Shown here piece after piece: positions 1-64,000 of a stretch of DNA of 64,000 bases (within the stretch, counting starts at the first letter, position 1; the number at the start of each line of letters is the position of its first letter). The translations under genes and the position numbers were made by a program. The notes beneath the pieces are model-generated. The model was not told where the DNA came from. It ran no database searches and saw only the letters and a program-made list of their open reading frames with translations. The DNA comes from Chitinophagaceae bacterium. GTDB lineage: Bacteria > Bacteroidota > Bacteroidia > Chitinophagales > Chitinophagaceae. The stretch lies in contig JAKFER010000047.1 in NCBI GenBank assembly GCA_036675565.1, positions 105,756 to 169,755 of the forward strand, written 5' to 3'.

Positions 1-268
1 CCTGGATAACCGGATCCAGCTTTACCCCAACCCGGTTAGCCAGAATACATTTGCGGTTCGCTTCAATAGTTTGCAGGCAGGCAATTATCGTATTGAGCTT
101 CGGGATGTAATGGGCAGAACGATTCTTCAACAAAAAGTAAACGTATTGGGTAACGACCAAAGTGAATCAATCAACATCAATCCTGCATCTGCTAAAGGAG
201 TTTATATGGTGCAGGTTATAAATGAACAAAACAAAACCGTTTTTTCTCAAAAATTGGTTGTTCAGTAA
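1..268 (+). CDS. 3' fragment of a secreted protein ending in a T9SS (Por) C-terminal sorting domain; 5' end lies outside the window
   Basis: Frame is open from the window edge (codons from nt 2). The tail ...LYPNPVSQNTF...GVYMVQV...QKLVVQ* fits the ~80-aa Por_Secre_tail pattern, and a hairpin terminator follows. Confidence 0.75.
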   Translation, partial: LDNRIQLYPNPVSQNTFAVRFNSLQAGNYRIELRDVMGRTILQQKVNVLGNDQSESININPASAKGVYMVQVINEQNKTVFSQKLVVQ

Positions 269-289
269 TATTGATTTTATCAATAGAAA

Positions 290-318
290 AGCGTTGGACC
301 TCATCCAGCGCTTTTTTG
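290..318 (+). terminator. Rho-independent terminator after the T9SS-cargo gene
   Basis: AGCGTTGGA (290-298) pairs with TCCAGCGCT (304-312): 9 bp with one G-U, 5-nt loop, then TTTTTTG. Confidence 0.65.
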
Positions 319-476
319 TTGCCGGTAATTGATGACAAACTGTTTCTTAGCCAGGTAAGCCCCGATTTTGTTAAAAATGATTAAAATGGCAACCTGTAAA
401 TCTGGTTTATCGATATTATTATAGAAGTGAATGCTTTTAAAAAATTTGGCCGGACAGACCCCTATGTTGGCTATTG

Positions 477-501
477 AGCAGGCTGTTATAGCCTGCTTTT
501 G
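477..501 (+). terminator. Orphan hairpin plus U-run in the obg upstream region (possible end of a small transcript)
   Basis: AGCAGGCT (477-484) pairs with AGCCTGCT (490-497): 8-bp perfect stem, 5-nt loop, followed by TTTG. No annotated ORF ends here. Confidence 0.3.
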
Positions 502-569
502 TATTTATATCCCAGTTTGTATTGGTTGGATAAAAAATCGATAGATCAGCCACTTCATTTTGAACCAAG

Positions 570-577
570 TATCTTTG
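570..577 (+). promoter_or_regulatory. Candidate Bacteroidota -7 promoter box (TAnnTTTG) for obg
   Basis: TATCTTTG lies 20 nt upstream of the GTG start at 597. No well-spaced -33 TTTG was seen. Confidence 0.3.
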
Positions 578-596
578 CCCTTTCAAAAAATTAATA

Positions 597-1595
597 GTGC
601 AGAAAAGCAATTTTGTTGACCAAATCAGGATCTTTTGTCGCAGTGGACATGGAGGCGCAGGTATCAAACATTTTTTACGCAGCAAACTAACAGCGTTTGG
701 TGGGCCGGATGGAGGCGATGGGGGTCGTGGCGGACATATCATTTTAAAAGGGAACAAAAACCTTTGGACCTTATTACACCTGCGATATTATAAAAATGTA
801 CTTGCCGAAGATGGAGATAAAGGTGGTGATACCAATAAAACGGGGCGTAATGGAAAAGATATCATCCTGGAAGTGCCATTAGGTACTATTGCCACAGATG
901 AAGAAACTGGGGAAAAAGAAGCGGAGATCCTGGAGCATGGACAGGAAGTAATCTGGCTCAGTGGTGGCCGTGGCGGATTAGGGAATTCAAATTTTGCTAC
1001 ACCAACCAACCAGGCACCTGAACATGCGCAACCTGGCGAACCGGGTCATGAAGGATGGAAAGTGCTGGAACTAAAAGTCTTGGCTGATGTGGGATTGGTG
1101 GGCTTTCCTAATGCCGGCAAATCAACGCTGCTATCCGTTATTACAGCAGCCAAACCAAAGATTGCAGATTACGCATTTACAACCATCACACCTAATTTAG
1201 GTATCGTTCCATACCGGGATGATAAGAGTTTTTGTATTGCCGATCTGCCCGGGATTATCGAAGGTGCCGCAGAAGGCAAAGGACTTGGGCACCGGTTTCT
1301 TCGCCATATAGAACGTAACCCCGTTTTACTTTTCCTGGTACCAGCGGATAGTGCAGATCATAAACACGAATACGAAGTGCTGGTGAAAGAATTGGAAGAA
1401 TTCAATCCTGAATTATTGAATAAACAATTTGTAATCGCTGTCAGTAAGAGTGATATGCTGGATGATGAATTAAAGGAAGCGATCCGTAAAGAACTACCTG
1501 CTAATGTTCCTCATTTGTTTATTTCGTCAGTCACAGGGCAGGGTTTAACAGAATTAAAAGATCTTTTGTGGAAAGTGTTAAACGAACCCTTGTAA
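597..1595 (+). CDS. obg: GTPase Obg/CgtA
   Basis: N-terminal Gly-rich Obg fold ([20 protein letters not shown]), G1 GFPNAGKST and DLPGIIEGA motifs. GTG start. Confidence 0.95.
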
Positions 1596-1626
1596 GCATT
1601 CCACCGCTGTTTACTATCTTTGAAGC

Positions 1627-2214
1627 ATGCCGAAGAATGCTCAAAAAAAATCAACGAAAAAAGAAATAATACTCGAAAAGGCCGCTGTTATGTTCCGCGA
1701 AAAAGGGTTTAGCGCTACATCCATGCGTGACCTGGCTGAAAGTGTTGGCATTGAAGCCGCCAGTCTTTATAATCATATTCAATCCAAATCCCAGATCCTG
1801 CAGGAAATTGTATTTCGTGCCGCTGACGATTGTAACCAGCATTTGGAAATATTAACCAATGAAAATGTTTCCTGTTCTGTAAAAATCGAATCTATCATTC
1901 GTTTTCATGTACAAATGATGTTGAACCGGTTCGAAGATTACCACGTGATGACCCATGAGTGGATCCATTTATCAGAACCGCATTTATCCGGGTTTATCAC
2001 CCAGCGCCGCACCTATGTACAGAAACTTGAATCCATCGTTGAAGAATGCATTCAAAAAAAAGAATTTAAACCCATCATTCCATATGTTGCTGTATTGACC
2101 ATCTTATCAGCTGTGCGTGGTTTGGAATTCTGGCATCGCAGCCAGAAAAAAATTACACCTGCCGAACTGGAAGAAAACATGGTTACCCACTTGATCAGCG
2201 GGTTAAAAAAATAA
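1627..2214 (+). CDS. TetR/AcrR family transcriptional regulator (candidate paa regulator, inferred from adjacency to paaE)
   Basis: N-terminal HTH region ILEKAAVMFREKGFSATSMRDLAESVGIEAASLYNH is typical TetR_N. It sits directly upstream of paaE. Confidence 0.85.
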   Translation: MPKNAQKKSTKKEIILEKAAVMFREKGFSATSMRDLAESVGIEAASLYNHIQSKSQILQEIVFRAADDCNQHLEILTNENVSCSVKIESIIRFHVQMMLNRFEDYHVMTHEWIHLSEPHLSGFITQRRTYVQKLESIVEECIQKKEFKPIIPYVAVLTILSAVRGLEFWHRSQKKITPAELEENMVTHLISGLKK

Positions 2215-2280
2215 ATACAATTTTAATTTGAATTTTCCTCTTAACTGGTTCAATAATTTGTTTGCCTAACGATTGCTTTC

Positions 2281-3360
2281 ATGATCCATTTTCACCCATT
2301 AACGATAAAAGAAATAAACCAGGAAACAGATGATTGCGTTTCCATGGTGTTTGATGTTCCGGAAGATTTAAAAAATAAGTTCCGTTTCAACCAGGGACAA
2401 AGTTTAACCATGCGTACGCATTTGAATGGGGAAGAAGTAAGACGAACCTATTCTATTTGCAGCAGTCCATTTGATGATGAGTGGCGGGTGGCTATCAAAA
2501 AAGTGGATGGGGGTTTGTTTTCAACTCACGCCAACGAACAGTTGAAAAAAGGCGATGTGATTGAAGTGATGCCGCCTGTTGGAAAATTCTATACAGAACT
2601 GGACCCCCAGCATAAAAAAAATTATGTTGCCTTTGTTGCTGGCAGCGGTATCACACCTGTATTATCCATCATCAAAACTACTTTGCTTACAGAGCCCGGG
2701 AGTACGTTTACACTGGTTTATGGCAATCGCAATAAAAACTCAATCATATTCAAAGAGGAACTCGAAGCTTTAAAAGATAAATACCTGGATCGCTTCAGGA
2801 TTTATCATATTCTGAGCCGCGAACGAACCGATGTGCCTTTGAATGAAGGAAGAATTGATGCTCAAAAACTGGAACTGCTTTTCGAGAAACTCATTAACAT
2901 AGATAACTGTGATGATTTTTTTCTTTGTGGCCCGGAAGAAATGATATTTACCGCAAAAGGTTTTTTAGAAAAGCATAATGTACCAGTTAATAAAATTCAT
3001 TTTGAATTATTCACCATTCCCGGTGTGAAACAATCCACAGTTCAAACAACCATCACAAAAGAATTGAATGAAGGCCCGCAGGCAACGGTAAGTGTGAGAG
3101 TGGATGGAATTTTATTCGATTTTAAATTGGGATATGAAAGTAACAGCATTTTAGATGCCGCTTTAAAAGAAGGCGCTGATTTACCTTTTGCCTGTAAGGG
3201 TGGTGTTTGTTGTACCTGCAAAGCAAAGCTGCTGGAAGGTGAAGTGAAGATGGATGTAAACTGGGGCCTTGAACCGGACGAAGTGGAAGCCGGTTTTATT
3301 CTTACATGTCAAAGCCATCCCACAACAGAAAGAGTAGTTGTTGATTTTGATGTGAAATAA
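2281..3360 (+). CDS. paaE: Phenylacetyl-CoA epoxidase reductase subunit PaaE (PaaK): FAD/NAD(P)-binding plus a plant-type 2Fe-2S domain
   Basis: RTYSICS flavin motif, GSGITP NAD motif, C-terminal CKGGVCCTCKAKL...C ferredoxin cluster. Length is close to E. coli PaaE. Confidence 0.85.
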   Translation: MIHFHPLTIKEINQETDDCVSMVFDVPEDLKNKFRFNQGQSLTMRTHLNGEEVRRTYSICSSPFDDEWRVAIKKVDGGLFSTHANEQLKKGDVIEVMPPVGKFYTELDPQHKKNYVAFVAGSGITPVLSIIKTTLLTEPGSTFTLVYGNRNKNSIIFKEELEALKDKYLDRFRIYHILSRERTDVPLNEGRIDAQKLELLFEKLINIDNCDDFFLCGPEEMIFTAKGFLEKHNVPVNKIHFELFTIPGVKQSTVQTTITKELNEGPQATVSVRVDGILFDFKLGYESNSILDAALKEGADLPFACKGGVCCTCKAKLLEGEVKMDVNWGLEPDEVEAGFILTCQSHPTTERVVVDFDVK

Positions 3361-3403
3361 ATTCTACTTATAATTTTAAGCTGACAGCATTATAACCATT
3401 CCT

Positions 3404-4606
3404 TTATCTCCCAAACCTATAAAACTGGCTTAACTGGTTTGGCTTATCTTGTAACAGATCGATAATGATTTCCACAGCCTGTATGGAAAATGTAATTCCA
3501 TTGCCACCAAATCCTAATACAAAAAGAGCATTTTCATATTCTGGTGATTTACCGATATAAGGTAGTCCATCTTTTGTTTTTCCAAAAACGCCTCCCCAAC
3601 TATGATCCTGGATGAAATCTACATCTCCTAATATTTTTTCAAGATTTGCTACCAGTTTTTTCGATTTGAGTTCTTTCGTTTTTGAATTCAACAACGATGC
3701 TTTATAGTTTGAATCTTCACCACCTACCAAAAGTCTGCCATCATCTGTTGTGCGCATATATAAATAAGGATCATTGGTATCCCATACCAATGTGTTTTGC
3801 AAATTGTCTGGTAATACAATGCCATCTTCACTGATAGTTGCCCATGTATAAATTAATTTAGCAACTTTTTCTTTCAGCATGCCGGTTGTTTCAAACCCGG
3901 TACAAAAAATAACTTTTTGACCCTTGATCAAATGGCCTTCAGAAGTAGTTAATAAAACACCTTCTTTTTTAAAATTGTAATCTTTAATGATTGTTTGATC
4001 GTAAACCTTCAATCCCTTTTTCACATTCATGGCAATCAGTTCATGCGCCAGTTTATAAGCATCCACACTGCCGGCTTTCGAGGAAAGTATTCCGCCATAA
4101 CTTTTAATACCATACTGATCCAGGATATTTTTAGCTGTTAGCCATTCTACACCCAACTGATGTTTATCGCGAATGGCAAATTCTTTTTCAAGGTTTGTTG
4201 CTGCTTTTTTATTGTGAGCAATGTAAAGTGAATCTTGTTTTTTAAAACCGCAATCAATTTTAAAATGATCAATTAAAGTATCAAGTTTGTCAATAGCTTC
4301 TATACCGCTTTTGTAACATTGCGCAGCTTCTTCTTCACCAATCATCTCCGCGAGTTTATACAGTGGTGTATCAATTTCATACTGCAGCATACTGGTAGTG
4401 GCTGAAGTGCTACCCATCGCAATATCTCTTTTATCAACAAGGATAGAATTGTAACCTTCTTGTATCAAAGCATGGCTGATGAGTGCGCCGGTTATACCCC
4501 CACCGATAACAATGATATCAGTCGTTACATCTTCCCTTAACATAGGGTAGGTATTCAAAAGCCCATTCTTTAATAACCAGAATGACTCAAATGTTCTTAA
4601 TCGCAT
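3404..4606 (-). CDS. FAD-dependent oxidoreductase (DAO family)
   Basis: N-terminal Rossmann motif DIIVIGGGITGALISHAL; 400 aa, typical of DAO-type enzymes. Confidence 0.8.
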   Translation of the reverse strand: MRLRTFESFWLLKNGLLNTYPMLREDVTTDIIVIGGGITGALISHALIQEGYNSILVDKRDIAMGSTSATTSMLQYEIDTPLYKLAEMIGEEEAAQCYKSGIEAIDKLDTLIDHFKIDCGFKKQDSLYIAHNKKAATNLEKEFAIRDKHQLGVEWLTAKNILDQYGIKSYGGILSSKAGSVDAYKLAHELIAMNVKKGLKVYDQTIIKDYNFKKEGVLLTTSEGHLIKGQKVIFCTGFETTGMLKEKVAKLIYTWATISEDGIVLPDNLQNTLVWDTNDPYLYMRTTDDGRLLVGGEDSNYKASLLNSKTKELKSKKLVANLEKILGDVDFIQDHSWGGVFGKTKDGLPYIGKSPEYENALFVLGFGGNGITFSIQAVEIIIDLLQDKPNQLSQFYRFGR

Positions 4607-4665
4607 AGATGCTCTTTAGTTGAATGTATAATGGAATGGACGTTAAAATTGTTCGATAGTGAGCA

Positions 4666-4696
4666 TTAAAAAACCCAGCCTTTCAAACTGGGTTTA
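4666..4696 (-). terminator. Rho-independent terminator ending the PUL1 enzyme genes
   Basis: AAACCCAG (4671-4678) pairs with CTGGGTTT (4688-4695). On the minus strand the stem is followed by TTTTTTAATG. It lies 23 nt downstream of the GH30 stop. Confidence 0.6.
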
Positions 4697-4718
4697 ATAT
4701 ATTATTTTATTAAGAGCA

Positions 4719-6215
4719 TTAAAATATCAATGTAGCAATGGAATGCGGCAAAGCTGTTAATTCAGCAGCCTGTCCATTGATCCATAAAAAATAAGGCGTT
4801 TTAATATCTCCCTGGTTCATAACAACAACAACCGTTTTTCCATCTTCATTACGAAAAGCAGTTGTGAGTAACTGGCTGCGGCTGGCAGAAGCAATAACTC
4901 TTTTTGCTCCTGGTTTTATGAATTTTGAAAAATGACCAATATAATAATATGAATTAGTGAATATTAATTTACCGGTCTTTGTATCCGCATGTACCGGTGC
5001 AAAACAAAAATTCTGTACATGGTTTGGTCCACCAGTTTCATCCAGTAAAATATTCCAGTCTGTAAATCCAACCATACCATTATTAAAATCGTTGATCATG
5101 CTGCGCCCATATTCTTCTCCCAATACCCAGGCATTATAACGTTTGGCATCAAAACTTTCAACCGTTCCTTCTGTAAAGAAAATATTTTTGTCAGGATATG
5201 CTTCATGAACCCTTTTAATATTATCATACATCGGTTGGCCACCGCTCCAGTCTTCATACCAATGAAATCCAATACCCCAGATATATTTGGAAGCTTCGGG
5301 ATCATCAAAATAAGTTTGGGCACGTTGATAAATCAAATCGCGGTTATGATCCCAAACAATAATTTTTTTATCCTGCAAACCTTCTTTTGCCATCGTTGGT
5401 CCTAAATGGTTTTTCAAGAAATCTCTTTCTTCTTCGGCAGTATACAAACAACTTTCCCAACGCTGTGTAGCCATGGGTTCATTTTGAATGCTGATACCCC
5501 AAATAGGAATGCCTTCTTTCTCATATTCTTTGATGAATTTAGTATAGTAAGTTGCCCAGCTATTATAAAATTGCGGCAATAATTTTCCACCCTGTTTCAT
5601 GTTGTTATTATCTTTCATCCAGGCTGGCGGGCTCCATGGACTGGCAAAAAGATCAAGCTTGCCACCAGCAGCTTCTTGTGCTTTTTTAATGAAAGGGATT
5701 TTGAATTTTTTATCCGGTGCAACATTGAATGTTTTGAGTGATGAATCACCATCTGCAACATAGGTGTACATGCCGCTGCTAAAATCACAACTGTTGATAT
5801 TGGTCCTGGCAACAGTATAACCAATACCTTTTTCTTTATCAAAATGAGCCTCTAAGAATTGTTGCTGCGCTGCTGCGGGTAATTTATAAAATGTTTCCGC
5901 CGATGCATCGGTTAATGCAGCACCGATTCCGAAGAATGTTTGAAAAGTTTTGGTTGGATCTACAAATACCGCAACCTGGTTTTCTTTTGGTTGATCCATG
6001 GGAGTAAAACTCAATGTATCGGTAAGGGTTAAACGAAGATCGCTGCTGTCTGCCGTTGTGTAAACGATCACTTGTTTACCTTCTGTTGTAAATGGAACAG
6101 GAGGTGGAGAAGATAGCGTTCCTGTTTTTTCGGTTTGATCTGCACAACTGAATAAAAAAATGACGGATGATAAAATGAATATTTTTTTCACAAATTTAAT
6201 TTTTGAAGTTACCAT
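4719..6215 (-). CDS. Glycoside hydrolase family 30 (glucosylceramidase/beta-glucanase-like) lipoprotein
   Basis: SPWSPPAWMK and SIQNEP (acid/base) ... FFTEG (nucleophile) motifs; lipobox LFSC. The ATG overlaps the upstream stop (ATGGTAA). Confidence 0.8.
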   Translation of the reverse strand: MVTSKIKFVKKIFILSSVIFLFSCADQTEKTGTLSSPPPVPFTTEGKQVIVYTTADSSDLRLTLTDTLSFTPMDQPKENQVAVFVDPTKTFQTFFGIGAALTDASAETFYKLPAAAQQQFLEAHFDKEKGIGYTVARTNINSCDFSSGMYTYVADGDSSLKTFNVAPDKKFKIPFIKKAQEAAGGKLDLFASPWSPPAWMKDNNNMKQGGKLLPQFYNSWATYYTKFIKEYEKEGIPIWGISIQNEPMATQRWESCLYTAEEERDFLKNHLGPTMAKEGLQDKKIIVWDHNRDLIYQRAQTYFDDPEASKYIWGIGFHWYEDWSGGQPMYDNIKRVHEAYPDKNIFFTEGTVESFDAKRYNAWVLGEEYGRSMINDFNNGMVGFTDWNILLDETGGPNHVQNFCFAPVHADTKTGKLIFTNSYYYIGHFSKFIKPGAKRVIASASRSQLLTTAFRNEDGKTVVVVMNQGDIKTPYFLWINGQAAELTALPHSIATLIF

Positions 6216-7660
6216 ATATACGTACCCACTCCACCAACTGGTAAATGGGTTGCTACTTTTTTGCCTTTGAATTGAATATTGAATGATGCAGCCGTATTTG
6301 CATCATTTAAAACGATGAGAACATTTTTGCCTGTGGGTGTTACAAAGGCAGCACTGTGCAAACTGCCTGAATTGTTACTCGCTACTCTAACCGATCCGGC
6401 TGGTACAAATTTAGAAGCATGTGCAATGATGTAATAGGAAACATTTCTTGTAACGTTAGAACCACTGATTGTTAAAGCACCTTTACATTCTGTGCAACCA
6501 CCGGGCGTATGTGGTCCGAAATTAGGATCGTTAGCCAGGTTCCATTCTAATGCTGTTCGGCTCCAGTTACGCATGGTTCCAATGATCACATTCTTTAAAT
6601 GCCATTGCAGGTCACCATCAAAAGTTCCTTTAGATCCTGTCCATTGTTCGGTAAAATAAACATGCTTATCAGGGTGCGCATTGTGAACAGTTGTCATGCC
6701 GCTAACATCGCCTGCATACAAATGAAACGCAGACCCATTGATATATTTTTTTGCATCGGGATCATTTAAAATCGAAATTGGATAATCTGTGCGATCAAGG
6801 TTGTGATCATAAATAATGATTTTGGTTGAAATGCCGGCTGCCTGGAAGGCTGGTCCCAGGCTGTTCTTGATAAAATTGCTTTGTTGTTCGGCTAGCATAA
6901 GTAAACTTGGATTGTTGCCCGGATGTAGTGGTTCATTTTGTATTGTGATGGCATCGATGGTAATGCCCTGCGCCTTCATTTGCTGAATATATTTTACAAA
7001 ATATTGCGCATATGCATCATGATATTCCGGTTTTAAACTTCCACCAATTGAGCTTCCATTATCCTTCATCCAAACCGGTGGGCTCCATGGTGAACCCATT
7101 ATTTTTATGTTTGGATTGATCGCTAAAATTTCTTTCAGTAATGGAATAACACCGGTGCCGTTTGCCATGTCGGGCTCCAAACTAAAATTATTTAAAGCAG
7201 GATCAGTTTGACCTGCAGGCATATCATTATAGGTATATACACTGGCACTTAAATCTGAAGCGCCAATAGCTACACGCAGGTAACTTATTCCAATTGAGTT
7301 ATCGTTTTTACCAAACAGCTCCTGCAGCAATGCGGTTTTACCGGAAGCACTCATTCCATTGATCAGTGTTGCACTGCCACTGGTTAATGTATAACCAAAA
7401 CCATCAATGGTTTGAAACTTTTGGTCAGGTTCTACCGTGATGGTTGGATAAACATTTACGGGTGTTCCAAATGCAAGTATATCAGTTTGCTTTTTTAATA
7501 ATATGGATTGATCGGCTTTTGTTAACCAGAAATCAACTTCATTTTTGATTACTACTGGCGGAGTAACAGGTGGTGTTGGATCGTCTCCATTTTTTTTAGA
7601 ACAATTTGATTGAATGGTTAATAGCCAGATCAAACTCAGTGATAAAATTTTAAAACTCAT
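6209..7660 (-). CDS. Glycoside hydrolase family 30, consistent with an endo-beta-1,6-glucanase type
   Basis: SPWSPPVWMK, TIQNEP and YFTEQ motifs. I place the start at the ATG at 7660 (MSFKILSLSL... signal peptide); the ORF-track start at 7738 adds a non-signal-like extension. Confidence 0.8.
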   Translation of the reverse strand: MSFKILSLSLIWLLTIQSNCSKKNGDDPTPPVTPPVVIKNEVDFWLTKADQSILLKKQTDILAFGTPVNVYPTITVEPDQKFQTIDGFGYTLTSGSATLINGMSASGKTALLQELFGKNDNSIGISYLRVAIGASDLSASVYTYNDMPAGQTDPALNNFSLEPDMANGTGVIPLLKEILAINPNIKIMGSPWSPPVWMKDNGSSIGGSLKPEYHDAYAQYFVKYIQQMKAQGITIDAITIQNEPLHPGNNPSLLMLAEQQSNFIKNSLGPAFQAAGISTKIIIYDHNLDRTDYPISILNDPDAKKYINGSAFHLYAGDVSGMTTVHNAHPDKHVYFTEQWTGSKGTFDGDLQWHLKNVIIGTMRNWSRTALEWNLANDPNFGPHTPGGCTECKGALTISGSNVTRNVSYYIIAHASKFVPAGSVRVASNNSGSLHSAAFVTPTGKNVLIVLNDANTAASFNIQFKGKKVATHLPVGGVGTYIW

Positions 7661-7697
7661 TATATAATTTTTAAAAAACTTGAGATAGCAAATTATT

Positions 7698-8720
7698 TTA
7701 TTGATACACCCGCACATAATCAACTTCCATAGCCGCATTATTAAATGCAGCGTCTACCGGACCGGGCCAGTTTCCACCCAAAGCCACATTCAGGATAATA
7801 AAAAATTCCTGGTTAAAAGGCAGGGTTGCACTGTTTGTAAATGTGTAGAACACTACATCGTCTACAGAAAATTTAATGGACCCGGGAGTCCATTCGGCAG
7901 CGTATTTATGAAATGCTGTTGTGGCATTTGTAATGGTTGTTGATCCTCCCACACTATTACCACCAGAATGTTCCGGGTAATGTAAGGTGCTGTGGATTTT
8001 ATTTAGTTCCCGGCCCAGGTGTTCCATGATATCTATTTCACCACTGGCGGGCCATCCAACAGTAGAAAAATTATTTCCCAGCATCCATATAGCGGGCCAG
8101 GTTCCAACACCGGCAGGCAACTTTGCCCTTACTTCAATCTTTCCATACTTAAATGCATATTTTCCTTTTGTAAGTAACCTTGCGGAAGTAAATTCACTGC
8201 CACTAAAATTCTCTCTTTTAGCCATTATTTTTAAAGTGCCATCAGATACAATAACATTTTCAGCCCTGTTGGTATAATACTGCAATTCATTATTCCCCCA
8301 ACCACCGGCACCAAGATCGTAACCCCATTTTGCAGCATCCGGTGCACCAGCTGTTTCAAATTCATCAGTCCAAACCAACGTCCTTTCTTTTTGTATGGCA
8401 ACAGTTATTGATTTGGAAATACTTTGATTCGTACTGTTTTTCGCTACAACTGTAACAGTATATGTGGCAGATGCAGTGTATGTATGCGTCACTACACCAT
8501 TTGCACTTACCTGGTTACTGCCATCACCAAAATCAAAAAGATAAACTACCGCATTGGTAGCAGTCGCCGTAAAAGAAACATTGCCGCTGTTATCTGTACT
8601 GACTACTGCATTGATATTAAGATTTGCCGGGGGACTAACCTCAGTACCACCGGATGATTTTTTATCGCATGCTGAGGTGACAAAAACAAATGCTATTAAA
8701 AAGCTTAAAACTGGTTTCAT
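7698..8720 (-). CDS. GH16 beta-1,3-glucanase (laminarinase-like) with an N-terminal PKD domain; lipoprotein
   Basis: Catalytic GEIDIMEH (ExDxxE) motif, a WPAIWMLG strand, an N-terminal PKD-like repeat and lipobox TSAC. Confidence 0.85.
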   Translation of the reverse strand: MKPVLSFLIAFVFVTSACDKKSSGGTEVSPPANLNINAVVSTDNSGNVSFTATATNAVVYLFDFGDGSNQVSANGVVTHTYTASATYTVTVVAKNSTNQSISKSITVAIQKERTLVWTDEFETAGAPDAAKWGYDLGAGGWGNNELQYYTNRAENVIVSDGTLKIMAKRENFSGSEFTSARLLTKGKYAFKYGKIEVRAKLPAGVGTWPAIWMLGNNFSTVGWPASGEIDIMEHLGRELNKIHSTLHYPEHSGGNSVGGSTTITNATTAFHKYAAEWTPGSIKFSVDDVVFYTFTNSATLPFNQEFFIILNVALGGNWPGPVDAAFNNAAMEVDYVRVYQ

Positions 8721-8800
8721 ATTTTTATTTATTATACAGCATTTGGAATGGTTATAATTTCATCCCTGTTGGAGATAAGTTTTATTGATGATCAATCCAG

Positions 8801-8837
8801 AAAAAATAAAAGGAGGAGATAAACCCTCCTCCTTTTA
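8801..8837 (-). terminator. Rho-independent terminator between the SGBP-like genes and the GH genes of PUL1
   Basis: 11-bp stem, 8808-8818 pairing with 8826-8836 (AAAAGGAGGAG/CTCCTCCTTTT), 7-nt loop. On the minus strand it is followed by ATTTTTT. Confidence 0.65.
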
Positions 8838-8886
8838 AACTAATAAAAACACAAAGTGAAAAATGTACCTGTATTGTTTGGGTTCA

Positions 8887-9813
8887 TTACTGCGCCTTTA
8901 ATTTGAGATACCAGGCATTGCCGGTTTCAGTTCCCCTAACTCTTAAATACATAGTTGTTGGAGTGATAGACAAAATTTCGTATTCTTTTTGCACGGCTCC
9001 ATAACCAATAAAGGTGGTGTTACCTGCTAACTGAATACTTGTACTGGTAGATACTGAAGAAGAAACACCGCTGCTGGATGGAACAAAACTAAAGTTTGAA
9101 GTGCCGCCTGCATATGGATAACATCCTTCATCACCTGATGCTGGTATGCCGGGTAATGTTGTTAAAGCACCTGTTTTGGTGAAAGCCCCATCGGGTGTGT
9201 TAGTCTGCAAAGTATAATTGTTTCCTGTTTGTTTGAAAACATAACTGGCAGAATAAAAGCATGCACAGCAAGATGATTTTTCAAATGGTCCACCAGCCCA
9301 CCATTCTGGTGTAACTGAAGCTGCATTCCATGGACCTACACCAAAGTGACCAGCCAAAGGTTCATCAACAATCCAGGTTTTAGATCCGGTACCGACTAAG
9401 TTGGAAACGATCTCCGGATCAGGTATAAAATTACTTTTTACAGAGATGTCTTTGGTGATGGTAGATGAACTTCCACCCTTACCATAAACAACCGCAGTGA
9501 TTGTATAATTATTTACACCTTCTGTGGTATACTTATGTGTGATGGTTCCTGTTGGTAAAAAAACCAAATCAACAGGAGTATTTGCGTCAAAATCAACTTT
9601 GTAAGAAATCGCATTGTCCGCGGTAACCGTTATTTCTACATCGCCAGAGCCATCACCATTGGGATTAGCGGCATCTTGTCCTGCAATAACAGTATTTATC
9701 TGGAGATTGGTTGGTGGTGTTAAATCACCAAACGAATACTCCTTTTTTTCGCAGCTGATAAAAACAAGGATCAGCATGGCAATGGCTAAAAGAGGTTTAA
9801 ATGTGTTATTCAT
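8887..9813 (-). CDS. PKD-domain surface lipoprotein (SusE/F-position candidate glycan-binding protein)
   Basis: Lipobox FISC, one PKD-like repeat (VEITVTADNAISYKVDF...YTITAVVYG), and a position two genes downstream of SusD. Confidence 0.6.
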   Translation of the reverse strand: MNNTFKPLLAIAMLILVFISCEKKEYSFGDLTPPTNLQINTVIAGQDAANPNGDGSGDVEITVTADNAISYKVDFDANTPVDLVFLPTGTITHKYTTEGVNNYTITAVVYGKGGSSSTITKDISVKSNFIPDPEIVSNLVGTGSKTWIVDEPLAGHFGVGPWNAASVTPEWWAGGPFEKSSCCACFYSASYVFKQTGNNYTLQTNTPDGAFTKTGALTTLPGIPASGDEGCYPYAGGTSNFSFVPSSSGVSSSVSTSTSIQLAGNTTFIGYGAVQKEYEILSITPTTMYLRVRGTETGNAWYLKLKAQ

Positions 9814-9825
9814 TAGTTTATGTTT

Positions 9826-10911
9826 TTAATTAGTTAGTCTGAAATTATCCAGGTAAATCGTTTCACCGGCACCGTTAGCCGCATCATTAAAACGCAATAC
9901 CAGTTGTGTAAACCTTGCAGTTGCAGGAATAGCAGCGTTTGAACTAAAATCAAATTCTAATTCTTCCCACTGCCCGGATTTTGTTATTGCTGTTTTAACT
10001 ACTGCACCCCATGGATTGGCGTCGGAAGTACCCACAGCCCATTCTAATTCAACATTCAATTTCTTGCCTACATTGGCCACATCGGGATTATAAACCATCA
10101 CTTTAATTTTTTTCCCTTGTGCAAAATTGATAGGAATATTTAAAGGACTATATGTACCACTCCATGATGGAGCACCAATGGGTTTAAAATATTTACCCAC
10201 CATATCACTGGTATTTATACCGCCTTTAGCAGGATTTGCAACTTTAGAAAACTGGACATCTCCAAAAGTTCCAAAGAAATAATCCATGGTTGGACTTTCA
10301 AATGACAATGGGAAACCAAATAGGGTTTTGGTTGCCTGTGTTGTTGCTGCGCCGCCGCTTTGTGCAACCACTTTCAATTCGTAAGGTCCACCCGCTGGAT
10401 AAATTTTCGCCGGAAGTGTTTGTCCAACCGCTAATGGAGTACCTACTTCATTAGCAACATCACCATAATAGACTAAAAATGAATTGGCATACAATGCGGA
10501 TGCACTCACCCGCATATCGCTTTCAATTTTAATTTCTAAATTTTCCGGTGCCCTGTATGTTAACTGCAATGGATATGAATTGGCAGTTGTTTTGCCGGCT
10601 ATATCCGTAGTTGTAATGTTTACAGTATAACTTCCTTCCGGATAAACATGCAATGCAGTGTGACCAGGCTTTATGGTTTCAGATGCAGAACCATGTCCAA
10701 AATCAATAGTGAATGATGATGCACCTTCACCTGTAGGCGTAATTTTTACGACACCTGAATTATCATCACTGATATCAAAAATACTTGCCAGGTTCGATGT
10801 ACTGGAAGCATTCAGAAAAGAAAGATCATCATCAATCCCTTCCTGTTTACTGCAGCTGATGGCAATAATGACCAGTAATCCTAAGCTGATTATTAAATTT
10901 ATTTTCTTCAT
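9826..10911 (-). CDS. PKD-domain plus CBM-like surface lipoprotein (candidate SGBP)
   Basis: Lipobox AISC, PKD-like repeats, and a C-terminal jelly-roll-like tail ending TIYLDNFRLTN. It lies immediately downstream of SusD. Confidence 0.6.
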   Translation of the reverse strand: MKKINLIISLGLLVIIAISCSKQEGIDDDLSFLNASSTSNLASIFDISDDNSGVVKITPTGEGASSFTIDFGHGSASETIKPGHTALHVYPEGSYTVNITTTDIAGKTTANSYPLQLTYRAPENLEIKIESDMRVSASALYANSFLVYYGDVANEVGTPLAVGQTLPAKIYPAGGPYELKVVAQSGGAATTQATKTLFGFPLSFESPTMDYFFGTFGDVQFSKVANPAKGGINTSDMVGKYFKPIGAPSWSGTYSPLNIPINFAQGKKIKVMVYNPDVANVGKKLNVELEWAVGTSDANPWGAVVKTAITKSGQWEELEFDFSSNAAIPATARFTQLVLRFNDAANGAGETIYLDNFRLTN

Positions 10912-10924
10912 TTTACTTTATTTC

Positions 10925-12442
10925 TTATTGATAATTCGGGTTTTGAACCAATAGGGTACCTTGTAATTCGTCGAAAGGAATGGGGAAGATTTCATTTTTG
11001 CCAGCTACAAATCCCCTGCTTCCTAATACCGTAGCTGCATCACCCCATCTAACTAAATCGAAAAACCGGTGACCTTCTCCAGCTAATTCCAGCCTGCGTT
11101 CTTCTTTAATGGCTGTCATAGAAACGGGTATAGATGGCAATCCAACCCTGGCCCTAACGGCATCTAACAACGCCTGTGCTCTTGTGCCAGTTCCACCCAA
11201 AGCCTCTGCTTCCATTAAATAAGTATCAGCCAAACGAATGATGTAAGTGTTTTGGCGGAAGTTTAATTCCTGTGCACCACCACCCGTTCTGACATCAGAT
11301 TGTCTTGGCAAAAATTTATTCAGAAAATACCCGGTGTTCTGGTAACCTTCAATATAATCCGCATGACCGGCAGCTTTAAGTGCTTTCAGATCGAAAACGG
11401 TCGCATTAAATCTTGGATCATTTTTGATGAAGTCATAAAAATCCTGTGTGAATACATTAAAGCTCCAGCCTGATGGAAGATCTGGTGCTGGTGAACCCGC
11501 AGGTTTTGAATAGCTTCTTGGTCCTACCATTACGTTAACGGAATTGCCTTCGTCATTGGCTCCTCCCCACCATCCCCAATCAGAATTACCTGCACTGGTA
11601 TGTGAAGCTTCCAGGATAGACTCACTGTTAAACTTATTACCCGTTACCCATAAGTCGCTAAAATTATCTAACAAGTCGTAACCATATTGGCTTGGTTGTC
11701 CCGGAACAGGTCCGTTAACTTCTGCAAATTGTGCAGCTGCCTGAGAATTCTTTCCCTGGTATAAAAGAACTTTACCTAACAATGCCTGTGCTGCTCCTTT
11801 AGTGAAACGACCTGCTTCTGTTGCAGCCGGAACAGTAGGAGGTAAAGCTGTGATTGCTTCGGTTAAATCCATTTCAATCTGTGCATACACCGCTTCGGGT
11901 GCTGCCTGTGTAACCTCGTAGATATTGGTGGCCGTCAATGGTTCTAAAAGCAATGGCACATTTTTAAACATTCTAACCAGGTTAAAATAAGATAGTGCCC
12001 TGAGTGCTTTTGCTTCAGCCTCAAACCTTGCCTTTAATGTAGCATCCATGTCTGTATCAGGTAATTTTTGCAGCAGTGTATTGGCTTTAAAAATCCCCTG
12101 GTAATGATCGTTCCAAAAACTGCCAGGCATGATCTGCGCATTCAGCGTGTAATTGGAAAATCCTTGTATGCCTGCACCATCTGTTGGTCCGCCACCACCT
12201 GCATAATGATCATCAGATCCTGCATTCATCATCGTGATCATGTTTTCAAAACCACCTGAATTTTTTCGCAGTACATCATATACGCCAACCAATGCACCAA
12301 ATGCCTGTGTTTGGTCTTTGTAATAATTCGCCGTTAGAAACTGACCCTGCGGTTCAATATCTACAAAGTCTTTGCTGCAGGATGCGAATGAGCATATCAT
12401 TGCCCCGGCAATCAGTAAATATTTATTTTTCATCATTTTCAT
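10925..12442 (-). CDS. SusD/RagB family nutrient-binding outer-membrane lipoprotein
   Basis: Lipobox FASC, TPR-like SusD signature regions (RALSYFNLVRMF; RRLELAGEGHRFFDLVRWG), and pairing with the upstream SusC. Confidence 0.9.
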   Translation of the reverse strand: MKMMKNKYLLIAGAMICSFASCSKDFVDIEPQGQFLTANYYKDQTQAFGALVGVYDVLRKNSGGFENMITMMNAGSDDHYAGGGGPTDGAGIQGFSNYTLNAQIMPGSFWNDHYQGIFKANTLLQKLPDTDMDATLKARFEAEAKALRALSYFNLVRMFKNVPLLLEPLTATNIYEVTQAAPEAVYAQIEMDLTEAITALPPTVPAATEAGRFTKGAAQALLGKVLLYQGKNSQAAAQFAEVNGPVPGQPSQYGYDLLDNFSDLWVTGNKFNSESILEASHTSAGNSDWGWWGGANDEGNSVNVMVGPRSYSKPAGSPAPDLPSGWSFNVFTQDFYDFIKNDPRFNATVFDLKALKAAGHADYIEGYQNTGYFLNKFLPRQSDVRTGGGAQELNFRQNTYIIRLADTYLMEAEALGGTGTRAQALLDAVRARVGLPSIPVSMTAIKEERRLELAGEGHRFFDLVRWGDAATVLGSRGFVAGKNEIFPIPFDELQGTLLVQNPNYQ

Positions 12443-12481
12443 TTCAATGTTTTTAAATAATTAAACTTTAATGCACCTGGT

Positions 12482-15400
12482 TTAAAAATTCAACTGTAAA
12501 CCAGCCAGGATAGAACGTGCCTGCGGATATATTCCTTTATCAATTCCAAAAACACCACCACCAATTTCTGGATCATAACCAGTGTAATCAGTTAAGGTGA
12601 ATAAATTTTCAGATGTTACATATATACGTAAACTGCTTGCACCAATTTTTGATACCAGGCTGTTGTCGAATGTGTAACCTAACTGAACAACTTTCAATCT
12701 TAAATAATCTCCTTTCTCCAAATAGAAATCAGACATGTTTCCAAAATTGCCATTTGCATCGCTGGTTGAAAGTCTTGGAAATGTATTAGATGTTCCTTCG
12801 CCGGTCCAGCGACTTAATGCTTTGGTTTGATAATTTGCATTTCCGATATCTAACCTGCGTAAACCCTGGAAAATTTTATTACCAGCTGCTCCCTGTCCAA
12901 ATACCATCACATCAAAACCTTTATAAGCAGCATTTAATGTTAAACCAAAAGTATATTTTGGAATGCTTGAACCTAAATTGGTTTTGTCATCTTCGGTAAT
13001 GGATCCATCACCATTTACATCTACCCAACGAAAATCACCAGGAACTGCTTCAGGTTGAATCATGTTACCACCTGAATTTTTGTGGTTATTGATTTCTGCC
13101 ATGTTTTGAAATATTCCGGCAGTTTTATAGCCATAGAAATAGTTGAATGGTTGTCCAACCTCAATTCTTGTTACAGCACCCATGGATTGGAAGCCTGCTC
13201 CACCAGGAATAAAGTCAGCATCAGTATCTACTAAAGTCACTTCATTTTTTAAATAAGCAACATTTCCATTAGCTGAGAAGGTAACTTCTCCAAAAGTTTT
13301 GCGATAACCTAATTCCAGTTCAACACCGCTGTTTTCCATATCTGCAATATTGCCAACAGGAGCTGATGATACACCTACATAACCCGGTATACGGATGGGC
13401 CGTAAAATGCCTGAAGTAACTTTTTTGTAAAAGTCCATGGTAATATTGAAGTTGCGTAAGAAAGTTGCATCAAAACCAATATTAGCCTGCGAAGTTTCTT
13501 CCCAACGCAAATCAGGGTTGTCAAGAGATGTTGGTGCATATCCTGTTGTTATTGTGCCGGAATTGCCAATGGTGTAATTAAATCCACCAGCAACTGTAGA
13601 AAGATAACCAAAGTCACGAATGGCATCATTACCAACAACACCATATCCACCTCTTAATTTAAATGTATTCACTACATCATTAAACGTCCAGAAATCTTCT
13701 TCAGACACATTCCATCCTAAAGAGAATGAAGGGAAATAACCATATTTGTTATTCAAACCAAACCTGGATGAACCATCCCGGCGAAGTATACCTGTAAATA
13801 AATATTTTCCCTGGAAGTTATAATTCACCCGGCCGAACAAAGAAGATAATTTATGATTGGTAAAATCATATCCTCCTGATGTTCTGTCTGCCTGTGGAAT
13901 ATCGAAGTTGAAAGAAGCATCTTCATAACTGGTAATGGGCAGGTTAAACAAAGTAATTGAAGACCCTCCGCCATTATTCTCTACATATGCTCCCTGGCCT
14001 AATAAAACACTGAAATCATGTTCGCCAAATTTTTTAGCGAATGAGATTGTATTTTCAATATTCCAGTTGAAGGTGTTATTGTTGTTTTTGCCGTAATTAT
14101 TTTTAAGTACAGAATTGGTTGAACTTAAGAAAAACACCGGTGTAAAATATTGATCGCCCCAAAATGCCAGTTTGCCACCTACAGAAGATCTAACCTTGAT
14201 TTCTTTTGTAATGGCAGCTTCTAAATAAGCATTACCAATCAAATCATCAGACCAGTTATAATTTCCTAGCCTGGTTTGGATATATGCCATTGGGTTTGTC
14301 ATTTCCTGGCCTACGATAGAAGATATACCATAAGGATTACCGTTAGCATCCCTGATCACCGGGTTTACACTGTATGGCGCTGAGTTTGCAACAACAGGAT
14401 CCGTAACGATCAATGGTGTAATAGGATCAAGATTGATTGCAGAACTTAAAGGACCACCATATTCGCTATTTGTATTACCCAGGCCAACACCTTTCTGGTG
14501 TGAGTATCCTAAGGTTTGGCCAAAGGTGAAAATATTGGAGATTTTATGGGTTGAATTTAAACGGATACTATGCCTTGTAAAATTGGAAATATCAGTAGCT
14601 ACAATTCCTTCCTGGTCCTGTAAACCAAACGAAAGGTAAAAAGTTGACCTTTCATTACCACCACTTAAACTGATTTCATGAGAGAACCTGCGGGCATTAT
14701 TATTAAAAATATGATCCTGCCAGTCCGTTCCTTTACCTAGAACACTCAGGTCCGGGAACATTATATTTCCACCACCACCAAGCGATCTTTCATTTAACAA
14801 TGCGCCATACTGCGTAGCATTTAACAGATCCAGCACTCTTGCCGGTTGCGAAACACCATAAAAACCGTTATAGCTTACATTAATCTTTCCGGCTTTACCT
14901 TTTTTGGTGGTTACCAAAATAACACCAGTGGCAGCCCTTGTTCCGTATATAGCTGCAGATGTTGCATCTTTCAAAACTTCTATAGATTCTATATCGGCTT
15001 GGTTAAGATAACCCATGGCACCCTGGTCTACAATTACACCATCAACAACCCATAACGGGTCATTGCCTCCGCCAAAAGTTGTGATACCTCTCACTCTTAT
15101 TGTTGAAGGAGCACCGGGCTGACCAGAATTCTGCAAAATGGTAACACCAGATACACGTCCCTGCAGTGCTTGTTCAATACGACCGTTCGGAACTTTTTCC
15201 AGGTCCTTAGCCCTCACACTGGAAATAGCACCTGTAACCAAACTTTTCTTTTGTGTACCGTAACCAACTACCACAACTTGTTCACCAATTGATACGGCAG
15301 GTAAAAGCTGTATAGTAATTGAAGTTTGGTCACCAATATTTACTTCTTTTTCTTCGAAACCTATATATGAGATGACTAAAATTGAATTAGGTTCTGCTTC

Positions 15401-15853
15401 AATGGTGAATTCTCCATTCGAATTTGTTTGCGTACCGTTTGTAGTACCTTTTACCAACACACTGGCACCTGCTAACGGCTGGCCCGTATCATCCGTAATC
15501 TTACCTGTAATGATAGCAGCAACGGATTCAATGGCTGCTGAGGTATTGATTACGGAAACTTCTTTTCTCTTTACGATAATTGTTTTTTCAGAAATCGTAT
15601 AATCTAACGGCTGGTTTTTAAAACAAACATTCAGCACATCTTCAACACTTGCGTTTTTTACATTAACCGAAACTCTTTTTGCTTCTTTCAATACTTCATC
15701 AGCATAAAAGAACTGGTAGCCAGTTTGTTTCCTGATCTCTTCAAAAACTTTTTGAAGAGAAATATTATTTTGATTCAAGGATACCTTTTGAGCGTAACCT
15801 TTTGCGCTTACCTGCAGGCAGGCAGCAACTAATAAAATCGTAGTGAGTTTCAT
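12482..15853 (-). CDS. SusC/RagA TonB-dependent transporter with an N-terminal STN signalling extension
   Basis: STN-like region (ISLQKVFEEIRKQTGYQFFY), carboxypeptidase-regulatory-like domain (ITGKITDD..GASVLVKGT), plug and barrel, and C-terminal ...LQLNF. I place the start at the ATG at 15853 (MKLTTILL signal). Confidence 0.9.
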   Translation of the reverse strand: MKLTTILLVAACLQVSAKGYAQKVSLNQNNISLQKVFEEIRKQTGYQFFYADEVLKEAKRVSVNVKNASVEDVLNVCFKNQPLDYTISEKTIIVKRKEVSVINTSAAIESVAAIITGKITDDTGQPLAGASVLVKGTTNGTQTNSNGEFTIEAEPNSILVISYIGFEEKEVNIGDQTSITIQLLPAVSIGEQVVVVGYGTQKKSLVTGAISSVRAKDLEKVPNGRIEQALQGRVSGVTILQNSGQPGAPSTIRVRGITTFGGGNDPLWVVDGVIVDQGAMGYLNQADIESIEVLKDATSAAIYGTRAATGVILVTTKKGKAGKINVSYNGFYGVSQPARVLDLLNATQYGALLNERSLGGGGNIMFPDLSVLGKGTDWQDHIFNNNARRFSHEISLSGGNERSTFYLSFGLQDQEGIVATDISNFTRHSIRLNSTHKISNIFTFGQTLGYSHQKGVGLGNTNSEYGGPLSSAINLDPITPLIVTDPVVANSAPYSVNPVIRDANGNPYGISSIVGQEMTNPMAYIQTRLGNYNWSDDLIGNAYLEAAITKEIKVRSSVGGKLAFWGDQYFTPVFFLSSTNSVLKNNYGKNNNNTFNWNIENTISFAKKFGEHDFSVLLGQGAYVENNGGGSSITLFNLPITSYEDASFNFDIPQADRTSGGYDFTNHKLSSLFGRVNYNFQGKYLFTGILRRDGSSRFGLNNKYGYFPSFSLGWNVSEEDFWTFNDVVNTFKLRGGYGVVGNDAIRDFGYLSTVAGGFNYTIGNSGTITTGYAPTSLDNPDLRWEETSQANIGFDATFLRNFNITMDFYKKVTSGILRPIRIPGYVGVSSAPVGNIADMENSGVELELGYRKTFGEVTFSANGNVAYLKNEVTLVDTDADFIPGGAGFQSMGAVTRIEVGQPFNYFYGYKTAGIFQNMAEINNHKNSGGNMIQPEAVPGDFRWVDVNGDGSITEDDKTNLGSSIPKYTFGLTLNAAYKGFDVMVFGQGAAGNKIFQGLRRLDIGNANYQTKALSRWTGEGTSNTFPRLSTSDANGNFGNMSDFYLEKGDYLRLKVVQLGYTFDNSLVSKIGASSLRIYVTSENLFTLTDYTGYDPEIGGGVFGIDKGIYPQARSILAGLQLNF

Positions 15854-16068
15854 GATCCGGAAGATTTTTTTATTAAAATCTACCTTTTTAAAACCCGATT
15901 TCAATTGAGCAGTTAAATACATAGTTTATTTGTTTGTATAATAATGAATGAAGTCTGGCAGTTGCCGTTTTCCGCTGCTAACGGTAATGGCAGTACGTTT
16001 TTTATGAATCGCTATCCATCCCTGCCGGATGGGAATACTGAATATTTATAAATCATAATGATTATATT

Positions 16069-17286
16069 TTAATGAGAAACAATAATTTTTCTTCCTTCAA
16101 TGGTAAAATTTACTTCACCCGTGAGCTCTAATAACTCAAACATTTTATTGGCATTTTCCGTGCGGGGAAGCTGCCCTGAAAAAGGTGTCTCTACGTAATC
16201 TTTATATACAAAGTCCACGTCATACCATCTTGACATTTGTCTTAAAATAGTTTTCAGATCGGCACTTTTATATTGAAAGCGGCCATTTTTCCAGGCTACA
16301 GCTTCTTCTGTGTCGGCATCTTCAATCACATTTATTTTACCATTCGTATTTATTCCTGCCTGTTGACCAGGTTTTAAAATCCGGGATGTTTGTTTGTCTT
16401 TGGCAGGTGATGAAACTTTCACCAATCCTTCAAGCAATGTTGTTTTTACCTGGTCCTCATCTTCGTAAGCATTTACATTAAAATGAGTCCCCAAAACCTC
16501 TATTTCAACACCCTTACCGGTTGTTGCCTGGTGTTTTACAATGAATGGCATTTTCTTTTCTTTATTCAGAAGTTGAGGAGCTACTTCAAAGTAGGCTTCG
16601 CCTGTTATTTCCACTTTGCGTTCATTACCAATAAATACAACAGGGAATCGAATGGATGATGCGGCATTTAACCAGACTTTTGAGCCATCTGATAAGGTTA
16701 CATTATACTGACCACCGCGTGGGGTTGATATTTTATTGTAAAACGCTTCATCATTTTGCGTTACCTGTTTCCCATTTACGGTATATGCCAGTAATCCATT
16801 CCTTAATTTTTGGACTTTGATATTTCCTTGTATGCCAATTGTGCCGTCTGAAGCGCTATCCAGGACAATGGTAGATCCATCGGCAAGGGTTAAAATTGCC
16901 TTGTTACCGCCAGGCGCAATGTCATTTTTAAACTGGGGTTCGCGGGGAATATTTTTTACAATTTCCTGTTTAGGCGATTTACTTAAGAATATGAAAAAGA
17001 TACTGGCGGTAACTACAGCAAATACGATTGTTGCTGCAACGCCCAATTGTAATTTGCGGCTTGGTTTTACAACTTGGCGGCCATTTTCTTTTTGTAAAGT
17101 TTCCTTTAACCTGTCCCTGATTCTTGAAGAAACCTGGAATTTGGAGTTATCACTGTTTGCGTTTACTTCAACATCTATGTCATTAAATGAATCATACCAT
17201 TTATCTAACTGGTATTTCTCTTCGGGGGTTGCAGTACCGTTTTGGAATTTTTCAATCAGTACCAGTATATTGTCTGGAATGTGCAT
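16069..17286 (-). CDS. FecR-family anti-sigma factor
   Basis: N-terminal LIEKFQNGTATPEE anti-sigma motif, a single TM segment, a FecR domain and a C-terminal DUF4974-like region. It sits between the ECF sigma gene and the STN-SusC gene. Confidence 0.85.
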   Translation of the reverse strand: MHIPDNILVLIEKFQNGTATPEEKYQLDKWYDSFNDIDVEVNANSDNSKFQVSSRIRDRLKETLQKENGRQVVKPSRKLQLGVAATIVFAVVTASIFFIFLSKSPKQEIVKNIPREPQFKNDIAPGGNKAILTLADGSTIVLDSASDGTIGIQGNIKVQKLRNGLLAYTVNGKQVTQNDEAFYNKISTPRGGQYNVTLSDGSKVWLNAASSIRFPVVFIGNERKVEITGEAYFEVAPQLLNKEKKMPFIVKHQATTGKGVEIEVLGTHFNVNAYEDEDQVKTTLLEGLVKVSSPAKDKQTSRILKPGQQAGINTNGKINVIEDADTEEAVAWKNGRFQYKSADLKTILRQMSRWYDVDFVYKDYVETPFSGQLPRTENANKMFELLELTGEVNFTIEGRKIIVSH

Positions 17287-17383
17287 ATAGGATAAGTGTG
17301 TTGAAGAACACCCAGCACCTATGCGCCATACATTTTTTTTTATTTAAGGATGTAAATATGGGAATGAGGAGGGAAGTGGCAGA

Positions 17384-17941
17384 TTAAAAGATCGAAAAGA
17401 ATGCTTTTGAAGCCAGTTTCAATTGCTTCAGTGCTTTGTTAATCTGGTTTTCAACGGTGCTTGTCGAAATGTTTAGTTTTTCGGCTATTTGCTTAACAGG
17501 CATATTTTCGTTGCGACTATAATTAAAAACCAGCCTGCATCTTTCAGGTAGCCTGTTCACTTCATTGTTCACCGTTTCTAAGATTCGTTTGTAATGCAGG
17601 GATGATTCAATAGTCATTTCAACAACCAGGGGTTGATCAAATGTGTTTTTGTATAAACGCTCTCTTTCTTTCTTTTTAATTTTATCCAGCACCATATATT
17701 TAACAGCGGTAGCTAAATAATTATCCAAAGATTCAATAGTTACTGCTTGCCTGTTTGCCCATAAGCTGGCAAATACATCATGCACAATATCTTCGGCTGT
17801 TTCTATTTCTTTCAGCCTGCAATAGGCCATAGCAAACAGTTTTTGCCAAAACCGTTCGTATAATTCTGTGAAGGCAAATTCATCATTATCAGAAAGTAAT
17901 CCTAACAGATCCTTGTTATCATATAGCTGGTACTTTCGCAT
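17384..17941 (-). CDS. ECF-type RNA polymerase sigma-70 factor
   Basis: Sigma-70 region 2 (DIVHDVFASLW) and region 4 HTH (MPVKQIAEKLNISTSTVENQ). ATG at 17941; the track's start at 17956 is a TTG. Confidence 0.85.
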   Translation of the reverse strand: MRKYQLYDNKDLLGLLSDNDEFAFTELYERFWQKLFAMAYCRLKEIETAEDIVHDVFASLWANRQAVTIESLDNYLATAVKYMVLDKIKKKERERLYKNTFDQPLVVEMTIESSLHYKRILETVNNEVNRLPERCRLVFNYSRNENMPVKQIAEKLNISTSTVENQINKALKQLKLASKAFFSIF

Positions 17942-18215
17942 TTGGGGCAATCGCAATTTTTTATAAATTACTATAAACTTTGCAAGTTAATTGAATTTGT
18001 TTTTTAATGATCAGTATTTACCCGTTTGAATTTACAGGACTTTAAACATAAATATCAACACTTAGCAGTTTCTGGCCAACGCAGTATTTACAACAGCAAA
18101 TTAAATGGATGGCTAGACAATAACCCTGATTTTAATCATAAATATTATTTCAGAAATCAGGAAAACATGATCATCCAGGATTATCGCAGATACTGATTAA
18201 AGACAGTAAAGGAGT

Positions 18216-19004
18216 TCAATTTGATGCTTTTACCTGCATAAATATCCATTCGAAAAGTTTTGGTTCTGAAAATGCAGGGTCCCAGCTGTTGTGATTGGCC
18301 TCCGGGTATAACGTAAATTTTACGTTTGCTTTTTCTTTTTTTAATGATTCAACCATTTTTTCAGAGTGGGATGGAGGTACAACATCGTCCTTTGCTCCAT
18401 GAAATATCCACCAGTTTACGTTTTTCATTTGTTTGGCCGTTTTTATATGGGCACCACCACAGATGGGAAAAGCTGCGGCAAACAAACCGGGATTACGATA
18501 AACCAGTTCAAAAGTGCCCATGCCACCCATGGATAAACCACCAACATACACTTGTTTTTTATTGACAGGATAGGTTTCCATTACATATCCTACAAGTTGG
18601 TTTAACAATTCCATGTAGCGGGTTGGTTGTTCATCTTTCACAAAATGAAAAACCCTGCTATTATCATCATGCAATCTCAATACATTACTCCAGTAACTGT
18701 TTGACCGGCATTGAGGAAAAATTACGATTGCAGGATATTTTTTCCTGATAGAATCTCTCAAAAATACTTTGGCTCCATGCACCAATTGCTTTTCATTATC
18801 GGTACCCCTTTCTCCTGCACCATGTAAAAAAAATACGACAGGGTATTTTTTTGATTGATCATAGTTTTCCGGCAATAATAAACGATAGGGTAACGTATCA
18901 CCTCCCTGTACCAGCCATTTTTTCTGGAAAAGTGAAAGATCTTGTGCAGCAACAATGACCGTTAGTGAAAGGAGAAATATTGAAGTGAATATTTTTTTTA
19001 GCAT
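18216..19004 (-). CDS. Alpha/beta-hydrolase esterase (phospholipase/carboxylesterase or prolyl-oligopeptidase-like)
   Basis: GLSMGG nucleophile elbow, a late H in NHNSWD, and a signal peptide from MLKKIFTSIFLL. The start at 19004 avoids overlapping the sulfatase stop. Confidence 0.7.
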   Translation of the reverse strand: MLKKIFTSIFLLSLTVIVAAQDLSLFQKKWLVQGGDTLPYRLLLPENYDQSKKYPVVFFLHGAGERGTDNEKQLVHGAKVFLRDSIRKKYPAIVIFPQCRSNSYWSNVLRLHDDNSRVFHFVKDEQPTRYMELLNQLVGYVMETYPVNKKQVYVGGLSMGGMGTFELVYRNPGLFAAAFPICGGAHIKTAKQMKNVNWWIFHGAKDDVVPPSHSEKMVESLKKEKANVKFTLYPEANHNSWDPAFSEPKLFEWIFMQVKASN

Positions 19005-19020
19005 GTCATCCATTTTTAAA

Positions 19021-20511
19021 TTAATAGCTTCCTTTGTAAAGATTATCAATCCGATTATTGATGGTTCTTTTTAATGGGATCTGTAAACCATTGGTTTCTT
19101 CAAGCCATTTAAATAAATCATTTTTTAATTCAATTCCTATTTGCCGGTAACTGGTATCGCGAATCAGGTTATTCATTTCAAAAGGATCATTTTGCAGATC
19201 AAACAATTCATTGATATCCCATACACCATTATAATAAATATACTTATACCTGTCTGATCGAACGGCAAAAGTGGTAGGCGTTTGCGGGAATGCAGATTCC
19301 CAATAATACTCATAAAAAACTTTATCTCTTTGCCATCCATTTGCATTTCCCTTTAACAGGTTTGAAAAAGAAAACCCCTGCATTTGTTTGGGTTTTGAAA
19401 TGCCAGCCAGTTCAAGAAAGGTTGGTGCTATATCAACATTCATCACTACTTTATCTACCACTGAATTGGGTTTTACCATCCCAGGTGCCCAGACAAGCAT
19501 TGGTACCCGCATGCTTTCTTCATAGGCATGGCGTTTATCAATCAAACCATGTTCGCCAAAAGAAAATCCATTATCGCCCATATAAACAACCATGGTGTTT
19601 TGTTCAAGACCTTCAGCCTTCACCCAATCCAATACTTTTTCAACACTTTCATCTACCGCCTGCAATGTTTCAAGATACAGGTGATAAAATTTGTCAAAGG
19701 GTATCTGGCCGTGATACATATAATCAACACCATGCCAGCTATACCGTTGCTTGCGAACCCAGGTGGGTATGTCGCTGTAATTTACTTTTGATTGCGGAGC
19801 GGTAGGTATACCGTAATATTTACTGCTATCCGTTGCCGTTAGATACATGCTGGGCGGTGTTACTATTGGTAAAGTTGCATACATTCCCTTATGTCTTTCT
19901 GCAGGTTCAAATTCAGCATGTACTCCTTTATGTGATAGATAAACAAAGAAGGGTTTATTCTTTTTCCTGTTATTCATCCATTCAATGGCATTCTTTGTCA
20001 GGAGGTCCGTAACATAACTGCCTTCAGCTTGCGGAACCACCTTTCCATTGATGTTGAAAACCGGGTTTAAATAAACACCCTGGCCGCGAAAACTTAACCA
20101 ATGATCAAATCCAGGTTGCGGCTGATCATCTGTATTGCCCATATGCCATTTACCAAAAAAAGCTGTTTGGTATCCTTTCTCCTGCATGTATTTTGGGAAA
20201 AAAATAAGATTGGTTGGCAGGGGGGCATCATTGTCAACCACTGTATGACTATGAGCATACTGGCCGGTTAAAATGGATGCACGACTAGGAGAACAAAGTG
20301 CTGTTGAAACAAATGCATTTTTAACATGTGCTCCTTCTTTGGCCATGCGGTCCATACCAGGTGTTTGTAATCCCTGTATTTTATTCATGAAACCCATGGC
20401 ATCATAACGGTGATCATCAGACAAAATAAAAATGATGTTCATTTGTTTTTGCTGTGCACACAACACACCGTTCAAGAACATGGCTATCGTTATAATTAAT
20501 AAATTTTTCAT
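19021..20511 (-). CDS. Cys-type sulfatase (S1 family)
   Basis: SDDHRYD metal site and the CSPSRASILTG formylglycine motif, plus a signal peptide from MKNLLIITIAMF (ATG at 20511). Confidence 0.85.
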   Translation of the reverse strand: MKNLLIITIAMFLNGVLCAQQKQMNIIFILSDDHRYDAMGFMNKIQGLQTPGMDRMAKEGAHVKNAFVSTALCSPSRASILTGQYAHSHTVVDNDAPLPTNLIFFPKYMQEKGYQTAFFGKWHMGNTDDQPQPGFDHWLSFRGQGVYLNPVFNINGKVVPQAEGSYVTDLLTKNAIEWMNNRKKNKPFFVYLSHKGVHAEFEPAERHKGMYATLPIVTPPSMYLTATDSSKYYGIPTAPQSKVNYSDIPTWVRKQRYSWHGVDYMYHGQIPFDKFYHLYLETLQAVDESVEKVLDWVKAEGLEQNTMVVYMGDNGFSFGEHGLIDKRHAYEESMRVPMLVWAPGMVKPNSVVDKVVMNVDIAPTFLELAGISKPKQMQGFSFSNLLKGNANGWQRDKVFYEYYWESAFPQTPTTFAVRSDRYKYIYYNGVWDINELFDLQNDPFEMNNLIRDTSYRQIGIELKNDLFKWLEETNGLQIPLKRTINNRIDNLYKGSY

Positions 20512-20568
20512 GTGCATGTATATAGCCTGGTGAATTGTCAATGCAATCTAAAAAATGATTCGTATTTA

Positions 20569-22545
20569 TTAATACTTATGCCTCACAAGCCTGATTAAAA
20601 AACCACCACCCGGCGCCATAATAATTTTTAGTTTTTTATTTTGCCTGATCGTTTGTTCTGTAATCGTATAATCGCTTCCGTATGAATGTGCATTTAATCC
20701 ATCACTACAGATGGTGGCAGCATAATTTTTATTTTCAATCATATCAAGTGTCAAAGTTATTTCTCTTGCAGTTTCATTATTCATGCCGGCAATAAACCAG
20801 TCGTTATCTTTTGTTCTTGCTGTGATAATATATTCTCCAATTTTTCCCTGCAGTATTTTTGTATCATCCCATATTGTTGGAATGGAGCCTAGTAAATCCA
20901 TAAAAGCAGGTTCTTTTATACCCTGGCTTGGATTACCGCTGAATATTTGCAGCGGACTATCATAAACAGCGAACATAGCCAATTGGTGACAACGTGTACC
21001 CATGCTCATGGGATTTTTTGCAATAGGTCTGAACTGGTCTTTTTGCGCATTCAACAATAATCCGGGTTCATAGTCTAATGGTCCTGAAAGCATACGGGTA
21101 TATGCAATGGCTACATTATGTTCAGGTGTGGCCAAATCACTCCAGATATTCCATTCTGCTCCTAACACACCTTCTTGTGTAACTGCATTGGGCCAGGTTC
21201 GGTTAAATCCTTTAGGTGGAAAAGCGCCATGAAACATTACAGTGATTTGATGATCTGCACATGCTTCTGCAATCCGGTGATAAAAATTAACCATCTTCTG
21301 ATCATCGCGATCCATAAAATCTGTCATAATGCTTTGCACACCCCATTTATTAAATTGTTTCAATGCGCTGTCCAATTGCCTGTCAAGCGTAGAACACAAT
21401 GTCCATAGCATGAGTCGTACATCATTCTTTTTTGCATAAGCGGCTAATGTGTCCATGTTAATATTTGGATTGATATCAAACAGGTCTTTATAATTGCTCC
21501 AGCCGGCATCAAGCATGATTTGATTAAATCCAAACTTCTTTGCAAAGTCTATATAAAATTTATAGGTGTCCGTATTGATCCCTGCAACAAAGGGCACATT
21601 GAATAAACTGATTCCATTGATCCATTCATCGGTTCCTTTGCCGGTTTTTATCCATGATGGATCTTTGATTTTTGAAGGGTCGCTTAATAAATAAACCAGG
21701 TCATTTTCCGGCAGATCAATATCATTTTTTGCAATCATTACTACCCGCCAGGGCAACATGCGTGTTCCTTTTATTTTGGCGATATAATTAGTTCTTTCTT
21801 CCACGATTAATTGTGGAAATTCGCCTTCTGTCATTTTTTCTTTTAAAGGATAAGGTGCAAATACCCCTGATAGCATCCCGTTGTTTTGTTTTAAAAACAT
21901 TCCCGGGTATTCATACAGGTTAGCATCCGTTATTCCAAGATGGTAACCATTTTTAAGGGACACCACAACAGGTGCATAGGTAATCAGTGTATCGGGTAAT
22001 GAGGAAAGGGCGATATTTTTATATTGGCCTTCGAAACTGGTATGAAAAATATCCCTGTCGATTTGTTTTTCAATATGTGCATACCAGATTTGCGGAGGTG
22101 CTTCAAAACTAAAATCAACTGTTTCATTTTTAACCAGGATAGAATCCCTGAACCCAGTTCCTATTCTATAGGCCATACCATTATTGAACAAACGAAATTC
22201 AATGCTGAATGGCTGTTTGAATGTTAGGGTCAGTTGATTAAAATGGTTATCTATAATCTTGCGCCTGTATGGAACAGGAACCGTTACTTTTTCTGATGTG
22301 TGACTGTATTTGTATTTTTTGACAGATAATTTATCAGTTAGTTTACGTCCATTATATAGTTCCAGGTCAATGCCGTTATTGGTTTGTAAAACATGTCCAT
22401 TTGCAGAGAGGATATAGGTCAGCTTTTCTTTTGCGTTAACCGATAATTTTAAAGTTGAATCGGGTGAATACAATATATAAGACTCCTGCGAAAAGCTACC
22501 GAAGTATATCAACAAACCAAAGCATGCAGCAAGCAAACTCTTCAT
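20569..22545 (-). CDS. Glycoside hydrolase family 97 (alpha-glucosidase/alpha-galactosidase family)
   Basis: SusB-like N-terminal beta-sandwich (SPDSTLKLSV...LTYIL), a central TIM barrel with MLDAGWS, and ~650 aa, typical of GH97. Confidence 0.75.
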   Translation of the reverse strand: MKSLLAACFGLLIYFGSFSQESYILYSPDSTLKLSVNAKEKLTYILSANGHVLQTNNGIDLELYNGRKLTDKLSVKKYKYSHTSEKVTVPVPYRRKIIDNHFNQLTLTFKQPFSIEFRLFNNGMAYRIGTGFRDSILVKNETVDFSFEAPPQIWYAHIEKQIDRDIFHTSFEGQYKNIALSSLPDTLITYAPVVVSLKNGYHLGITDANLYEYPGMFLKQNNGMLSGVFAPYPLKEKMTEGEFPQLIVEERTNYIAKIKGTRMLPWRVVMIAKNDIDLPENDLVYLLSDPSKIKDPSWIKTGKGTDEWINGISLFNVPFVAGINTDTYKFYIDFAKKFGFNQIMLDAGWSNYKDLFDINPNINMDTLAAYAKKNDVRLMLWTLCSTLDRQLDSALKQFNKWGVQSIMTDFMDRDDQKMVNFYHRIAEACADHQITVMFHGAFPPKGFNRTWPNAVTQEGVLGAEWNIWSDLATPEHNVAIAYTRMLSGPLDYEPGLLLNAQKDQFRPIAKNPMSMGTRCHQLAMFAVYDSPLQIFSGNPSQGIKEPAFMDLLGSIPTIWDDTKILQGKIGEYIITARTKDNDWFIAGMNNETAREITLTLDMIENKNYAATICSDGLNAHSYGSDYTITEQTIRQNKKLKIIMAPGGGFLIRLVRHKY

Positions 22546-22573
22546 GAAGCTGGTACTTTGAAAAAATTGTCTT

Positions 22574-24874
22574 CTATTTTACCCATTGGATCCTGGATTG
22601 TTTAACATCCTGTGAGTTGGTTCCGATCATGATCATAAATTCACCAGGCTCCCAATCATATATAAGATCGTAATTGTAAAATTTTAAATCTTCCGGGGTA
22701 ATATCAAAGCTTACCGTTTTTGTTTCACCTGCCTTCAATTCAATTTTTTGAAATCCTTTTAATTCTTTTACCGGCCTGGTTACGCTGCCAACAATGTCGC
22801 GGATGTATAATTGCACAACTTCTTTTCCATCCCTGTTTCCGCTATTGGTAACATCAACACTGGCTGTGAGGGTTTGATTGCCGGTTAGATTTGAGCTGCT
22901 TAGTTTCAATTCACCGTATGTGAATTTCGTATAACTCAATCCATAACCAAATGGATACAGCGGATCGTTTGAAACATCCAGGTAATTGCTGCGAAATTTT
23001 TGAAACCATTTGCCTTCAGGCAATGGACGGCCTGTGTTTTTATGTGCATAGTAAATGGGCACCTGTCCAACATTTTGCGGGAAAGTTGCTGTCAATTTAC
23101 CGGAAGGATTTACATCACCAAACAATACATCTGCAACCGCATAACCCGCTTCGCTTCCACCAAACCAAACATTTAAAATAGCGGGTACATTTTTTTGTTC
23201 CCAGCTTAGCGCTAATGGGCGACCAGTAAATAAAACCAGTACAACGGGTTTGCCTGTTTTTAAAAGTGCATCTAACAATCTTCGCTGTACTTCGGGCACT
23301 TCAATATTGGTACGGCTGCTGGCTTCACCACTCATCTCTGCTGCCTCACCACCTGCGAAAACAATAACATCAGACTGGTTTGCAATATTCAATGCTTCAT
23401 CCATTAATTCTTTTTCAGTGCGGTTATCCCTGTTTAATGTTTTTCCAAACATGGTGGAATGTTGTTCCAATACACTGTCTTCCGTAAGGTTTGAACCTTT
23501 GGCATATAATACTTTTGCATTGTTACCCAGCACTTCTTTCATACCGGTAATAACTGCGGTTGCTTTGGAAAAATTTGCGGCAACACTCCAGGTGCCCGGC
23601 ATATTTTCTTTGGCATCTGCCAATGGCCCGATGAGTGCAATGGTTCCGGATTTTTTTAATGGTAAAATATTTCCTTCATTCTTCAGCAACACAAAACTTT
23701 CTGCAGATATTTTCCTGGCTTCCTGCCTGTGTGCATTAGAAAAGACTTCATTTTTTGCACGTTCTTCACTTCCATAACGATACGGGTCTTCAAACAATCC
23801 TAATTTATATTTTGCTTCCAGGATGCGGCGGCAAGCAGTTTCAATTTGTTGCTGCGTAACTTTTCCTTCTGCTAAAGATTTTTTTAAAGTGGTTAATAAA
23901 CCTTCACCAACCATATCCATATCTACACCAGCATTCAATGCCATGGCCGAAGCAATTTGCAGATCGCCTACACCATGATCTATCATTTCATTGATGCCTG
24001 TATAATCCGTTACAACAAAGCCATCAAAGCCCCATTGGTTCCTTAATACTTCCGTCAGTAACCATTTATTACCTGTTGCGGGTATGCCATCCACTTCGTT
24101 AAAAGAAGCCATCACGCTGCCAACACCTGCATCTACTGCAGCCTTGTATGGTGGCATATAATCATTGAACATGCGCTGGCGGCTCATATCAACCGTATTA
24201 TAATCCCTGCCAGCTTCAGATGCACCATATAATGCGTAATGTTTTACGCATGCCATCAAAGTATTATTTTTTGAAAGATCATCCTGCTGGTAACCTCTAA
24301 CCATTGCTTTCGCAATTTGAGAACCGAGATACGGATCTTCTCCATTGCCTTCTGAAACCCTTCCCCAGCGTGGATCGCGGGAAATATCAACCATCGGAGA
24401 AAAAGTCCAGTTGATGCCATCGGCACTGGCTTCCTGTGCAGCTATCTGTGCACTGCGTTCAATCAGATTCATATCCCAGGTGCAACTTAAACCTAACGGT
24501 ATAGGAAATACGGTTTCGTAACCATGAATAACATCCATACCAAACAACAAAGGAATTTTTAAACGGCTTTGTTCAACAGCAACCTTTTGCACATCCCTGA
24601 TCTTGGCAATTGATTTGATATTAAATAAACCACCAACCTGGCCTGCTTTTATTTTTTCTGCAATGTTTGAACTGCTTGCCTGACCTGTTGTAATATCCCC
24701 GGCCCCAGGTAAATTCAATTGACCGATCTTTTCTTCCAACGTCATTTTCGCCATTAGATCCGTAATGAATTTATCCATGGGTGAAGAAGCAGCTGAAGTT
24801 TCTGTTTGCGTATTCTGGGGCGTACTGCATCCCAAGAAAATGACCGTTGCAATTGCCAGTAATATTCTTTGCAT
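22574..24874 (-). CDS. bglX: GH3 beta-glucosidase (BglX-like), lipoprotein
   Basis: GH3 N-domain (KHYALYG, GFDGFVVTDY nucleophile region), C-domain and a terminal FnIII-like domain. Lipobox LGCS. Confidence 0.9.
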   Translation of the reverse strand: MQRILLAIATVIFLGCSTPQNTQTETSAASSPMDKFITDLMAKMTLEEKIGQLNLPGAGDITTGQASSSNIAEKIKAGQVGGLFNIKSIAKIRDVQKVAVEQSRLKIPLLFGMDVIHGYETVFPIPLGLSCTWDMNLIERSAQIAAQEASADGINWTFSPMVDISRDPRWGRVSEGNGEDPYLGSQIAKAMVRGYQQDDLSKNNTLMACVKHYALYGASEAGRDYNTVDMSRQRMFNDYMPPYKAAVDAGVGSVMASFNEVDGIPATGNKWLLTEVLRNQWGFDGFVVTDYTGINEMIDHGVGDLQIASAMALNAGVDMDMVGEGLLTTLKKSLAEGKVTQQQIETACRRILEAKYKLGLFEDPYRYGSEERAKNEVFSNAHRQEARKISAESFVLLKNEGNILPLKKSGTIALIGPLADAKENMPGTWSVAANFSKATAVITGMKEVLGNNAKVLYAKGSNLTEDSVLEQHSTMFGKTLNRDNRTEKELMDEALNIANQSDVIVFAGGEAAEMSGEASSRTNIEVPEVQRRLLDALLKTGKPVVLVLFTGRPLALSWEQKNVPAILNVWFGGSEAGYAVADVLFGDVNPSGKLTATFPQNVGQVPIYYAHKNTGRPLPEGKWFQKFRSNYLDVSNDPLYPFGYGLSYTKFTYGELKLSSSNLTGNQTLTASVDVTNSGNRDGKEVVQLYIRDIVGSVTRPVKELKGFQKIELKAGETKTVSFDITPEDLKFYNYDLIYDWEPGEFMIMIGTNSQDVKQSRIQWVK

Positions 24875-24892
24875 GATAATTGATTTTCTATT

Positions 24893-25561
24893 TTAATTAT
24901 TTAAATAAGGCTCAAGAGCTTTTTTCCATATCGCGTATCCCTTAGCATTCATATGCAGGTTATCAGCCAGGAAAATATCTTTCATAGGTTTGCCATTTTC
25001 ATCCAGCATTTTTGAAAACACATCTACAAACACGATATTTTTTTGATGGCTTAATCTTTCTTTAATTAGTTTATTTGCTTTCTTCATGTCAGGCATTAAT
25101 GACAACCTGGAAATACTTGGTTTTATTGAAATGTACACAATAGGCACCAGTGGTAATTTATTTCGGATCAAATGAATCAATGTATCTATCCTGTTGGCTA
25201 CTTCATCAGGAGTTGCCGGTGGAGATGAAGCCAGGTCATTTTCGCCCACATAAATAACTATTTGTTTGGGGTTGTAAGGGAAAATGATGTCATCAGCATA
25301 ATGAATTACATGCGGTGTACTGGACCCGCCAAATCCCCTGTTAATAACCGTTATACCTGGGAAATCATTTTGTAAATCCTTCCACATCCTGATTGACGAA
25401 CTGCCTACAAATAAAACAGCATTTGATGCAGGCATCTGGCTACTATCAGCTTTTTTAAATTCGACGATCTCATTATAAAAAGGAGCATCCTGCGCCTGGG
25501 CAACAGGTGAAAGAATCAATAAAAGGTTAAAAATGCTTAAAACCAAAAAAACACGTTTCAT
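24893..25561 (-). CDS. SGNH/GDSL hydrolase (carbohydrate or acyl esterase)
   Basis: Block I FVGSSS, block III GEND and block V DNLH; signal peptide present. Confidence 0.75.
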   Translation of the reverse strand: MKRVFLVLSIFNLLLILSPVAQAQDAPFYNEIVEFKKADSSQMPASNAVLFVGSSSIRMWKDLQNDFPGITVINRGFGGSSTPHVIHYADDIIFPYNPKQIVIYVGENDLASSPPATPDEVANRIDTLIHLIRNKLPLVPIVYISIKPSISRLSLMPDMKKANKLIKERLSHQKNIVFVDVFSKMLDENGKPMKDIFLADNLHMNAKGYAIWKKALEPYLNN

Positions 25562-25612
25562 ATTTATTAAATTTTCAATTTACAGTACGACTTGTCAACT
25601 TAAGGTATCAAA

Positions 25613-26038
25613 TTATTTATAAATGGATTTGGATGAAAATAAGACATGATCCAGGCTGAACTTTCCACCACCATAAAAAAGGAAAATGATGGACAGTAAA
25701 ATAAAAAGAAATGGGTGCTGGTCTTCGTACCAAAACTTTCCATGACCAATAAAAAAAGTAATATAAATCATTACAAAAAGTAACAGCAGTGCGCCGATTC
25801 TTGTAAGAAAACCAATTGTCAGCATGATGCCGGCCAACAGTTCGATAATTTTTCCGATATAAACCATCAAAACAGGAGCAGGTAATTTTTGAAATACATC
25901 CCATCCAAAATAAACTTTCATTTTCTCATCATCAAAAACTTCGTAACCATGATAGATCATCAATAACCCAATGATGATTCTGACTATGGCCAGGACTCCT
26001 TCGATTTTGAATGGGGTGGATGAAAAAAATCTTTTCAT
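25613..26038 (-). CDS. DoxX family inner-membrane protein
   Basis: 141 aa with four hydrophobic segments; RIIIGLLMIYHG...GKFSLD is typical of DoxX. Confidence 0.75.
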   Translation of the reverse strand: MKRFFSSTPFKIEGVLAIVRIIIGLLMIYHGYEVFDDEKMKVYFGWDVFQKLPAPVLMVYIGKIIELLAGIMLTIGFLTRIGALLLLFVMIYITFFIGHGKFWYEDQHPFLFILLSIIFLFYGGGKFSLDHVLFSSKSIYK

Positions 26039-26059
26039 TGTTTTAAAGTTACATTGCTA

Positions 26060-27838
26060 CTATTTTATTTCCAGCACAGGATACCTTTTTGAAACCCCAT
26101 TTTCATTGATTGATTCAATGGTGAAATAATAAGTCTTTTGCGAATCCATTGTTTTCAGCCAATATTCATTATTACTATGAACCATAATGCTGGTATACAA
26201 TTTATCCGGGTTTGTGCCGTAATAAATATTGTAAGCAAAAGCATTATCCACAGGACTCCATTTTATGAACGCACTGCGCTTGTCTTTTTCTGTTCGTAAC
26301 ACAATGAATTGTTTTACGGAATCCGGTTTTTCACCATTGCCATTTCCAAAAACCCTGAACCCGCTTAATGCAAATTTGCCCGTTGGCATATGAATGTTCT
26401 CCAGTTTGATATAACGGGCTTGCACAGGTGTTGGCAATTCCACATAATCGTGCGGTACATCCGTTGTATTTTTAGATTTGTCATGCAGGATTTTCCATTT
26501 CTTTCCATCCAAGGAATGGTATAATTTATATTGATGATATTGATCTGTTCGTTTCCCTAGCCTGTCATCTGCAACATCCTGGTCTGCATAATTTATCTGT
26601 ACAGCATTGACCGTTGATATTTTTCCTAGGTCAGATTGAAAATATTCTCCTGCATTGGAACTGGATGCACTCCAGTATGTTTTCATTAATTCGTCTACTG
26701 CATGATTAGCATGATATCCACCCAATGTTGAAGAAACCTGGACAGGTTTATTATAATTCAGCAGCATCCAACCTGTAAAATAGGGCGACTTGCCATTTAC
26801 TTCATAACTGCTGTTAAATCCTGCAGCAGGAATATAATGCGGGTAATCACCAAAGGTGGTATTGCACCACATTTGGTCATCTTCATCAAAGCCAGTGGGC
26901 CAGATGCCCAATCGTCTTTCAAAAGTATTTTTTACCGACACCACCGTGGTGGAGACATGCCAATAGCGATTAAAATTATCCATAAATGTTGCACCATGAC
27001 CGGCACCTCTTACATAACCTCCCAGTTTAAAACTAAGCGGATCAGATTGAGCTGTAAAAGGACCAAGTGGATTATTGCCGACCAATAATCCATCTGCATA
27101 TCCACTGAACTCTGTACCAGGTGCGCCATATTGCAAATAATATTTGTTTTTGTATTTGGTCATATGTGATCCTTCAATAAAGGGATCAAGAAAAGTATTG
27201 TCCATATGTTCACCAAATCGTTGCCATCCAAAACGCCAGGGTTCAAGTAAATACATTTCCAGTCGGGTACCTATGGGTTGCATGGTTTTCCTGTTTAACT
27301 CAATGCCATACATCGGGTATTTATTGCTGCTGCCATTGTACATGTATAAACGGCCATCATCATCCGTAAAAAAAGATGGATCCCAGCCGCCAATCTCAAA
27401 TGAATCAACCAATGGCTTCCATTCATTATTTTTTGGATCTGTACTCATCCAGATGGAAAACTTAGATGTATAAGTTGAACCGAATACGATCATGGTATCG
27501 CCAATGATGCCCACACCGGGTGCACATAATTCATCATAAGTACCGGTATTCCATGGACGTAAAAATTTTTTGGAAACAAAATTCCATTTCAGCATATCAC
27601 TGCTCCACCAATATCCCCATTGGTTGGTGCTGAACAAATAATAATCACCTTTATAATTTACAATCACAGGATCGGCTGTAGCCCTGTGTCTTCCCCATTC
27701 ACTAAAATTTGGAATGGGCGTGTATCCATAGTCGATATTGATCGGGTTGCAATATGTTTTTTGTTGTGCAGATGTATTAAACCCAAAAACCAGCATCAGT
27801 AAAAAAAAGGAAAGAATATATTTTTGTGAATGCTTCAT
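26060..27838 (-). CDS. GH43-like five-bladed beta-propeller hydrolase with F5/8 type C (discoidin) and FN3-like domains
   Basis: ATADPVIVNYKGDYYLFST (catalytic Asp context), a discoidin-like YWSASSSNAGEYFQSDLG...QINYAD segment, and a C-terminal FN3-like module. Confidence 0.7.
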   Translation of the reverse strand: MKHSQKYILSFFLLMLVFGFNTSAQQKTYCNPINIDYGYTPIPNFSEWGRHRATADPVIVNYKGDYYLFSTNQWGYWWSSDMLKWNFVSKKFLRPWNTGTYDELCAPGVGIIGDTMIVFGSTYTSKFSIWMSTDPKNNEWKPLVDSFEIGGWDPSFFTDDDGRLYMYNGSSNKYPMYGIELNRKTMQPIGTRLEMYLLEPWRFGWQRFGEHMDNTFLDPFIEGSHMTKYKNKYYLQYGAPGTEFSGYADGLLVGNNPLGPFTAQSDPLSFKLGGYVRGAGHGATFMDNFNRYWHVSTTVVSVKNTFERRLGIWPTGFDEDDQMWCNTTFGDYPHYIPAAGFNSSYEVNGKSPYFTGWMLLNYNKPVQVSSTLGGYHANHAVDELMKTYWSASSSNAGEYFQSDLGKISTVNAVQINYADQDVADDRLGKRTDQYHQYKLYHSLDGKKWKILHDKSKNTTDVPHDYVELPTPVQARYIKLENIHMPTGKFALSGFRVFGNGNGEKPDSVKQFIVLRTEKDKRSAFIKWSPVDNAFAYNIYYGTNPDKLYTSIMVHSNNEYWLKTMDSQKTYYFTIESINENGVSKRYPVLEIK

Positions 27839-27962
27839 TATTTATTATTTGGATATTCTAAATCTATATTTCGAGCTTCACATAAATAGCCAGTTGGTCA
27901 GTTGCACAATTTAAAACTTATGTTCCTTTAGAAAAAAATAAACAACTGTTTATGGTAAACAT

Positions 27963-29123
27963 TTAAACCATAGGCCATTTGAATGTGGATTTTAATATTA
28001 TTTTTTTCCCTGTATCGGCTGATGCCCTTGTAGCTTCAATCACTTCCAATACATGTAATGCGTGATCTGCGGCTATACGGGGTTCCATGGCGCTAACCAT
28101 GGATTCTGCTATAACCGTTGCACCTTCCTGCCAGACATATGTGCCCGGATCCTTTACAAATCTTTCCGGCTTTTCATTTTCATGTGTTACCAGGTCTACT
28201 CCATTTGGCGCCCAGTCATATCCTATCAATCCCATATTGCCATGACTGCCCCAGATCTGTACGGTTGGTTTTTCCTGTCCTGTTCCTTCATGTCCATAGG
28301 GATCAAAATAATTAAAGCCGCACATCACATGAGATAAAATTCCATTGGCATGTTCCATAATAACCTGTGCATTATCTTCCGCTTCAACTTTTATGGTTCC
28401 TTTATTATCCACTGTTCTTTCAGGTGTAATGATGCTCGTCATAGCAACAACAGATTTTGCAGGCCCCAATAAACCGGTCAATGTTGCCAGGTTATAAACA
28501 CCAAGGTCGGGTAAACTTCCTCCACCTTTTTCATAAAAGAAAGCAGACCATAACGGTCCTGTGTGACCGTAATGTGCATGCGCTGCGGCGACCTTTCCCA
28601 ATTTACCTTCCTGTAATGTCTTTGACATAAAAGCAAATTGCGGACTGTTGACTACAGCAGGAGCTCCCCATATCCTTATTTTTTTGTTTTGGGCAAGATC
28701 AAAAAGTGCTTTCCCTTCGGCATAGGTGTTTGCCATTGGCTTTTCACTCCAGACATGAATACCAGACATTAAAGCCTGTTTATTCAGACGGCCATGTTCC
28801 TGCATGTCAGTAAGATTTACCAGGAGATCAAACTTTGGTCCTGCCAGCATTTTATCAATATGGGGGTAATGATTGGGAATATTGTATTCTTTTGCCCGAT
28901 GAGCAGCTCGCTCTGGTATAATATCGCAGGCACTTACTAATTCCACATAAGGTGATTTTGTAAGATGTGGAAGGTATTGGGTTGATACACTTCCACAACC
29001 AATGACACCAACTTTTATTTTCTTATTTTCTGATAAGGCCAGGGTTTCTAATGAAGAAAGCAACATGGCCGCACCAGCCAAAGTGGTACGCTGTAAAAAC
29101 TCCTGGCGAGATATCCTATTCAT
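27963..29123 (-). CDS. TAT-exported Gfo/Idh/MocA family NAD(P)-dependent oxidoreductase
   Basis: Twin-arginine leader SRQEFLQRTTLAGAA; Rossmann motif KVGVIGCGSVS; EKP motif (WSEKPMA). Confidence 0.85.
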   Translation of the reverse strand: MNRISRQEFLQRTTLAGAAMLLSSLETLALSENKKIKVGVIGCGSVSTQYLPHLTKSPYVELVSACDIIPERAAHRAKEYNIPNHYPHIDKMLAGPKFDLLVNLTDMQEHGRLNKQALMSGIHVWSEKPMANTYAEGKALFDLAQNKKIRIWGAPAVVNSPQFAFMSKTLQEGKLGKVAAAHAHYGHTGPLWSAFFYEKGGGSLPDLGVYNLATLTGLLGPAKSVVAMTSIITPERTVDNKGTIKVEAEDNAQVIMEHANGILSHVMCGFNYFDPYGHEGTGQEKPTVQIWGSHGNMGLIGYDWAPNGVDLVTHENEKPERFVKDPGTYVWQEGATVIAESMVSAMEPRIAADHALHVLEVIEATRASADTGKKIILKSTFKWPMV

Positions 29124-29177
29124 AAATACAAAATTTATTGATAAATACCTGTTGATCCTGGTGGAAGTTTGATTATC

Positions 29178-30542
29178 TCATTTCAAATGCGGACTTTCGA
29201 ATCCCAATTTTTTTAATCCTGTTTTTATCTCAGGGCTACTCATAAACAGGTCCCATATAAAACCGGTTTTATGATTTTCCATCATCACAACAATAGGCCC
29301 CTGGTCAATGGCTAAATATCTTTGTGGATGCCAATTGGCTGTTTCGCTGAATGCATCATAAAAACCATATGGTCCCCATAGGCTGTCTTTTTTGGCTGTA
29401 TACCAGTGATGCATAGCCGCCATTGATTCTTTGGGAGTATACGGCATAGATGCAAGAGCGGCTGTTGGAGCGATTACACCAAGGTCTCTTTTTTCCCCCG
29501 GTGCATGGCCTGCGTAACCCCTGACGGAATAGCTGGATGTAAGTCCCCAACTATTTGGTCCGTAACCTTTGTAACCTAATTTGTTTTCAACACACCAGTT
29601 ATAATTTATCAGTGCCTGGTTTTGATTTTCTTTCCAATAATCAGCATACTGATCTTTCAATCCACGCGGATCAAGCCCCAAATAAGAATAGTGTGCCCAA
29701 AACAAAGGGCCACCATATTCTTCCGCGCCATTATGTTTTAACTGTAATGGATAACCGTATTTTGTTGTACTTCCTTTGATGGCTCCATTCTTTGCCCAGC
29801 CTTCATGATACACTTCCGCAGGCACAGCATGTGTTGGAGAAGATGCAGCAAGTACATACATGATCAGGCATTCATTGTAACCGCTCACCGGGAAATTCAT
29901 TCGCCATGCATGGTTTGGGCTCCAATGCCAGTACAATGTATTTTGCCCGTTCCTATACCAGTTAAAATCAACTGCACGCCAAAGATCATCTGCCCGTTTA
30001 GCTATTGCTTTCTCCTGTGCGGTTCCATTTTGCAGGTATTGTCTAACACATAATAATCCCTGCAGCATGAAAGAAGTTTCAACTAAATCGCCTCCATCAT
30101 CATAGCGACTGAAAGGTTTTGTCTTTCCTGTTTCGCCATTCCACCAATGTGGCCAAACACCATGGTAAGTATCAGCAGTTTCCAAAAAATTCATAATTCT
30201 TTCTAATCTCTCCAATCCTTGTTCCCTGGTTATCCATCCTCTTTCCATTCCAATTAAAATAGCCATTACGCCAAATCCACCACCACCACTGGTTACTACC
30301 ATTTTATCATTTTGCGGGTACACGCCATCCACATGAAATCTTTCCCTGGCTAAACCACTGTTTGGTTCAGCGCCATCCCAGAAATACTGAAAGGTTCCTT
30401 TTTGTATAGCCGTATAAATGCTGTCCATATCCGCAGGTATTGCATTAATTGTTTTGGCGGAAGTAGTTTTGGGAGGGTTGCTGCATGCATGTAAAAAGAT
30501 CATGTAAATAAAAATGGCTGGCAGAAAAAAAATTTGTCTCAT
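29178..30542 (-). CDS. GH144-like (PF10091 'glucoamylase-like') candidate endo-beta-1,2-glucanase; lipoprotein
   Basis: Lipobox LHAC. FQYFWDGAEPNSGLARER and later (alpha/alpha)6-type W-rich blocks resemble the family that includes Chitinophaga endo-beta-1,2-glucanase. Family assignment is from memory, not from a search. Confidence 0.6.
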   Translation of the reverse strand: MRQIFFLPAIFIYMIFLHACSNPPKTTSAKTINAIPADMDSIYTAIQKGTFQYFWDGAEPNSGLARERFHVDGVYPQNDKMVVTSGGGGFGVMAILIGMERGWITREQGLERLERIMNFLETADTYHGVWPHWWNGETGKTKPFSRYDDGGDLVETSFMLQGLLCVRQYLQNGTAQEKAIAKRADDLWRAVDFNWYRNGQNTLYWHWSPNHAWRMNFPVSGYNECLIMYVLAASSPTHAVPAEVYHEGWAKNGAIKGSTTKYGYPLQLKHNGAEEYGGPLFWAHYSYLGLDPRGLKDQYADYWKENQNQALINYNWCVENKLGYKGYGPNSWGLTSSYSVRGYAGHAPGEKRDLGVIAPTAALASMPYTPKESMAAMHHWYTAKKDSLWGPYGFYDAFSETANWHPQRYLAIDQGPIVVMMENHKTGFIWDLFMSSPEIKTGLKKLGFESPHLK

Positions 30543-30589
30543 GGCGTATGATTTTTTCTAGATGTATAAGCAATCAGGTTTTTATGTCA

Positions 30590-32269
30590 TTAAAGATTGG
30601 GACTTTGAAAACCAAGATTTGTCATTCCTGTTTTTATTTCCGGCGCACTCATAAACAGATCCCAAATAAGTCCTGTACGATAATTTTCAATCATTAAAAT
30701 GATTGGTCCCTGGTCAATAGCCAGGAATGAATTGGCAAACCATTGGTCATGCAGGGAAAACGCATCTACAAATCCATACTCTTTCCATAGTTTATCGCCC
30801 AGAACATAATAATAAAATTTCAATGAGGCCATAGATTGATCAGGTGTATACGGAAAAGATGATAAGGCGGCTGTTGGTGCAATAACGCCTACATCATTTG
30901 TTGGCGAACTGGCCGTATAACCATTTTGAATATCACTGGCCGTAAGTCCCCAAACTGAATCACTGTAACCAAAATAATTTTTAGGATTTGATTGGATGTA
31001 TTTATAATTTATCAGTGCATGGTTTGTATTCTGTTGCCAGTAGTCGGCATAAGCATCGGTAAGATCTTTTGGATTAATTCCTAGAAATGAATAATGGGAA
31101 AAGAAAAGCGGGCCGCCCTGTGCAGGGCCTAACGGTAATGTATGGCCGTAATACGTGTTTCCATTCTTCATGCTGCCATTAGATGCCCAGCCATTATCAT
31201 ATACGGATTTTGGAATGGCATGGGTAGGGGATGATGCAGCCAGTACATAGGTTATTAAACTTTCGTTCCAGCCTGTAATTTTGTGATTCATTTCCCAGCC
31301 ATAATTCGGGCTCCAGTGCCAGTATAAAACATCTTCATTATTCTTCCTGAACCAGTCCCATTCCACGCGGTGCCAAATGGTGTTAATGTCGTTGCGTAAG
31401 GCAGTTTCGGCTGCATCATTACTATTAAAATACTGGCGGGCTGTTAATAATCCGGCCACGAGGAAAGAAGTTTCAACCAAATCCGCTCCATCATCTTTAG
31501 CACTGAAAGGGATTACAACTCCTGTATTACCATTTAACCAATGCGGGAATGCGCCATGAAAATGTTGTGCGGTATTTTTTAAAAATCCAACAATTTTTTG
31601 CAATCTTTCAAGGCCCTGGGCACGGGAAATAAAATTTCGTTCAATCGCTACCGGTAGTGCCATGATACCAAAACCAGAGCCACCAGTTGTAACCAGGTCG
31701 CCGGAGGTATTTCTTTCTCTCGCCAGCCCGCTGTTTGGATGCGCAAAGTCCCAGAAATATTTAAATGTTTGTTGTTGTACGAGAGTTAATAAAGCAGCGT
31801 TGCTAATGATAGGAAACTTATAGGTTGAATCAAGTCTGGTAAGAAATGAAAAAATGACCGGGGTTTGTAATTTTCCTCCCGACTTTGATTGCAATCCCGT
31901 TGTTATTGAAATGTTGTGCCGGGTAAGATATTTTAATGGTGCATTTGGGGCGATCACAATAGTACTATCGCCGTTTTCCAGTTTGGTATTAAATCCAATG
32001 CTTGTTCCTGTTTTATCAGTAAACGAGATGTTTTGCTGAACGGAATTGTTTTGTATAGGTGCTTTAAATTTTATTTTAATTGAAGGAGAAACATTTGTAT
32101 TTCTATACTCTGATAAATTGTTTACCCCATCAACGCTGGTTGATTGCATGCCAAAAGATACAGGAGCTGGTGGAGGCGGAGCAGGATCAGGTTCTGATGA
32201 ACTTTTAGAACAGTTCAAAAAGACCAGGCAGATAAAGCAATGGATTATTATAATATGTAAACTTTTCAT
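30590..32269 (-). CDS. GH144-like paralogue with an N-terminal Ig-like domain; lipoprotein
   Basis: Lipobox LNCS, a ~140-aa Ig-like N-domain, then a region colinear with 29178-30542 (FKYFWDFAHPNSGLARER ... AIDQGPII(L/V)M(I/M)EN(Y/H)(R/K)TG(L/F)IWDLFMS(A/S)PEIKTG). Confidence 0.6.
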   Translation of the reverse strand: MKSLHIIIIHCFICLVFLNCSKSSSEPDPAPPPPAPVSFGMQSTSVDGVNNLSEYRNTNVSPSIKIKFKAPIQNNSVQQNISFTDKTGTSIGFNTKLENGDSTIVIAPNAPLKYLTRHNISITTGLQSKSGGKLQTPVIFSFLTRLDSTYKFPIISNAALLTLVQQQTFKYFWDFAHPNSGLARERNTSGDLVTTGGSGFGIMALPVAIERNFISRAQGLERLQKIVGFLKNTAQHFHGAFPHWLNGNTGVVIPFSAKDDGADLVETSFLVAGLLTARQYFNSNDAAETALRNDINTIWHRVEWDWFRKNNEDVLYWHWSPNYGWEMNHKITGWNESLITYVLAASSPTHAIPKSVYDNGWASNGSMKNGNTYYGHTLPLGPAQGGPLFFSHYSFLGINPKDLTDAYADYWQQNTNHALINYKYIQSNPKNYFGYSDSVWGLTASDIQNGYTASSPTNDVGVIAPTAALSSFPYTPDQSMASLKFYYYVLGDKLWKEYGFVDAFSLHDQWFANSFLAIDQGPIILMIENYRTGLIWDLFMSAPEIKTGMTNLGFQSPNL

Positions 32270-32329
32270 TTTATTATTTATTCATTAATCCACCTATACT
32301 CTAAATCTTCCCTGGATGTAGAATTATTC

Positions 32330-35300
32330 TTAATTATTTAATTGCATAAAAATCATGCTATCGTTATTCCTCGCAATCATTAACAGGTTTCGCTGATCAT
32401 TCATCCTGATCCATTTTAAATCCCTTATCTGGCCTTTTATATTCATTAAATCCTGTTGTGGTATATGTTTGATTTTATTATCCCGGGTTATGGAGAAGAT
32501 TGACAGAGGCTGCGCATCATATCTTCCTTCATAAGGTATCACATCAAAAAAATTTCCTCCTGCTACATATGCTTGTTCTTTTTCTTTGTTAAGGAAAGCT
32601 TTTTGGAATGCAAAAACCGGGGCCATTTGCAATGTTGCGGGAAGATCCTGTATATCAAAATTTCCATTTCCATCCCCATAACAAATAACGGACCCTAATC
32701 TTTCGGCTGTAAATGGTTTTACGGTATCGATCCATCCATAAAATACTTCCTTCATAGGAACACCAGCGTAATCTCCATAAAGTAAATAGTGCTTTCTTAA
32801 GAGAGGGAGTGGCCTCTCTACCTCATCTTTGGCCAGGAACGGGTATTCAGTTCCATTTAATGTATATGATAATAGCTGTTCTGTTTTTCCATTATTATCA
32901 AAATCTCCTACATACATTTTAAGTGGTCCATTTTTACCACTCCAGAATTTATTGTTCCATCCCCAGTTTCCTGCAAGTATGTCTGCATGACCATCACCAT
33001 TTACATCATCTACCAAAACTGTTTGCCAAAGCCCGGTTGATTTATTTATGCTTGTTGATTGAAATTTTCCATTTTTATTTATAAAGATTTGAATAGGCAT
33101 CCATTCACCGGTAACTATCAAATCATTCCATCCATCTTTATTTATGTCATTAAAAGCAGCTGCAGTAACGATACCAATATTTTGCAATGCAATTTTATGC
33201 TGTGGAGCGATTGAAAAATTTCCTCTACCATCATTTAATAACAAGTGTGAGGTTTGGGGAATCCCATAGGCATTGGCATCAGCCAATGTGCCAACAAAAA
33301 TATCCACGTCACCATCATTGTCAATATCTGCAAACGCAACACATGATTTATTTGAAAAAATTCCGGGTAATGATTTTGATTTTATAAAATTACCCTTACC
33401 ATCATTTATATATAAGCGATCTGCAAGGGCAGGATGATTGCCGGTATATTCATTTCCACCACTGACCACATAAAGATCAGGATGCTGATCTCCATTTGCA
33501 TCAAAGAAAACGGCATCAACATCTTCAGCTAACGCATCGTCCGTAAAAACTTTGTTTTCAACTGGTAAAAAGTAGCCATTTCCCTGTTGGATAAATATTA
33601 CGCCGGCTTGCCCTTTTGCACCACATGTATAGATATCATCCAACCCATCACCATTGATATCTGCTATGGCTGTTTTAGGCCCTCTTGTTGATTGTGCATG
33701 TGGAATCAGGTACTGAAAACTAAAATCATCAAAATTATTTTCCAGGTGCTTCCAGGGAAAACTTACCTGCTTTGTAAGGTCTTTGAATAATGATTGATCT
33801 GAAGGAAAAAAAGAGGCATATTCAAAAATAACCGATGCATCTTTTTCATTTACTGTTAAAGGCTTATTTGCCGGAATATTTTTTAACACCTGGTATTTTT
33901 GATTGGGCCACACTACCAGGATGCTGTCAATATTTGACAATGAATCTAATCCAAAATGCAATCGTGCATCAGACGAAGATTGAAAGCCTCTTGTTAACAT
34001 CAGTTGCTGGTATTGCAATCCCGATTTTGTAAAAAGGTATGCCTTTGCACCAATGCCAAAAGTATTCATCCCGTTACCTTTAAGGGAAATTGAAATATTA
34101 TTTTTTGCAGGTGTATTGTTTTTTAAAATAACCGCAGGTGAATTAATAGCGCTGATAACCAGATCGAGATTGCCATCGTTATTTAAATCCGCATAAGCGG
34201 CACCGGTATAAAAACCTTTCATTTTTGAAGTTCCCCAGTCCTCACTAACATCCTTGAATTGCAAGTCGCCATATCCTTTAAATAAAAAGGGGTATGAACT
34301 GCCGTCAGGCATTTTTTCTAAAGCGACCTTATCTAAATTATTATCGCCCGTCATTCTTTTTTGCGATTCAAGACTGGAGACAAATTTTATAAAATCAAGA
34401 TCGACCGGTCGTTGTAAAATGCCACTTGATACAAATAAATCTTTCTTGCCGTCATTATCAAGATCAGCAAACAGCGGCGCCCAGCTCCAGTCTGTTGCAG
34501 AAACGCCGCTCAATAAGGCTGTTTCACTAAAGCTGCTGCCACTTCCATTATTGCGTTGTAAAACGTTTTTCGAGTATTGATGCTGGTAACCGTTATCCGT
34601 AAGTTTTAATTGATATATATCCGGGTTTTCATCGCTTCCATAAGTTTTGAGAATTTTTTCATCAGCAGGAAGCATGTCTACTGTAATAATATCCAGTTGC
34701 CCATCATTATTATAATCGGCAATATCATTACCCATACTGAAACGAGAATAATGTCCGAAAACTTTTGCGCCGGTTTCGGTAAATGTGCCATCGCCATTAT
34801 TGACATAATAATAATCGTTTTCATGAAAATCATTACCTACATATATATCATCCCAACCATCATTATTGATATCCGCTACTGCTAAACCAAGACCATAGCC
34901 TAAACTGCTCTGAAAAATTCCAGCTTCTTTAGAAACTTCAGTAAATTTTTTCACAGTGGAGTTCATATCATTTCGATAAAGCCTGTCTCCGGAAAGCGTA
35001 TCAATCTTTCGCCGGTTGCTTGTATCAACTATATTGGCATGAGGCCTTTCCGAATGATTTAAAAGATAACAATCGAGGTCGCCATCCCGGTCATAATCAA
35101 AAAAAGCAGCCTGCGTTGAAAAACCGGCAAAATCAAGTCCATAGGTAGCTGCACTTTCCGTAAAACTAAGATTGCCATTATTAATAAAAAGCTGGTTATG
35201 ACCTTGCAGGCCATGAACATTACTTACAGCAGAAACATACATATCCAGGTATCCATCACCGTTAACATCCGCCATAGTTACCCCGGAGCACCAGTCAGCA

Positions 35301-35650
35301 TTGCCTGCTACTGCCGCTTTATCTGTTATATCTTCAAACTCAAAATCCCCTTTGTTTAAGTATAGTTTATTTGCACCCTTGTTATTTGAAGTAAAGTATA
35401 TGTCCGTTAAGCCATCATTATTAATATCACCTGTTGCAACGCCACCACCGTTATAGTAATAGATGTAGTAAAGTATATTAAAATTTTCCCGTTGAGGTAA
35501 CTGGTTGGTAAAAGTGATGTTTGTTTTTAAAGAAGGCAGTGATTCGAAAATTGATTTTTTTTTATTGCAATGCGAACAAAGAATGGCTATTAATACAAAT
35601 GCTGGTATGGCTAAATATTTTTTTATATGATTGTTTTTAAAAATAAACAT
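32330..35650 (-). CDS. FG-GAP/VCBS repeat protein with UnbV/ASPIC domain (CRTAC1 family)
   Basis: Many D-x-N-x-DG-x-xD(I/L) FG-GAP/VCBS repeats and a central RGFQSSSDARLHFGL UnbV_ASPIC signature; 1106 aa with a signal/lipobox region. Confidence 0.8.
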   Translation of the reverse strand: MFIFKNNHIKKYLAIPAFVLIAILCSHCNKKKSIFESLPSLKTNITFTNQLPQRENFNILYYIYYYNGGGVATGDINNDGLTDIYFTSNNKGANKLYLNKGDFEFEDITDKAAVAGNADWCSGVTMADVNGDGYLDMYVSAVSNVHGLQGHNQLFINNGNLSFTESAATYGLDFAGFSTQAAFFDYDRDGDLDCYLLNHSERPHANIVDTSNRRKIDTLSGDRLYRNDMNSTVKKFTEVSKEAGIFQSSLGYGLGLAVADINNDGWDDIYVGNDFHENDYYYVNNGDGTFTETGAKVFGHYSRFSMGNDIADYNNDGQLDIITVDMLPADEKILKTYGSDENPDIYQLKLTDNGYQHQYSKNVLQRNNGSGSSFSETALLSGVSATDWSWAPLFADLDNDGKKDLFVSSGILQRPVDLDFIKFVSSLESQKRMTGDNNLDKVALEKMPDGSSYPFLFKGYGDLQFKDVSEDWGTSKMKGFYTGAAYADLNNDGNLDLVISAINSPAVILKNNTPAKNNISISLKGNGMNTFGIGAKAYLFTKSGLQYQQLMLTRGFQSSSDARLHFGLDSLSNIDSILVVWPNQKYQVLKNIPANKPLTVNEKDASVIFEYASFFPSDQSLFKDLTKQVSFPWKHLENNFDDFSFQYLIPHAQSTRGPKTAIADINGDGLDDIYTCGAKGQAGVIFIQQGNGYFLPVENKVFTDDALAEDVDAVFFDANGDQHPDLYVVSGGNEYTGNHPALADRLYINDGKGNFIKSKSLPGIFSNKSCVAFADIDNDGDVDIFVGTLADANAYGIPQTSHLLLNDGRGNFSIAPQHKIALQNIGIVTAAAFNDINKDGWNDLIVTGEWMPIQIFINKNGKFQSTSINKSTGLWQTVLVDDVNGDGHADILAGNWGWNNKFWSGKNGPLKMYVGDFDNNGKTEQLLSYTLNGTEYPFLAKDEVERPLPLLRKHYLLYGDYAGVPMKEVFYGWIDTVKPFTAERLGSVICYGDGNGNFDIQDLPATLQMAPVFAFQKAFLNKEKEQAYVAGGNFFDVIPYEGRYDAQPLSIFSITRDNKIKHIPQQDLMNIKGQIRDLKWIRMNDQRNLLMIARNNDSMIFMQLNN

Positions 35651-35726
35651 ATATAAAAGGCGGAGATACTAAGTAAACAATCTTATCTGGTTAAATAAAA
35701 AATAAAAAGTGTTGACTATGGAAGAT

Positions 35727-35763
35727 AAAAAAATGGGTTGCAAAATTCAGTTGCAACCCATTT
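35727..35763 (-). terminator. Rho-independent terminator between the LamG lipoprotein gene and the VCBS gene of PUL2
   Basis: 13-bp perfect stem, 35731-35743 pairing with 35751-35763 (AAATGGGTTGCAA/TTGCAACCCATTT), 7-nt loop, followed by a T-run on the minus strand. Confidence 0.7.
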
Positions 35764-35780
35764 ATCCTATTCAAAGAAAT

Positions 35781-36632
35781 TTATAATTTATTAGTGTGCA
35801 AGTTGGCTACTTCAGCAGGTGTCAAAGCTTTAGTAAAAATGCGAAACTGATCCAATGCACCATTAAAAGATTTTGCCCATCCCTCAGCACCATGATTTGC
35901 AAGCGTAGGTGAAACCTGGAAAGCAAATGAACCAAGAACAAGACCAGTAACATTTTCCCAAACCAATGGTCCATAATTACCACCACCCAATACTTTTTTA
36001 TTTACGGTGGTTGGTTGACCATCTGCGTATACCGTTAATTCGGAAGTGGCAGCGCTATAGGTTATAGCAATATGCGTCCATTTATTAAGTGCACCGGGTA
36101 TTTTAACTTCTGTCCATTCTTCTCCATTACCACTGGCTACACCTGCATTATACATGTGAACCTTTATAAAAGCTTCAGCACCATTATCAAGATTTTCCAG
36201 GAACACTTCAAAATTTCCCCAAAATTCTGTGCTTTTTGAAATGGCAAACAATCCCTGTGCGCCACCTGTAACAGGTCCCACACCATTCATCCAAAAAGCA
36301 ATCGAGAAACTACCTGGCGATTTTAATGCATCTGGAACTGTTCTAACTACCATATATCCACCCGCTCCTACCTGAGCAGCTTCTCCTTCTGTAACACCGG
36401 GCACAAATGAAATACTTGTTGCTGAAGTAGATAATCTTAATTCACCAGTATCCCTGGTGTCCCCATTAAAATGCCAATAGCTTTTGCTGTCTAATAGAGT
36501 CAACGGCGGTGGAGGTGGATCCAGGATAAGCTCCCCTAAGGCTGGTCTGTCCAGTTTTTGACATGCTGTTAAAAGCAAACCAAACATAATAACCAGGGAG
36601 CATCCAAACAATATTATTTTAGTTGATTTCAT
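35781..36632 (-). CDS. LamG/concanavalin-A-like lectin-fold lipoprotein (SusE/F position)
   Basis: Lipobox LTAC; FSIAFWMNG and ALDQFRIFTKALTPAEV are typical of Laminin_G_3-type domains. It lies directly downstream of SusD. Confidence 0.65.
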   Translation of the reverse strand: MKSTKIILFGCSLVIMFGLLLTACQKLDRPALGELILDPPPPPLTLLDSKSYWHFNGDTRDTGELRLSTSATSISFVPGVTEGEAAQVGAGGYMVVRTVPDALKSPGSFSIAFWMNGVGPVTGGAQGLFAISKSTEFWGNFEVFLENLDNGAEAFIKVHMYNAGVASGNGEEWTEVKIPGALNKWTHIAITYSAATSELTVYADGQPTTVNKKVLGGGNYGPLVWENVTGLVLGSFAFQVSPTLANHGAEGWAKSFNGALDQFRIFTKALTPAEVANLHTNKL

Positions 36633-36657
36633 ATTTTTCAGTTTTGAAATTTAAATT

Positions 36658-38160
36658 TTAATAATTCGGGTTTTGTATTAAAATACCACCTGATTTATCA
36701 ATTTCTTCTTGAGGGATGGGTAGCAATCGATGTTTGAGTTGGTAACCCGGGCTACCCGAAGCCGGTAATACAGTGATATCAATACCCCATCTTACTAAAT
36801 CCCAAAATCTGGATTCCTCCATAGCCATTTCAACAAAACGTTCATGCCGGATGGCTTGTCTTAATGCATCCTGGTCTGTTGTTGTAACTGGTGGAAGGAT
36901 GGTATTGTTGTTTCCCCTGGCTCTTGCTCTTACCATTTCAAGCCATGCTAATGCTTCGGTCGTATTTTGCGTGCCTCCCAACTCATTAGCCGCTTCGGCA
37001 GCCATTAGTAATACATCGGCATAGCGCAATATTCTATGATTCATCCACCTGCCGAACCGGCTGTTTAAAGCTACCCTGTCTGCAGGATTTGTATATATTT
37101 TTTTGTTCCAATAAGGCCTTGCAATCGTTGGCTGTGGAGGAACTGTTTCACCAAACAGTGGATCTGTTTGACCAGAGTATAATATGGTTGCATCCTTACG
37201 AGGATCTCCGGTTTCATATTCATCTACGAGTTTTTGAGTAGGCACATTCCAGCCCCAACCCAGATCCCATGCTCCTGCACCTCTTACTCCCTGCACGTTG
37301 GCGTAAGGAATACCAAGATCTAATGCTGGTCTGAAAATCGCCTGTATCTCGAAAATAGATTCAGGACCATTTTCACCTGTATGCCTGAATTGACTGCCAT
37401 AATTGGAAACCAAACCATACTTGTTTAATGCTATTACGCTTTTTGCGGAAGTTAGTGCTGCAGCCCAGTTATTCCGCCATAAATGCGTTTGAGCCTGCAG
37501 TGTTAACGCAGCTCCTTTTGTCAATCGACCGGTATATTGCGCATCCCAATCCTGGGGTAATACAGAAGTAGCTTCCATTAAATCCTGGTCAATCAATGTA
37601 AAGATCTCGTTTGATGTAGATTTTGGAATATTTACCTGCGCTGCATCAGTCACTTTAAAATCTACTAAAGGAACTTCACCAAAAGAACGGACCAGGTTAA
37701 AAAAAGCATAGGCACGTAAAAATTTGGCTTCAGCTTTATTGATCAAAGTGTTTTGATCTGTAGCTCCAATGGAATCTATGTCATCAATAATAGCATTGGC
37801 AGCAATGATTACTGCATAATGATTGGTCCAGTATGTCTGTATCAAACCATTACTTTTATCATACTGAAAATCATCAAACATCTGCCCATGATTGGCGCCA
37901 TCTGCCTGTGTACTTCCTTTTTCAGATTCATCTGATCGGAAGCTGTGGACAGCTAAATAATGAATGGAGTTAAACCCATCCGTTCTCAATAAGGAATAAA
38001 GTGCAAAAACTTTACTATCAAATGATCCTGCCGGAACATCTTCATCAATATATCGACCTAATGGCTGGCGGTCCAGGAAATCCTTTTTACAGGATGAAAT
38101 TCCGATCAGCAAGACCACCATTGGTAATAAGCTCCATTTTAAATAATATATTTTTTTCAT
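36658..38160 (-). CDS. SusD/RagB family lipoprotein
   Basis: Lipobox ISSC; LRAYAFFNLVRSFG and RHERFVEMAMEESRFWDLVRWG signature regions. Confidence 0.9.
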   Translation of the reverse strand: MKKIYYLKWSLLPMVVLLIGISSCKKDFLDRQPLGRYIDEDVPAGSFDSKVFALYSLLRTDGFNSIHYLAVHSFRSDESEKGSTQADGANHGQMFDDFQYDKSNGLIQTYWTNHYAVIIAANAIIDDIDSIGATDQNTLINKAEAKFLRAYAFFNLVRSFGEVPLVDFKVTDAAQVNIPKSTSNEIFTLIDQDLMEATSVLPQDWDAQYTGRLTKGAALTLQAQTHLWRNNWAAALTSAKSVIALNKYGLVSNYGSQFRHTGENGPESIFEIQAIFRPALDLGIPYANVQGVRGAGAWDLGWGWNVPTQKLVDEYETGDPRKDATILYSGQTDPLFGETVPPQPTIARPYWNKKIYTNPADRVALNSRFGRWMNHRILRYADVLLMAAEAANELGGTQNTTEALAWLEMVRARARGNNNTILPPVTTTDQDALRQAIRHERFVEMAMEESRFWDLVRWGIDITVLPASGSPGYQLKHRLLPIPQEEIDKSGGILIQNPNY

Positions 38161-38170
38161 ACTAAGAAAT

Positions 38171-41100
38171 TTAAAAATTTAAATTAAGGCCTGCTGAATA
38201 AACTGCGGGTACAGGATAGGTTCCATTATCTATTCCAAATGCGGTTGCACTACCACCAATTTCCGGTGTATAACCAGTATTGTTGGCAAATGTTGCAAGG
38301 TTTTGAGCATTTAAATAAATACGCAATGATTTTATTCCAACACTACTTAACATGTTTTGTCCAAATGTGTACCCTAACTGTAAATTCCGGATTCTGAAGA
38401 AACTGCCATCTTCAATATTATAAGTTGAATTTTGGTAGTTATTGGCTCTTCTTGTACTTAAAATAGGTTCCCAGTTAGATGAACCAGGACCATTCCATCG
38501 GTCAATCCGCTGTTCCAGGTAATTAAAATCAGCAAATGTACCCTGTGTCCATGCCCTGAAAATCTCATTTCCATAAACGCCTTGCATATCAACACCGATA
38601 TCAAAACCTTTATAGTTGAAGGAGATACTACCACCATAAATAAAATCTGGTGTAGGGTTTCCTATTAATGTTCTGTCATCAACTGTAATTTCACCATCAC
38701 CATTGATGTCTCTGTATTTTATATCACCCGCAGAAACGGCACCGATTTGACTGGTAGGACTTTTGGTTACTTCTGTATTTGATTGATAAATTCCATCATG
38801 TACATAACCGTAGAAATAACCTATCGGAAAACCAGCAGTTGTTCTTGCAGCACCGTTGATAATGGCAAAACCTGTTTTGTTAAGCCTGGTTACATTATTT
38901 TTTATCGTGGTAAGGTTTCCGGAAATTGAATATCCAAAATCTTCATTTATATCCTCGTTCCAGCTAGCTGTAAATTCAAAACCTTTGTTTTCAATTTCTC
39001 CCAGGTTTCCTAATCCGGGCAATGTTCCGGAAGGACCTTCAATTAAAGTAAGTACATCCTTGGTTACTTTATTATAATAATTGGCCTCAAAGAATAGCCT
39101 GTTGTTGAAAGTATTCAGCTCAAATCCAAATTCATAGCTATGAACTGTTTCCCAGTTTAAGTTTGGATCTGGAATATACTGGGGTTCTAAAGCGGCAACT
39201 ACATTATTTCCAAAAACACCAGAATTTGCATTAGTCAACGTAGGATAAGCAGGGTACCTGTAACGGTCATCAATATTCTTATTTCCTAAAATACCCCATG
39301 AGCCTTTTAGTTTCAGGTAGTCCAGGAATTCCTGGTCTCCAAAAAAATCTTCCTTGCTGATAACCCAACCAACTCCAATTGCTCCAAAATTTTTCCATTG
39401 GTTGCCTAGAGAATAAAACTGGCTGCTTCCATCTCTTCTAAAAGAAGCATTCAATAAATATTTGCCCTCATAATTATATAATGCTCTTGCTAAATAAGAA
39501 AGCGATGCATCTTCCCAGGCACTTCCTGATCCAAGTTTTGTAGATGGATCTCCAACTGCATCCACATACCATTTATCTGGATTGTTTGGAATTATCTGGG
39601 AAGTTCCTTGTTGAACAGAAGAATTTGTTCCTTCAAATGCCCTGTAGTATGTAGTAACACCACCCAACACAGTCAGATCATGCCCGCCAAATTTCTTTTT
39701 GTAGGTAAGCAAATAATCCATCTGTGTTTTAGGATATATATCCTGGCTTTGATTAACAGATGTGGTTCTGCGTGTTGTATCTCTTTTGTCAGCCCCAACA
39801 ATTTCAGGGTTAAAAACTGATAAAATTGGCGCATAGCTCCTGGAAGTGTTGAAGCCATAATCGGCGAATAACTGAACGCGGAAATTAAAGTTTCTCAAAA
39901 AATTTACATCGCCATAAATGCTACCCACAGCCCGGTATTCCCTGGCAATTAATGTATTTTTTTCTGATTCAACATTTACCAAAGGATTAAAAACCTGGGC
40001 TCTTTGAAATGAAGGTAGTGTATGGTATAACCCGGTCGTTGGGTCTAAAACCGGTGCAATAGGTGCGGCCCTGATGGCAGATCCCACACTTCTTTCCTGT
40101 GGCATTTCGGCCCGGTATGCATTCATTGTGATGCCGAATTTTAATCCCCTTGTCACCCTTAATTCATCACTAAAATTGAGCGTATATTTTTTGTATTGTT
40201 CATGTTTGATGATTCCTTCTTCATTTATATAACCCAAGCCCAGGTAGAAACGATTTTTTTCTGTGGCCCCTGTTATACTGATATTGTTATAATTAATTAT
40301 TGCATCCTGGAAAATTTCATCCTGCCAATCTGTATTAGCATTCCACAACGTATAATCAAAAGCATTTGCTCCCTGGTTAATGAGCTGTTCGGTATATAAT
40401 TCTTTAAACTGCGCTGCATTTGTCATTTGAATTTTATCCTGGACTTTTTTAACACCAATGGAGGTATTGAAATTCACCAGCATTTGACCCGCTTTTGCCT
40501 TTTTGGTAGTAATTGCAATAGCACCATTGGCACCACGTACTCCAAAAATCGCTAATGAAGAAGGATCTTTCAAAACTTCAATAGATTCAATATCAGCCGG
40601 ATTTAAAAAGTTGATGTTGTCATTCAGGATACCATCTACTATATAAACCGGTTTCACACCATTAATGGTATTTGTACCCCGAATACGAATATCTGGTTCT
40701 GCACCCGGGCGTCCTGAATTTACAACAGACAGACCTGCTACTTTACCTTGCAATAAACCTAATGGATTTGCTGATGGCTTATTGGCAATTTCTTCACCTT
40801 TGATGGTAACGATAGAACCAGTAAGATCTCTTTTAGCAGCAGTACCATATCCAATTACAACCACAGCGTCCATCGCTAAAGAAGAAGGAAGCAGCGTAAT
40901 ATCAAGTGATGTCCTTCCTGCCAGGGCAACTTCCTGTGTTTCGTAACCCACATAAGAAAATACAAGGGTTACATTTGTATTTTCCACATCAATCGAAAAT
41001 TTTCCTTCCGCATTGGTTGTAGTCCCGGTGGTTGTTCCTTTAACCTGAACGGATACTCCACTGAGTGGCATGGCGCCATCCCCCAGTACCGTACCGGTAA

Positions 41101-41485
41101 TTAATTCAAATATTTTTTTATTTGCTACTTCCCCTTCCCTGATCACCACCAGGTTGTTCTGCATTACAGTATATGTGAGTGATTTATTTTTAAAAAGGAG
41201 GTTTAAAACATCCATAACTTCTGCATTTATTACAGAAATGGCTGTTTTTTCTTTTATGCCTTTAATGTTTTCGTTATACAGAAAACGAAAATCAGTTTGT
41301 CCTTCAATATCGGCTAAAACCTTATTTATTGAAGTGCTTTTGTAGTTCAGGTTTACTTTGCTTTGTCCAAAGCCTGTTGCTGAAACATTTAAAACAAGCA
41401 ACAATATAAATATCCCTGTCAGGTTTACAATGCGTAAAGCCCTTGACATGGATGCTGCAGGATTTTTCATTAAAAAAAATTTCAT
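38171..41485 (-). CDS. SusC/RagA TonB-dependent transporter with an STN signalling extension
   Basis: STN-like region (INKVLADIEGQTDFRFLY), CarbopepD_reg-like domain (ITGTVLGD..GVSVQVKGT), barrel, and C-terminal GLNLNF. Likely start is the ATG at 41485 (or 41470). Confidence 0.9.
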   Translation of the reverse strand: MKFFLMKNPAASMSRALRIVNLTGIFILLLVLNVSATGFGQSKVNLNYKSTSINKVLADIEGQTDFRFLYNENIKGIKEKTAISVINAEVMDVLNLLFKNKSLTYTVMQNNLVVIREGEVANKKIFELITGTVLGDGAMPLSGVSVQVKGTTTGTTTNAEGKFSIDVENTNVTLVFSYVGYETQEVALAGRTSLDITLLPSSLAMDAVVVIGYGTAAKRDLTGSIVTIKGEEIANKPSANPLGLLQGKVAGLSVVNSGRPGAEPDIRIRGTNTINGVKPVYIVDGILNDNINFLNPADIESIEVLKDPSSLAIFGVRGANGAIAITTKKAKAGQMLVNFNTSIGVKKVQDKIQMTNAAQFKELYTEQLINQGANAFDYTLWNANTDWQDEIFQDAIINYNNISITGATEKNRFYLGLGYINEEGIIKHEQYKKYTLNFSDELRVTRGLKFGITMNAYRAEMPQERSVGSAIRAAPIAPVLDPTTGLYHTLPSFQRAQVFNPLVNVESEKNTLIAREYRAVGSIYGDVNFLRNFNFRVQLFADYGFNTSRSYAPILSVFNPEIVGADKRDTTRRTTSVNQSQDIYPKTQMDYLLTYKKKFGGHDLTVLGGVTTYYRAFEGTNSSVQQGTSQIIPNNPDKWYVDAVGDPSTKLGSGSAWEDASLSYLARALYNYEGKYLLNASFRRDGSSQFYSLGNQWKNFGAIGVGWVISKEDFFGDQEFLDYLKLKGSWGILGNKNIDDRYRYPAYPTLTNANSGVFGNNVVAALEPQYIPDPNLNWETVHSYEFGFELNTFNNRLFFEANYYNKVTKDVLTLIEGPSGTLPGLGNLGEIENKGFEFTASWNEDINEDFGYSISGNLTTIKNNVTRLNKTGFAIINGAARTTAGFPIGYFYGYVHDGIYQSNTEVTKSPTSQIGAVSAGDIKYRDINGDGEITVDDRTLIGNPTPDFIYGGSISFNYKGFDIGVDMQGVYGNEIFRAWTQGTFADFNYLEQRIDRWNGPGSSNWEPILSTRRANNYQNSTYNIEDGSFFRIRNLQLGYTFGQNMLSSVGIKSLRIYLNAQNLATFANNTGYTPEIGGSATAFGIDNGTYPVPAVYSAGLNLNF

Positions 41486-41639
41486 ATGTTTATTTTTATT
41501 GCTTTTAATTGTCATATGCAATTTGCCATGAGGGATTGTGATTGATATTCCTCTTATATTATTGCTCATTTCATATGAATTAATTGAGTTGATTAACCAA
41601 AAAATAGCGGTTTAATTAAGATTTTATCCATATTCTGTT

Positions 41640-42725
41640 TTATGGGGCACTGATAAAAACTTCATTTGATTCATTTATTTGAAATTTAAAAGGTTCCGCA
41701 ATTTGAAGAGCAGTTAGTGCCTGGTTGATTGTTTCATTTTCAAATGAACCATTGAAACTGAGCGATTTTACGTGGTCGTCAGTAAAAATAATTTTTACAT
41801 CAAACCATCTTTCCATTTTCCTGGCTAGTTGATCAAATTTATCTCCGCGAAAAATTAAGCGATTATAAATCCAGGCTGTTTCTGAAAGGTCAGTGTTTTT
41901 AAGGGCAGAATCGATTGTAGAAATAAAATAACTCTTTTCGAAGACAGTCAATGTATTATTAGTGCTGCCTGAAACTTGATTTTTCTCAGAATAAATTTGC
42001 TTGGCAACCATAATTTTTTGATTGGGTTTTATCCGGATAGGCACCCGGTCTCCCAATCTTTTTAATTCTACTTCTCCTTGCAATAAAGTGGTTTCCACAA
42101 CTTCGTCTCCCGGGTATGATCTCACTGTGAAACGGGTACCTAAAACATTGATGTCAATGTTGTCAGCATGTACTATGAAGGGCCTTTGCTCATCACGGAT
42201 TATATCAAAATATCCTTCACCTGTTAATGTCACTTCTCTTAGTGTATCGGAAAACTGGTTATAGGTAAGTAAAGAACCTGCATTTAAAAATACAACAGAT
42301 CCATCCGGTAGTTGTGATTTAATGCGACTTCCATTGGGCGCCTCAATTACCTTAGCCGAATTAATGCGAATTGGTTGAAAAGATTTAAATACGGTTAAGA
42401 GAAAAAAACCAACACCTGCAATGCACGCAACTGCAAACCAGGTAATAATTTTTCTTTTTTTTATGTTGCGAACCCTTTGTTCAAATAATGCAAGGTCTTT
42501 ATCTTCATTTGAAATAGATAACCCGCTGATTATTTCATTTTCTTTCTCAAATAAGTTTATAAATTGGGGTGATGATGTTTGCCAAAGGCTCAGCATAACA
42601 TCATATTGTTGTTGTAGCGCAGGATTTTGGGATAATAAATTATTGAATGTGGCGACTTCCAATTCAGTTGCTTCACCGCTTATATTGCGGGCCATTAAAT
42701 GCCATATTTTATTTTGATCAGTCAA
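41640..42725 (-). CDS. FecR-family anti-sigma factor
   Basis: N-terminal ARNISGEATELE motif, one TM segment and a FecR/DUF4974 architecture. The track start at 42725 is a TTG; an alternative ATG lies at 42695. Confidence 0.85.
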   Translation of the reverse strand: MTDQNKIWHLMARNISGEATELEVATFNNLLSQNPALQQQYDVMLSLWQTSSPQFINLFEKENEIISGLSISNEDKDLALFEQRVRNIKKRKIITWFAVACIAGVGFFLLTVFKSFQPIRINSAKVIEAPNGSRIKSQLPDGSVVFLNAGSLLTYNQFSDTLREVTLTGEGYFDIIRDEQRPFIVHADNIDINVLGTRFTVRSYPGDEVVETTLLQGEVELKRLGDRVPIRIKPNQKIMVAKQIYSEKNQVSGSTNNTLTVFEKSYFISTIDSALKNTDLSETAWIYNRLIFRGDKFDQLARKMERWFDVKIIFTDDHVKSLSFNGSFENETINQALTALQIAEPFKFQINESNEVFISAP

Positions 42726-42866
42726 GGTTGGTCATGGTCTGTCTTAAAGGGACAGTTTTTTAAAGCATATCTACTAAAGAAAAAAAATATTTTTTTACGT
42801 AGGTTTTTGAAATGCCAGGAAGAACTAATTCAATAGCTGGGAATGCAGGTTATTGCAACGATCTAT

Positions 42867-43454
42867 TTACAAGGATTTCCGGGTGAGCTGAAAACGAAAA
42901 CTTTTTTGTTTTTCAACTTGTAATGATTGGCAAATTCTTTTAACGGCGATGGCCATTTGAACATCGATCGTATTTACAGAAATGTTCAATATCTGTGATA
43001 CCTCTTTGTACTTTAAACCATCTTCTCTAACTAGTTTAAAGATCATTTTGCAACGTGCCGGTAGATCGTTGACAGCTTTATGCATTCGTTGCAGCATCTC
43101 ATTGGTGATCATCTGGTCGTGTGGATTTTCAACTTTATTGTCAATTTCAAAATCCAGGAAATCGTAAGGAGCGGTTACCAGTGCTTTGGCCTTGCGGGAA
43201 AGTTCGTTTAAAGAGCGGTTTTTAACCGAAACATATAAATAAACGGGAAGGTTTTCAATTTTTGATATGCTATCCCGGTTATTCCATAAGGACACAAAAA
43301 TATCTTCAACAATTTCTTCGGCTATTTCACGGTTATGTATAATAGTATATGAAAAACGGCAAAGTTTATATTGAAACAAGCTATAAAGTTTGGCAAAAGC
43401 CTTTTGATCGCCTATTGCAATATTAGATTGTATAGCTTGAGTGCAATCGTTCAT
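42867..43454 (-). CDS. ECF-type RNA polymerase sigma-70 factor
   Basis: Region 2 (EEIVEDIFVSLW) and region 4 HTH (LKYKEVSQILNISVNTIDVQ). It is divergent from paaA. Confidence 0.85.
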   Translation of the reverse strand: MNDCTQAIQSNIAIGDQKAFAKLYSLFQYKLCRFSYTIIHNREIAEEIVEDIFVSLWNNRDSISKIENLPVYLYVSVKNRSLNELSRKAKALVTAPYDFLDFEIDNKVENPHDQMITNEMLQRMHKAVNDLPARCKMIFKLVREDGLKYKEVSQILNISVNTIDVQMAIAVKRICQSLQVEKQKSFRFQLTRKSL

Positions 43455-43613
43455 AGCAACTAACCAGGTTTAAAAAACAAAGCCTTAATTGCAAGGTAAC
43501 AACTTAGCAAATAAAATGTTTAAAAGGTTTCTGTTGTTTTCAATTGCTTTAAATAAATCCCAACGCTAATGAAATGATTTGAAATTTAGCCTTTCCCTGC
43601 CTGAACTTTATCG

Positions 43614-43621
43614 TAAATTTG
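43614..43621 (+). promoter_or_regulatory. Candidate TAnnTTTG -7 box for paaA
   Basis: TAAATTTG lies 21 nt upstream of the ATG at 43642. Confidence 0.3.
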
Positions 43622-43641
43622 ATACCTGTAAATTGCGTCAT

Positions 43642-44577
43642 ATGGAACAAGAATTATTCGATCAGAAACTTGATAAAGAGATCCGCATTGAGCCGCGAGA
43701 CTGGATGCCGGAAAAATATCGTCAGACTTTGATACGCCAGGTAAGCCAGCATGCACATAGTGAAATAGTTGGAATGTTACCAGAGGGCAACTGGATCAGC
43801 CGGGCTCCTTCTTTAAAAAGAAAACAAATATTAATAGCGAAAGTGCAGGATGAAGCTGGTCATGGGCTCTACTTATATTCCGCTGCTGAAACGCTGGGTA
43901 TCAGTCGTGATGAGATGATTGATCAATTACATTCTGGGAAGGCAAAATATTCATCCATTTTTAATTATCCTGCAACTACCTGGGCGGATATGGGAGCGAT
44001 AGGCTGGTTGGTTGATGGTGCTGCCATTATGAACCAGGTTCCTCTTTGCCGTGCATCTTACGGACCATATAGCCGTGCAATGATCCGCATTTGTAAAGAA
44101 GAAAGTTTTCACCAGCGCCAGGGTTTTGAAATATTATTAATGTTATGCCAGGGCAGTCCTGAACAAAAAGCAATGGCGCAGGATGCATTCAATAGATGGT
44201 GGTGGCCAAGCCTGATGATGTTTGGTCCGCACGATAGTGATTCCCCCCATACCGAACAAAGTATGCAATGGAAGATCAAGCGTTTCAGCAACGATGAATT
44301 AAGACAACGATTTGTAGATATGATCGCCGAACAGGCAAACGTTCTTGGACTCACAGTTCCGGATCCCGATCTGAAATGGAACGAAGAGCGAAAGCATTAT
44401 GATTTTGGTGAAATTAACTGGGACGAATTCTGGAACGTGGTAAAAGGTAATGGTCCCTGTAATAAGGAACGTCTTACTGCCCGTCGTAATGCACATGAAG
44501 AAGGTGCATGGGTGCGGGAAGCTGCAGTAGCATATGCTGAAAAAAGAGCCATGCGGCAAAAACAGAACGCAGCGTGA
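43642..44577 (+). CDS. paaA: 1,2-phenylacetyl-CoA epoxidase catalytic subunit PaaA
   Basis: Colinear with E. coli PaaA from [61 protein letters not shown] at 43642; the track start at 43579 is a TTG extension. Confidence 0.95.
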
Positions 44578-44719
44578 GTAGTTGGATGGTTGAATGGTTG
44601 TTAAGTTTGAATGTCCAAGTTGGAATTAGGGTATTGGGAATTTGGAATTGGGCTTACAATTAGTCAAATGGTTAATGTATTAAACTAAGCACTAAACTCT
44701 AAACCCTAAACAAATTAAA
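44578..44719 (+). repeat. Composite intergenic repeat, copy A (GGTTGA-rich block, tandem TGGAATT repeats, CTAAAC-type A/C-rich block) filling the paaA-paaB spacer
   Basis: GTAGTTGGATGGTTGAATGGTTGTTAAGTTT...GTTGGAATTAGGGTATTGGGAATTTGGAATTGGG...AATTAGT...GTATTAAACTAAGCACTAAACTCTAAACCCTAAAC shares its block order with 56955-57124. Confidence 0.6.
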
Positions 44720-44833
44720 ATGAGGAATCTTTTAAAAAAATATTATTACGGTGATTATGATGCCATAGAAGGTGGTGGTTTACCAAATGATTCAGAGAAA
44801 AAAGTTGATAAAAACGCTGTTTCTTTAACGCCA

Positions 44834-45127
44834 ATGGTAAGTGGTTCAACGGCCTGGCCACTATGGGAAGTTTTTATTCGCAGCAAACAAGGCCTGGATC
44901 ATAAACATGCAGGTAGTTTGCATGCTGCCGATGCTGCAATGGCTATTGAAAATGCACGGGATGTGTACACACGCCGTCAGGAAGGTGTAAGTATCTGGGT
45001 GGTTGAAAGCAAACATATCCACGCCACCAATCCTGATGATGCCGAAAGTTTTTATGAGCCCGCAAACGACAAGGTTTATCGTCATCCAACATTTTATGAT
45101 TTACCTGATGAAGTGAAGCATATGTAA
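44834..45127 (+). CDS. paaB: 1,2-phenylacetyl-CoA epoxidase subunit PaaB
   Basis: MVSGSTAWPLWEVFIRSKQGL.HKHAGSLHAAD...VYRHPTFY aligns from residue 1 of E. coli PaaB. The ORF is open back to the ATG at 44720 (a 38-aa extension of uncertain reality). Confidence 0.9.
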   Translation: MVSGSTAWPLWEVFIRSKQGLDHKHAGSLHAADAAMAIENARDVYTRRQEGVSIWVVESKHIHATNPDDAESFYEPANDKVYRHPTFYDLPDEVKHM

Positions 45128-45133
45128 CTGATG

Positions 45134-45168
45134 TTGGAATTGGGGATTTGGAATTTGGAATTGGGTGG
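45134..45168 (+). repeat. Left TGGAATT tandem-repeat arm
   Basis: GTTGGAATTGGGGATTTGGAATTTGGAATTGGGTGG: four units with a 7-8-nt period. Confidence 0.7.
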
Positions 45169-45192
45169 TGAAATTCACAAAAACTTTAGGCG

Positions 45193-45209
45193 TTTGAATA
45201 GTATTCAAA
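45193..45209. promoter_or_regulatory. Perfect 8+1+8 palindrome upstream of the four-helix-bundle gene
   Basis: TTTGAATA-G-TATTCAAA, 16 nt upstream of the ATG at 45225. Confidence 0.3.
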
Positions 45210-45224
45210 TTAATTAATTAAAAA

Positions 45225-45619
45225 ATGCCCGCATCAAATTCATATAAAGGTTTTAAGGATTTAGACTGCTGGAAAAAAGGCAGAGAATTAAGAAATATAA
45301 TTTCAGCGTTGGTGAAAAAATTCCCACCTGAAGAAAAGTATCAACTGGTGTCACAAATGATTCGATCCCGTCGTTCTGTTACAAACAATATGGCCGAAGG
45401 TTATGGAAGGTTTACGTATACTGATACCCGGCATTTTTTTATCCAGGCTAGGGGTTCAGTTACTGAAATAATCGATCATTTGGTAATTGCGCTTGATGAA
45501 AATATATCTCAAAAGAAGATTTTTCCGCAATAGAGATTATGTGTGAATCCGTATTTAAATTAATAAATGGCTATATCAATTATTTAGATAAACAAAATAA
45601 AGAATCATATCCTCAATAG
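45225..45619 (+). pseudogene. Four-helix-bundle protein gene (23S rRNA intervening-sequence protein / DGR Avd family, PF05635), disrupted by a 1-nt frameshift
   Basis: Frame 0 gives ...FKDLDCWKKGRELRNII..KFPPEEKYQLVSQMIRS..S.TNNMAEGYGRF...ARGS..E and stops at 45533. The family-typical C-terminus (KEDFSAIEIMCESVFKLINGYINYLDKQ) continues in another frame to 45619. One extra A in the A4 run at 45511-45514 restores a ~130-aa ORF. Confidence 0.75.
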
Positions 45620-45644
45620 ATTTTTTAAGTTGGTCTTTAAAAAT

Positions 45645-45672
45645 AATTCCTAATTCCCAATCCCAAATTCCT
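45645..45672 (-). repeat. Right TGGAATT tandem-repeat arm (inverted)
   Basis: Plus strand reads AATTCCTAATTCCCAATCCCAAATTCCT; the reverse complement is AGGAATTTGGGATTGGGAATTAGGAATT. It ends 1 nt before the paaC ATG (G45673 intervenes). Confidence 0.7.
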
Positions 45673-45673
45673 G

Positions 45674-46483
45674 ATGCAATCATATCAACTCTTTACCCAC
45701 TCTCTTCACCTCGCCGACAATGCTTTGATCCTTTCCCAGCGAAATAGTGAATGGTGTGGCCATGGACCGGTGCTGGAACAAGACATAGCTATTACCAATA
45801 TTTCACTCGACTTACTGGGACAAGCCAAGAACTTTTACGCCTATGCCGCGGAATTGTACAATGGTTTTTCGGATGATGAAAAAAATGCGGCTGACCATGT
45901 TATTCCAAGGCCATGGAAAAATTATGGAAGAGAGATTAATGAAGATGATCTTGCTTTTTTGCGGGATGAAAATCAATACCTTAATTTTTTAATGCTTGAA
46001 TTGCCCAGAGGAGATTGGGCGTTTACAACTTTGCGTCAATTCCTTTTCAGTGCCTGGCAATTTGATTTGTATACGAATTTGATGAAAAGTCCGGACGCAA
46101 CTATTGCAGCCATTGCAGATAAATCGCTTAAAGAAGTGACTTACCATTTGCGCTGGAGCAGTGAGTGGGTTATTCGTCTGGGTGATGGTACAGATGAAAG
46201 TCATGCCCGTATGCAAAAAGCTGTTGATGATCTTTGGATGTATACCGGGGAAATGTTTGAACCTTTTATGGATCAATCTTTGGTTCTGGGACTCGATTCA
46301 AAAGTTCTGCAGCAGTCCTGGTTCAGCCGCGTAAAAGATATTTTTGACGAAGCTACCCTGAACATGCCTGTTAGTGGATGGATGCAAACAGGTGGAACGA
46401 GTGGCAGGCATACGGAACACCTTGGATATATATTGGCAGAGATGCAATACCTGCAAAGAACTTTTCCAAACGCAACCTGGTAA
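45674..46483 (+). CDS. paaC: 1,2-phenylacetyl-CoA epoxidase structural subunit PaaC
   Basis: LADNALILSQRNSEWCGHGP.LEQDIA..NI.LD..GQA is typical PaaC/PaaI-oxygenase; the gene follows paaB and precedes paaD. Confidence 0.9.
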   Translation: MQSYQLFTHSLHLADNALILSQRNSEWCGHGPVLEQDIAITNISLDLLGQAKNFYAYAAELYNGFSDDEKNAADHVIPRPWKNYGREINEDDLAFLRDENQYLNFLMLELPRGDWAFTTLRQFLFSAWQFDLYTNLMKSPDATIAAIADKSLKEVTYHLRWSSEWVIRLGDGTDESHARMQKAVDDLWMYTGEMFEPFMDQSLVLGLDSKVLQQSWFSRVKDIFDEATLNMPVSGWMQTGGTSGRHTEHLGYILAEMQYLQRTFPNATW

Positions 46484-46491
46484 TTTTTTAA

Positions 46492-47010
46492 ATGAACAAA
46501 ACATCCTTACATACAACTGATCCTGCATTGGTAACACACCAGATCTGGAAGATCCTCGAAGAAGTGAACGATCCGGAAGTGCCTGTATTGTCGGTTATTG
46601 ATTTGGGTATTGTGAGGGATGTTGTTTTTAATGATAACCAATACGAAGTAATTATTACACCTACTTATTCTGGTTGTCCTGCAATGGATGTAATTAATAT
46701 GAATATTCGGCTTAAGTTAATGGAGTATGGAATGAGGGATGTTTTGGTAAAACAGGTTTTATCTCCAGCCTGGACAACAGACTGGATGTCTGAAGCCGGC
46801 AAAGAAAAATTAAAAGCATTTGGTATTGCACCTCCCAATCCGAAGCAACAGGTTTGCAGCACGGCTTTATTTGCTGATGAATCAGTGCAATGTCCGCATT
46901 GCAGCTCTTATAATACAACCCGCATCAGCGAGTTTGGCAGCACGGCCTGTAAATCTCTTTATCGCTGCGAACAATGTAAAGAGCCGTTTGATTATTTTAA
47001 ATGCCATTAA
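46492..47010 (+). CDS. paaD: Phenylacetyl-CoA epoxidase subunit PaaD (PaaJ)
   Basis: DUF59/MIP18-like N-domain (VNDPEVPVLSVIDLGIV...TPTYSGCPA) and a C-terminal Cys4 ribbon (CPHCSS...CEQCKEPF). Confidence 0.9.
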   Translation: MNKTSLHTTDPALVTHQIWKILEEVNDPEVPVLSVIDLGIVRDVVFNDNQYEVIITPTYSGCPAMDVINMNIRLKLMEYGMRDVLVKQVLSPAWTTDWMSEAGKEKLKAFGIAPPNPKQQVCSTALFADESVQCPHCSSYNTTRISEFGSTACKSLYRCEQCKEPFDYFKCH

Positions 47011-47021
47011 AAACAATGTGG

Positions 47022-47052
47022 CAATTTGATAATTTGAAAATTTGAAAATAGG
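47022..47052 (+). repeat. Degenerate AATTTGA tandem repeat (possible decayed TGGAATT-type block)
   Basis: CAATTTGATAATTTGAAAATTTGAAAATAGG directly after the paaD stop, with the same 7-8-nt period as the TGGAATT arms. Confidence 0.3.
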
Positions 47053-47140
47053 TTTTTCGAAGATTTTGTAATACTGCCTTTATACAATTTCGGTTAAACC
47101 CTTGATTATTTATTAAGGGAATTTGTTGTTAATACTGGAC

Positions 47141-47164
47141 AACTAAACACCTAAACGTTTAAAC
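47141..47164 (+). repeat. CTAAAC-type A/C-rich block
   Basis: AACTAAACACCTAAACGTTTAAAC resembles 44683-44710 and 57089-57119. Confidence 0.4.
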
Positions 47165-47169
47165 AATTC

Positions 47170-48111
47170 TCACTTAAAAGCATCCACTTCCCGGTAAGCT
47201 TTTATCAATGCAATTTCACCATCTTTTCCCGGTTGTGCATTACCGTGCTCCATGCCTACAATTCCTTTAAAACCTTTGTTGTAAATATGCTTGAAAATAT
47301 TTTTGTAGTTCATTTCACCGGTTGTGGGTTCTTTGCGGCCCGGGTTATCTCCAACCTGTAAATAAGCAATCTCCTCCCAGCATCGATCTATATTGGCAAT
47401 GATGTCGCCTTCATTACGCTGCATGTGATAGGCATCGTATAAAATCTTACATGCCGGGCTATTCACCGCTTTGCAGATCATATATGTCTGATGCGAATGA
47501 CGGAGAAAAAGATCCGGGTTATCACTCAATGGTTCCAATACCATCACCAATCCATGTTTATCCAGGATCTCGCTGCCCTTACGTAATGCCGTTATAACAT
47601 TTGCAGTCTGCATTTCATGCGATAAACTGCGATCATAATTTCCCGGTACAACGGTCATCCATTTTGCATTAACCCTTTTGGCCACTTCAACTGCATCCTT
47701 GCAATCTTTGATCATTTTATCTATCCATTCCTGCTTGCCGGTTGTTAATGTAGTTTTCCAGTGCCAGTTATCTGTCGTAATAACAAACACCCCCATTCTC
47801 ATTCCCAATTTTGCCAGGGTATCTCCAATCTTTTTTTGTTGTTCCGGTGTGCGGGCCATCATCCCATTATCTTCAATACTTCTGAAACCCTGTTCGTGTG
47901 CCCATTTTATCTGGTCCGTAAAAGATTCGCCTCCGTGTTGACGGAACATGCCATCATGAAATGCATAATCCAGGTTAAACAATTTATTGTTATTTGCTAA
48001 ATCATTTATTGAAGATGAAGGTGAATGAGTTACTGATGCAAACGATTGCGCAACGGAAGCAAACCCAGCGCCTGTCAATAATGAGTTTTTTAGAAAGTTT
48101 CTACGTTCCAT
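47170..48111 (-). CDS. TAT-exported xylose-isomerase-like TIM-barrel protein (sugar phosphate isomerase/epimerase or hydroxypyruvate-isomerase-like)
   Basis: Twin-arginine leader MERRNFLKNSLLTGAGFAS from the ATG at 48111; AP_endonuc_2-type barrel blocks (VLEPL, YDAYHMQ, VGMEH). Confidence 0.8.
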   Translation of the reverse strand: MERRNFLKNSLLTGAGFASVAQSFASVTHSPSSSINDLANNNKLFNLDYAFHDGMFRQHGGESFTDQIKWAHEQGFRSIEDNGMMARTPEQQKKIGDTLAKLGMRMGVFVITTDNWHWKTTLTTGKQEWIDKMIKDCKDAVEVAKRVNAKWMTVVPGNYDRSLSHEMQTANVITALRKGSEILDKHGLVMVLEPLSDNPDLFLRHSHQTYMICKAVNSPACKILYDAYHMQRNEGDIIANIDRCWEEIAYLQVGDNPGRKEPTTGEMNYKNIFKHIYNKGFKGIVGMEHGNAQPGKDGEIALIKAYREVDAFK

Positions 48112-48149
48112 ATTTTTTATCTTTGAGAATAAATGTAAGGTTTCATATA

Positions 48150-49139
48150 ATGTGCAGATTGTTCCTGATTGTTTTATTGATTTCTTCATCCGCGTACGGA
48201 CAAACTTCTAGGTTTCAATTTACGGAAAATAAAATGGGATCGCCGTTTCGAATTATTTTTTATCACACGGATTCCGCCGAAGCAAGTCTGGTGGCCCAAG
48301 AAAGTTTTGATCTTGTTGATTCGTTGAATTTAATTTTCAGTGATTATGATACTAAAAGTGAAATAAGCCAACTGGCTGTTCATGCTGGCAAACATCCCCA
48401 AAAAATATCACCAGCTTTGTTTGATGTAATGAAATTATCTGTTGAAGCCAATCAAAATTCGCAAAATGCTTTTTCCATATATGCAGGGGCATTAACCAAA
48501 TTATGGCGCCATGCAAGAAGCGAAAATAAATTTCCTGAAAAAAAGACAGTCAAAAAAGCACTTCGCTTATCCTCTAAAAAATATTTTAAATTTTTTCCCC
48601 GCGATGCTTCAATGTTCATTTCAGCAAATGGAGCCTCATTGGATTTTGGTGGCATCGTAAAAGGTTATACCGCACAAAAAGTGATTGAACTTCTTCATGC
48701 CAAAAATAATCACCATGCACTTGTGGATGCCGGAGGCGATATAGTTATGAGCAAACCTCCTCCGGGAAAAAAAGGCTGGTCCATTGCAGTAAGTTTACCT
48801 GGTGATGAAGAGGAATTGGTTGAGCAACAATTGCTATTAAGTGATAAGGCTGTTGCTACATCCGGGAACATGTATCAATTTATTGAACATGATGGTAAAA
48901 AATATTCACACATTATCAATCCAAAAACCGGGTATGGTATTACAGATCAGCGGCAGGTAACAGTTATTGCAAATGATGGTGCCACCGCAGACTGGCTTGC
49001 AACTGCATGCAGTATTTTACCCATATCCAAAGCTTTGAAACTTGCCGAATCTGAAAATGCATCTTTGTTAATTCTTGAAATATCTGGTGGGGTTATTTCA
49101 GCCCATAAATCGGCTACATTTAACCGTTATCTTAAATAA
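48150..49139 (+). CDS. apbE: FAD:protein FMN transferase ApbE (exported)
   Basis: Signal peptide MCRLFLIVLLISSSAYG, then ApbE blocks (MGSPFRI, S.ISQL, DFGGIVKGY, VDAGGDI, ATSGNMYQF...HIINPKTG). Confidence 0.85.
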   Translation: MCRLFLIVLLISSSAYGQTSRFQFTENKMGSPFRIIFYHTDSAEASLVAQESFDLVDSLNLIFSDYDTKSEISQLAVHAGKHPQKISPALFDVMKLSVEANQNSQNAFSIYAGALTKLWRHARSENKFPEKKTVKKALRLSSKKYFKFFPRDASMFISANGASLDFGGIVKGYTAQKVIELLHAKNNHHALVDAGGDIVMSKPPPGKKGWSIAVSLPGDEEELVEQQLLLSDKAVATSGNMYQFIEHDGKKYSHIINPKTGYGITDQRQVTVIANDGATADWLATACSILPISKALKLAESENASLLILEISGGVISAHKSATFNRYLK

Positions 49140-49169
49140 TATCATTGCAAACTTCAATATCTTAGTCAA

Positions 49170-50123
49170 ATGAAATTATGTGTTAGCCTTTTTGCCTTTT
49201 TATTTACGTCGATGTTGTTGGCGCAGGAAAATCCTGAATTTAAAAAATATACACAAAGTATTCCGGGCACGCCTGTATCTTTTAATCTGGTGCCAATACC
49301 AGGTGGTGTTTTTACAATGGGCAGTAAGGCAAATGAAAATGGAAGAGAGGTTGATGAAGGACCACAAACTGAATTTAAAATATCTCCTTTCTGGATGGGC
49401 CAATTTGAAGTAACGCAGGATGAATACTTAAGTTTTTTCAGGGATATAAATATTGCCGTTAACAGTGATGCTGATGCCGTTACAAGACCCAGTCCTCCAT
49501 ATATTGATTTTTCTCCGGGAATGGGCAAAGAAGGAAAATTTCCTGCAAACAGCATGCAACAGTATGGCGCATTAATGTATTGCCGCTGGCTTTATAATAA
49601 AACGGGCATTTTTTTCAGGCTGCCAACAGAAGCTGAATGGGAATATGCGGCAAGGGCCGGATCTGCTACTACCTATTTTTTTGGTGATGATGAAAAGGAT
49701 TTAGCTGATTTTGCATGGTATAAAAAAAACAGCGGCGGTAAATATCATGAAGTTGGATTATTAAAACCCAATCATTGGGATTTATATGATATGTATGGCA
49801 ATGTTGCAGAATGGACCCTGGATCAATATGATGCAAACTATTTTGAACGAATGAAATCAGAAAAAAATAATCCTGTACTGATCCCTGATAAAAAACATCC
49901 ACGTACCATAAAAGGAGGCAGTTATTTGGACGAAGCCACTGAATTAAGATCGGCTAACAGGATAAAATCAGAACTAAAATGGAACCAGCGTGATCCGCAA
50001 ATCCCAAAAAGTAAATGGTGGAATACGGATGCTCCATTTATTGGATTTCGGATTGTAAGACCGGTTGAACAACCAACACCTGCAGCCATTGAATCATTCT
50101 TTAAATTACATCTTGGTAAATAA
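49170..50123 (+). CDS. Formylglycine-generating-enzyme (SUMF1/FGE-sulfatase domain) family protein, exported
   Basis: Signal peptide; the LPTEAEWEYAARAG signature, GNVAEWTLD, and RGGS-like IKGGSY...R.ANR blocks. Confidence 0.8.
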   Translation: MKLCVSLFAFLFTSMLLAQENPEFKKYTQSIPGTPVSFNLVPIPGGVFTMGSKANENGREVDEGPQTEFKISPFWMGQFEVTQDEYLSFFRDINIAVNSDADAVTRPSPPYIDFSPGMGKEGKFPANSMQQYGALMYCRWLYNKTGIFFRLPTEAEWEYAARAGSATTYFFGDDEKDLADFAWYKKNSGGKYHEVGLLKPNHWDLYDMYGNVAEWTLDQYDANYFERMKSEKNNPVLIPDKKHPRTIKGGSYLDEATELRSANRIKSELKWNQRDPQIPKSKWWNTDAPFIGFRIVRPVEQPTPAAIESFFKLHLGK

Positions 50124-50137
50124 TAAAACTGACTATT

Positions 50138-51466
50138 ATGAATGAAAAAAACTCACGCCGTGAATTTGTAAAAAATGCTGGCATCCTCGGTGGTGGTATC
50201 CTTGCCATGCCTGTTATTTCGAAAGCCAATTTTTTTTCTGAAAATGATAAAGTCATTAAGGTAGCTGTTGTTGGTTGCGGAGGACGTGGCACAGGAGCAG
50301 CATTGCAGGCTTTACTAAGCAAACAGAATGTAAAAGTGGTCGCACTGGCTGATGCTTTTCGCGACAGGCTGGATAGTTGTTATAAAACATTGTCGGCAGA
50401 TGATCTGTCTGATTGGGGAATGGATGGCAGTGTAAAAGATCGTGTGGATGTTCCGGAAGCCAGGAAATTTGTTGGCTTTGATGCATACGAAAAAGCGATT
50501 CCTTTAGCCGATGTCGTCATATTAGCTACACCTCCAGGTTTCAGACCTTATCATTTCGAATCCTGCATAAATCATGGCAAACATGTATTTATGGAAAAGC
50601 CTGTGGCAGTGGATCCGGCAGGGATTCAAAAAGTATTACAGGCTGCAGCATCAGCCAAACAAAAAAAATTAAACGTGGTTGTTGGTTTGCAACGGCGTTA
50701 CCAGGATTCATACAGGGCTTTATATGAAAATAAACACCTGGTTGGAGATATCACTTCCGCACAAGCCTGGTGGAACAGTGATGGGGTTTGGGTTAAACCA
50801 AGGAAATATAACCAGACAGAAATGGAATACCAGATGCGTAATTGGTATTACTTTAACTGGCTTTGCGGTGATCATATTGTGGAACAGCATATTCATAATA
50901 TAGATGTGATCAATTGGTTTAAAGGTGCCTACCCGGTAAAAGCACAGGGTCTTGGTGGCCGGCAGGTTCGTAATGGAAAAGATCATGGAGAAATTTTTGA
51001 TCATCATTTTGTAGAATTTCATTACGCCGATGGCACCATATTGAACAGCCAGTGCCGTCATATTCCCGGAACAATGAGTAAGGTTGATGAATTAATGATC
51101 GGTACAAAAGGAAAAATTTATGGAGATGCAGCCATGATCAAAGATCCTAAGGGTAAAACGCTTTTTCAATTTGATAAAAAGAAAGACAGGAATCCATACC
51201 AGACGGAACATGACGAACTGTTTGCCGCCGTTGCAAAAAACCAGTACAAATTCGCGGATGCAGAAATTGGGGCTTACAGTACATTATCCGCAATAATGGG
51301 TAGAATGGCAACTTATTCGGGACAGGTCCTGGATGCTGAAAAATTATTGGATTCAGGTATTAGTATTATGCCAAAGGAATTTGATTTTAACGCAGCACCA
51401 CCGATTGTTCCTGATAGTTACGGCTTCTATCCTGTTGCTGTTCCGGGGAAAACAAAATACTTATAA
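50138..51466 (+). CDS. TAT-exported Gfo/Idh/MocA family oxidoreductase
   Basis: SRREFVKNAGILGGG twin-arginine leader, VAVVGCGGRGTGA Rossmann motif, MEKPVA motif, and a conserved MRNWYYFNWLCGDHIVEQHIHNIDV block. Confidence 0.85.
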   Translation: MNEKNSRREFVKNAGILGGGILAMPVISKANFFSENDKVIKVAVVGCGGRGTGAALQALLSKQNVKVVALADAFRDRLDSCYKTLSADDLSDWGMDGSVKDRVDVPEARKFVGFDAYEKAIPLADVVILATPPGFRPYHFESCINHGKHVFMEKPVAVDPAGIQKVLQAAASAKQKKLNVVVGLQRRYQDSYRALYENKHLVGDITSAQAWWNSDGVWVKPRKYNQTEMEYQMRNWYYFNWLCGDHIVEQHIHNIDVINWFKGAYPVKAQGLGGRQVRNGKDHGEIFDHHFVEFHYADGTILNSQCRHIPGTMSKVDELMIGTKGKIYGDAAMIKDPKGKTLFQFDKKKDRNPYQTEHDELFAAVAKNQYKFADAEIGAYSTLSAIMGRMATYSGQVLDAEKLLDSGISIMPKEFDFNAAPPIVPDSYGFYPVAVPGKTKYL

Positions 51467-51524
51467 CGGAGTGATGATAAAAAATCGGTCGATAGCTTTT
51501 TAAATTGTTTAAAAATTTAAATGA

Positions 51525-52298
51525 ATGTCATCTGTATTATTTGAGCTAAGAGAAGGAGTAGGCTGTATAACATTCAACAGGCCTGAAAAATTAAACTCTT
51601 TCAATGGCGAAATGGCTTTGAGCCTGCAAAAGATGCTTGATGACTGCCGTTCAGATGAAATACGCTCTGTCTATATAACGGGATCGGGTAAAGCATTTTC
51701 AGCAGGGCAGGACATTGAAGAACTGACGGGTCCAAATCCGCCATCAACCAATAAAATACTGGCGGAACATTTTAACCCTGTGATTAATAAAATAAGGACT
51801 CTTGAAAAACCGGTAATTGCCGCCGTAAATGGTGTGGCAGCCGGGGCAGGAACCAATATTGCACTTTGCTGCGATGTGGTTGTTGCTTCAAAAAGCGCAT
51901 CCTTCATCCAGGCTTTTTCAAAAATCGGATTGATACCCGATAGTGGGGGAACCTACTTTTTACCCCGGTTGATTGGCTGGCAAAAAGCCAGCGCCCTGAT
52001 GATGTTGGGTGAAAAGATAGGTGCCGATGAAGCGGAAAGATTGGGTATGATCTATAAATGTTTTGAGGATGATGAATTTGCAGTAAGTGCATTCTCTATT
52101 GCAAAAAAATTAGTACAAATGCCAACTACCGGCCTGGCCTATACGAAGAAAGCGCTGCAATCATCTTTTACCAATACGCTTGATGATCAATTAAAGCTGG
52201 AAGACAAATTGCAGCAATTGGCCTCCGAAACCCACGACTACAAGGAAGGTGTGCAGGCTTTCATGGAAAAACGCAAACCGGTTTTTAACGGAAAATAA
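51525..52298 (+). CDS. paaG: 2-(1,2-epoxy-1,2-dihydrophenyl)acetyl-CoA isomerase PaaG (crotonase fold)
   Basis: Colinear with E. coli PaaG: NRPEKLNSFN, AGQD, VNGVAAGAG, FSKIGLIPD.GGT, DY.EGV.AF.EKR.P.F.GK. Confidence 0.8.
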   Translation: MSSVLFELREGVGCITFNRPEKLNSFNGEMALSLQKMLDDCRSDEIRSVYITGSGKAFSAGQDIEELTGPNPPSTNKILAEHFNPVINKIRTLEKPVIAAVNGVAAGAGTNIALCCDVVVASKSASFIQAFSKIGLIPDSGGTYFLPRLIGWQKASALMMLGEKIGADEAERLGMIYKCFEDDEFAVSAFSIAKKLVQMPTTGLAYTKKALQSSFTNTLDDQLKLEDKLQQLASETHDYKEGVQAFMEKRKPVFNGK

Positions 52299-52338
52299 TT
52301 TTCTCTTGAAAAAGAAAGCTACTCATATTGTAGACCAG

Positions 52339-52725
52339 ATGATGGAAAATGATTATTTCTCCCAATGGCTAGGTGTGGAAAGGATGGAGGAGAAAGATGG
52401 CTATTGTCGTTTGAAAATGAAAATCAGGAAAGAAATGTGCAATGGATTTGGCATTGCGCATGGTGGCATCAGTTATTCTTTGGCAGACAGTGCCCTTGCT
52501 TTTGCATCTAACAGTCATGGGAAGCATGCCGTTTCTATTGAAACATCTATATCTCACATTAAACCACTCAAAAGTGGGGATACTATTATTGCGACTGCAG
52601 AAGAAGTTAGTTGTAGCAACCGGTTAGCTAACTACCTGGTACGGGTTGAAAACGAAAAACAGGAGTTGGTTGCTCTTTTTAAAGGAGTGGTTTTTAGAAA
52701 GGATACAAGCTGGAACCTGGAATAA
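52339..52725 (+). CDS. paaI: Hotdog-fold acyl-CoA thioesterase PaaI
   Basis: NGFGIAHGGISYSLADSALAFA matches the PaaI motif. ATG at 52339 (a TTG at 52306 is also possible); the track start at 52249 overlaps paaG. Confidence 0.8.
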   Translation: MMENDYFSQWLGVERMEEKDGYCRLKMKIRKEMCNGFGIAHGGISYSLADSALAFASNSHGKHAVSIETSISHIKPLKSGDTIIATAEEVSCSNRLANYLVRVENEKQELVALFKGVVFRKDTSWNLE

Positions 52726-52770
52726 TTTTCATGGAGATATGATTGAAAGAAATTAAATTTAGAATAACAT

Positions 52771-52800
52771 TCCTCTAAACCATTTCTAACATCTAAACTA
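52771..52800 (+). repeat. CTAAAC-type A/C-rich block immediately upstream of a start codon
   Basis: TCCTCTAAACCATTTCTAACATCTAAACTA ends 5 nt before the ATG at 52806. Compare CCTCTAAACTGATT-ATG at 57110-57127. Confidence 0.35.
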
Positions 52801-52805
52801 GGCTT

Positions 52806-53537
52806 ATGAGAAAACTTTCATTATGGGCACGTGGGCATATTATGCTTACCCGCTTCTTAATTGGTTTGCTATATGTTGTTTTGAATTTATTGGCGTTATT
52901 CTTAGGCGACTTATTATTTTCTGCAGACATAGTCCTTCCTATTTTATTTATTTATCTCCCTCTTGCATTATTTTTTACAGGATTAATAATTTACCCGGTT
53001 AAAGAAAGAAAACACAGCTACAAAAATTTTTATTTTCAACAAAAATCGGCAGATCTGTTGCTGGCAGTATCAACCTTTCTTATTGTAGTTTATGGAGGTA
53101 ATGCTTTCAATAAGACCTCTCAAACCCCTCTCTCATCTGCCTATGCCACCAGTTTTTCCATTCCTTCAAATAAACTGGTAAATACAAGCTCTAAAATTGA
53201 ATCTAAGGAGGAGTCTAAACCGGCAGCAAAGAAACCCGTTTCCAAGAAAGAATTAAAAAAGAAACTCAAAAGTAAATGGAAAGAATTTCGCAAACATTAT
53301 AAGGAATCTACCAAAGGAGAAAAGGCAGCGCTTATCATTCTCTCAATTATTATTGCTGCGGGGTTATTACTGTTATTGGCAGGATTATCATGCGAACTTT
53401 CATGTGCAGGTTCAGATGGGGCAGCCGTTGTAGTTGGTCTTTTGGGAACCGGGTTAATCATCTTTTTATTGGTGCGGGTTATCCAAAGAATTAATCGGGG
53501 TCCACGAGTTAAAAAAGCCCCCGCTGAAACCACCTGA
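52806..53537 (+). CDS. Hypothetical multi-pass membrane protein with a Lys/Ser-rich linker
   Basis: Hydrophobic segments at both ends and a central KESKPAAKKPVSKKELKKKLKSKWKEFRK stretch. I recognise no family. Confidence 0.5.
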   Translation: MRKLSLWARGHIMLTRFLIGLLYVVLNLLALFLGDLLFSADIVLPILFIYLPLALFFTGLIIYPVKERKHSYKNFYFQQKSADLLLAVSTFLIVVYGGNAFNKTSQTPLSSAYATSFSIPSNKLVNTSSKIESKEESKPAAKKPVSKKELKKKLKSKWKEFRKHYKESTKGEKAALIILSIIIAAGLLLLLAGLSCELSCAGSDGAAVVVGLLGTGLIIFLLVRVIQRINRGPRVKKAPAETT

Positions 53538-53581
53538 TTCACTCTAAAATTTTTTCATCAATTTTGAATGAAAGCAAGTGC

Positions 53582-54172
53582 ATGTTTTATGAATTTGACG
53601 GCTTCAGACCAGTTGTAGATACATCTTCTTTCGTTCATCCCCAGGCGGTAGTTACAGGCAATGTAATTATTGGCAAGAATGTTTACATCGGTCCGGGTGC
53701 TATGCTGCGTGGAGATTGGGGTGCAATCATTATTGAGGATGGGTGTAATGTGCAGGAAAATTGTATCATTCATATGTTTCCCGGAGTTACGGTTCATTTG
53801 AAAGAGGCGGCACATATTGGACATGGTGCAGTAATTCATGGAGCAACTATTGGCAAAAATTGTCTGGTTGGAATGAATGCGGTGATCATGGATAATGTGG
53901 ATTTGGGTGATGAATGTATAGTGGGTGCATTAACTTTTATAAAACAAGGAGAAATAATTGCTGCACGATCGGTAGTTGTCGGTAATCCTTCAAAGGTTAT
54001 AAAAAAAGTGAGTGATGAAATGCTGCAATGGAAAACAGAAGGCACTCAATTATACCAGCAATTACCCCAGGAAATGCATTTACATGCAAAACCTTGTGAA
54101 CCATTACAGGAAATTCCGGCTGACCGTCCTAAACAGAAAGTGAATTATAAACCCTGGAATAAAAAATCATAA
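53582..54172 (+). CDS. paaY: PaaY-type hexapeptide-repeat (gamma-carbonic-anhydrase-like) protein
   Basis: Colinear with E. coli PaaY: Y.FDG..PVV...SFVHP.AV..G.V..GK.VY.GP.A.LRGD.G....DG.N.Q.NC..H ... VGMNAV.MD. ATG at 53582. Confidence 0.8.
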   Translation: MFYEFDGFRPVVDTSSFVHPQAVVTGNVIIGKNVYIGPGAMLRGDWGAIIIEDGCNVQENCIIHMFPGVTVHLKEAAHIGHGAVIHGATIGKNCLVGMNAVIMDNVDLGDECIVGALTFIKQGEIIAARSVVVGNPSKVIKKVSDEMLQWKTEGTQLYQQLPQEMHLHAKPCEPLQEIPADRPKQKVNYKPWNKKS

Positions 54173-54234
54173 AATTCATTAAGCACATTCGCCGGAAACT
54201 TCTTATTCCTTTTAAAAGTGATTAAATTGCATGG

Positions 54235-55356
54235 ATGCCCAGCAAGATCCGCCGCTTTACTATTAAGGTCCTGGTTGCAATCAATGTTTTTATAGCATTG
54301 CTTTTTTTGTTATCATGCCTTGCTCCTTACCTGCATCCTCATAAGTACTGGTATGTTTCCATGTTAGGATTAGGTTTTGCGGGCTTATTGATCTCCCTGA
54401 TTCTTATGTTTTTTTTCTGGTTGATCTTTCAACCCAAATATGCATTGATCTGTCTTATTCCTTTGTTGATTGGATGGAAAAGCATCAGTGTATTTTTTGC
54501 TGCCAATCCTATCAGCGAATATAATTTTACAAAAGATCCAAAACACATTCGGGTTGCATCATGGAATGTTGCCAGGTTTATTGAATTAAGCCGGAATAAT
54601 AATAAGGGAAGTCAAACCCGGTTAAAAATGATGGAATTATTAAAACAACAGGACGCCGATATTGTTTGCCTGCAGGAATTTCAGACATCAACCAAACCGG
54701 AATATTACGACAACATTGCACACATTCAAAAGAACCTTGGTTATAAATATTTTTATTTTGATTTCAGGGAAGATGGCAACCGTTTGTTCTATAGTTCCAT
54801 CATTTTTTCACGTTATCCCATTATCAGCAGTGGCGTGGTTCATTACCCCCGGCCTACTATTCCTGAAGCGCTGATACATGCAGATATAAAAATCGGCGGT
54901 GATACCATTCGTTTTTATTCCACACATTTTCAGTCCGTTCAATTTCAGCAGGAGGATTATCAAAAAATCGATGAGATCACCCGCCAGCAAGACAGCATTC
55001 TACATAACTCCCGCAGCATTTTTTCCAAATTAAAATGGGGTATTATTCATCGTGGCACACAGGCTGATATAGTAAAAACTTTGTTGAATGATGCGCCATA
55101 TCCTCTTGTTTTTTGTGCTGATCTGAACGATGTACCCAATTCTTACGCATATTTTACTACGCGGGGAAAAATGCAGGATGCTTTTCTGGAAAAAGGATTT
55201 GGTGTGGGACGCACATTTTCTTCCCTTTCGCCCACTTTAAGGATCGATTATATTTTTGCATCGGATCATTTTAAGATCCAGCAGTTTAACCGCGAGGTAA
55301 AAAATTACTCGGATCATTATCTTTTGGTGGCAGATATCGAGTTAAAAAATAATTGA
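54235..55356 (+). CDS. Membrane-anchored endonuclease/exonuclease/phosphatase (EEP) family protein
   Basis: Three N-terminal TM segments followed by EEP blocks (SWNV, DIVCLQEF, C-terminal SDHYLLV). Confidence 0.75.
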   Translation: MPSKIRRFTIKVLVAINVFIALLFLLSCLAPYLHPHKYWYVSMLGLGFAGLLISLILMFFFWLIFQPKYALICLIPLLIGWKSISVFFAANPISEYNFTKDPKHIRVASWNVARFIELSRNNNKGSQTRLKMMELLKQQDADIVCLQEFQTSTKPEYYDNIAHIQKNLGYKYFYFDFREDGNRLFYSSIIFSRYPIISSGVVHYPRPTIPEALIHADIKIGGDTIRFYSTHFQSVQFQQEDYQKIDEITRQQDSILHNSRSIFSKLKWGIIHRGTQADIVKTLLNDAPYPLVFCADLNDVPNSYAYFTTRGKMQDAFLEKGFGVGRTFSSLSPTLRIDYIFASDHFKIQQFNREVKNYSDHYLLVADIELKNN

Positions 55357-55399
55357 TCCAGCGCTTTTGTATTAACAATATATCTCTGGCGATATCGCT

Positions 55400-55407
55400 T
55401 ATTTTTG
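55400..55407 (+). promoter_or_regulatory. Candidate TAnnTTTG -7 box for cysS
   Basis: TATTTTTG lies 42 nt upstream of the ATG at 55449. Confidence 0.3.
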
Positions 55408-55448
55408 CGATTCATTTTAAAGCAAGCCTGCGGGCATAATCAGGATTT

Positions 55449-56954
55449 ATGAGCGATCTCAAAGTTTACAATTCATTAACCAGGAAAAAAGAAGTTTTTG
55501 AAAGTATAACACCCGGTCATGCCGGCATGTATGTTTGCGGTCCTACAGTAAGTGGAGAAAGTCATTTAGGACATGCACGCCCTTATATTACATTCGATGT
55601 GGTTTATCGCTACCTGATGCACCTTGGGTATAAAGTTCGTTATGTACGTAACATAACAGACGCCGGCCATTTTGAAGAAGAAGGTCGTGAAGCGGAAGAT
55701 AAAATTTCAAAAAAGGCTGTTCTTGAAAAATTGGAGCCTATGGAACTGGTACAGAAATACACCAACTTGTATCACTGGGCTATGGATCAATTCAATTGCC
55801 TGCCGCCTTCGATAGAGCCTACAGCTACTGGACATATCGTGGAGCAGATCAACATGATTGAAACATTGATTAAAGCAGGGTATGCTTATGAAATAAATGG
55901 CAGTGTATATTTTGATGTAAAAAAGTATGCAGCCAATTATGATTATGGTAAACTGAGTGGCCGGGTGATAGAAGATATGCTGGAAACTACCAGGGAATTG
56001 GAAGGGCAGGAAGAAAAAAGGAATAAGGCTGATTTCGCATTATGGAAAGCTGCACCGGCAGAACACATTATGCGCTGGAAAAGCCCTTGGGGAGAAGGTT
56101 TCCCGGGATGGCATATCGAATGTTCTGCAATGGCTACCAAATATTTGGGTGCGCAATTTGATATTCACGGTGGTGGAATGGACCTGCAGTTTCCACATCA
56201 TGAAAGCGAGATTGCTCAAAGTACCATTTGCAATCATGTTGCCCCTGTCCGTTATTGGATGCATAATAATATGATCACTATCAACGGCCGTAAAATGGGT
56301 AAAAGCTATAACAATGTGATCCGGCTGACCGAATTGTTTACCGGTGATCATCCTTTATTGGAAAAAGCCTATTCGCCCATGACGGTGCGTTTCTTCATAC
56401 TTCAAACGCATTACCGCAGTACGCTTGATTTCGGGAATGATGCCCTGCTGGCTGCTGAAAAAGGATTGAAACGTTTAATGGAAGCCCATGAATGGTTTCA
56501 GAAAATGAACATTTCTAACGATGATGGACATGCGGGAAATGTAAACCAGGAACTGGATGAAAAAGTGATTAGGTTGTTGAACGAGTTTGATGAATTTATC
56601 AATGATGATTTCAGCACGGCGAAAGTGCTGGCTAATATGTTCGAACTGGTGCCCATTATTAATTCCTTAAAAGATAAAAACATACCTGTTCATTCCTTAC
56701 ATGCTGCAACCCTGGAAATTTTGCAACAAAAAATGAAAGTTTATATAGAAGACATATTGGGATTAAAGACCGAAACCTTGGCAGAAGGTGAAAAGTTGAA
56801 TGGTGTGTTGCAGGTATTAATAGACTTACGTAAACAGGCCCGCGAAAAAAAGGACTGGGCCACATCTGATAAGATCCGTAACCAACTGGCCGAGATCGGG
56901 ATTTTGTTGAAAGATGAAAAAAATGGGGATATGAGTTGGGGAATGGTTGATTAG
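55449..56954 (+). CDS. cysS: Cysteine--tRNA ligase
   Basis: HLGHAR (HIGH) and KMGKSYNN (KMSKS) motifs, the CysRS Zn-site context (CGPT, HIECS) and a C-terminal DALR-2-like domain. Confidence 0.97.
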   Translation: MSDLKVYNSLTRKKEVFESITPGHAGMYVCGPTVSGESHLGHARPYITFDVVYRYLMHLGYKVRYVRNITDAGHFEEEGREAEDKISKKAVLEKLEPMELVQKYTNLYHWAMDQFNCLPPSIEPTATGHIVEQINMIETLIKAGYAYEINGSVYFDVKKYAANYDYGKLSGRVIEDMLETTRELEGQEEKRNKADFALWKAAPAEHIMRWKSPWGEGFPGWHIECSAMATKYLGAQFDIHGGGMDLQFPHHESEIAQSTICNHVAPVRYWMHNNMITINGRKMGKSYNNVIRLTELFTGDHPLLEKAYSPMTVRFFILQTHYRSTLDFGNDALLAAEKGLKRLMEAHEWFQKMNISNDDGHAGNVNQELDEKVIRLLNEFDEFINDDFSTAKVLANMFELVPIINSLKDKNIPVHSLHAATLEILQQKMKVYIEDILGLKTETLAEGEKLNGVLQVLIDLRKQAREKKDWATSDKIRNQLAEIGILLKDEKNGDMSWGMVD

Positions 56955-57124
56955 TTGAAAGGTTGATAAGTTTCTTAGTATTGGAATTTGGAATTAGGAT
57001 ATTTGGAATTAGGCTGGAATTAGTTGATTAGTTGAATGATTATAGGTTGATACGTTCCAGGAATTGGATAAAAATAACTGTATTAAAAACAACTAAACGC
57101 TCAACCCTCACCTCTAAACTGATT
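56955..57124 (+). repeat. Composite intergenic repeat, copy D, filling the cysS to alkA-like spacer
   Basis: TTGAAAGGTTGATAAGTTT...TTGGAATTTGGAATTAGGATATTTGGAATTAGGCTGGAATTAGT...GTATTAAAAACAACTAAACGCTCAACCCTCACCTCTAAAC has the same block order as 44578-44719. Confidence 0.6.
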
Positions 57125-57739
57125 ATGGATTATCTCGCTCATCTTGCAAAAGATAAGAAACTGGCAAAAGTTTTAAATGGGCAAAAGCCGTTTAAACTGA
57201 AGATCAGGAAAAATATTCCACTGAGACTTTGTGCATCGATCATGAGCCAGCAACTTTCCGTTAACGTAGCCGAAGTTATTTTCCGAAGATTTTTAGAACT
57301 CTATGATGGAGAAGAGCCCACTTCACAACAAATTGTTGATACATCTTTTGAAAAGCTTAGAAGCATTGGATTGTCAAATGCCAAAGTATCCTACGTTCAG
57401 AATGTTGCTCACTTTTGTATGGAACATAAAATTGATGATAAAAAGCTGAAGAAGATGAGTGATGAAGATATCATCGGATTACTTATGCAAATTAAAGGAG
57501 TGGGCAAATGGACAGTAGAAATGTTATTAATGTTTACGCTGGGTCGCCCGGATATTTTTGCCATTGATGATTATGGTATTCAAAGCGCTATGAAAAAGAT
57601 CTATGGTTTGGATGACAGCAATAAAAAAGAATTTCGTGAAAAGCTATTGAAGATCTCCGCTAAATGGAGCCCGTTTCGTACTTATGCCTGCCTGCATTTA
57701 TGGAACTGGAAGGATAACAAGCCTTTGAATGAAAAATAG
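57125..57739 (+). CDS. DNA-3-methyladenine glycosylase II family (AlkA-like, HhH-GPD)
   Basis: HhH-GPD block IKGVGKWTVEMLLMFTLGRPDIFAIDDYG. ATG at 57125; the track's TTG start at 57032 lies inside the repeat. Confidence 0.8.
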   Translation: MDYLAHLAKDKKLAKVLNGQKPFKLKIRKNIPLRLCASIMSQQLSVNVAEVIFRRFLELYDGEEPTSQQIVDTSFEKLRSIGLSNAKVSYVQNVAHFCMEHKIDDKKLKKMSDEDIIGLLMQIKGVGKWTVEMLLMFTLGRPDIFAIDDYGIQSAMKKIYGLDDSNKKEFREKLLKISAKWSPFRTYACLHLWNWKDNKPLNEK

Positions 57740-57832
57740 ATTTTGAGTTGAATTCATGTAGTTTGGAAAGTAATTTTATCTGAGCTCTTTTCCATGACGT
57801 TTATTCCAAATCTTTTCAGGTCATGGTTGTGC

Positions 57833-57875
57833 AACAAAAAAAAGCCCCGGGGTTTTAACATCCCGAAGCCTTTTA
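57833..57875. terminator. Bidirectional hairpin terminator between the alkA-like (+) and fasciclin (-) genes
   Basis: GCCCCGGG (57844-57851) pairs with CCCGAAGC (57862-57869), including two G-U pairs. It is flanked by an A8 run upstream and TTTT downstream. Confidence 0.6.
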
Positions 57876-57899
57876 TATTAAACCAAAGGTACAGCAGCA

Positions 57900-58856
57900 T
57901 TAAAGTGTAGGAAGCAGCACCTGGTCAATGACATGAACTACGCCATTGGTTCCAAGAATATCAACAGCAACAATGTTACTTGGTGTTGCATTGCTGATAC
58001 CTTTTACTTTAGCACCACCAGTAAGTGTAAACGTAACTGTTTCTCCCTGTACTGTTGCCGGCATTAATCCTTCTGTTAGATTGTAAGAAAATACACGGCC
58101 TGGTATCAAATGATAAGTAAGAATGGTAGCCAATGCATCATTTGGAACAGCGGCAAGGTTATCAAAATTCAGGTCTTCCAGGAGATTTGAAAAAGCCTGG
58201 TTTGTTGGTGCCATTACAGTAAATGGACCCCCGGTTGCCAACGTATTAATGGTTGGTTCGCCTAATTGTAAAACAGCTGCAACCAATGTGCTTAGATCTG
58301 GGCTGCTCTGTGCCAGTTCTACCAGGTTTTTGGATGGTGGCATTAATACCTTGTCGATAACATGAATAATACCATTGCTGGCCATCAGGTCTTTTGCAGT
58401 AACCATGGCATTGTTTACCCATACTTTACCATCTTTTCCAGACACATAAAAATCTTTATCTGCCAATGTTTTTACAGGCAGTGCACTGGCGCCCTGAACA
58501 TCTGCAGATTTTACAACTGTGCCTAATACATGGTAAAGCAGAATGCCTTGTAAAACATCAGCCGGAGCATCCTGAACCGATTTTACATCCGGGAAACCGG
58601 CTGCTTTAAATGCATCGTCCGTTGGTGCAAATACGGTAAAAGTCCCCTCACCAGATAATGTAGAAGCCAGTCCGGCTTTTACTACGGCAGCATATAAAAA
58701 GGAATGCTGCGGAGACATTTTAACCAGTTCCGCAATGGTTTTTTTCTGTGTGTTATCCAACGCTTTGGGATTCGCGTCTTTTTTACAGGCAGTAAATAGC
58801 AGCACTAAACTGGCTGCAAAAGCAATGTTTTTGAGTAATAATATTGTTTTTTTCAT
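57900..58856 (-). CDS. Tandem fasciclin (FAS1) domain lipoprotein
   Basis: Two FAS1 repeats (FTVFAPTDDAF...NGIIHVIDKVL; FTVMAPTNQAF...NGVVHVIDQVL); lipobox FTAC. Confidence 0.85.
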   Translation of the reverse strand: MKKTILLLKNIAFAASLVLLFTACKKDANPKALDNTQKKTIAELVKMSPQHSFLYAAVVKAGLASTLSGEGTFTVFAPTDDAFKAAGFPDVKSVQDAPADVLQGILLYHVLGTVVKSADVQGASALPVKTLADKDFYVSGKDGKVWVNNAMVTAKDLMASNGIIHVIDKVLMPPSKNLVELAQSSPDLSTLVAAVLQLGEPTINTLATGGPFTVMAPTNQAFSNLLEDLNFDNLAAVPNDALATILTYHLIPGRVFSYNLTEGLMPATVQGETVTFTLTGGAKVKGISNATPSNIVAVDILGTNGVVHVIDQVLLPTL

Positions 58857-58892
58857 GATGAAGTGTTTTTATATGTAACAGTAACCAGCTTC

Positions 58893-58930
58893 ATTTTGTT
58901 TAAATAAAAACAAAAATATTTAAACAAAAT
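58893..58930. promoter_or_regulatory. Perfect 14-bp inverted repeat in the divergent fasciclin/nei promoter region
   Basis: ATTTTGTTTAAATA (58893-58906), a 10-nt spacer, then TATTTAAACAAAAT (58917-58930); 37 nt upstream of the fasciclin ATG. Confidence 0.4.
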
Positions 58931-59074
58931 GTGTAAACTACTCATATCCAGTTATAAAATGTTAAACATTTTAATAAAAAATTTATCAAGGGAATTGGGA
59001 AAAATCAGTATCCCAGTTAAAAATGGAATATAAGAGCAGGATTATAATAGTATAATTATTGCATATCATGAAAA

Positions 59075-59803
59075 GTGCCTGAAGGACCTTCTATATTATA
59101 CCTGAGAGATCAATTGATGCCTTTTAAAGGGAAGATTGTGAGGAATGCAGGTGGCTATGGTAAAATGCCAACAGGTTGGATGAAAGGAAAAAAGCTATTG
59201 GATATCCTGACCTGGGGTAAACATTTATTATTTGTTTTTGCCAATGGTACAGTAAGGGTTCACTTAATGTTATTTGGGAAAATATTAGTCAATGAAAGAA
59301 AAGATGTAAACCGCTCATTCTTTCTTGAATTTGCCAAAGGTGAAATTAATGGTTATGTAGTAAAGGCTCAAAAACTAAAAGGAACACCTGCTGATGAATA
59401 TAATTGGCTCATTGATATTATGAGTGATGAATTTGACCCTGCATATGTAAAAAAACTTTTAAAAGAACATTCAAAAGAAACGATCGATGATGTTTTAATG
59501 AATCAGGATGTGTTTGCAGGTGTTGGGAACAAGATCAGGAATGAAGCACTGTTCAGGGCAGGAATTCATCCTCTAAGTAAAGTTGGAAGAATACCTGCGG
59601 CTAAGATGAACAAACTCATTAAAGAAGTAGTAAAGTATGCGAATATTTTTTATAAGAACCTGTCAACATCAGGTAAGCATGATTTCTTCGAGATTTATAA
59701 AAAGGAATATGCAGCAGATGGTAGCGAAGTGACGATGAAAGTTTTACCCCGCACCAAACGAAAGATTTACTATAGTGAACACAAGCAAAAATTATATGAC
59801 TAA
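59075..59803 (+). CDS. Fpg/Nei family DNA glycosylase/AP lyase, zincless type
   Basis: The GTG start gives M-PEGPSI (catalytic Pro2/Glu3). H2TH block NQDVFAGVGNKIRNEALFRAGIHP. There is no Cys in the C-terminal ~60 aa. Confidence 0.8.
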   Translation: MPEGPSILYLRDQLMPFKGKIVRNAGGYGKMPTGWMKGKKLLDILTWGKHLLFVFANGTVRVHLMLFGKILVNERKDVNRSFFLEFAKGEINGYVVKAQKLKGTPADEYNWLIDIMSDEFDPAYVKKLLKEHSKETIDDVLMNQDVFAGVGNKIRNEALFRAGIHPLSKVGRIPAAKMNKLIKEVVKYANIFYKNLSTSGKHDFFEIYKKEYAADGSEVTMKVLPRTKRKIYYSEHKQKLYD

Positions 59804-59884
59804 GATTTCACTTCAATTATCAACAGCAATTATAAATATCACTCTTGTGGCATAGTTTTTTTACATACCCGCGAAACAAGTAGT

Positions 59885-60715
59885 ATGAAAAAAATATTTA
59901 CGTTTAGTGGGTGGGGTTTTATATTAATGATGGTTTTCACTTCCTGTGTATCCAGTAAAAAATATAATGAATCCCAATCTGCACTTGCAGAAGCCCAACA
60001 AAAATATCGGGGCGATAGTGCATTTTATGCCCAAAAATTCGGTGACCTCGATAAAAGTGTAAGGGAACTGGAAGAACGTAAAGCAACATTGCAGAAACAG
60101 ATTGAAGCAATGAATAATGAGATTGACAGTATCAATCGCCAGTCCGCTACCCAGCAGGGGTTACTCAGCGAACAGCAAAAGAGAATTGATTATTTGCAGT
60201 CATTGATCGATCAGCAACGTAAAACAGTAAACGATTTAAAGAATAAGATTGCTAATGCACTTACATCCTTTAGTGCAAACGATCTTACCGTGAGCGAAAA
60301 AAATGGCAAAGTATATGTTAGCCTGTCTGAAAATTTATTATTCCCATCAGGAAGTGCGGTAGTAAATAAAAAAGGTATTGAAGCATTAGGAAAGTTGGCA
60401 GAGGTTTTGAATAAGAATCCTGATATCAATATAAATATTGAAGGACATACGGATACCGTACCTATTCGTGGACGTTACCAGGATAACTGGGAACTGAGTG
60501 TGGCAAGAGCAACCTCGATTGTCCGCATTCTTACCAATACTTATAAACTGGACCCGGTAAGGATCATTGCATCAGGACATAGTCAATATGATCCTGTAGA
60601 TACAAACTCAACGCCAGAAGGAAGGGCAAAGAACAGGCGGACAGAAATTATTTTAATTCCTAAGTTGGATGAATTATACAGGTTGATAGAACAGGGAGCA
60701 GCAGACAATTCTTAA
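59885..60715 (+). CDS. OmpA/MotB-family peptidoglycan-binding lipoprotein with an N-terminal coiled coil
   Basis: Lipobox FTSC, a heptad-rich region, and a C-terminal OmpA_C block (GHTD..P......NWELS..RA..V...L, NRRTEI). Confidence 0.85.
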   Translation: MKKIFTFSGWGFILMMVFTSCVSSKKYNESQSALAEAQQKYRGDSAFYAQKFGDLDKSVRELEERKATLQKQIEAMNNEIDSINRQSATQQGLLSEQQKRIDYLQSLIDQQRKTVNDLKNKIANALTSFSANDLTVSEKNGKVYVSLSENLLFPSGSAVVNKKGIEALGKLAEVLNKNPDININIEGHTDTVPIRGRYQDNWELSVARATSIVRILTNTYKLDPVRIIASGHSQYDPVDTNSTPEGRAKNRRTEIILIPKLDELYRLIEQGAADNS

Positions 60716-60734
60716 CTCCATATATATCTAAAGA

Positions 60735-60765
60735 AAAAGCGCCGATTTATACCGGCGCTTTTTTC
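60735..60765. terminator. Bidirectional terminator between the ompA-like (+) and epimerase (-) genes
   Basis: AAAGCGCCG (60736-60744) pairs with CGGCGCTTT (60753-60761), with A-runs and T-runs on both sides. Confidence 0.7.
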
Positions 60766-60767
60766 AT

Positions 60768-61880
60768 TTATACACTTATTTTTTCCATTTTCTGTAACCA
60801 AGCTTCATCAATGGTGGCACCAAGACCGGGTTCTGTTGGCACTTTTACTTCACCATTCGGTAAATAAACAATACCTCCCTGCACCGGGTCTGTGGTAAAC
60901 ATCAGTGGTGTATCAAAATCACAATAGTGAATATTGGGGCTGCAAAGTGCAAGATGGGCAGAAGCGGTCATGCCTAATCGTGATTCCATAAAACCTCCAA
61001 CCTGCATAGGCATATCTTCCTTATCAGCCAGTTCAATTATTTTTTTAGCATTGTATAAACCACCGCTTTTACCCAGTTTAATATTGATAGAATCACAGGC
61101 TTCCAGGTCAATCAGCCTTTCTGCATCATGATGATCACAACAGGTTTCATCGGCCATGATGGGAATAGGGCTGTTATCTTTTACTTTCTTCAACTTCATG
61201 AATTTCCAGCGTGCAATGGGCTCTTCACAATGCTGGATCTTATATTCTTCCAATGCCTGCAAAATATCTATGGCAGTTTTTACTTTCCATCCCTGGTTGG
61301 CATCTATCCGAAGTGGAATATCCTTACCAATGGCCAAACGGATGGCTCTTATGCGCTCAACATCTTTTTCTTTGGATTGCCCCAGCTTTACTTTGATTGC
61401 GGTGAAACCGGCTTCTTTATATTTTAATGCATCTGCTGCCATTTTCTCCGGTTCACCTATGCTTACAGTCATATCCGTGAACAATTGCTTATCTGTTTTT
61501 CCACCTAAAAATTCATAGAGCGGTAATCCTGCATGTTGTGAAGCAATATCATACAGTGCCATATCGAAAGCGCTTTTAATGCTGCTGTTACCAAAAATGG
61601 TTTTATCCATTCGTTTTATACAATCTTTAAGGTCCAGCGGATCTTGTCCCTTCAATGCTTTGCCAAGGTATTGACCAACTACAAAACAGGTGTCAATGCT
61701 TTCACCATTTATGGACAGGTAGGGACTGCATTCGCCATACCCGGAAATACCTTCATTTGTTTTGATTACAACAATGATATTTTCAGCATTGTCAATTTTA
61801 CCCAACGAGATCACAAAAGGTTCGTGTAATGGAATGTAAAGTTTATAAATATCTACCTGTTCGATTTTTAATGATGCCAT
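60768..61880 (-). CDS. Dipeptide epimerase (L-Ala-D/L-Glu epimerase type; enolase superfamily MR/MLE)
   Basis: MR_MLE N- and C-domains: KVKLG, RIDANQGW, CEEP and ADE metal/acid-base blocks, KLGKSGG. Confidence 0.85.
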   Translation of the reverse strand: MASLKIEQVDIYKLYIPLHEPFVISLGKIDNAENIIVVIKTNEGISGYGECSPYLSINGESIDTCFVVGQYLGKALKGQDPLDLKDCIKRMDKTIFGNSSIKSAFDMALYDIASQHAGLPLYEFLGGKTDKQLFTDMTVSIGEPEKMAADALKYKEAGFTAIKVKLGQSKEKDVERIRAIRLAIGKDIPLRIDANQGWKVKTAIDILQALEEYKIQHCEEPIARWKFMKLKKVKDNSPIPIMADETCCDHHDAERLIDLEACDSINIKLGKSGGLYNAKKIIELADKEDMPMQVGGFMESRLGMTASAHLALCSPNIHYCDFDTPLMFTTDPVQGGIVYLPNGEVKVPTEPGLGATIDEAWLQKMEKISV

Positions 61881-61975
61881 GGTTTGAATTTGTAAAGTGG
61901 GTAAAATTATATGATCGTTGCCATTAATGCAATGAATGTTAGCATGATTTATGATTACATAACAAAAATGAATGT

Positions 61976-62509
61976 ATGAGATGGATTGTATTAGTATGTG
62001 CGTGCCTCACTTTTACCGCTTGCAGTAAAGATGTTGTTGAATTACCACCTGCTACACAAGTCGGTGAAAATACATTTGGGGCCAAACTCGATGGTGAATT
62101 CTGGATACCAGCCGGATTTGGTATCGTTCCTACTGCACCTTTACTGGAAGCCCGTTTTATTGATGATAATATTAAAATTAATGCCCGCAACTTTTCTGTT
62201 TCACCAACCGAAACAGAATTCGAGATCTATTTAAAAAATGTCACGGAACCGGGTATTTATTATTTGAATAAAAAAGTATCGATCTATCCTAATCAAACAG
62301 AAAATTATGCTTACCACATCAAACGTAAAATAACACCACTGGATCAATGGGTAACTAATGCCAATTTTAGCGGCGTGGTAAATATTACCAAAGTTGACAG
62401 GGTCAATAAAATTGTAGCAGGTACTTTCGAATTCAGGGCAGAAAGTATGTCCAACCCTGGTGAATACATTACCGTAACAGAAGGACGGTTTGATATCAAA
62501 ATGATCTGA
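61976..62509 (+). CDS. Hypothetical lipoprotein
   Basis: Lipobox FTAC and a 177-aa beta-rich sequence. No family recognised. Confidence 0.5.
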   Translation: MRWIVLVCACLTFTACSKDVVELPPATQVGENTFGAKLDGEFWIPAGFGIVPTAPLLEARFIDDNIKINARNFSVSPTETEFEIYLKNVTEPGIYYLNKKVSIYPNQTENYAYHIKRKITPLDQWVTNANFSGVVNITKVDRVNKIVAGTFEFRAESMSNPGEYITVTEGRFDIKMI

Positions 62510-62511
62510 TC

Positions 62512-63180
62512 TTAAAACAGGATCCGCAATCCGAAGTTTGCAGCAAATAACATCGGGGTATTTTTATTTTCCAATAATAATGGAGTAGGATATTGGCTGG
62601 TTAACACCCAGCTGCGGCCTTCGAGGTATAAATAAAGATCGCCCCTGATCGGTACTTCGCCACCCAATGCTACATCCAATGTTAAACGTTGAAAGCGTCC
62701 CTCCTGGTTTATAGGTTGTGCTGGCGGCTGATATAAGGAGGTATCCAGGTTCATTTGGTAATTATTCCGGGCATTGGCCATGATCAACCCAAAACCGGCA
62801 TATCCATATACATTCCAGTTTTCTTCAGCATATGCATTTCCCTTAAAATAACGTTTATATCCAACCGAAATCGTTTTGTAATTAATTTCAGCCCGGTTAT
62901 TAATATCAATTTGCTGCGGTTGCGTACCTGGTTGGCGGGCAATAGCTTTAACCTGGTTTACAAATTCACCCGGTGAATAATAAGATACAAACAGGTATAT
63001 GCCTTCAATAGGAGTAAGGTGAAAATTGGCATTTACCGTTTGACCGAAAGCCCAGAATTTTTGTGTTGAATGATAGCTTCTTAAAACACTGGCATCCGTA
63101 GCTATACTAAATCTTTTCTGTGCTACCAACGTTGAGCCCAGCATTAATATGACCAGTAATGTAAAACTGATTTTTTTCAA
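62512..63180 (-). CDS. Hypothetical outer-membrane beta-barrel protein
   Basis: Signal peptide, alternating aromatic/hydrophobic strands, and a C-terminal ...NFGLRILF typical of an OMP terminal Phe. Confidence 0.5.
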   Translation of the reverse strand: MKKISFTLLVILMLGSTLVAQKRFSIATDASVLRSYHSTQKFWAFGQTVNANFHLTPIEGIYLFVSYYSPGEFVNQVKAIARQPGTQPQQIDINNRAEINYKTISVGYKRYFKGNAYAEENWNVYGYAGFGLIMANARNNYQMNLDTSLYQPPAQPINQEGRFQRLTLDVALGGEVPIRGDLYLYLEGRSWVLTSQYPTPLLLENKNTPMLFAANFGLRILF

Positions 63181-63224
63181 AAAGAAGTAATTGGTATTTG
63201 CAATGTTAAGAAATTAATAGGCGT

Positions 63225-63254
63225 AAAAAAAACCACCCTTTTTACAGGGTGGCT
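63225..63254 (-). terminator. Rho-independent terminator after the S46 peptidase gene
   Basis: CCACCCT (63233-63239) pairs with AGGGTGG (63246-63252). On the minus strand it is followed by T8. Confidence 0.65.
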
Positions 63255-63270
63255 TTCTATTCAGCGTTTA

Positions 63271-64000
63271 TTATTTTGCCAGTTTTAATTCTTTGATCAA
63301 ATGAGATGCACCGCCCAATTTATCAATACACCACAGTACATAACGGATATCTACACATATAGTGCGGTTATATACTTTATCGAATGCCAGTTTATGACTT
63401 AAAGCTTCGTAGTTTCCATCAAATGCAAGGCCGATCAATTCTCCATTGCCATTAATAACCGGGGAACCTGAATTACCACCGGTAATATCATTAGTGGTAA
63501 TAAAATTAATGACAAGGTCATTTCTTTTTTTGTCTTTGTATTGTCCGAAATCTTTTTTCTTCAGCAATTCAATTTCATTTTGTGGCAGATCAAATTCATA
63601 ATCACCAGGTATATACTTTTCAAGTATGCCTTTGGAGGTTGTAACATAATCGTATTTTACTGCATCTTTTGGCCTGTAAGGTTCAACACTGCCATAACTT
63701 ACCCGCATGGTAAAAGTAGCATCCGGATACATGACCTTTTTAGGATCCATTTCCATAACGCCTTTCAAATACAATCTTCCCAATTCATTATTGGATGTCA
63801 CAAACTGTGCATAATAAGGAGCGTATTTGGTATTATAATTTTTGATAAAAGTGCTGGCCAGGTTAAAAGCAAGATCCTGTTGCAACGTATTGGCATCCGG
63901 GTTTTTTACAAATGCATTCCATTTTTCATCATCAAAAATGATGGTGTTATTAAAAACTTCTGAAGCATATTTACGGTAAGTGGATTCTTCATCAAGCGGG
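63271..64000 (-). CDS. S46 family dipeptidyl-peptidase (DPP7/DPP11-like), C-terminal part; 5' end lies outside the window
   Basis: TTNDITGGNSGSPVINGNGELIGLAFDGN catalytic Ser block. I translated the frame by hand from 63886 to 63999 with no stop, so the track's TTG at 63885 is not the true start. Confidence 0.85.
   Translation of the reverse strand, partial: PLDEESTYRKYASEVFNNTIIFDDEKWNAFVKNPDANTLQQDLAFNLASTFIKNYNTKYAPYYAQFVTSNNELGRLYLKGVMEMDPKKVMYPDATFTMRVSYGSVEPYRPKDAVKYDYVTTSKGILEKYIPGDYEFDLPQNEIELLKKKDFGQYKDKKRNDLVINFITTNDITGGNSGSPVINGNGELIGLAFDGNYEALSHKLAFDKVYNRTICVDIRYVLWCIDKLGGASHLIKELKLAK

Follow-up and report, generated by a model that had tools for sequence, protein, structure and literature searches.

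Four adjacent genes at positions 47170-51466 of the window (the 64,000-nucleotide stretch of Chitinophagaceae DNA analysed here) all encode exported proteins and most likely constitute a periplasmic dehydrogenase module whose core is an obligate pair, an FGE-fold protein and a Gfo/Idh/MocA oxidoreductase (hereafter Gfo). We propose, at a probability of about 0.6, that the neighbouring ApbE flavinylates the FGE-fold protein, that the latter returns the dehydrogenase's bound NAD(P) to the oxidised state, and that a TIM-barrel enzyme processes the keto product. Such a pairing with a flavin carrier may be the way in which extracytoplasmic dehydrogenases get rid of their electrons: Tat-exported Gfo-type enzymes keep their NAD bound, and its re-oxidation in vivo is an open question (PMC8121099; bioRxiv 10.1101/2024.03.25.586180). 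The original prediction had offered two readings of the block, oxidative glycoside processing or a flavinylation module; the evidence favours the latter, with the FGE-like protein as the likely ApbE target. A literature search found no paper describing such a system.

The predicted layout, a divergent four-gene exported redox block with spacers of 30 and 14 nt, agreed with the Pfam matches, leaders and coordinates. The minus strand encodes a xylose-isomerase-like TIM barrel (47170-48111, 313 aa; PF01261, 102 bits). On the plus strand follow an ApbE-family FAD:protein FMN transferase (48150-49139, 329 aa; PF02424, 218 bits) with the Sec signal peptide MCRLFLIVLLISSSAYGQ, the FGE-fold, PvdO-like protein (49170-50123, 317 aa; PF03781 FGE-sulfatase, 144 bits) with the Sec-type leader MKLCVSLFAFLFTSMLLAQ, and Gfo (50138-51466, 442 aa; PF01408, 56 bits; PF02894, 23 bits). 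Thirty nucleotides separate the ApbE stop at 49139 from the FGE start at 49170, and 14 nt the FGE stop at 50123 from the Gfo start at 50138. Two Tat signal peptides could be read directly from the translations: that of the TIM barrel (48034-48111, minus strand; MERRNFLKNSLLTGAGFASVAQSFA) opens with MERRNFLK and combines the ERRNFLK motif with a hydrophobic region and an A-x-A-like end, and that of Gfo (50138-50236, plus strand; MNEKNSRREFVKNAGILGGGILAMPVISKA) carries the motif SRREFVK. The most likely start codon of the TIM-barrel gene is the ATG at 48111, not 48189, as the ortholog alignments begin at MERRNFL; that of ApbE is the ATG at 48150, not the TTG at 47994. With these corrected starts, the divergent spacer measures just 38 nt.

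The block is flanked by paaA, paaB, paaC and paaD upstream and by paaG, paaI and paaY downstream. A hairpin at 47099-47119 (CCCTTGATTATTTATTAAGGG; no strand assigned) lies where the 3' ends of paaD and of the TIM-barrel gene converge. This terminator-like site is possibly a bidirectional terminator that sets paaABCD apart from the block; the evidence for this is weak because such sites are no commoner in this region than in shuffled sequence. The suggestion that the block is a transplantable insertion holds in so far as it occurs in many contexts across lineages; the insertion is not recent, since three other Chitinophagaceae-type contigs (~64% protein identity) show the same paaD-block-paaG placement and the GC content of the block is that of its flanks. 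A role in phenylacetate catabolism itself, for instance in place of a missing PaaE reductase, would fit this conserved placement inside the paa cluster, the strand shared with paaG, paaI and paaY, an ApbE that begins 9 nt past paaD in one locus (L008), and the failure to find paaE near the cluster. Such a role is nonetheless very unlikely: the paa pathway works on CoA thioesters in the cytoplasm, from which all four proteins are exported, and the contexts of the module vary widely across lineages, being unrelated to paa in most genomes.

The four exported genes are a true module, conserved in several phyla. Among 301 Bacteroidota genomes profiled for FGE-like and Gfo orthologs, each was present in 24, with 23 genomes common to both (Fisher p = 3e-32, a statistic that ignores the shared ancestry of the genomes). 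In 21 of these 23 the Gfo gene, whose orthologs are 55-73% identical, immediately follows the FGE-like gene. Of the 24 FGE-positive genomes, 23 have a TIM-barrel ortholog (at least 50% identity). Beyond the window genome, the TIM-barrel gene adjoins the module in 14 of 23 genomes, and an ApbE lies within 2 kb of the pair in 10/23 Bacteroidota genomes. The FGE-like and Gfo genes are an obligate pair, to which TIM barrel and ApbE are frequently linked; the pair is also found in Planctomycetota, Verrucomicrobiota, Acidobacteriota and Gemmatimonadota. Only four families recur near the module across 46 loci. The prediction of a conserved exported redox module was thus supported: a lack of co-conservation, an ApbE target elsewhere and a mere sulfatase-maturing role for the FGE-like protein had been named as grounds for refuting it, and none of the three tests did so.

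Gfo belongs neither to the BT_2158 family (34 bits vs a cut-off of 750) nor to IolG (58 bits vs 355). Its closest solved structures are inositol dehydrogenases (E = 5e-14), and it is presumably exported with NAD(P) bound. By sequence similarity, the TIM barrel is assigned to a hydroxypyruvate/oxo-tetronate isomerase-like branch outside every curated equivalog, its best NCBIfam match being TIGR03234 (121 bits vs a cut-off of 353). The two proteins recall the core of the BT2156-BT2159 and AL1-AL4 pathways, which likewise consists of a Tat-exported Gfo-type enzyme whose NAD stays bound and a sugar-isomerase-like TIM barrel. The block could by this likeness carry out redox-neutral cleavage of 3-keto-glycosides, in which the glycoside is oxidised by Gfo and then cleaved or hydrated by the TIM barrel together with the FGE-like protein; reduction of the released keto-sugar would re-oxidise Gfo, and ApbE would be incidental. 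Although the strong co-conservation of the TIM barrel with the pair would suit this scheme, we consider it improbable: the window Gfo falls outside the BT_2158 family, neither a DUF1080 hydrolase nor a second Gfo nor a SusR-type regulator recurs near the module in the 46 loci, and ApbE linkage and the cytochrome fusions described below favour net electron export.

Despite its Pfam FGE-sulfatase match and public annotations as a formylglycine-generating enzyme, the FGE-like protein is not such an enzyme, because the catalytic cysteines are missing: the Cys after the GGSY motif is absent from the window protein, and an alignment of 64 family members contains no conserved Cys or His. The gene also co-occurs with Gfo and not with sulfatases, which are not among the recurrent families of the 46 loci. 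A true sulfatase maturase has negligible probability. The lack of conserved Cys and His likewise makes a Cu or Fe oxidase site unlikely, and the protein scores 114 bits against the PvdO equivalog cut-off of 500. In other lineages, fusion proteins join the FGE-like domain to a cytochrome, of the NapC/NirT tetrahaem type in six loci and of the PSCyt1/cbb3-type monohaem kind in five, which places the domain within an electron-transfer chain. Apart from ApbE, the FGE-like protein is the only Sec-exported protein of the block, a status that suits modification after export. The FGE-like protein probably carries a covalently attached flavin, serving as electron carrier and as ApbE target.

The ApbE of the block is the fourth and most divergent of the genome's four. 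It aligns with the solved FMN transferases 7esa and 1vrm, the motifs GGI(A/V)KG, D(A/L)GG, TSG, HI(I/L)(N/D)P.TG and T.AD.L(A/S)TA being present in the alignment. Each of the other three lies next to a known type of partner of its own (nqrCDEF, DUF3570 or a thioredoxin-like protein); one directly follows nqrCDEF and another sits within a thioredoxin-ApbE-DUF3570 cluster. ApbE adjoins the module in 18/46 loci, with varied gene order and strand and in loci from five phyla, and ApbE-FGE pairs without an adjacent Gfo are also found (L015 and its counterpart G295, as well as L024, L029 and L046). In the ApbE tree, the window copy falls in a separate clade of 32 (SH-aLRT 99; five phyla), 29 of them module-adjacent and 2 on fragmented module contigs, and matches of this clade were confined to module-bearing genomes (14/14). 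Sphingobacteriaceae modules carry a housekeeping-type ApbE instead; the module recruited ApbE twice, independently.

Bacteroidota need ApbE for NqrB and NqrC, and in Sphingobacteriaceae the module houses the genome's sole ApbE, which is of the housekeeping type. Both facts would fit an ApbE that is the housekeeping flavinylating enzyme of Na+-NQR or of some other respiratory complex and came to lie here by chance. For the window copy this is highly improbable: the separate ApbE after nqrCDEF contradicts it in this genome, and the clade of the window copy is confined to module-bearing genomes. A dedicated ApbE is not nearby in about half of the module genomes, which counts against a flavin carrier and means that a housekeeping enzyme must serve there or that the flavin is not obligatory. 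The 20 genomes whose module lacks a neighbouring ApbE all encode one elsewhere, which is weak evidence because ApbE is common in these phyla.

In the mechanism we favour, Tat-exported Gfo, presumably folded with NAD(P) bound, would oxidise a sugar, polyol or glycoside, and the adjacent ApbE would flavinylate its Sec-exported FGE-fold partner in the periplasm, at Ser108 of D-A-V-T-R-P-S. The NAD(P)H on Gfo could then pass its hydride to the tethered FMN, which would enable the dehydrogenase to turn over without a free NAD(P) pool. Electrons would exit to an acceptor outside the block, such as cytochrome c or possibly O2, and in other lineages the acceptor may be the cytochrome fused to the FGE-fold domain. 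The keto product would be isomerised, epimerised or β-eliminated by the Tat-exported TIM barrel. That the electron acceptor is not among the genes of the window block weighs against a flavin carrier.

The candidate flavinylation site, D102-A-V-T-R-P-S108 (49473-49493, plus strand), is non-canonical; the FMN is proposed to sit on Ser108. The heptad is spaced like the ApbE motif D-x-x-[ST]-G-A-[ST], which, as had been noted by eye, is absent from all four block proteins; the canonical motif was found in 0/55 Gfo and 0/26 TIM-barrel orthologs. The heptad loop is family-specific, being missing from generic FGE paralogs. Position 7 is Thr in 32 and Ser in 31 of the 64 members, the sole exception being a frameshifted fragment, and two members carry a canonical motif in the same column, DGVSGAT (L110) and DGITGAT (L038). 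Position 1 is Asp in 56/64; the 8/64 with another residue there and the 9/64 with Ala at position 4 count against flavinylation. PvdO has Gly at position 7 and also contains D-x-x-T-R-P, which makes part of the loop an ancestral trait of the FGE fold. We know of no ApbE shown to accept an R-P site. All characterised ApbE sites have G-A where the window heptad has R-P (review PMC12052999).

Alternatively, the FGE-fold protein could be a non-redox accessory of Gfo: it might, for example, bind the substrate or act as a lectin-like subunit, provide a scaffold, or convert the oxidised sugar enzymatically. ApbE would then serve another target or flavin trafficking. FGE-fold proteins are often non-catalytic scaffolds, and the PDB matches include PorK/GldK and a Treponema surface protein; the heptad without G-A and the half of modules that lack an adjacent ApbE point the same way, as do those ApbE homologues that are reported to be FAD pyrophosphatases and not transferases (PMC4767422). 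We regard an accessory role as rather unlikely, however, for it leaves unexplained the two different cytochrome c fusions, the two ApbE recruitments and the module-restricted ApbE clade, the ApbE-FGE pairs without adjacent Gfo, and the canonical motif at the heptad column in two members.

The FGE-like protein has a second family-specific insert, W-N-Q-R-D-P-Q-I-P-K-S-K-W-W (49980-50021, plus strand), which is gapped in generic FGE paralogs. In the AF2 model, pLDDT is below 50 in both inserts. Since the second insert contains another invariant Ser (S281), conserved hydroxyls need not signify flavinylation. Together with S281, residues D275, P276, P279 and W283 are invariant in 64/64 members, and the insert may be a flavin-binding element or a docking site for Gfo.

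The original prediction described a four-gene exported redox block, and this description held, with all four products matching Pfam domains. The minus strand encodes a xylose-isomerase-like TIM barrel (47170-48111; PF01261, 102 bits), and the plus strand encodes ApbE (48150-49139; PF02424, 218 bits), an FGE-sulfatase-domain protein (49170-50123; PF03781, 143.6 bits over residues 40-296), hereafter the FGE-like protein, and a 442-aa Gfo/Idh/MocA oxidoreductase (50138-51466), hereafter Gfo. Both domains of the latter were recognized, the N-terminal Rossmann domain (PF01408, 55.9 bits, cut-off 24) and the C-terminal alpha/beta domain (PF02894, 23.2 bits, cut-off 22.9). The spacers of 30 nt and 14 nt between the plus-strand genes were confirmed, as were twin-arginine (Tat) leaders on the TIM barrel (MERRNFLK) and Gfo (SRREFVK); ApbE and the FGE-like protein carry ordinary Sec leaders. 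Comparison with orthologs placed the TIM-barrel start at 48111, and ApbE most likely starts at 48150, so the divergent spacer between them would be just 38 nt.

A scan of one genome per species recovered orthologs in Bacteroidota, Planctomycetota, Verrucomicrobiota, Acidobacteriota and Gemmatimonadota. Across 46 orthologous loci, many of them truncated by contig ends, just four families recurred: the FGE-like protein (46), Gfo (33), ApbE (18) and the TIM barrel (10). Phylogenetic profiles, obtained by searching the same 301 Bacteroidota genomes with each block protein, bore out the expected co-conservation. The FGE-like protein and Gfo were each found in 24 genomes, 23 of them common to both (Fisher p = 3e-32, a value that ignores shared ancestry), and 33 genomes had a TIM-barrel ortholog, 23 of these being among the 24 FGE-positive genomes. 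With the window genome excluded, the FGE-like and Gfo genes were adjacent in 21 of 23 genomes, and the TIM-barrel gene adjoined this pair in 14 of 23. Of 23 genomes, 10 had an ApbE no more than 2 kb away, and in two others the distance was up to 10 kb; complete FGE-Gfo-ApbE-TIM operons were seen in six genomes. The module core is an obligate FGE-like/Gfo pair, with the TIM barrel nearly always present in the genome and ApbE often attached. One Bacteroidota genome, G200, carries five Gfo paralogs with 48-57% identity to the window enzyme (contigs C226, C112, C44, C268 and C89) and one FGE-like gene; either several dehydrogenases share a single carrier, or a fragmented assembly accounts for the count.

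Although the FGE-like protein has the PF03781 fold, it can be rejected as a formylglycine-generating enzyme (FGE/SUMF1). In the window protein no Cys follows the KGGSY motif, and the catalytic copper-binding Cys pair found in FGEs C-terminal to (R/K)GGS is absent. Conserved Cys or His residues are lacking across 64 distinct family members; the sole partly conserved Cys, C138, is present in 45. The alternative that the protein simply matures sulfatases, raised with the original prediction, is thus contradicted by the missing residues. Every curated equivalog scored far under its cut-off, and PF03781 was the sole Pfam match, with no FMN_bind, DUF2271 or DUF3570 domain in the protein. Two inserts, gapped in generic FGE-domain paralogs, define the family: D-A-[VI]-[TS]-R-P-[ST]-x-P-Y (window residues 102-111) and W-x3-D-P-Q-x-P-K-S-x-W-W (window residues 271-284; 49980..50021, plus strand). 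The generic paralogs have no Gfo, ApbE or TIM-barrel neighbours. An AlphaFold2 model built from a 21-sequence alignment (mean pLDDT 62.7, both inserts below 50) was too weak for a geometric argument. A profile search of 1.84 billion representatives returned 22,929 matches at E <= 1e-30, mostly long multi-domain FGE-repeat proteins, a figure that is not a measure of the size of the FGE-like subfamily. Tandem duplicate FGE-like genes, each with both inserts, were seen in a Pirellulaceae MAG (L030:5770-8414) and a Fimbriiglobus MAG (L035:1367-3651).

The window ApbE aligns to the solved transferases 7esa (E = 2e-30) and 1vrm and has the conserved flavin-/Mg-binding motifs (GGIxKG, DxGG, TSG, HIxxPxTG and TxADxLxTA); by domain and motifs, it is predicted to act as an FAD:protein FMN transferase. 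It is the fourth and most divergent ApbE of its genome. The concern that its target might be Nqr was removed by a separate ApbE gene directly following nqrC, nqrD, nqrE and nqrF; NqrC, encoded on a separate contig, is the genome's single FMN_bind protein. Another copy lies between a thioredoxin-like (Thioredoxin_7/DUF255) gene and a gene for DUF3570, a known ApbE substrate class (C101:11816-14655; PMC8238504), and the remaining one follows another thioredoxin-like (Thioredoxin_7/DUF255) gene on a contig that ends just past it (C315:38584-39970).

A tree of 57 ApbE sequences was split (SH-aLRT 99), with a clade of 32 from five phyla that comprised 29 module-adjacent sequences, two from fragmented module contigs and one long-branch paralog. 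Matches to this window clade (E <= 1e-44) were found in 14 of the 301 genomes, all 14 module-bearing when four genomes whose FGE-like gene was too divergent for the first threshold are included. Five Sphingobacteriaceae module ApbEs fell on the opposite side, among housekeeping-type sequences, and represent a second, independent recruitment; in two of these genomes the module ApbE is the only one. In roughly half of the modules no ApbE lies nearby, and all 20 such genomes tested encode one elsewhere. ApbE-FGE pairs without an adjacent Gfo occur at L015 and its counterpart in G295, and at L024, L029 and L046, which points to the FGE-like protein as the partner of ApbE. In the two Flavobacteriaceae examples (L015:5809-8505 and G295:C1:2231308-2233717), a gap of ~650 bp separates the FGE-like gene from ApbE, and the Gfo ortholog of G295 is 1.3 Mb distant. 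The gap in L015 holds a YceI-like gene; proteins of this type are described as polyisoprenoid-binding, and the gene might hint at a quinone link. An 812-aa frame in L095, considered as a Gfo-ApbE fusion, was discarded as a read-through frame in a GC-rich genome, Pfam recognizing ApbE alone.

As the original prediction had noted, the canonical ApbE recognition motif D-x-x-[ST]-G-A-[ST] (PMC12052999) is absent from all four window proteins. The first insert of the FGE-like protein has the spacing of this motif, its heptad D102-A-V-T-R-P-S108 (49473..49493, plus strand) ending in Ser108, the proposed FMN-bearing residue, but R-P stands where every characterised ApbE site has G-A. In a MAFFT alignment of 64 family members, position 7 of the heptad is Thr in 32 and Ser in 31, the sole exception being a frameshifted fragment; Asp occupies position 1 in 56 members and Thr or Ser position 4 in 51, with Arg (41) or Gly (8) at position 5 and Pro (59) or Ala (4) at position 6. 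Two members of different lineages have a fully canonical site at this column, DGVSGAT (L110) and DGITGAT (L038), and the canonical motif was found in 0 of 55 Gfo orthologs and 0 of 26 TIM-barrel orthologs. A second invariant serine, S281, indicates that conserved hydroxyls may have other roles. Among evenly flanked loci, 10 R-P heptads had an adjacent ApbE and 6 did not, against 0 with and 7 without for G-P/x-A heptads (p = 0.007). This more frequent ApbE adjacency of R-P heptads relative to G-P or G-A types is just suggestive, given the phylogenetic clustering of the groups and the existence of R-P genomes with no ApbE beyond a housekeeping one. Sphingobacteriaceae and several Chitinophagaceae combine R-P heptads with housekeeping-type ApbE only, so a dedicated ApbE is not strictly necessary for R-P sites.

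The closest solved structure to the FGE-like protein is the Pseudomonas dihydropyoverdine dehydrogenase PvdO (PDB 5hha, E = 1e-23), likewise a periplasmic FGE fold that lacks the FGE cysteines and is implicated in oxidation. The two proteins have D-x-x-T-R-P in common in the same loop. In contrast to the window protein, however, the PvdO heptad (D-G-D-T-R-P-G) ends in Gly and therefore has no hydroxyl residue at the proposed flavin-bearing position; the alignment stops at query residue 224, leaving the second insert (271-284) outside. The PvdO equivalog NF051459 scored 113.6 bits, under its cut-off of 500, and no pyoverdine genes lie nearby.

Tat-exported Gfo/Idh/MocA enzymes with non-exchangeable NAD(P) include the Zymomonas glucose-fructose oxidoreductase and BT2158/AL3 of the 3-keto-glycoside pathway (PMC8121099; bioRxiv 10.1101/2024.03.25.586180). 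The window Gfo resembles them in its Tat leader, Rossmann-type Gfo/Idh/MocA fold, periplasmic location and cofactor re-oxidation problem, and, as in the BT2156-2160/AL pathway, it is partnered with a sugar-isomerase-like TIM barrel. The relationship is, however, a distant one. The window enzyme scored only 34.4 bits against the cut-off of 750 for BT_2158-family glycoside 3-dehydrogenases (NF058561), and, unlike in the BT2156-BT2160/AL1-AL5 systems, neither a DUF1080 3-keto-glycoside hydrolase nor a second Gfo-type enzyme recurs in the 46 related loci; moreover, it is paired with an FGE-fold protein and ApbE, which sets it apart from the BT2158/AL3 type. It also fell below the cut-off for the inositol 2-dehydrogenase IolG (TIGR04380, 58.5 bits versus 355), and its closest PDB entries are inositol dehydrogenases at just E = 5e-14. 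The TIM barrel has the PF01261 fold but scored under the hydroxypyruvate/2-oxo-tetronate isomerase cut-offs (TIGR03234, 121 versus 353; NF043033, 116 versus 325).

Fusions in relatives place the FGE-like domain in an electron-transfer chain, since two unrelated cytochrome architectures occur on this one domain, with both inserts present in it. Bacteroidales, Draconibacterium and an Acidobacteriota MAG have it joined to a NapC/NirT tetrahaem cytochrome, and Verrucomicrobiota, Chthoniobacteraceae and Bryobacteraceae to monohaem cytochromes c of the PSCyt1/cbb3 type. A Gfo gene lies beside every cytochrome fusion except that at L026. In the window the protein stands alone, and the block encodes no acceptor. 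A Limisphaerales MAG encodes a member fused to a ~440 aa N-terminal region (L013:4636-6852) that matches FG-GAP repeats weakly and lacks a haem motif. Periplasmic glycoside 3-dehydrogenases of the LacABC and ThuAB type also oxidise sugars in the periplasm and pass electrons to a c-type cytochrome (PMC8121099; PMC9007349), as the cytochrome fusions of the window relatives recall. The difference lies in the catalytic subunit, which in the window is an NAD(P)-type Gfo, with the proposed flavin on a separate FGE-fold protein. In LacABC, this subunit belongs to the GMC-type FAD enzymes.

According to published work, Tat-exported enzymes of the Gfo type retain their NAD without exchange, and re-oxidation of this cofactor in vivo has been left open or assumed to proceed via keto-sugar reduction (PMC8121099; bioRxiv 10.1101/2024.03.25.586180). 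We propose that Gfo, which presumably carries bound NAD(P) through Tat export, would oxidise a sugar, polyol or glycoside; that Ser108 of the FGE-fold protein, itself exported by Sec, would receive FMN from ApbE; that this flavin would re-oxidise the Gfo-bound NAD(P)H and pass electrons to cytochrome c or another acceptor; and that the Tat-exported TIM barrel would convert the keto product. From the sequence evidence, we assign this full mechanism a probability of roughly 0.6. The narrower reading, a conserved periplasmic dehydrogenase module in which the FGE-fold protein is an obligate, redox-linked partner, deserves greater confidence. For the more general proposition the odds appear about even: that this FGE-fold subfamily, currently annotated as formylglycine-generating or 'SUMF1/EgtB/PvdO nonheme iron' enzymes, consists of unrecognised ApbE substrates with the relaxed site D-x-x-[STA]-x-[PA]-[ST], whose FMN re-oxidises the non-exchangeable NAD(P)H of Tat-exported Gfo/Idh/MocA enzymes and delivers electrons to c-type cytochromes, separate here and fused elsewhere.

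The module is proposed to work like ApbE-dependent extracytosolic electron-transfer systems, but with a different carrier fold and a relaxed site. Known ApbE-flavinylated extracytosolic carriers comprise the FMN_bind domains of NqrC, RnfG and PplA as well as DUF2271 and DUF3570 (Meheust et al. 2021, PMC8238504). The likeness lies in a dedicated ApbE beside an exported protein with Ser/Thr in a D-x-x-[ST]-x-x-[ST] loop and in a similar association with cytochromes and periplasmic redox enzymes, and other ApbE copies of the same genome adjoin Nqr and DUF3570. The window candidate differs in having the FGE-sulfatase fold in place of these carrier domains, and its candidate site, recognized from sequence, has R-P rather than G-A. 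Sulfatase, FGE and Gfo families are mentioned neither in that study (PMC8238504) nor in a 2025 ApbE review (PMC12052999). Our literature search found nothing on ApbE with FGE-sulfatase or on Gfo Idh MocA with formylglycine, nor any paper linking ApbE, FGE-fold proteins and Gfo enzymes, in agreement with the original view that the combination is not a described system.

In Bacteroidota, Planctomycetota and Verrucomicrobiota, few exported enzyme families have expanded as much as the Tat-exported Gfo/Idh/MocA enzymes, which act where no NAD(P) pool exists. If the proposal is correct, an ApbE-loaded flavin carrier would answer how the bound cofactor is recycled, at least for the window Gfo family, and would provide a route from periplasmic sugar or polyol oxidation into respiration, making exported Gfo/Idh/MocA enzymes respiratory dehydrogenases in at least five phyla. 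It would also extend the known ApbE targets by a new protein fold and a relaxed recognition motif, and a large family (thousands of database matches) now labelled formylglycine-generating would have its annotation corrected.

The block lies within a paa cluster (paaA, B, C, D, G, I and Y; 43579-54172), preceded by paaA, paaB, a small four-helix-bundle cassette, paaC and paaD and followed by paaG, paaI, a membrane protein and paaY. The idea that it is a transplantable unit stood insofar as contexts vary among homologues: close FGE-like homologues occur with Gfo alone in Arcicella, and with a divergent TIM barrel and Gfo in Niabella. Recent insertion into the paa cluster was not borne out. The full arrangement between paaD and paaG recurs in three Chitinophagaceae-type contigs (~64% identity), so this placement is old in the lineage; GC content is even across the block, and no further family recurs at its borders in relatives, giving no sign of recent mobility. 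No paaE reductase was found near the window paa cluster, upstream of which lie an ECF sigma factor, a FecR-like protein and a TonB-dependent receptor. An Rce1-like (CPBP) gene, absent from the window, sits between paaC and paaD in relatives L008-L010. The paaD and TIM-barrel genes converge on a hairpin (47099-47119), which adjoins an A/C-rich CTAAAC-type repeat (47141-47164).
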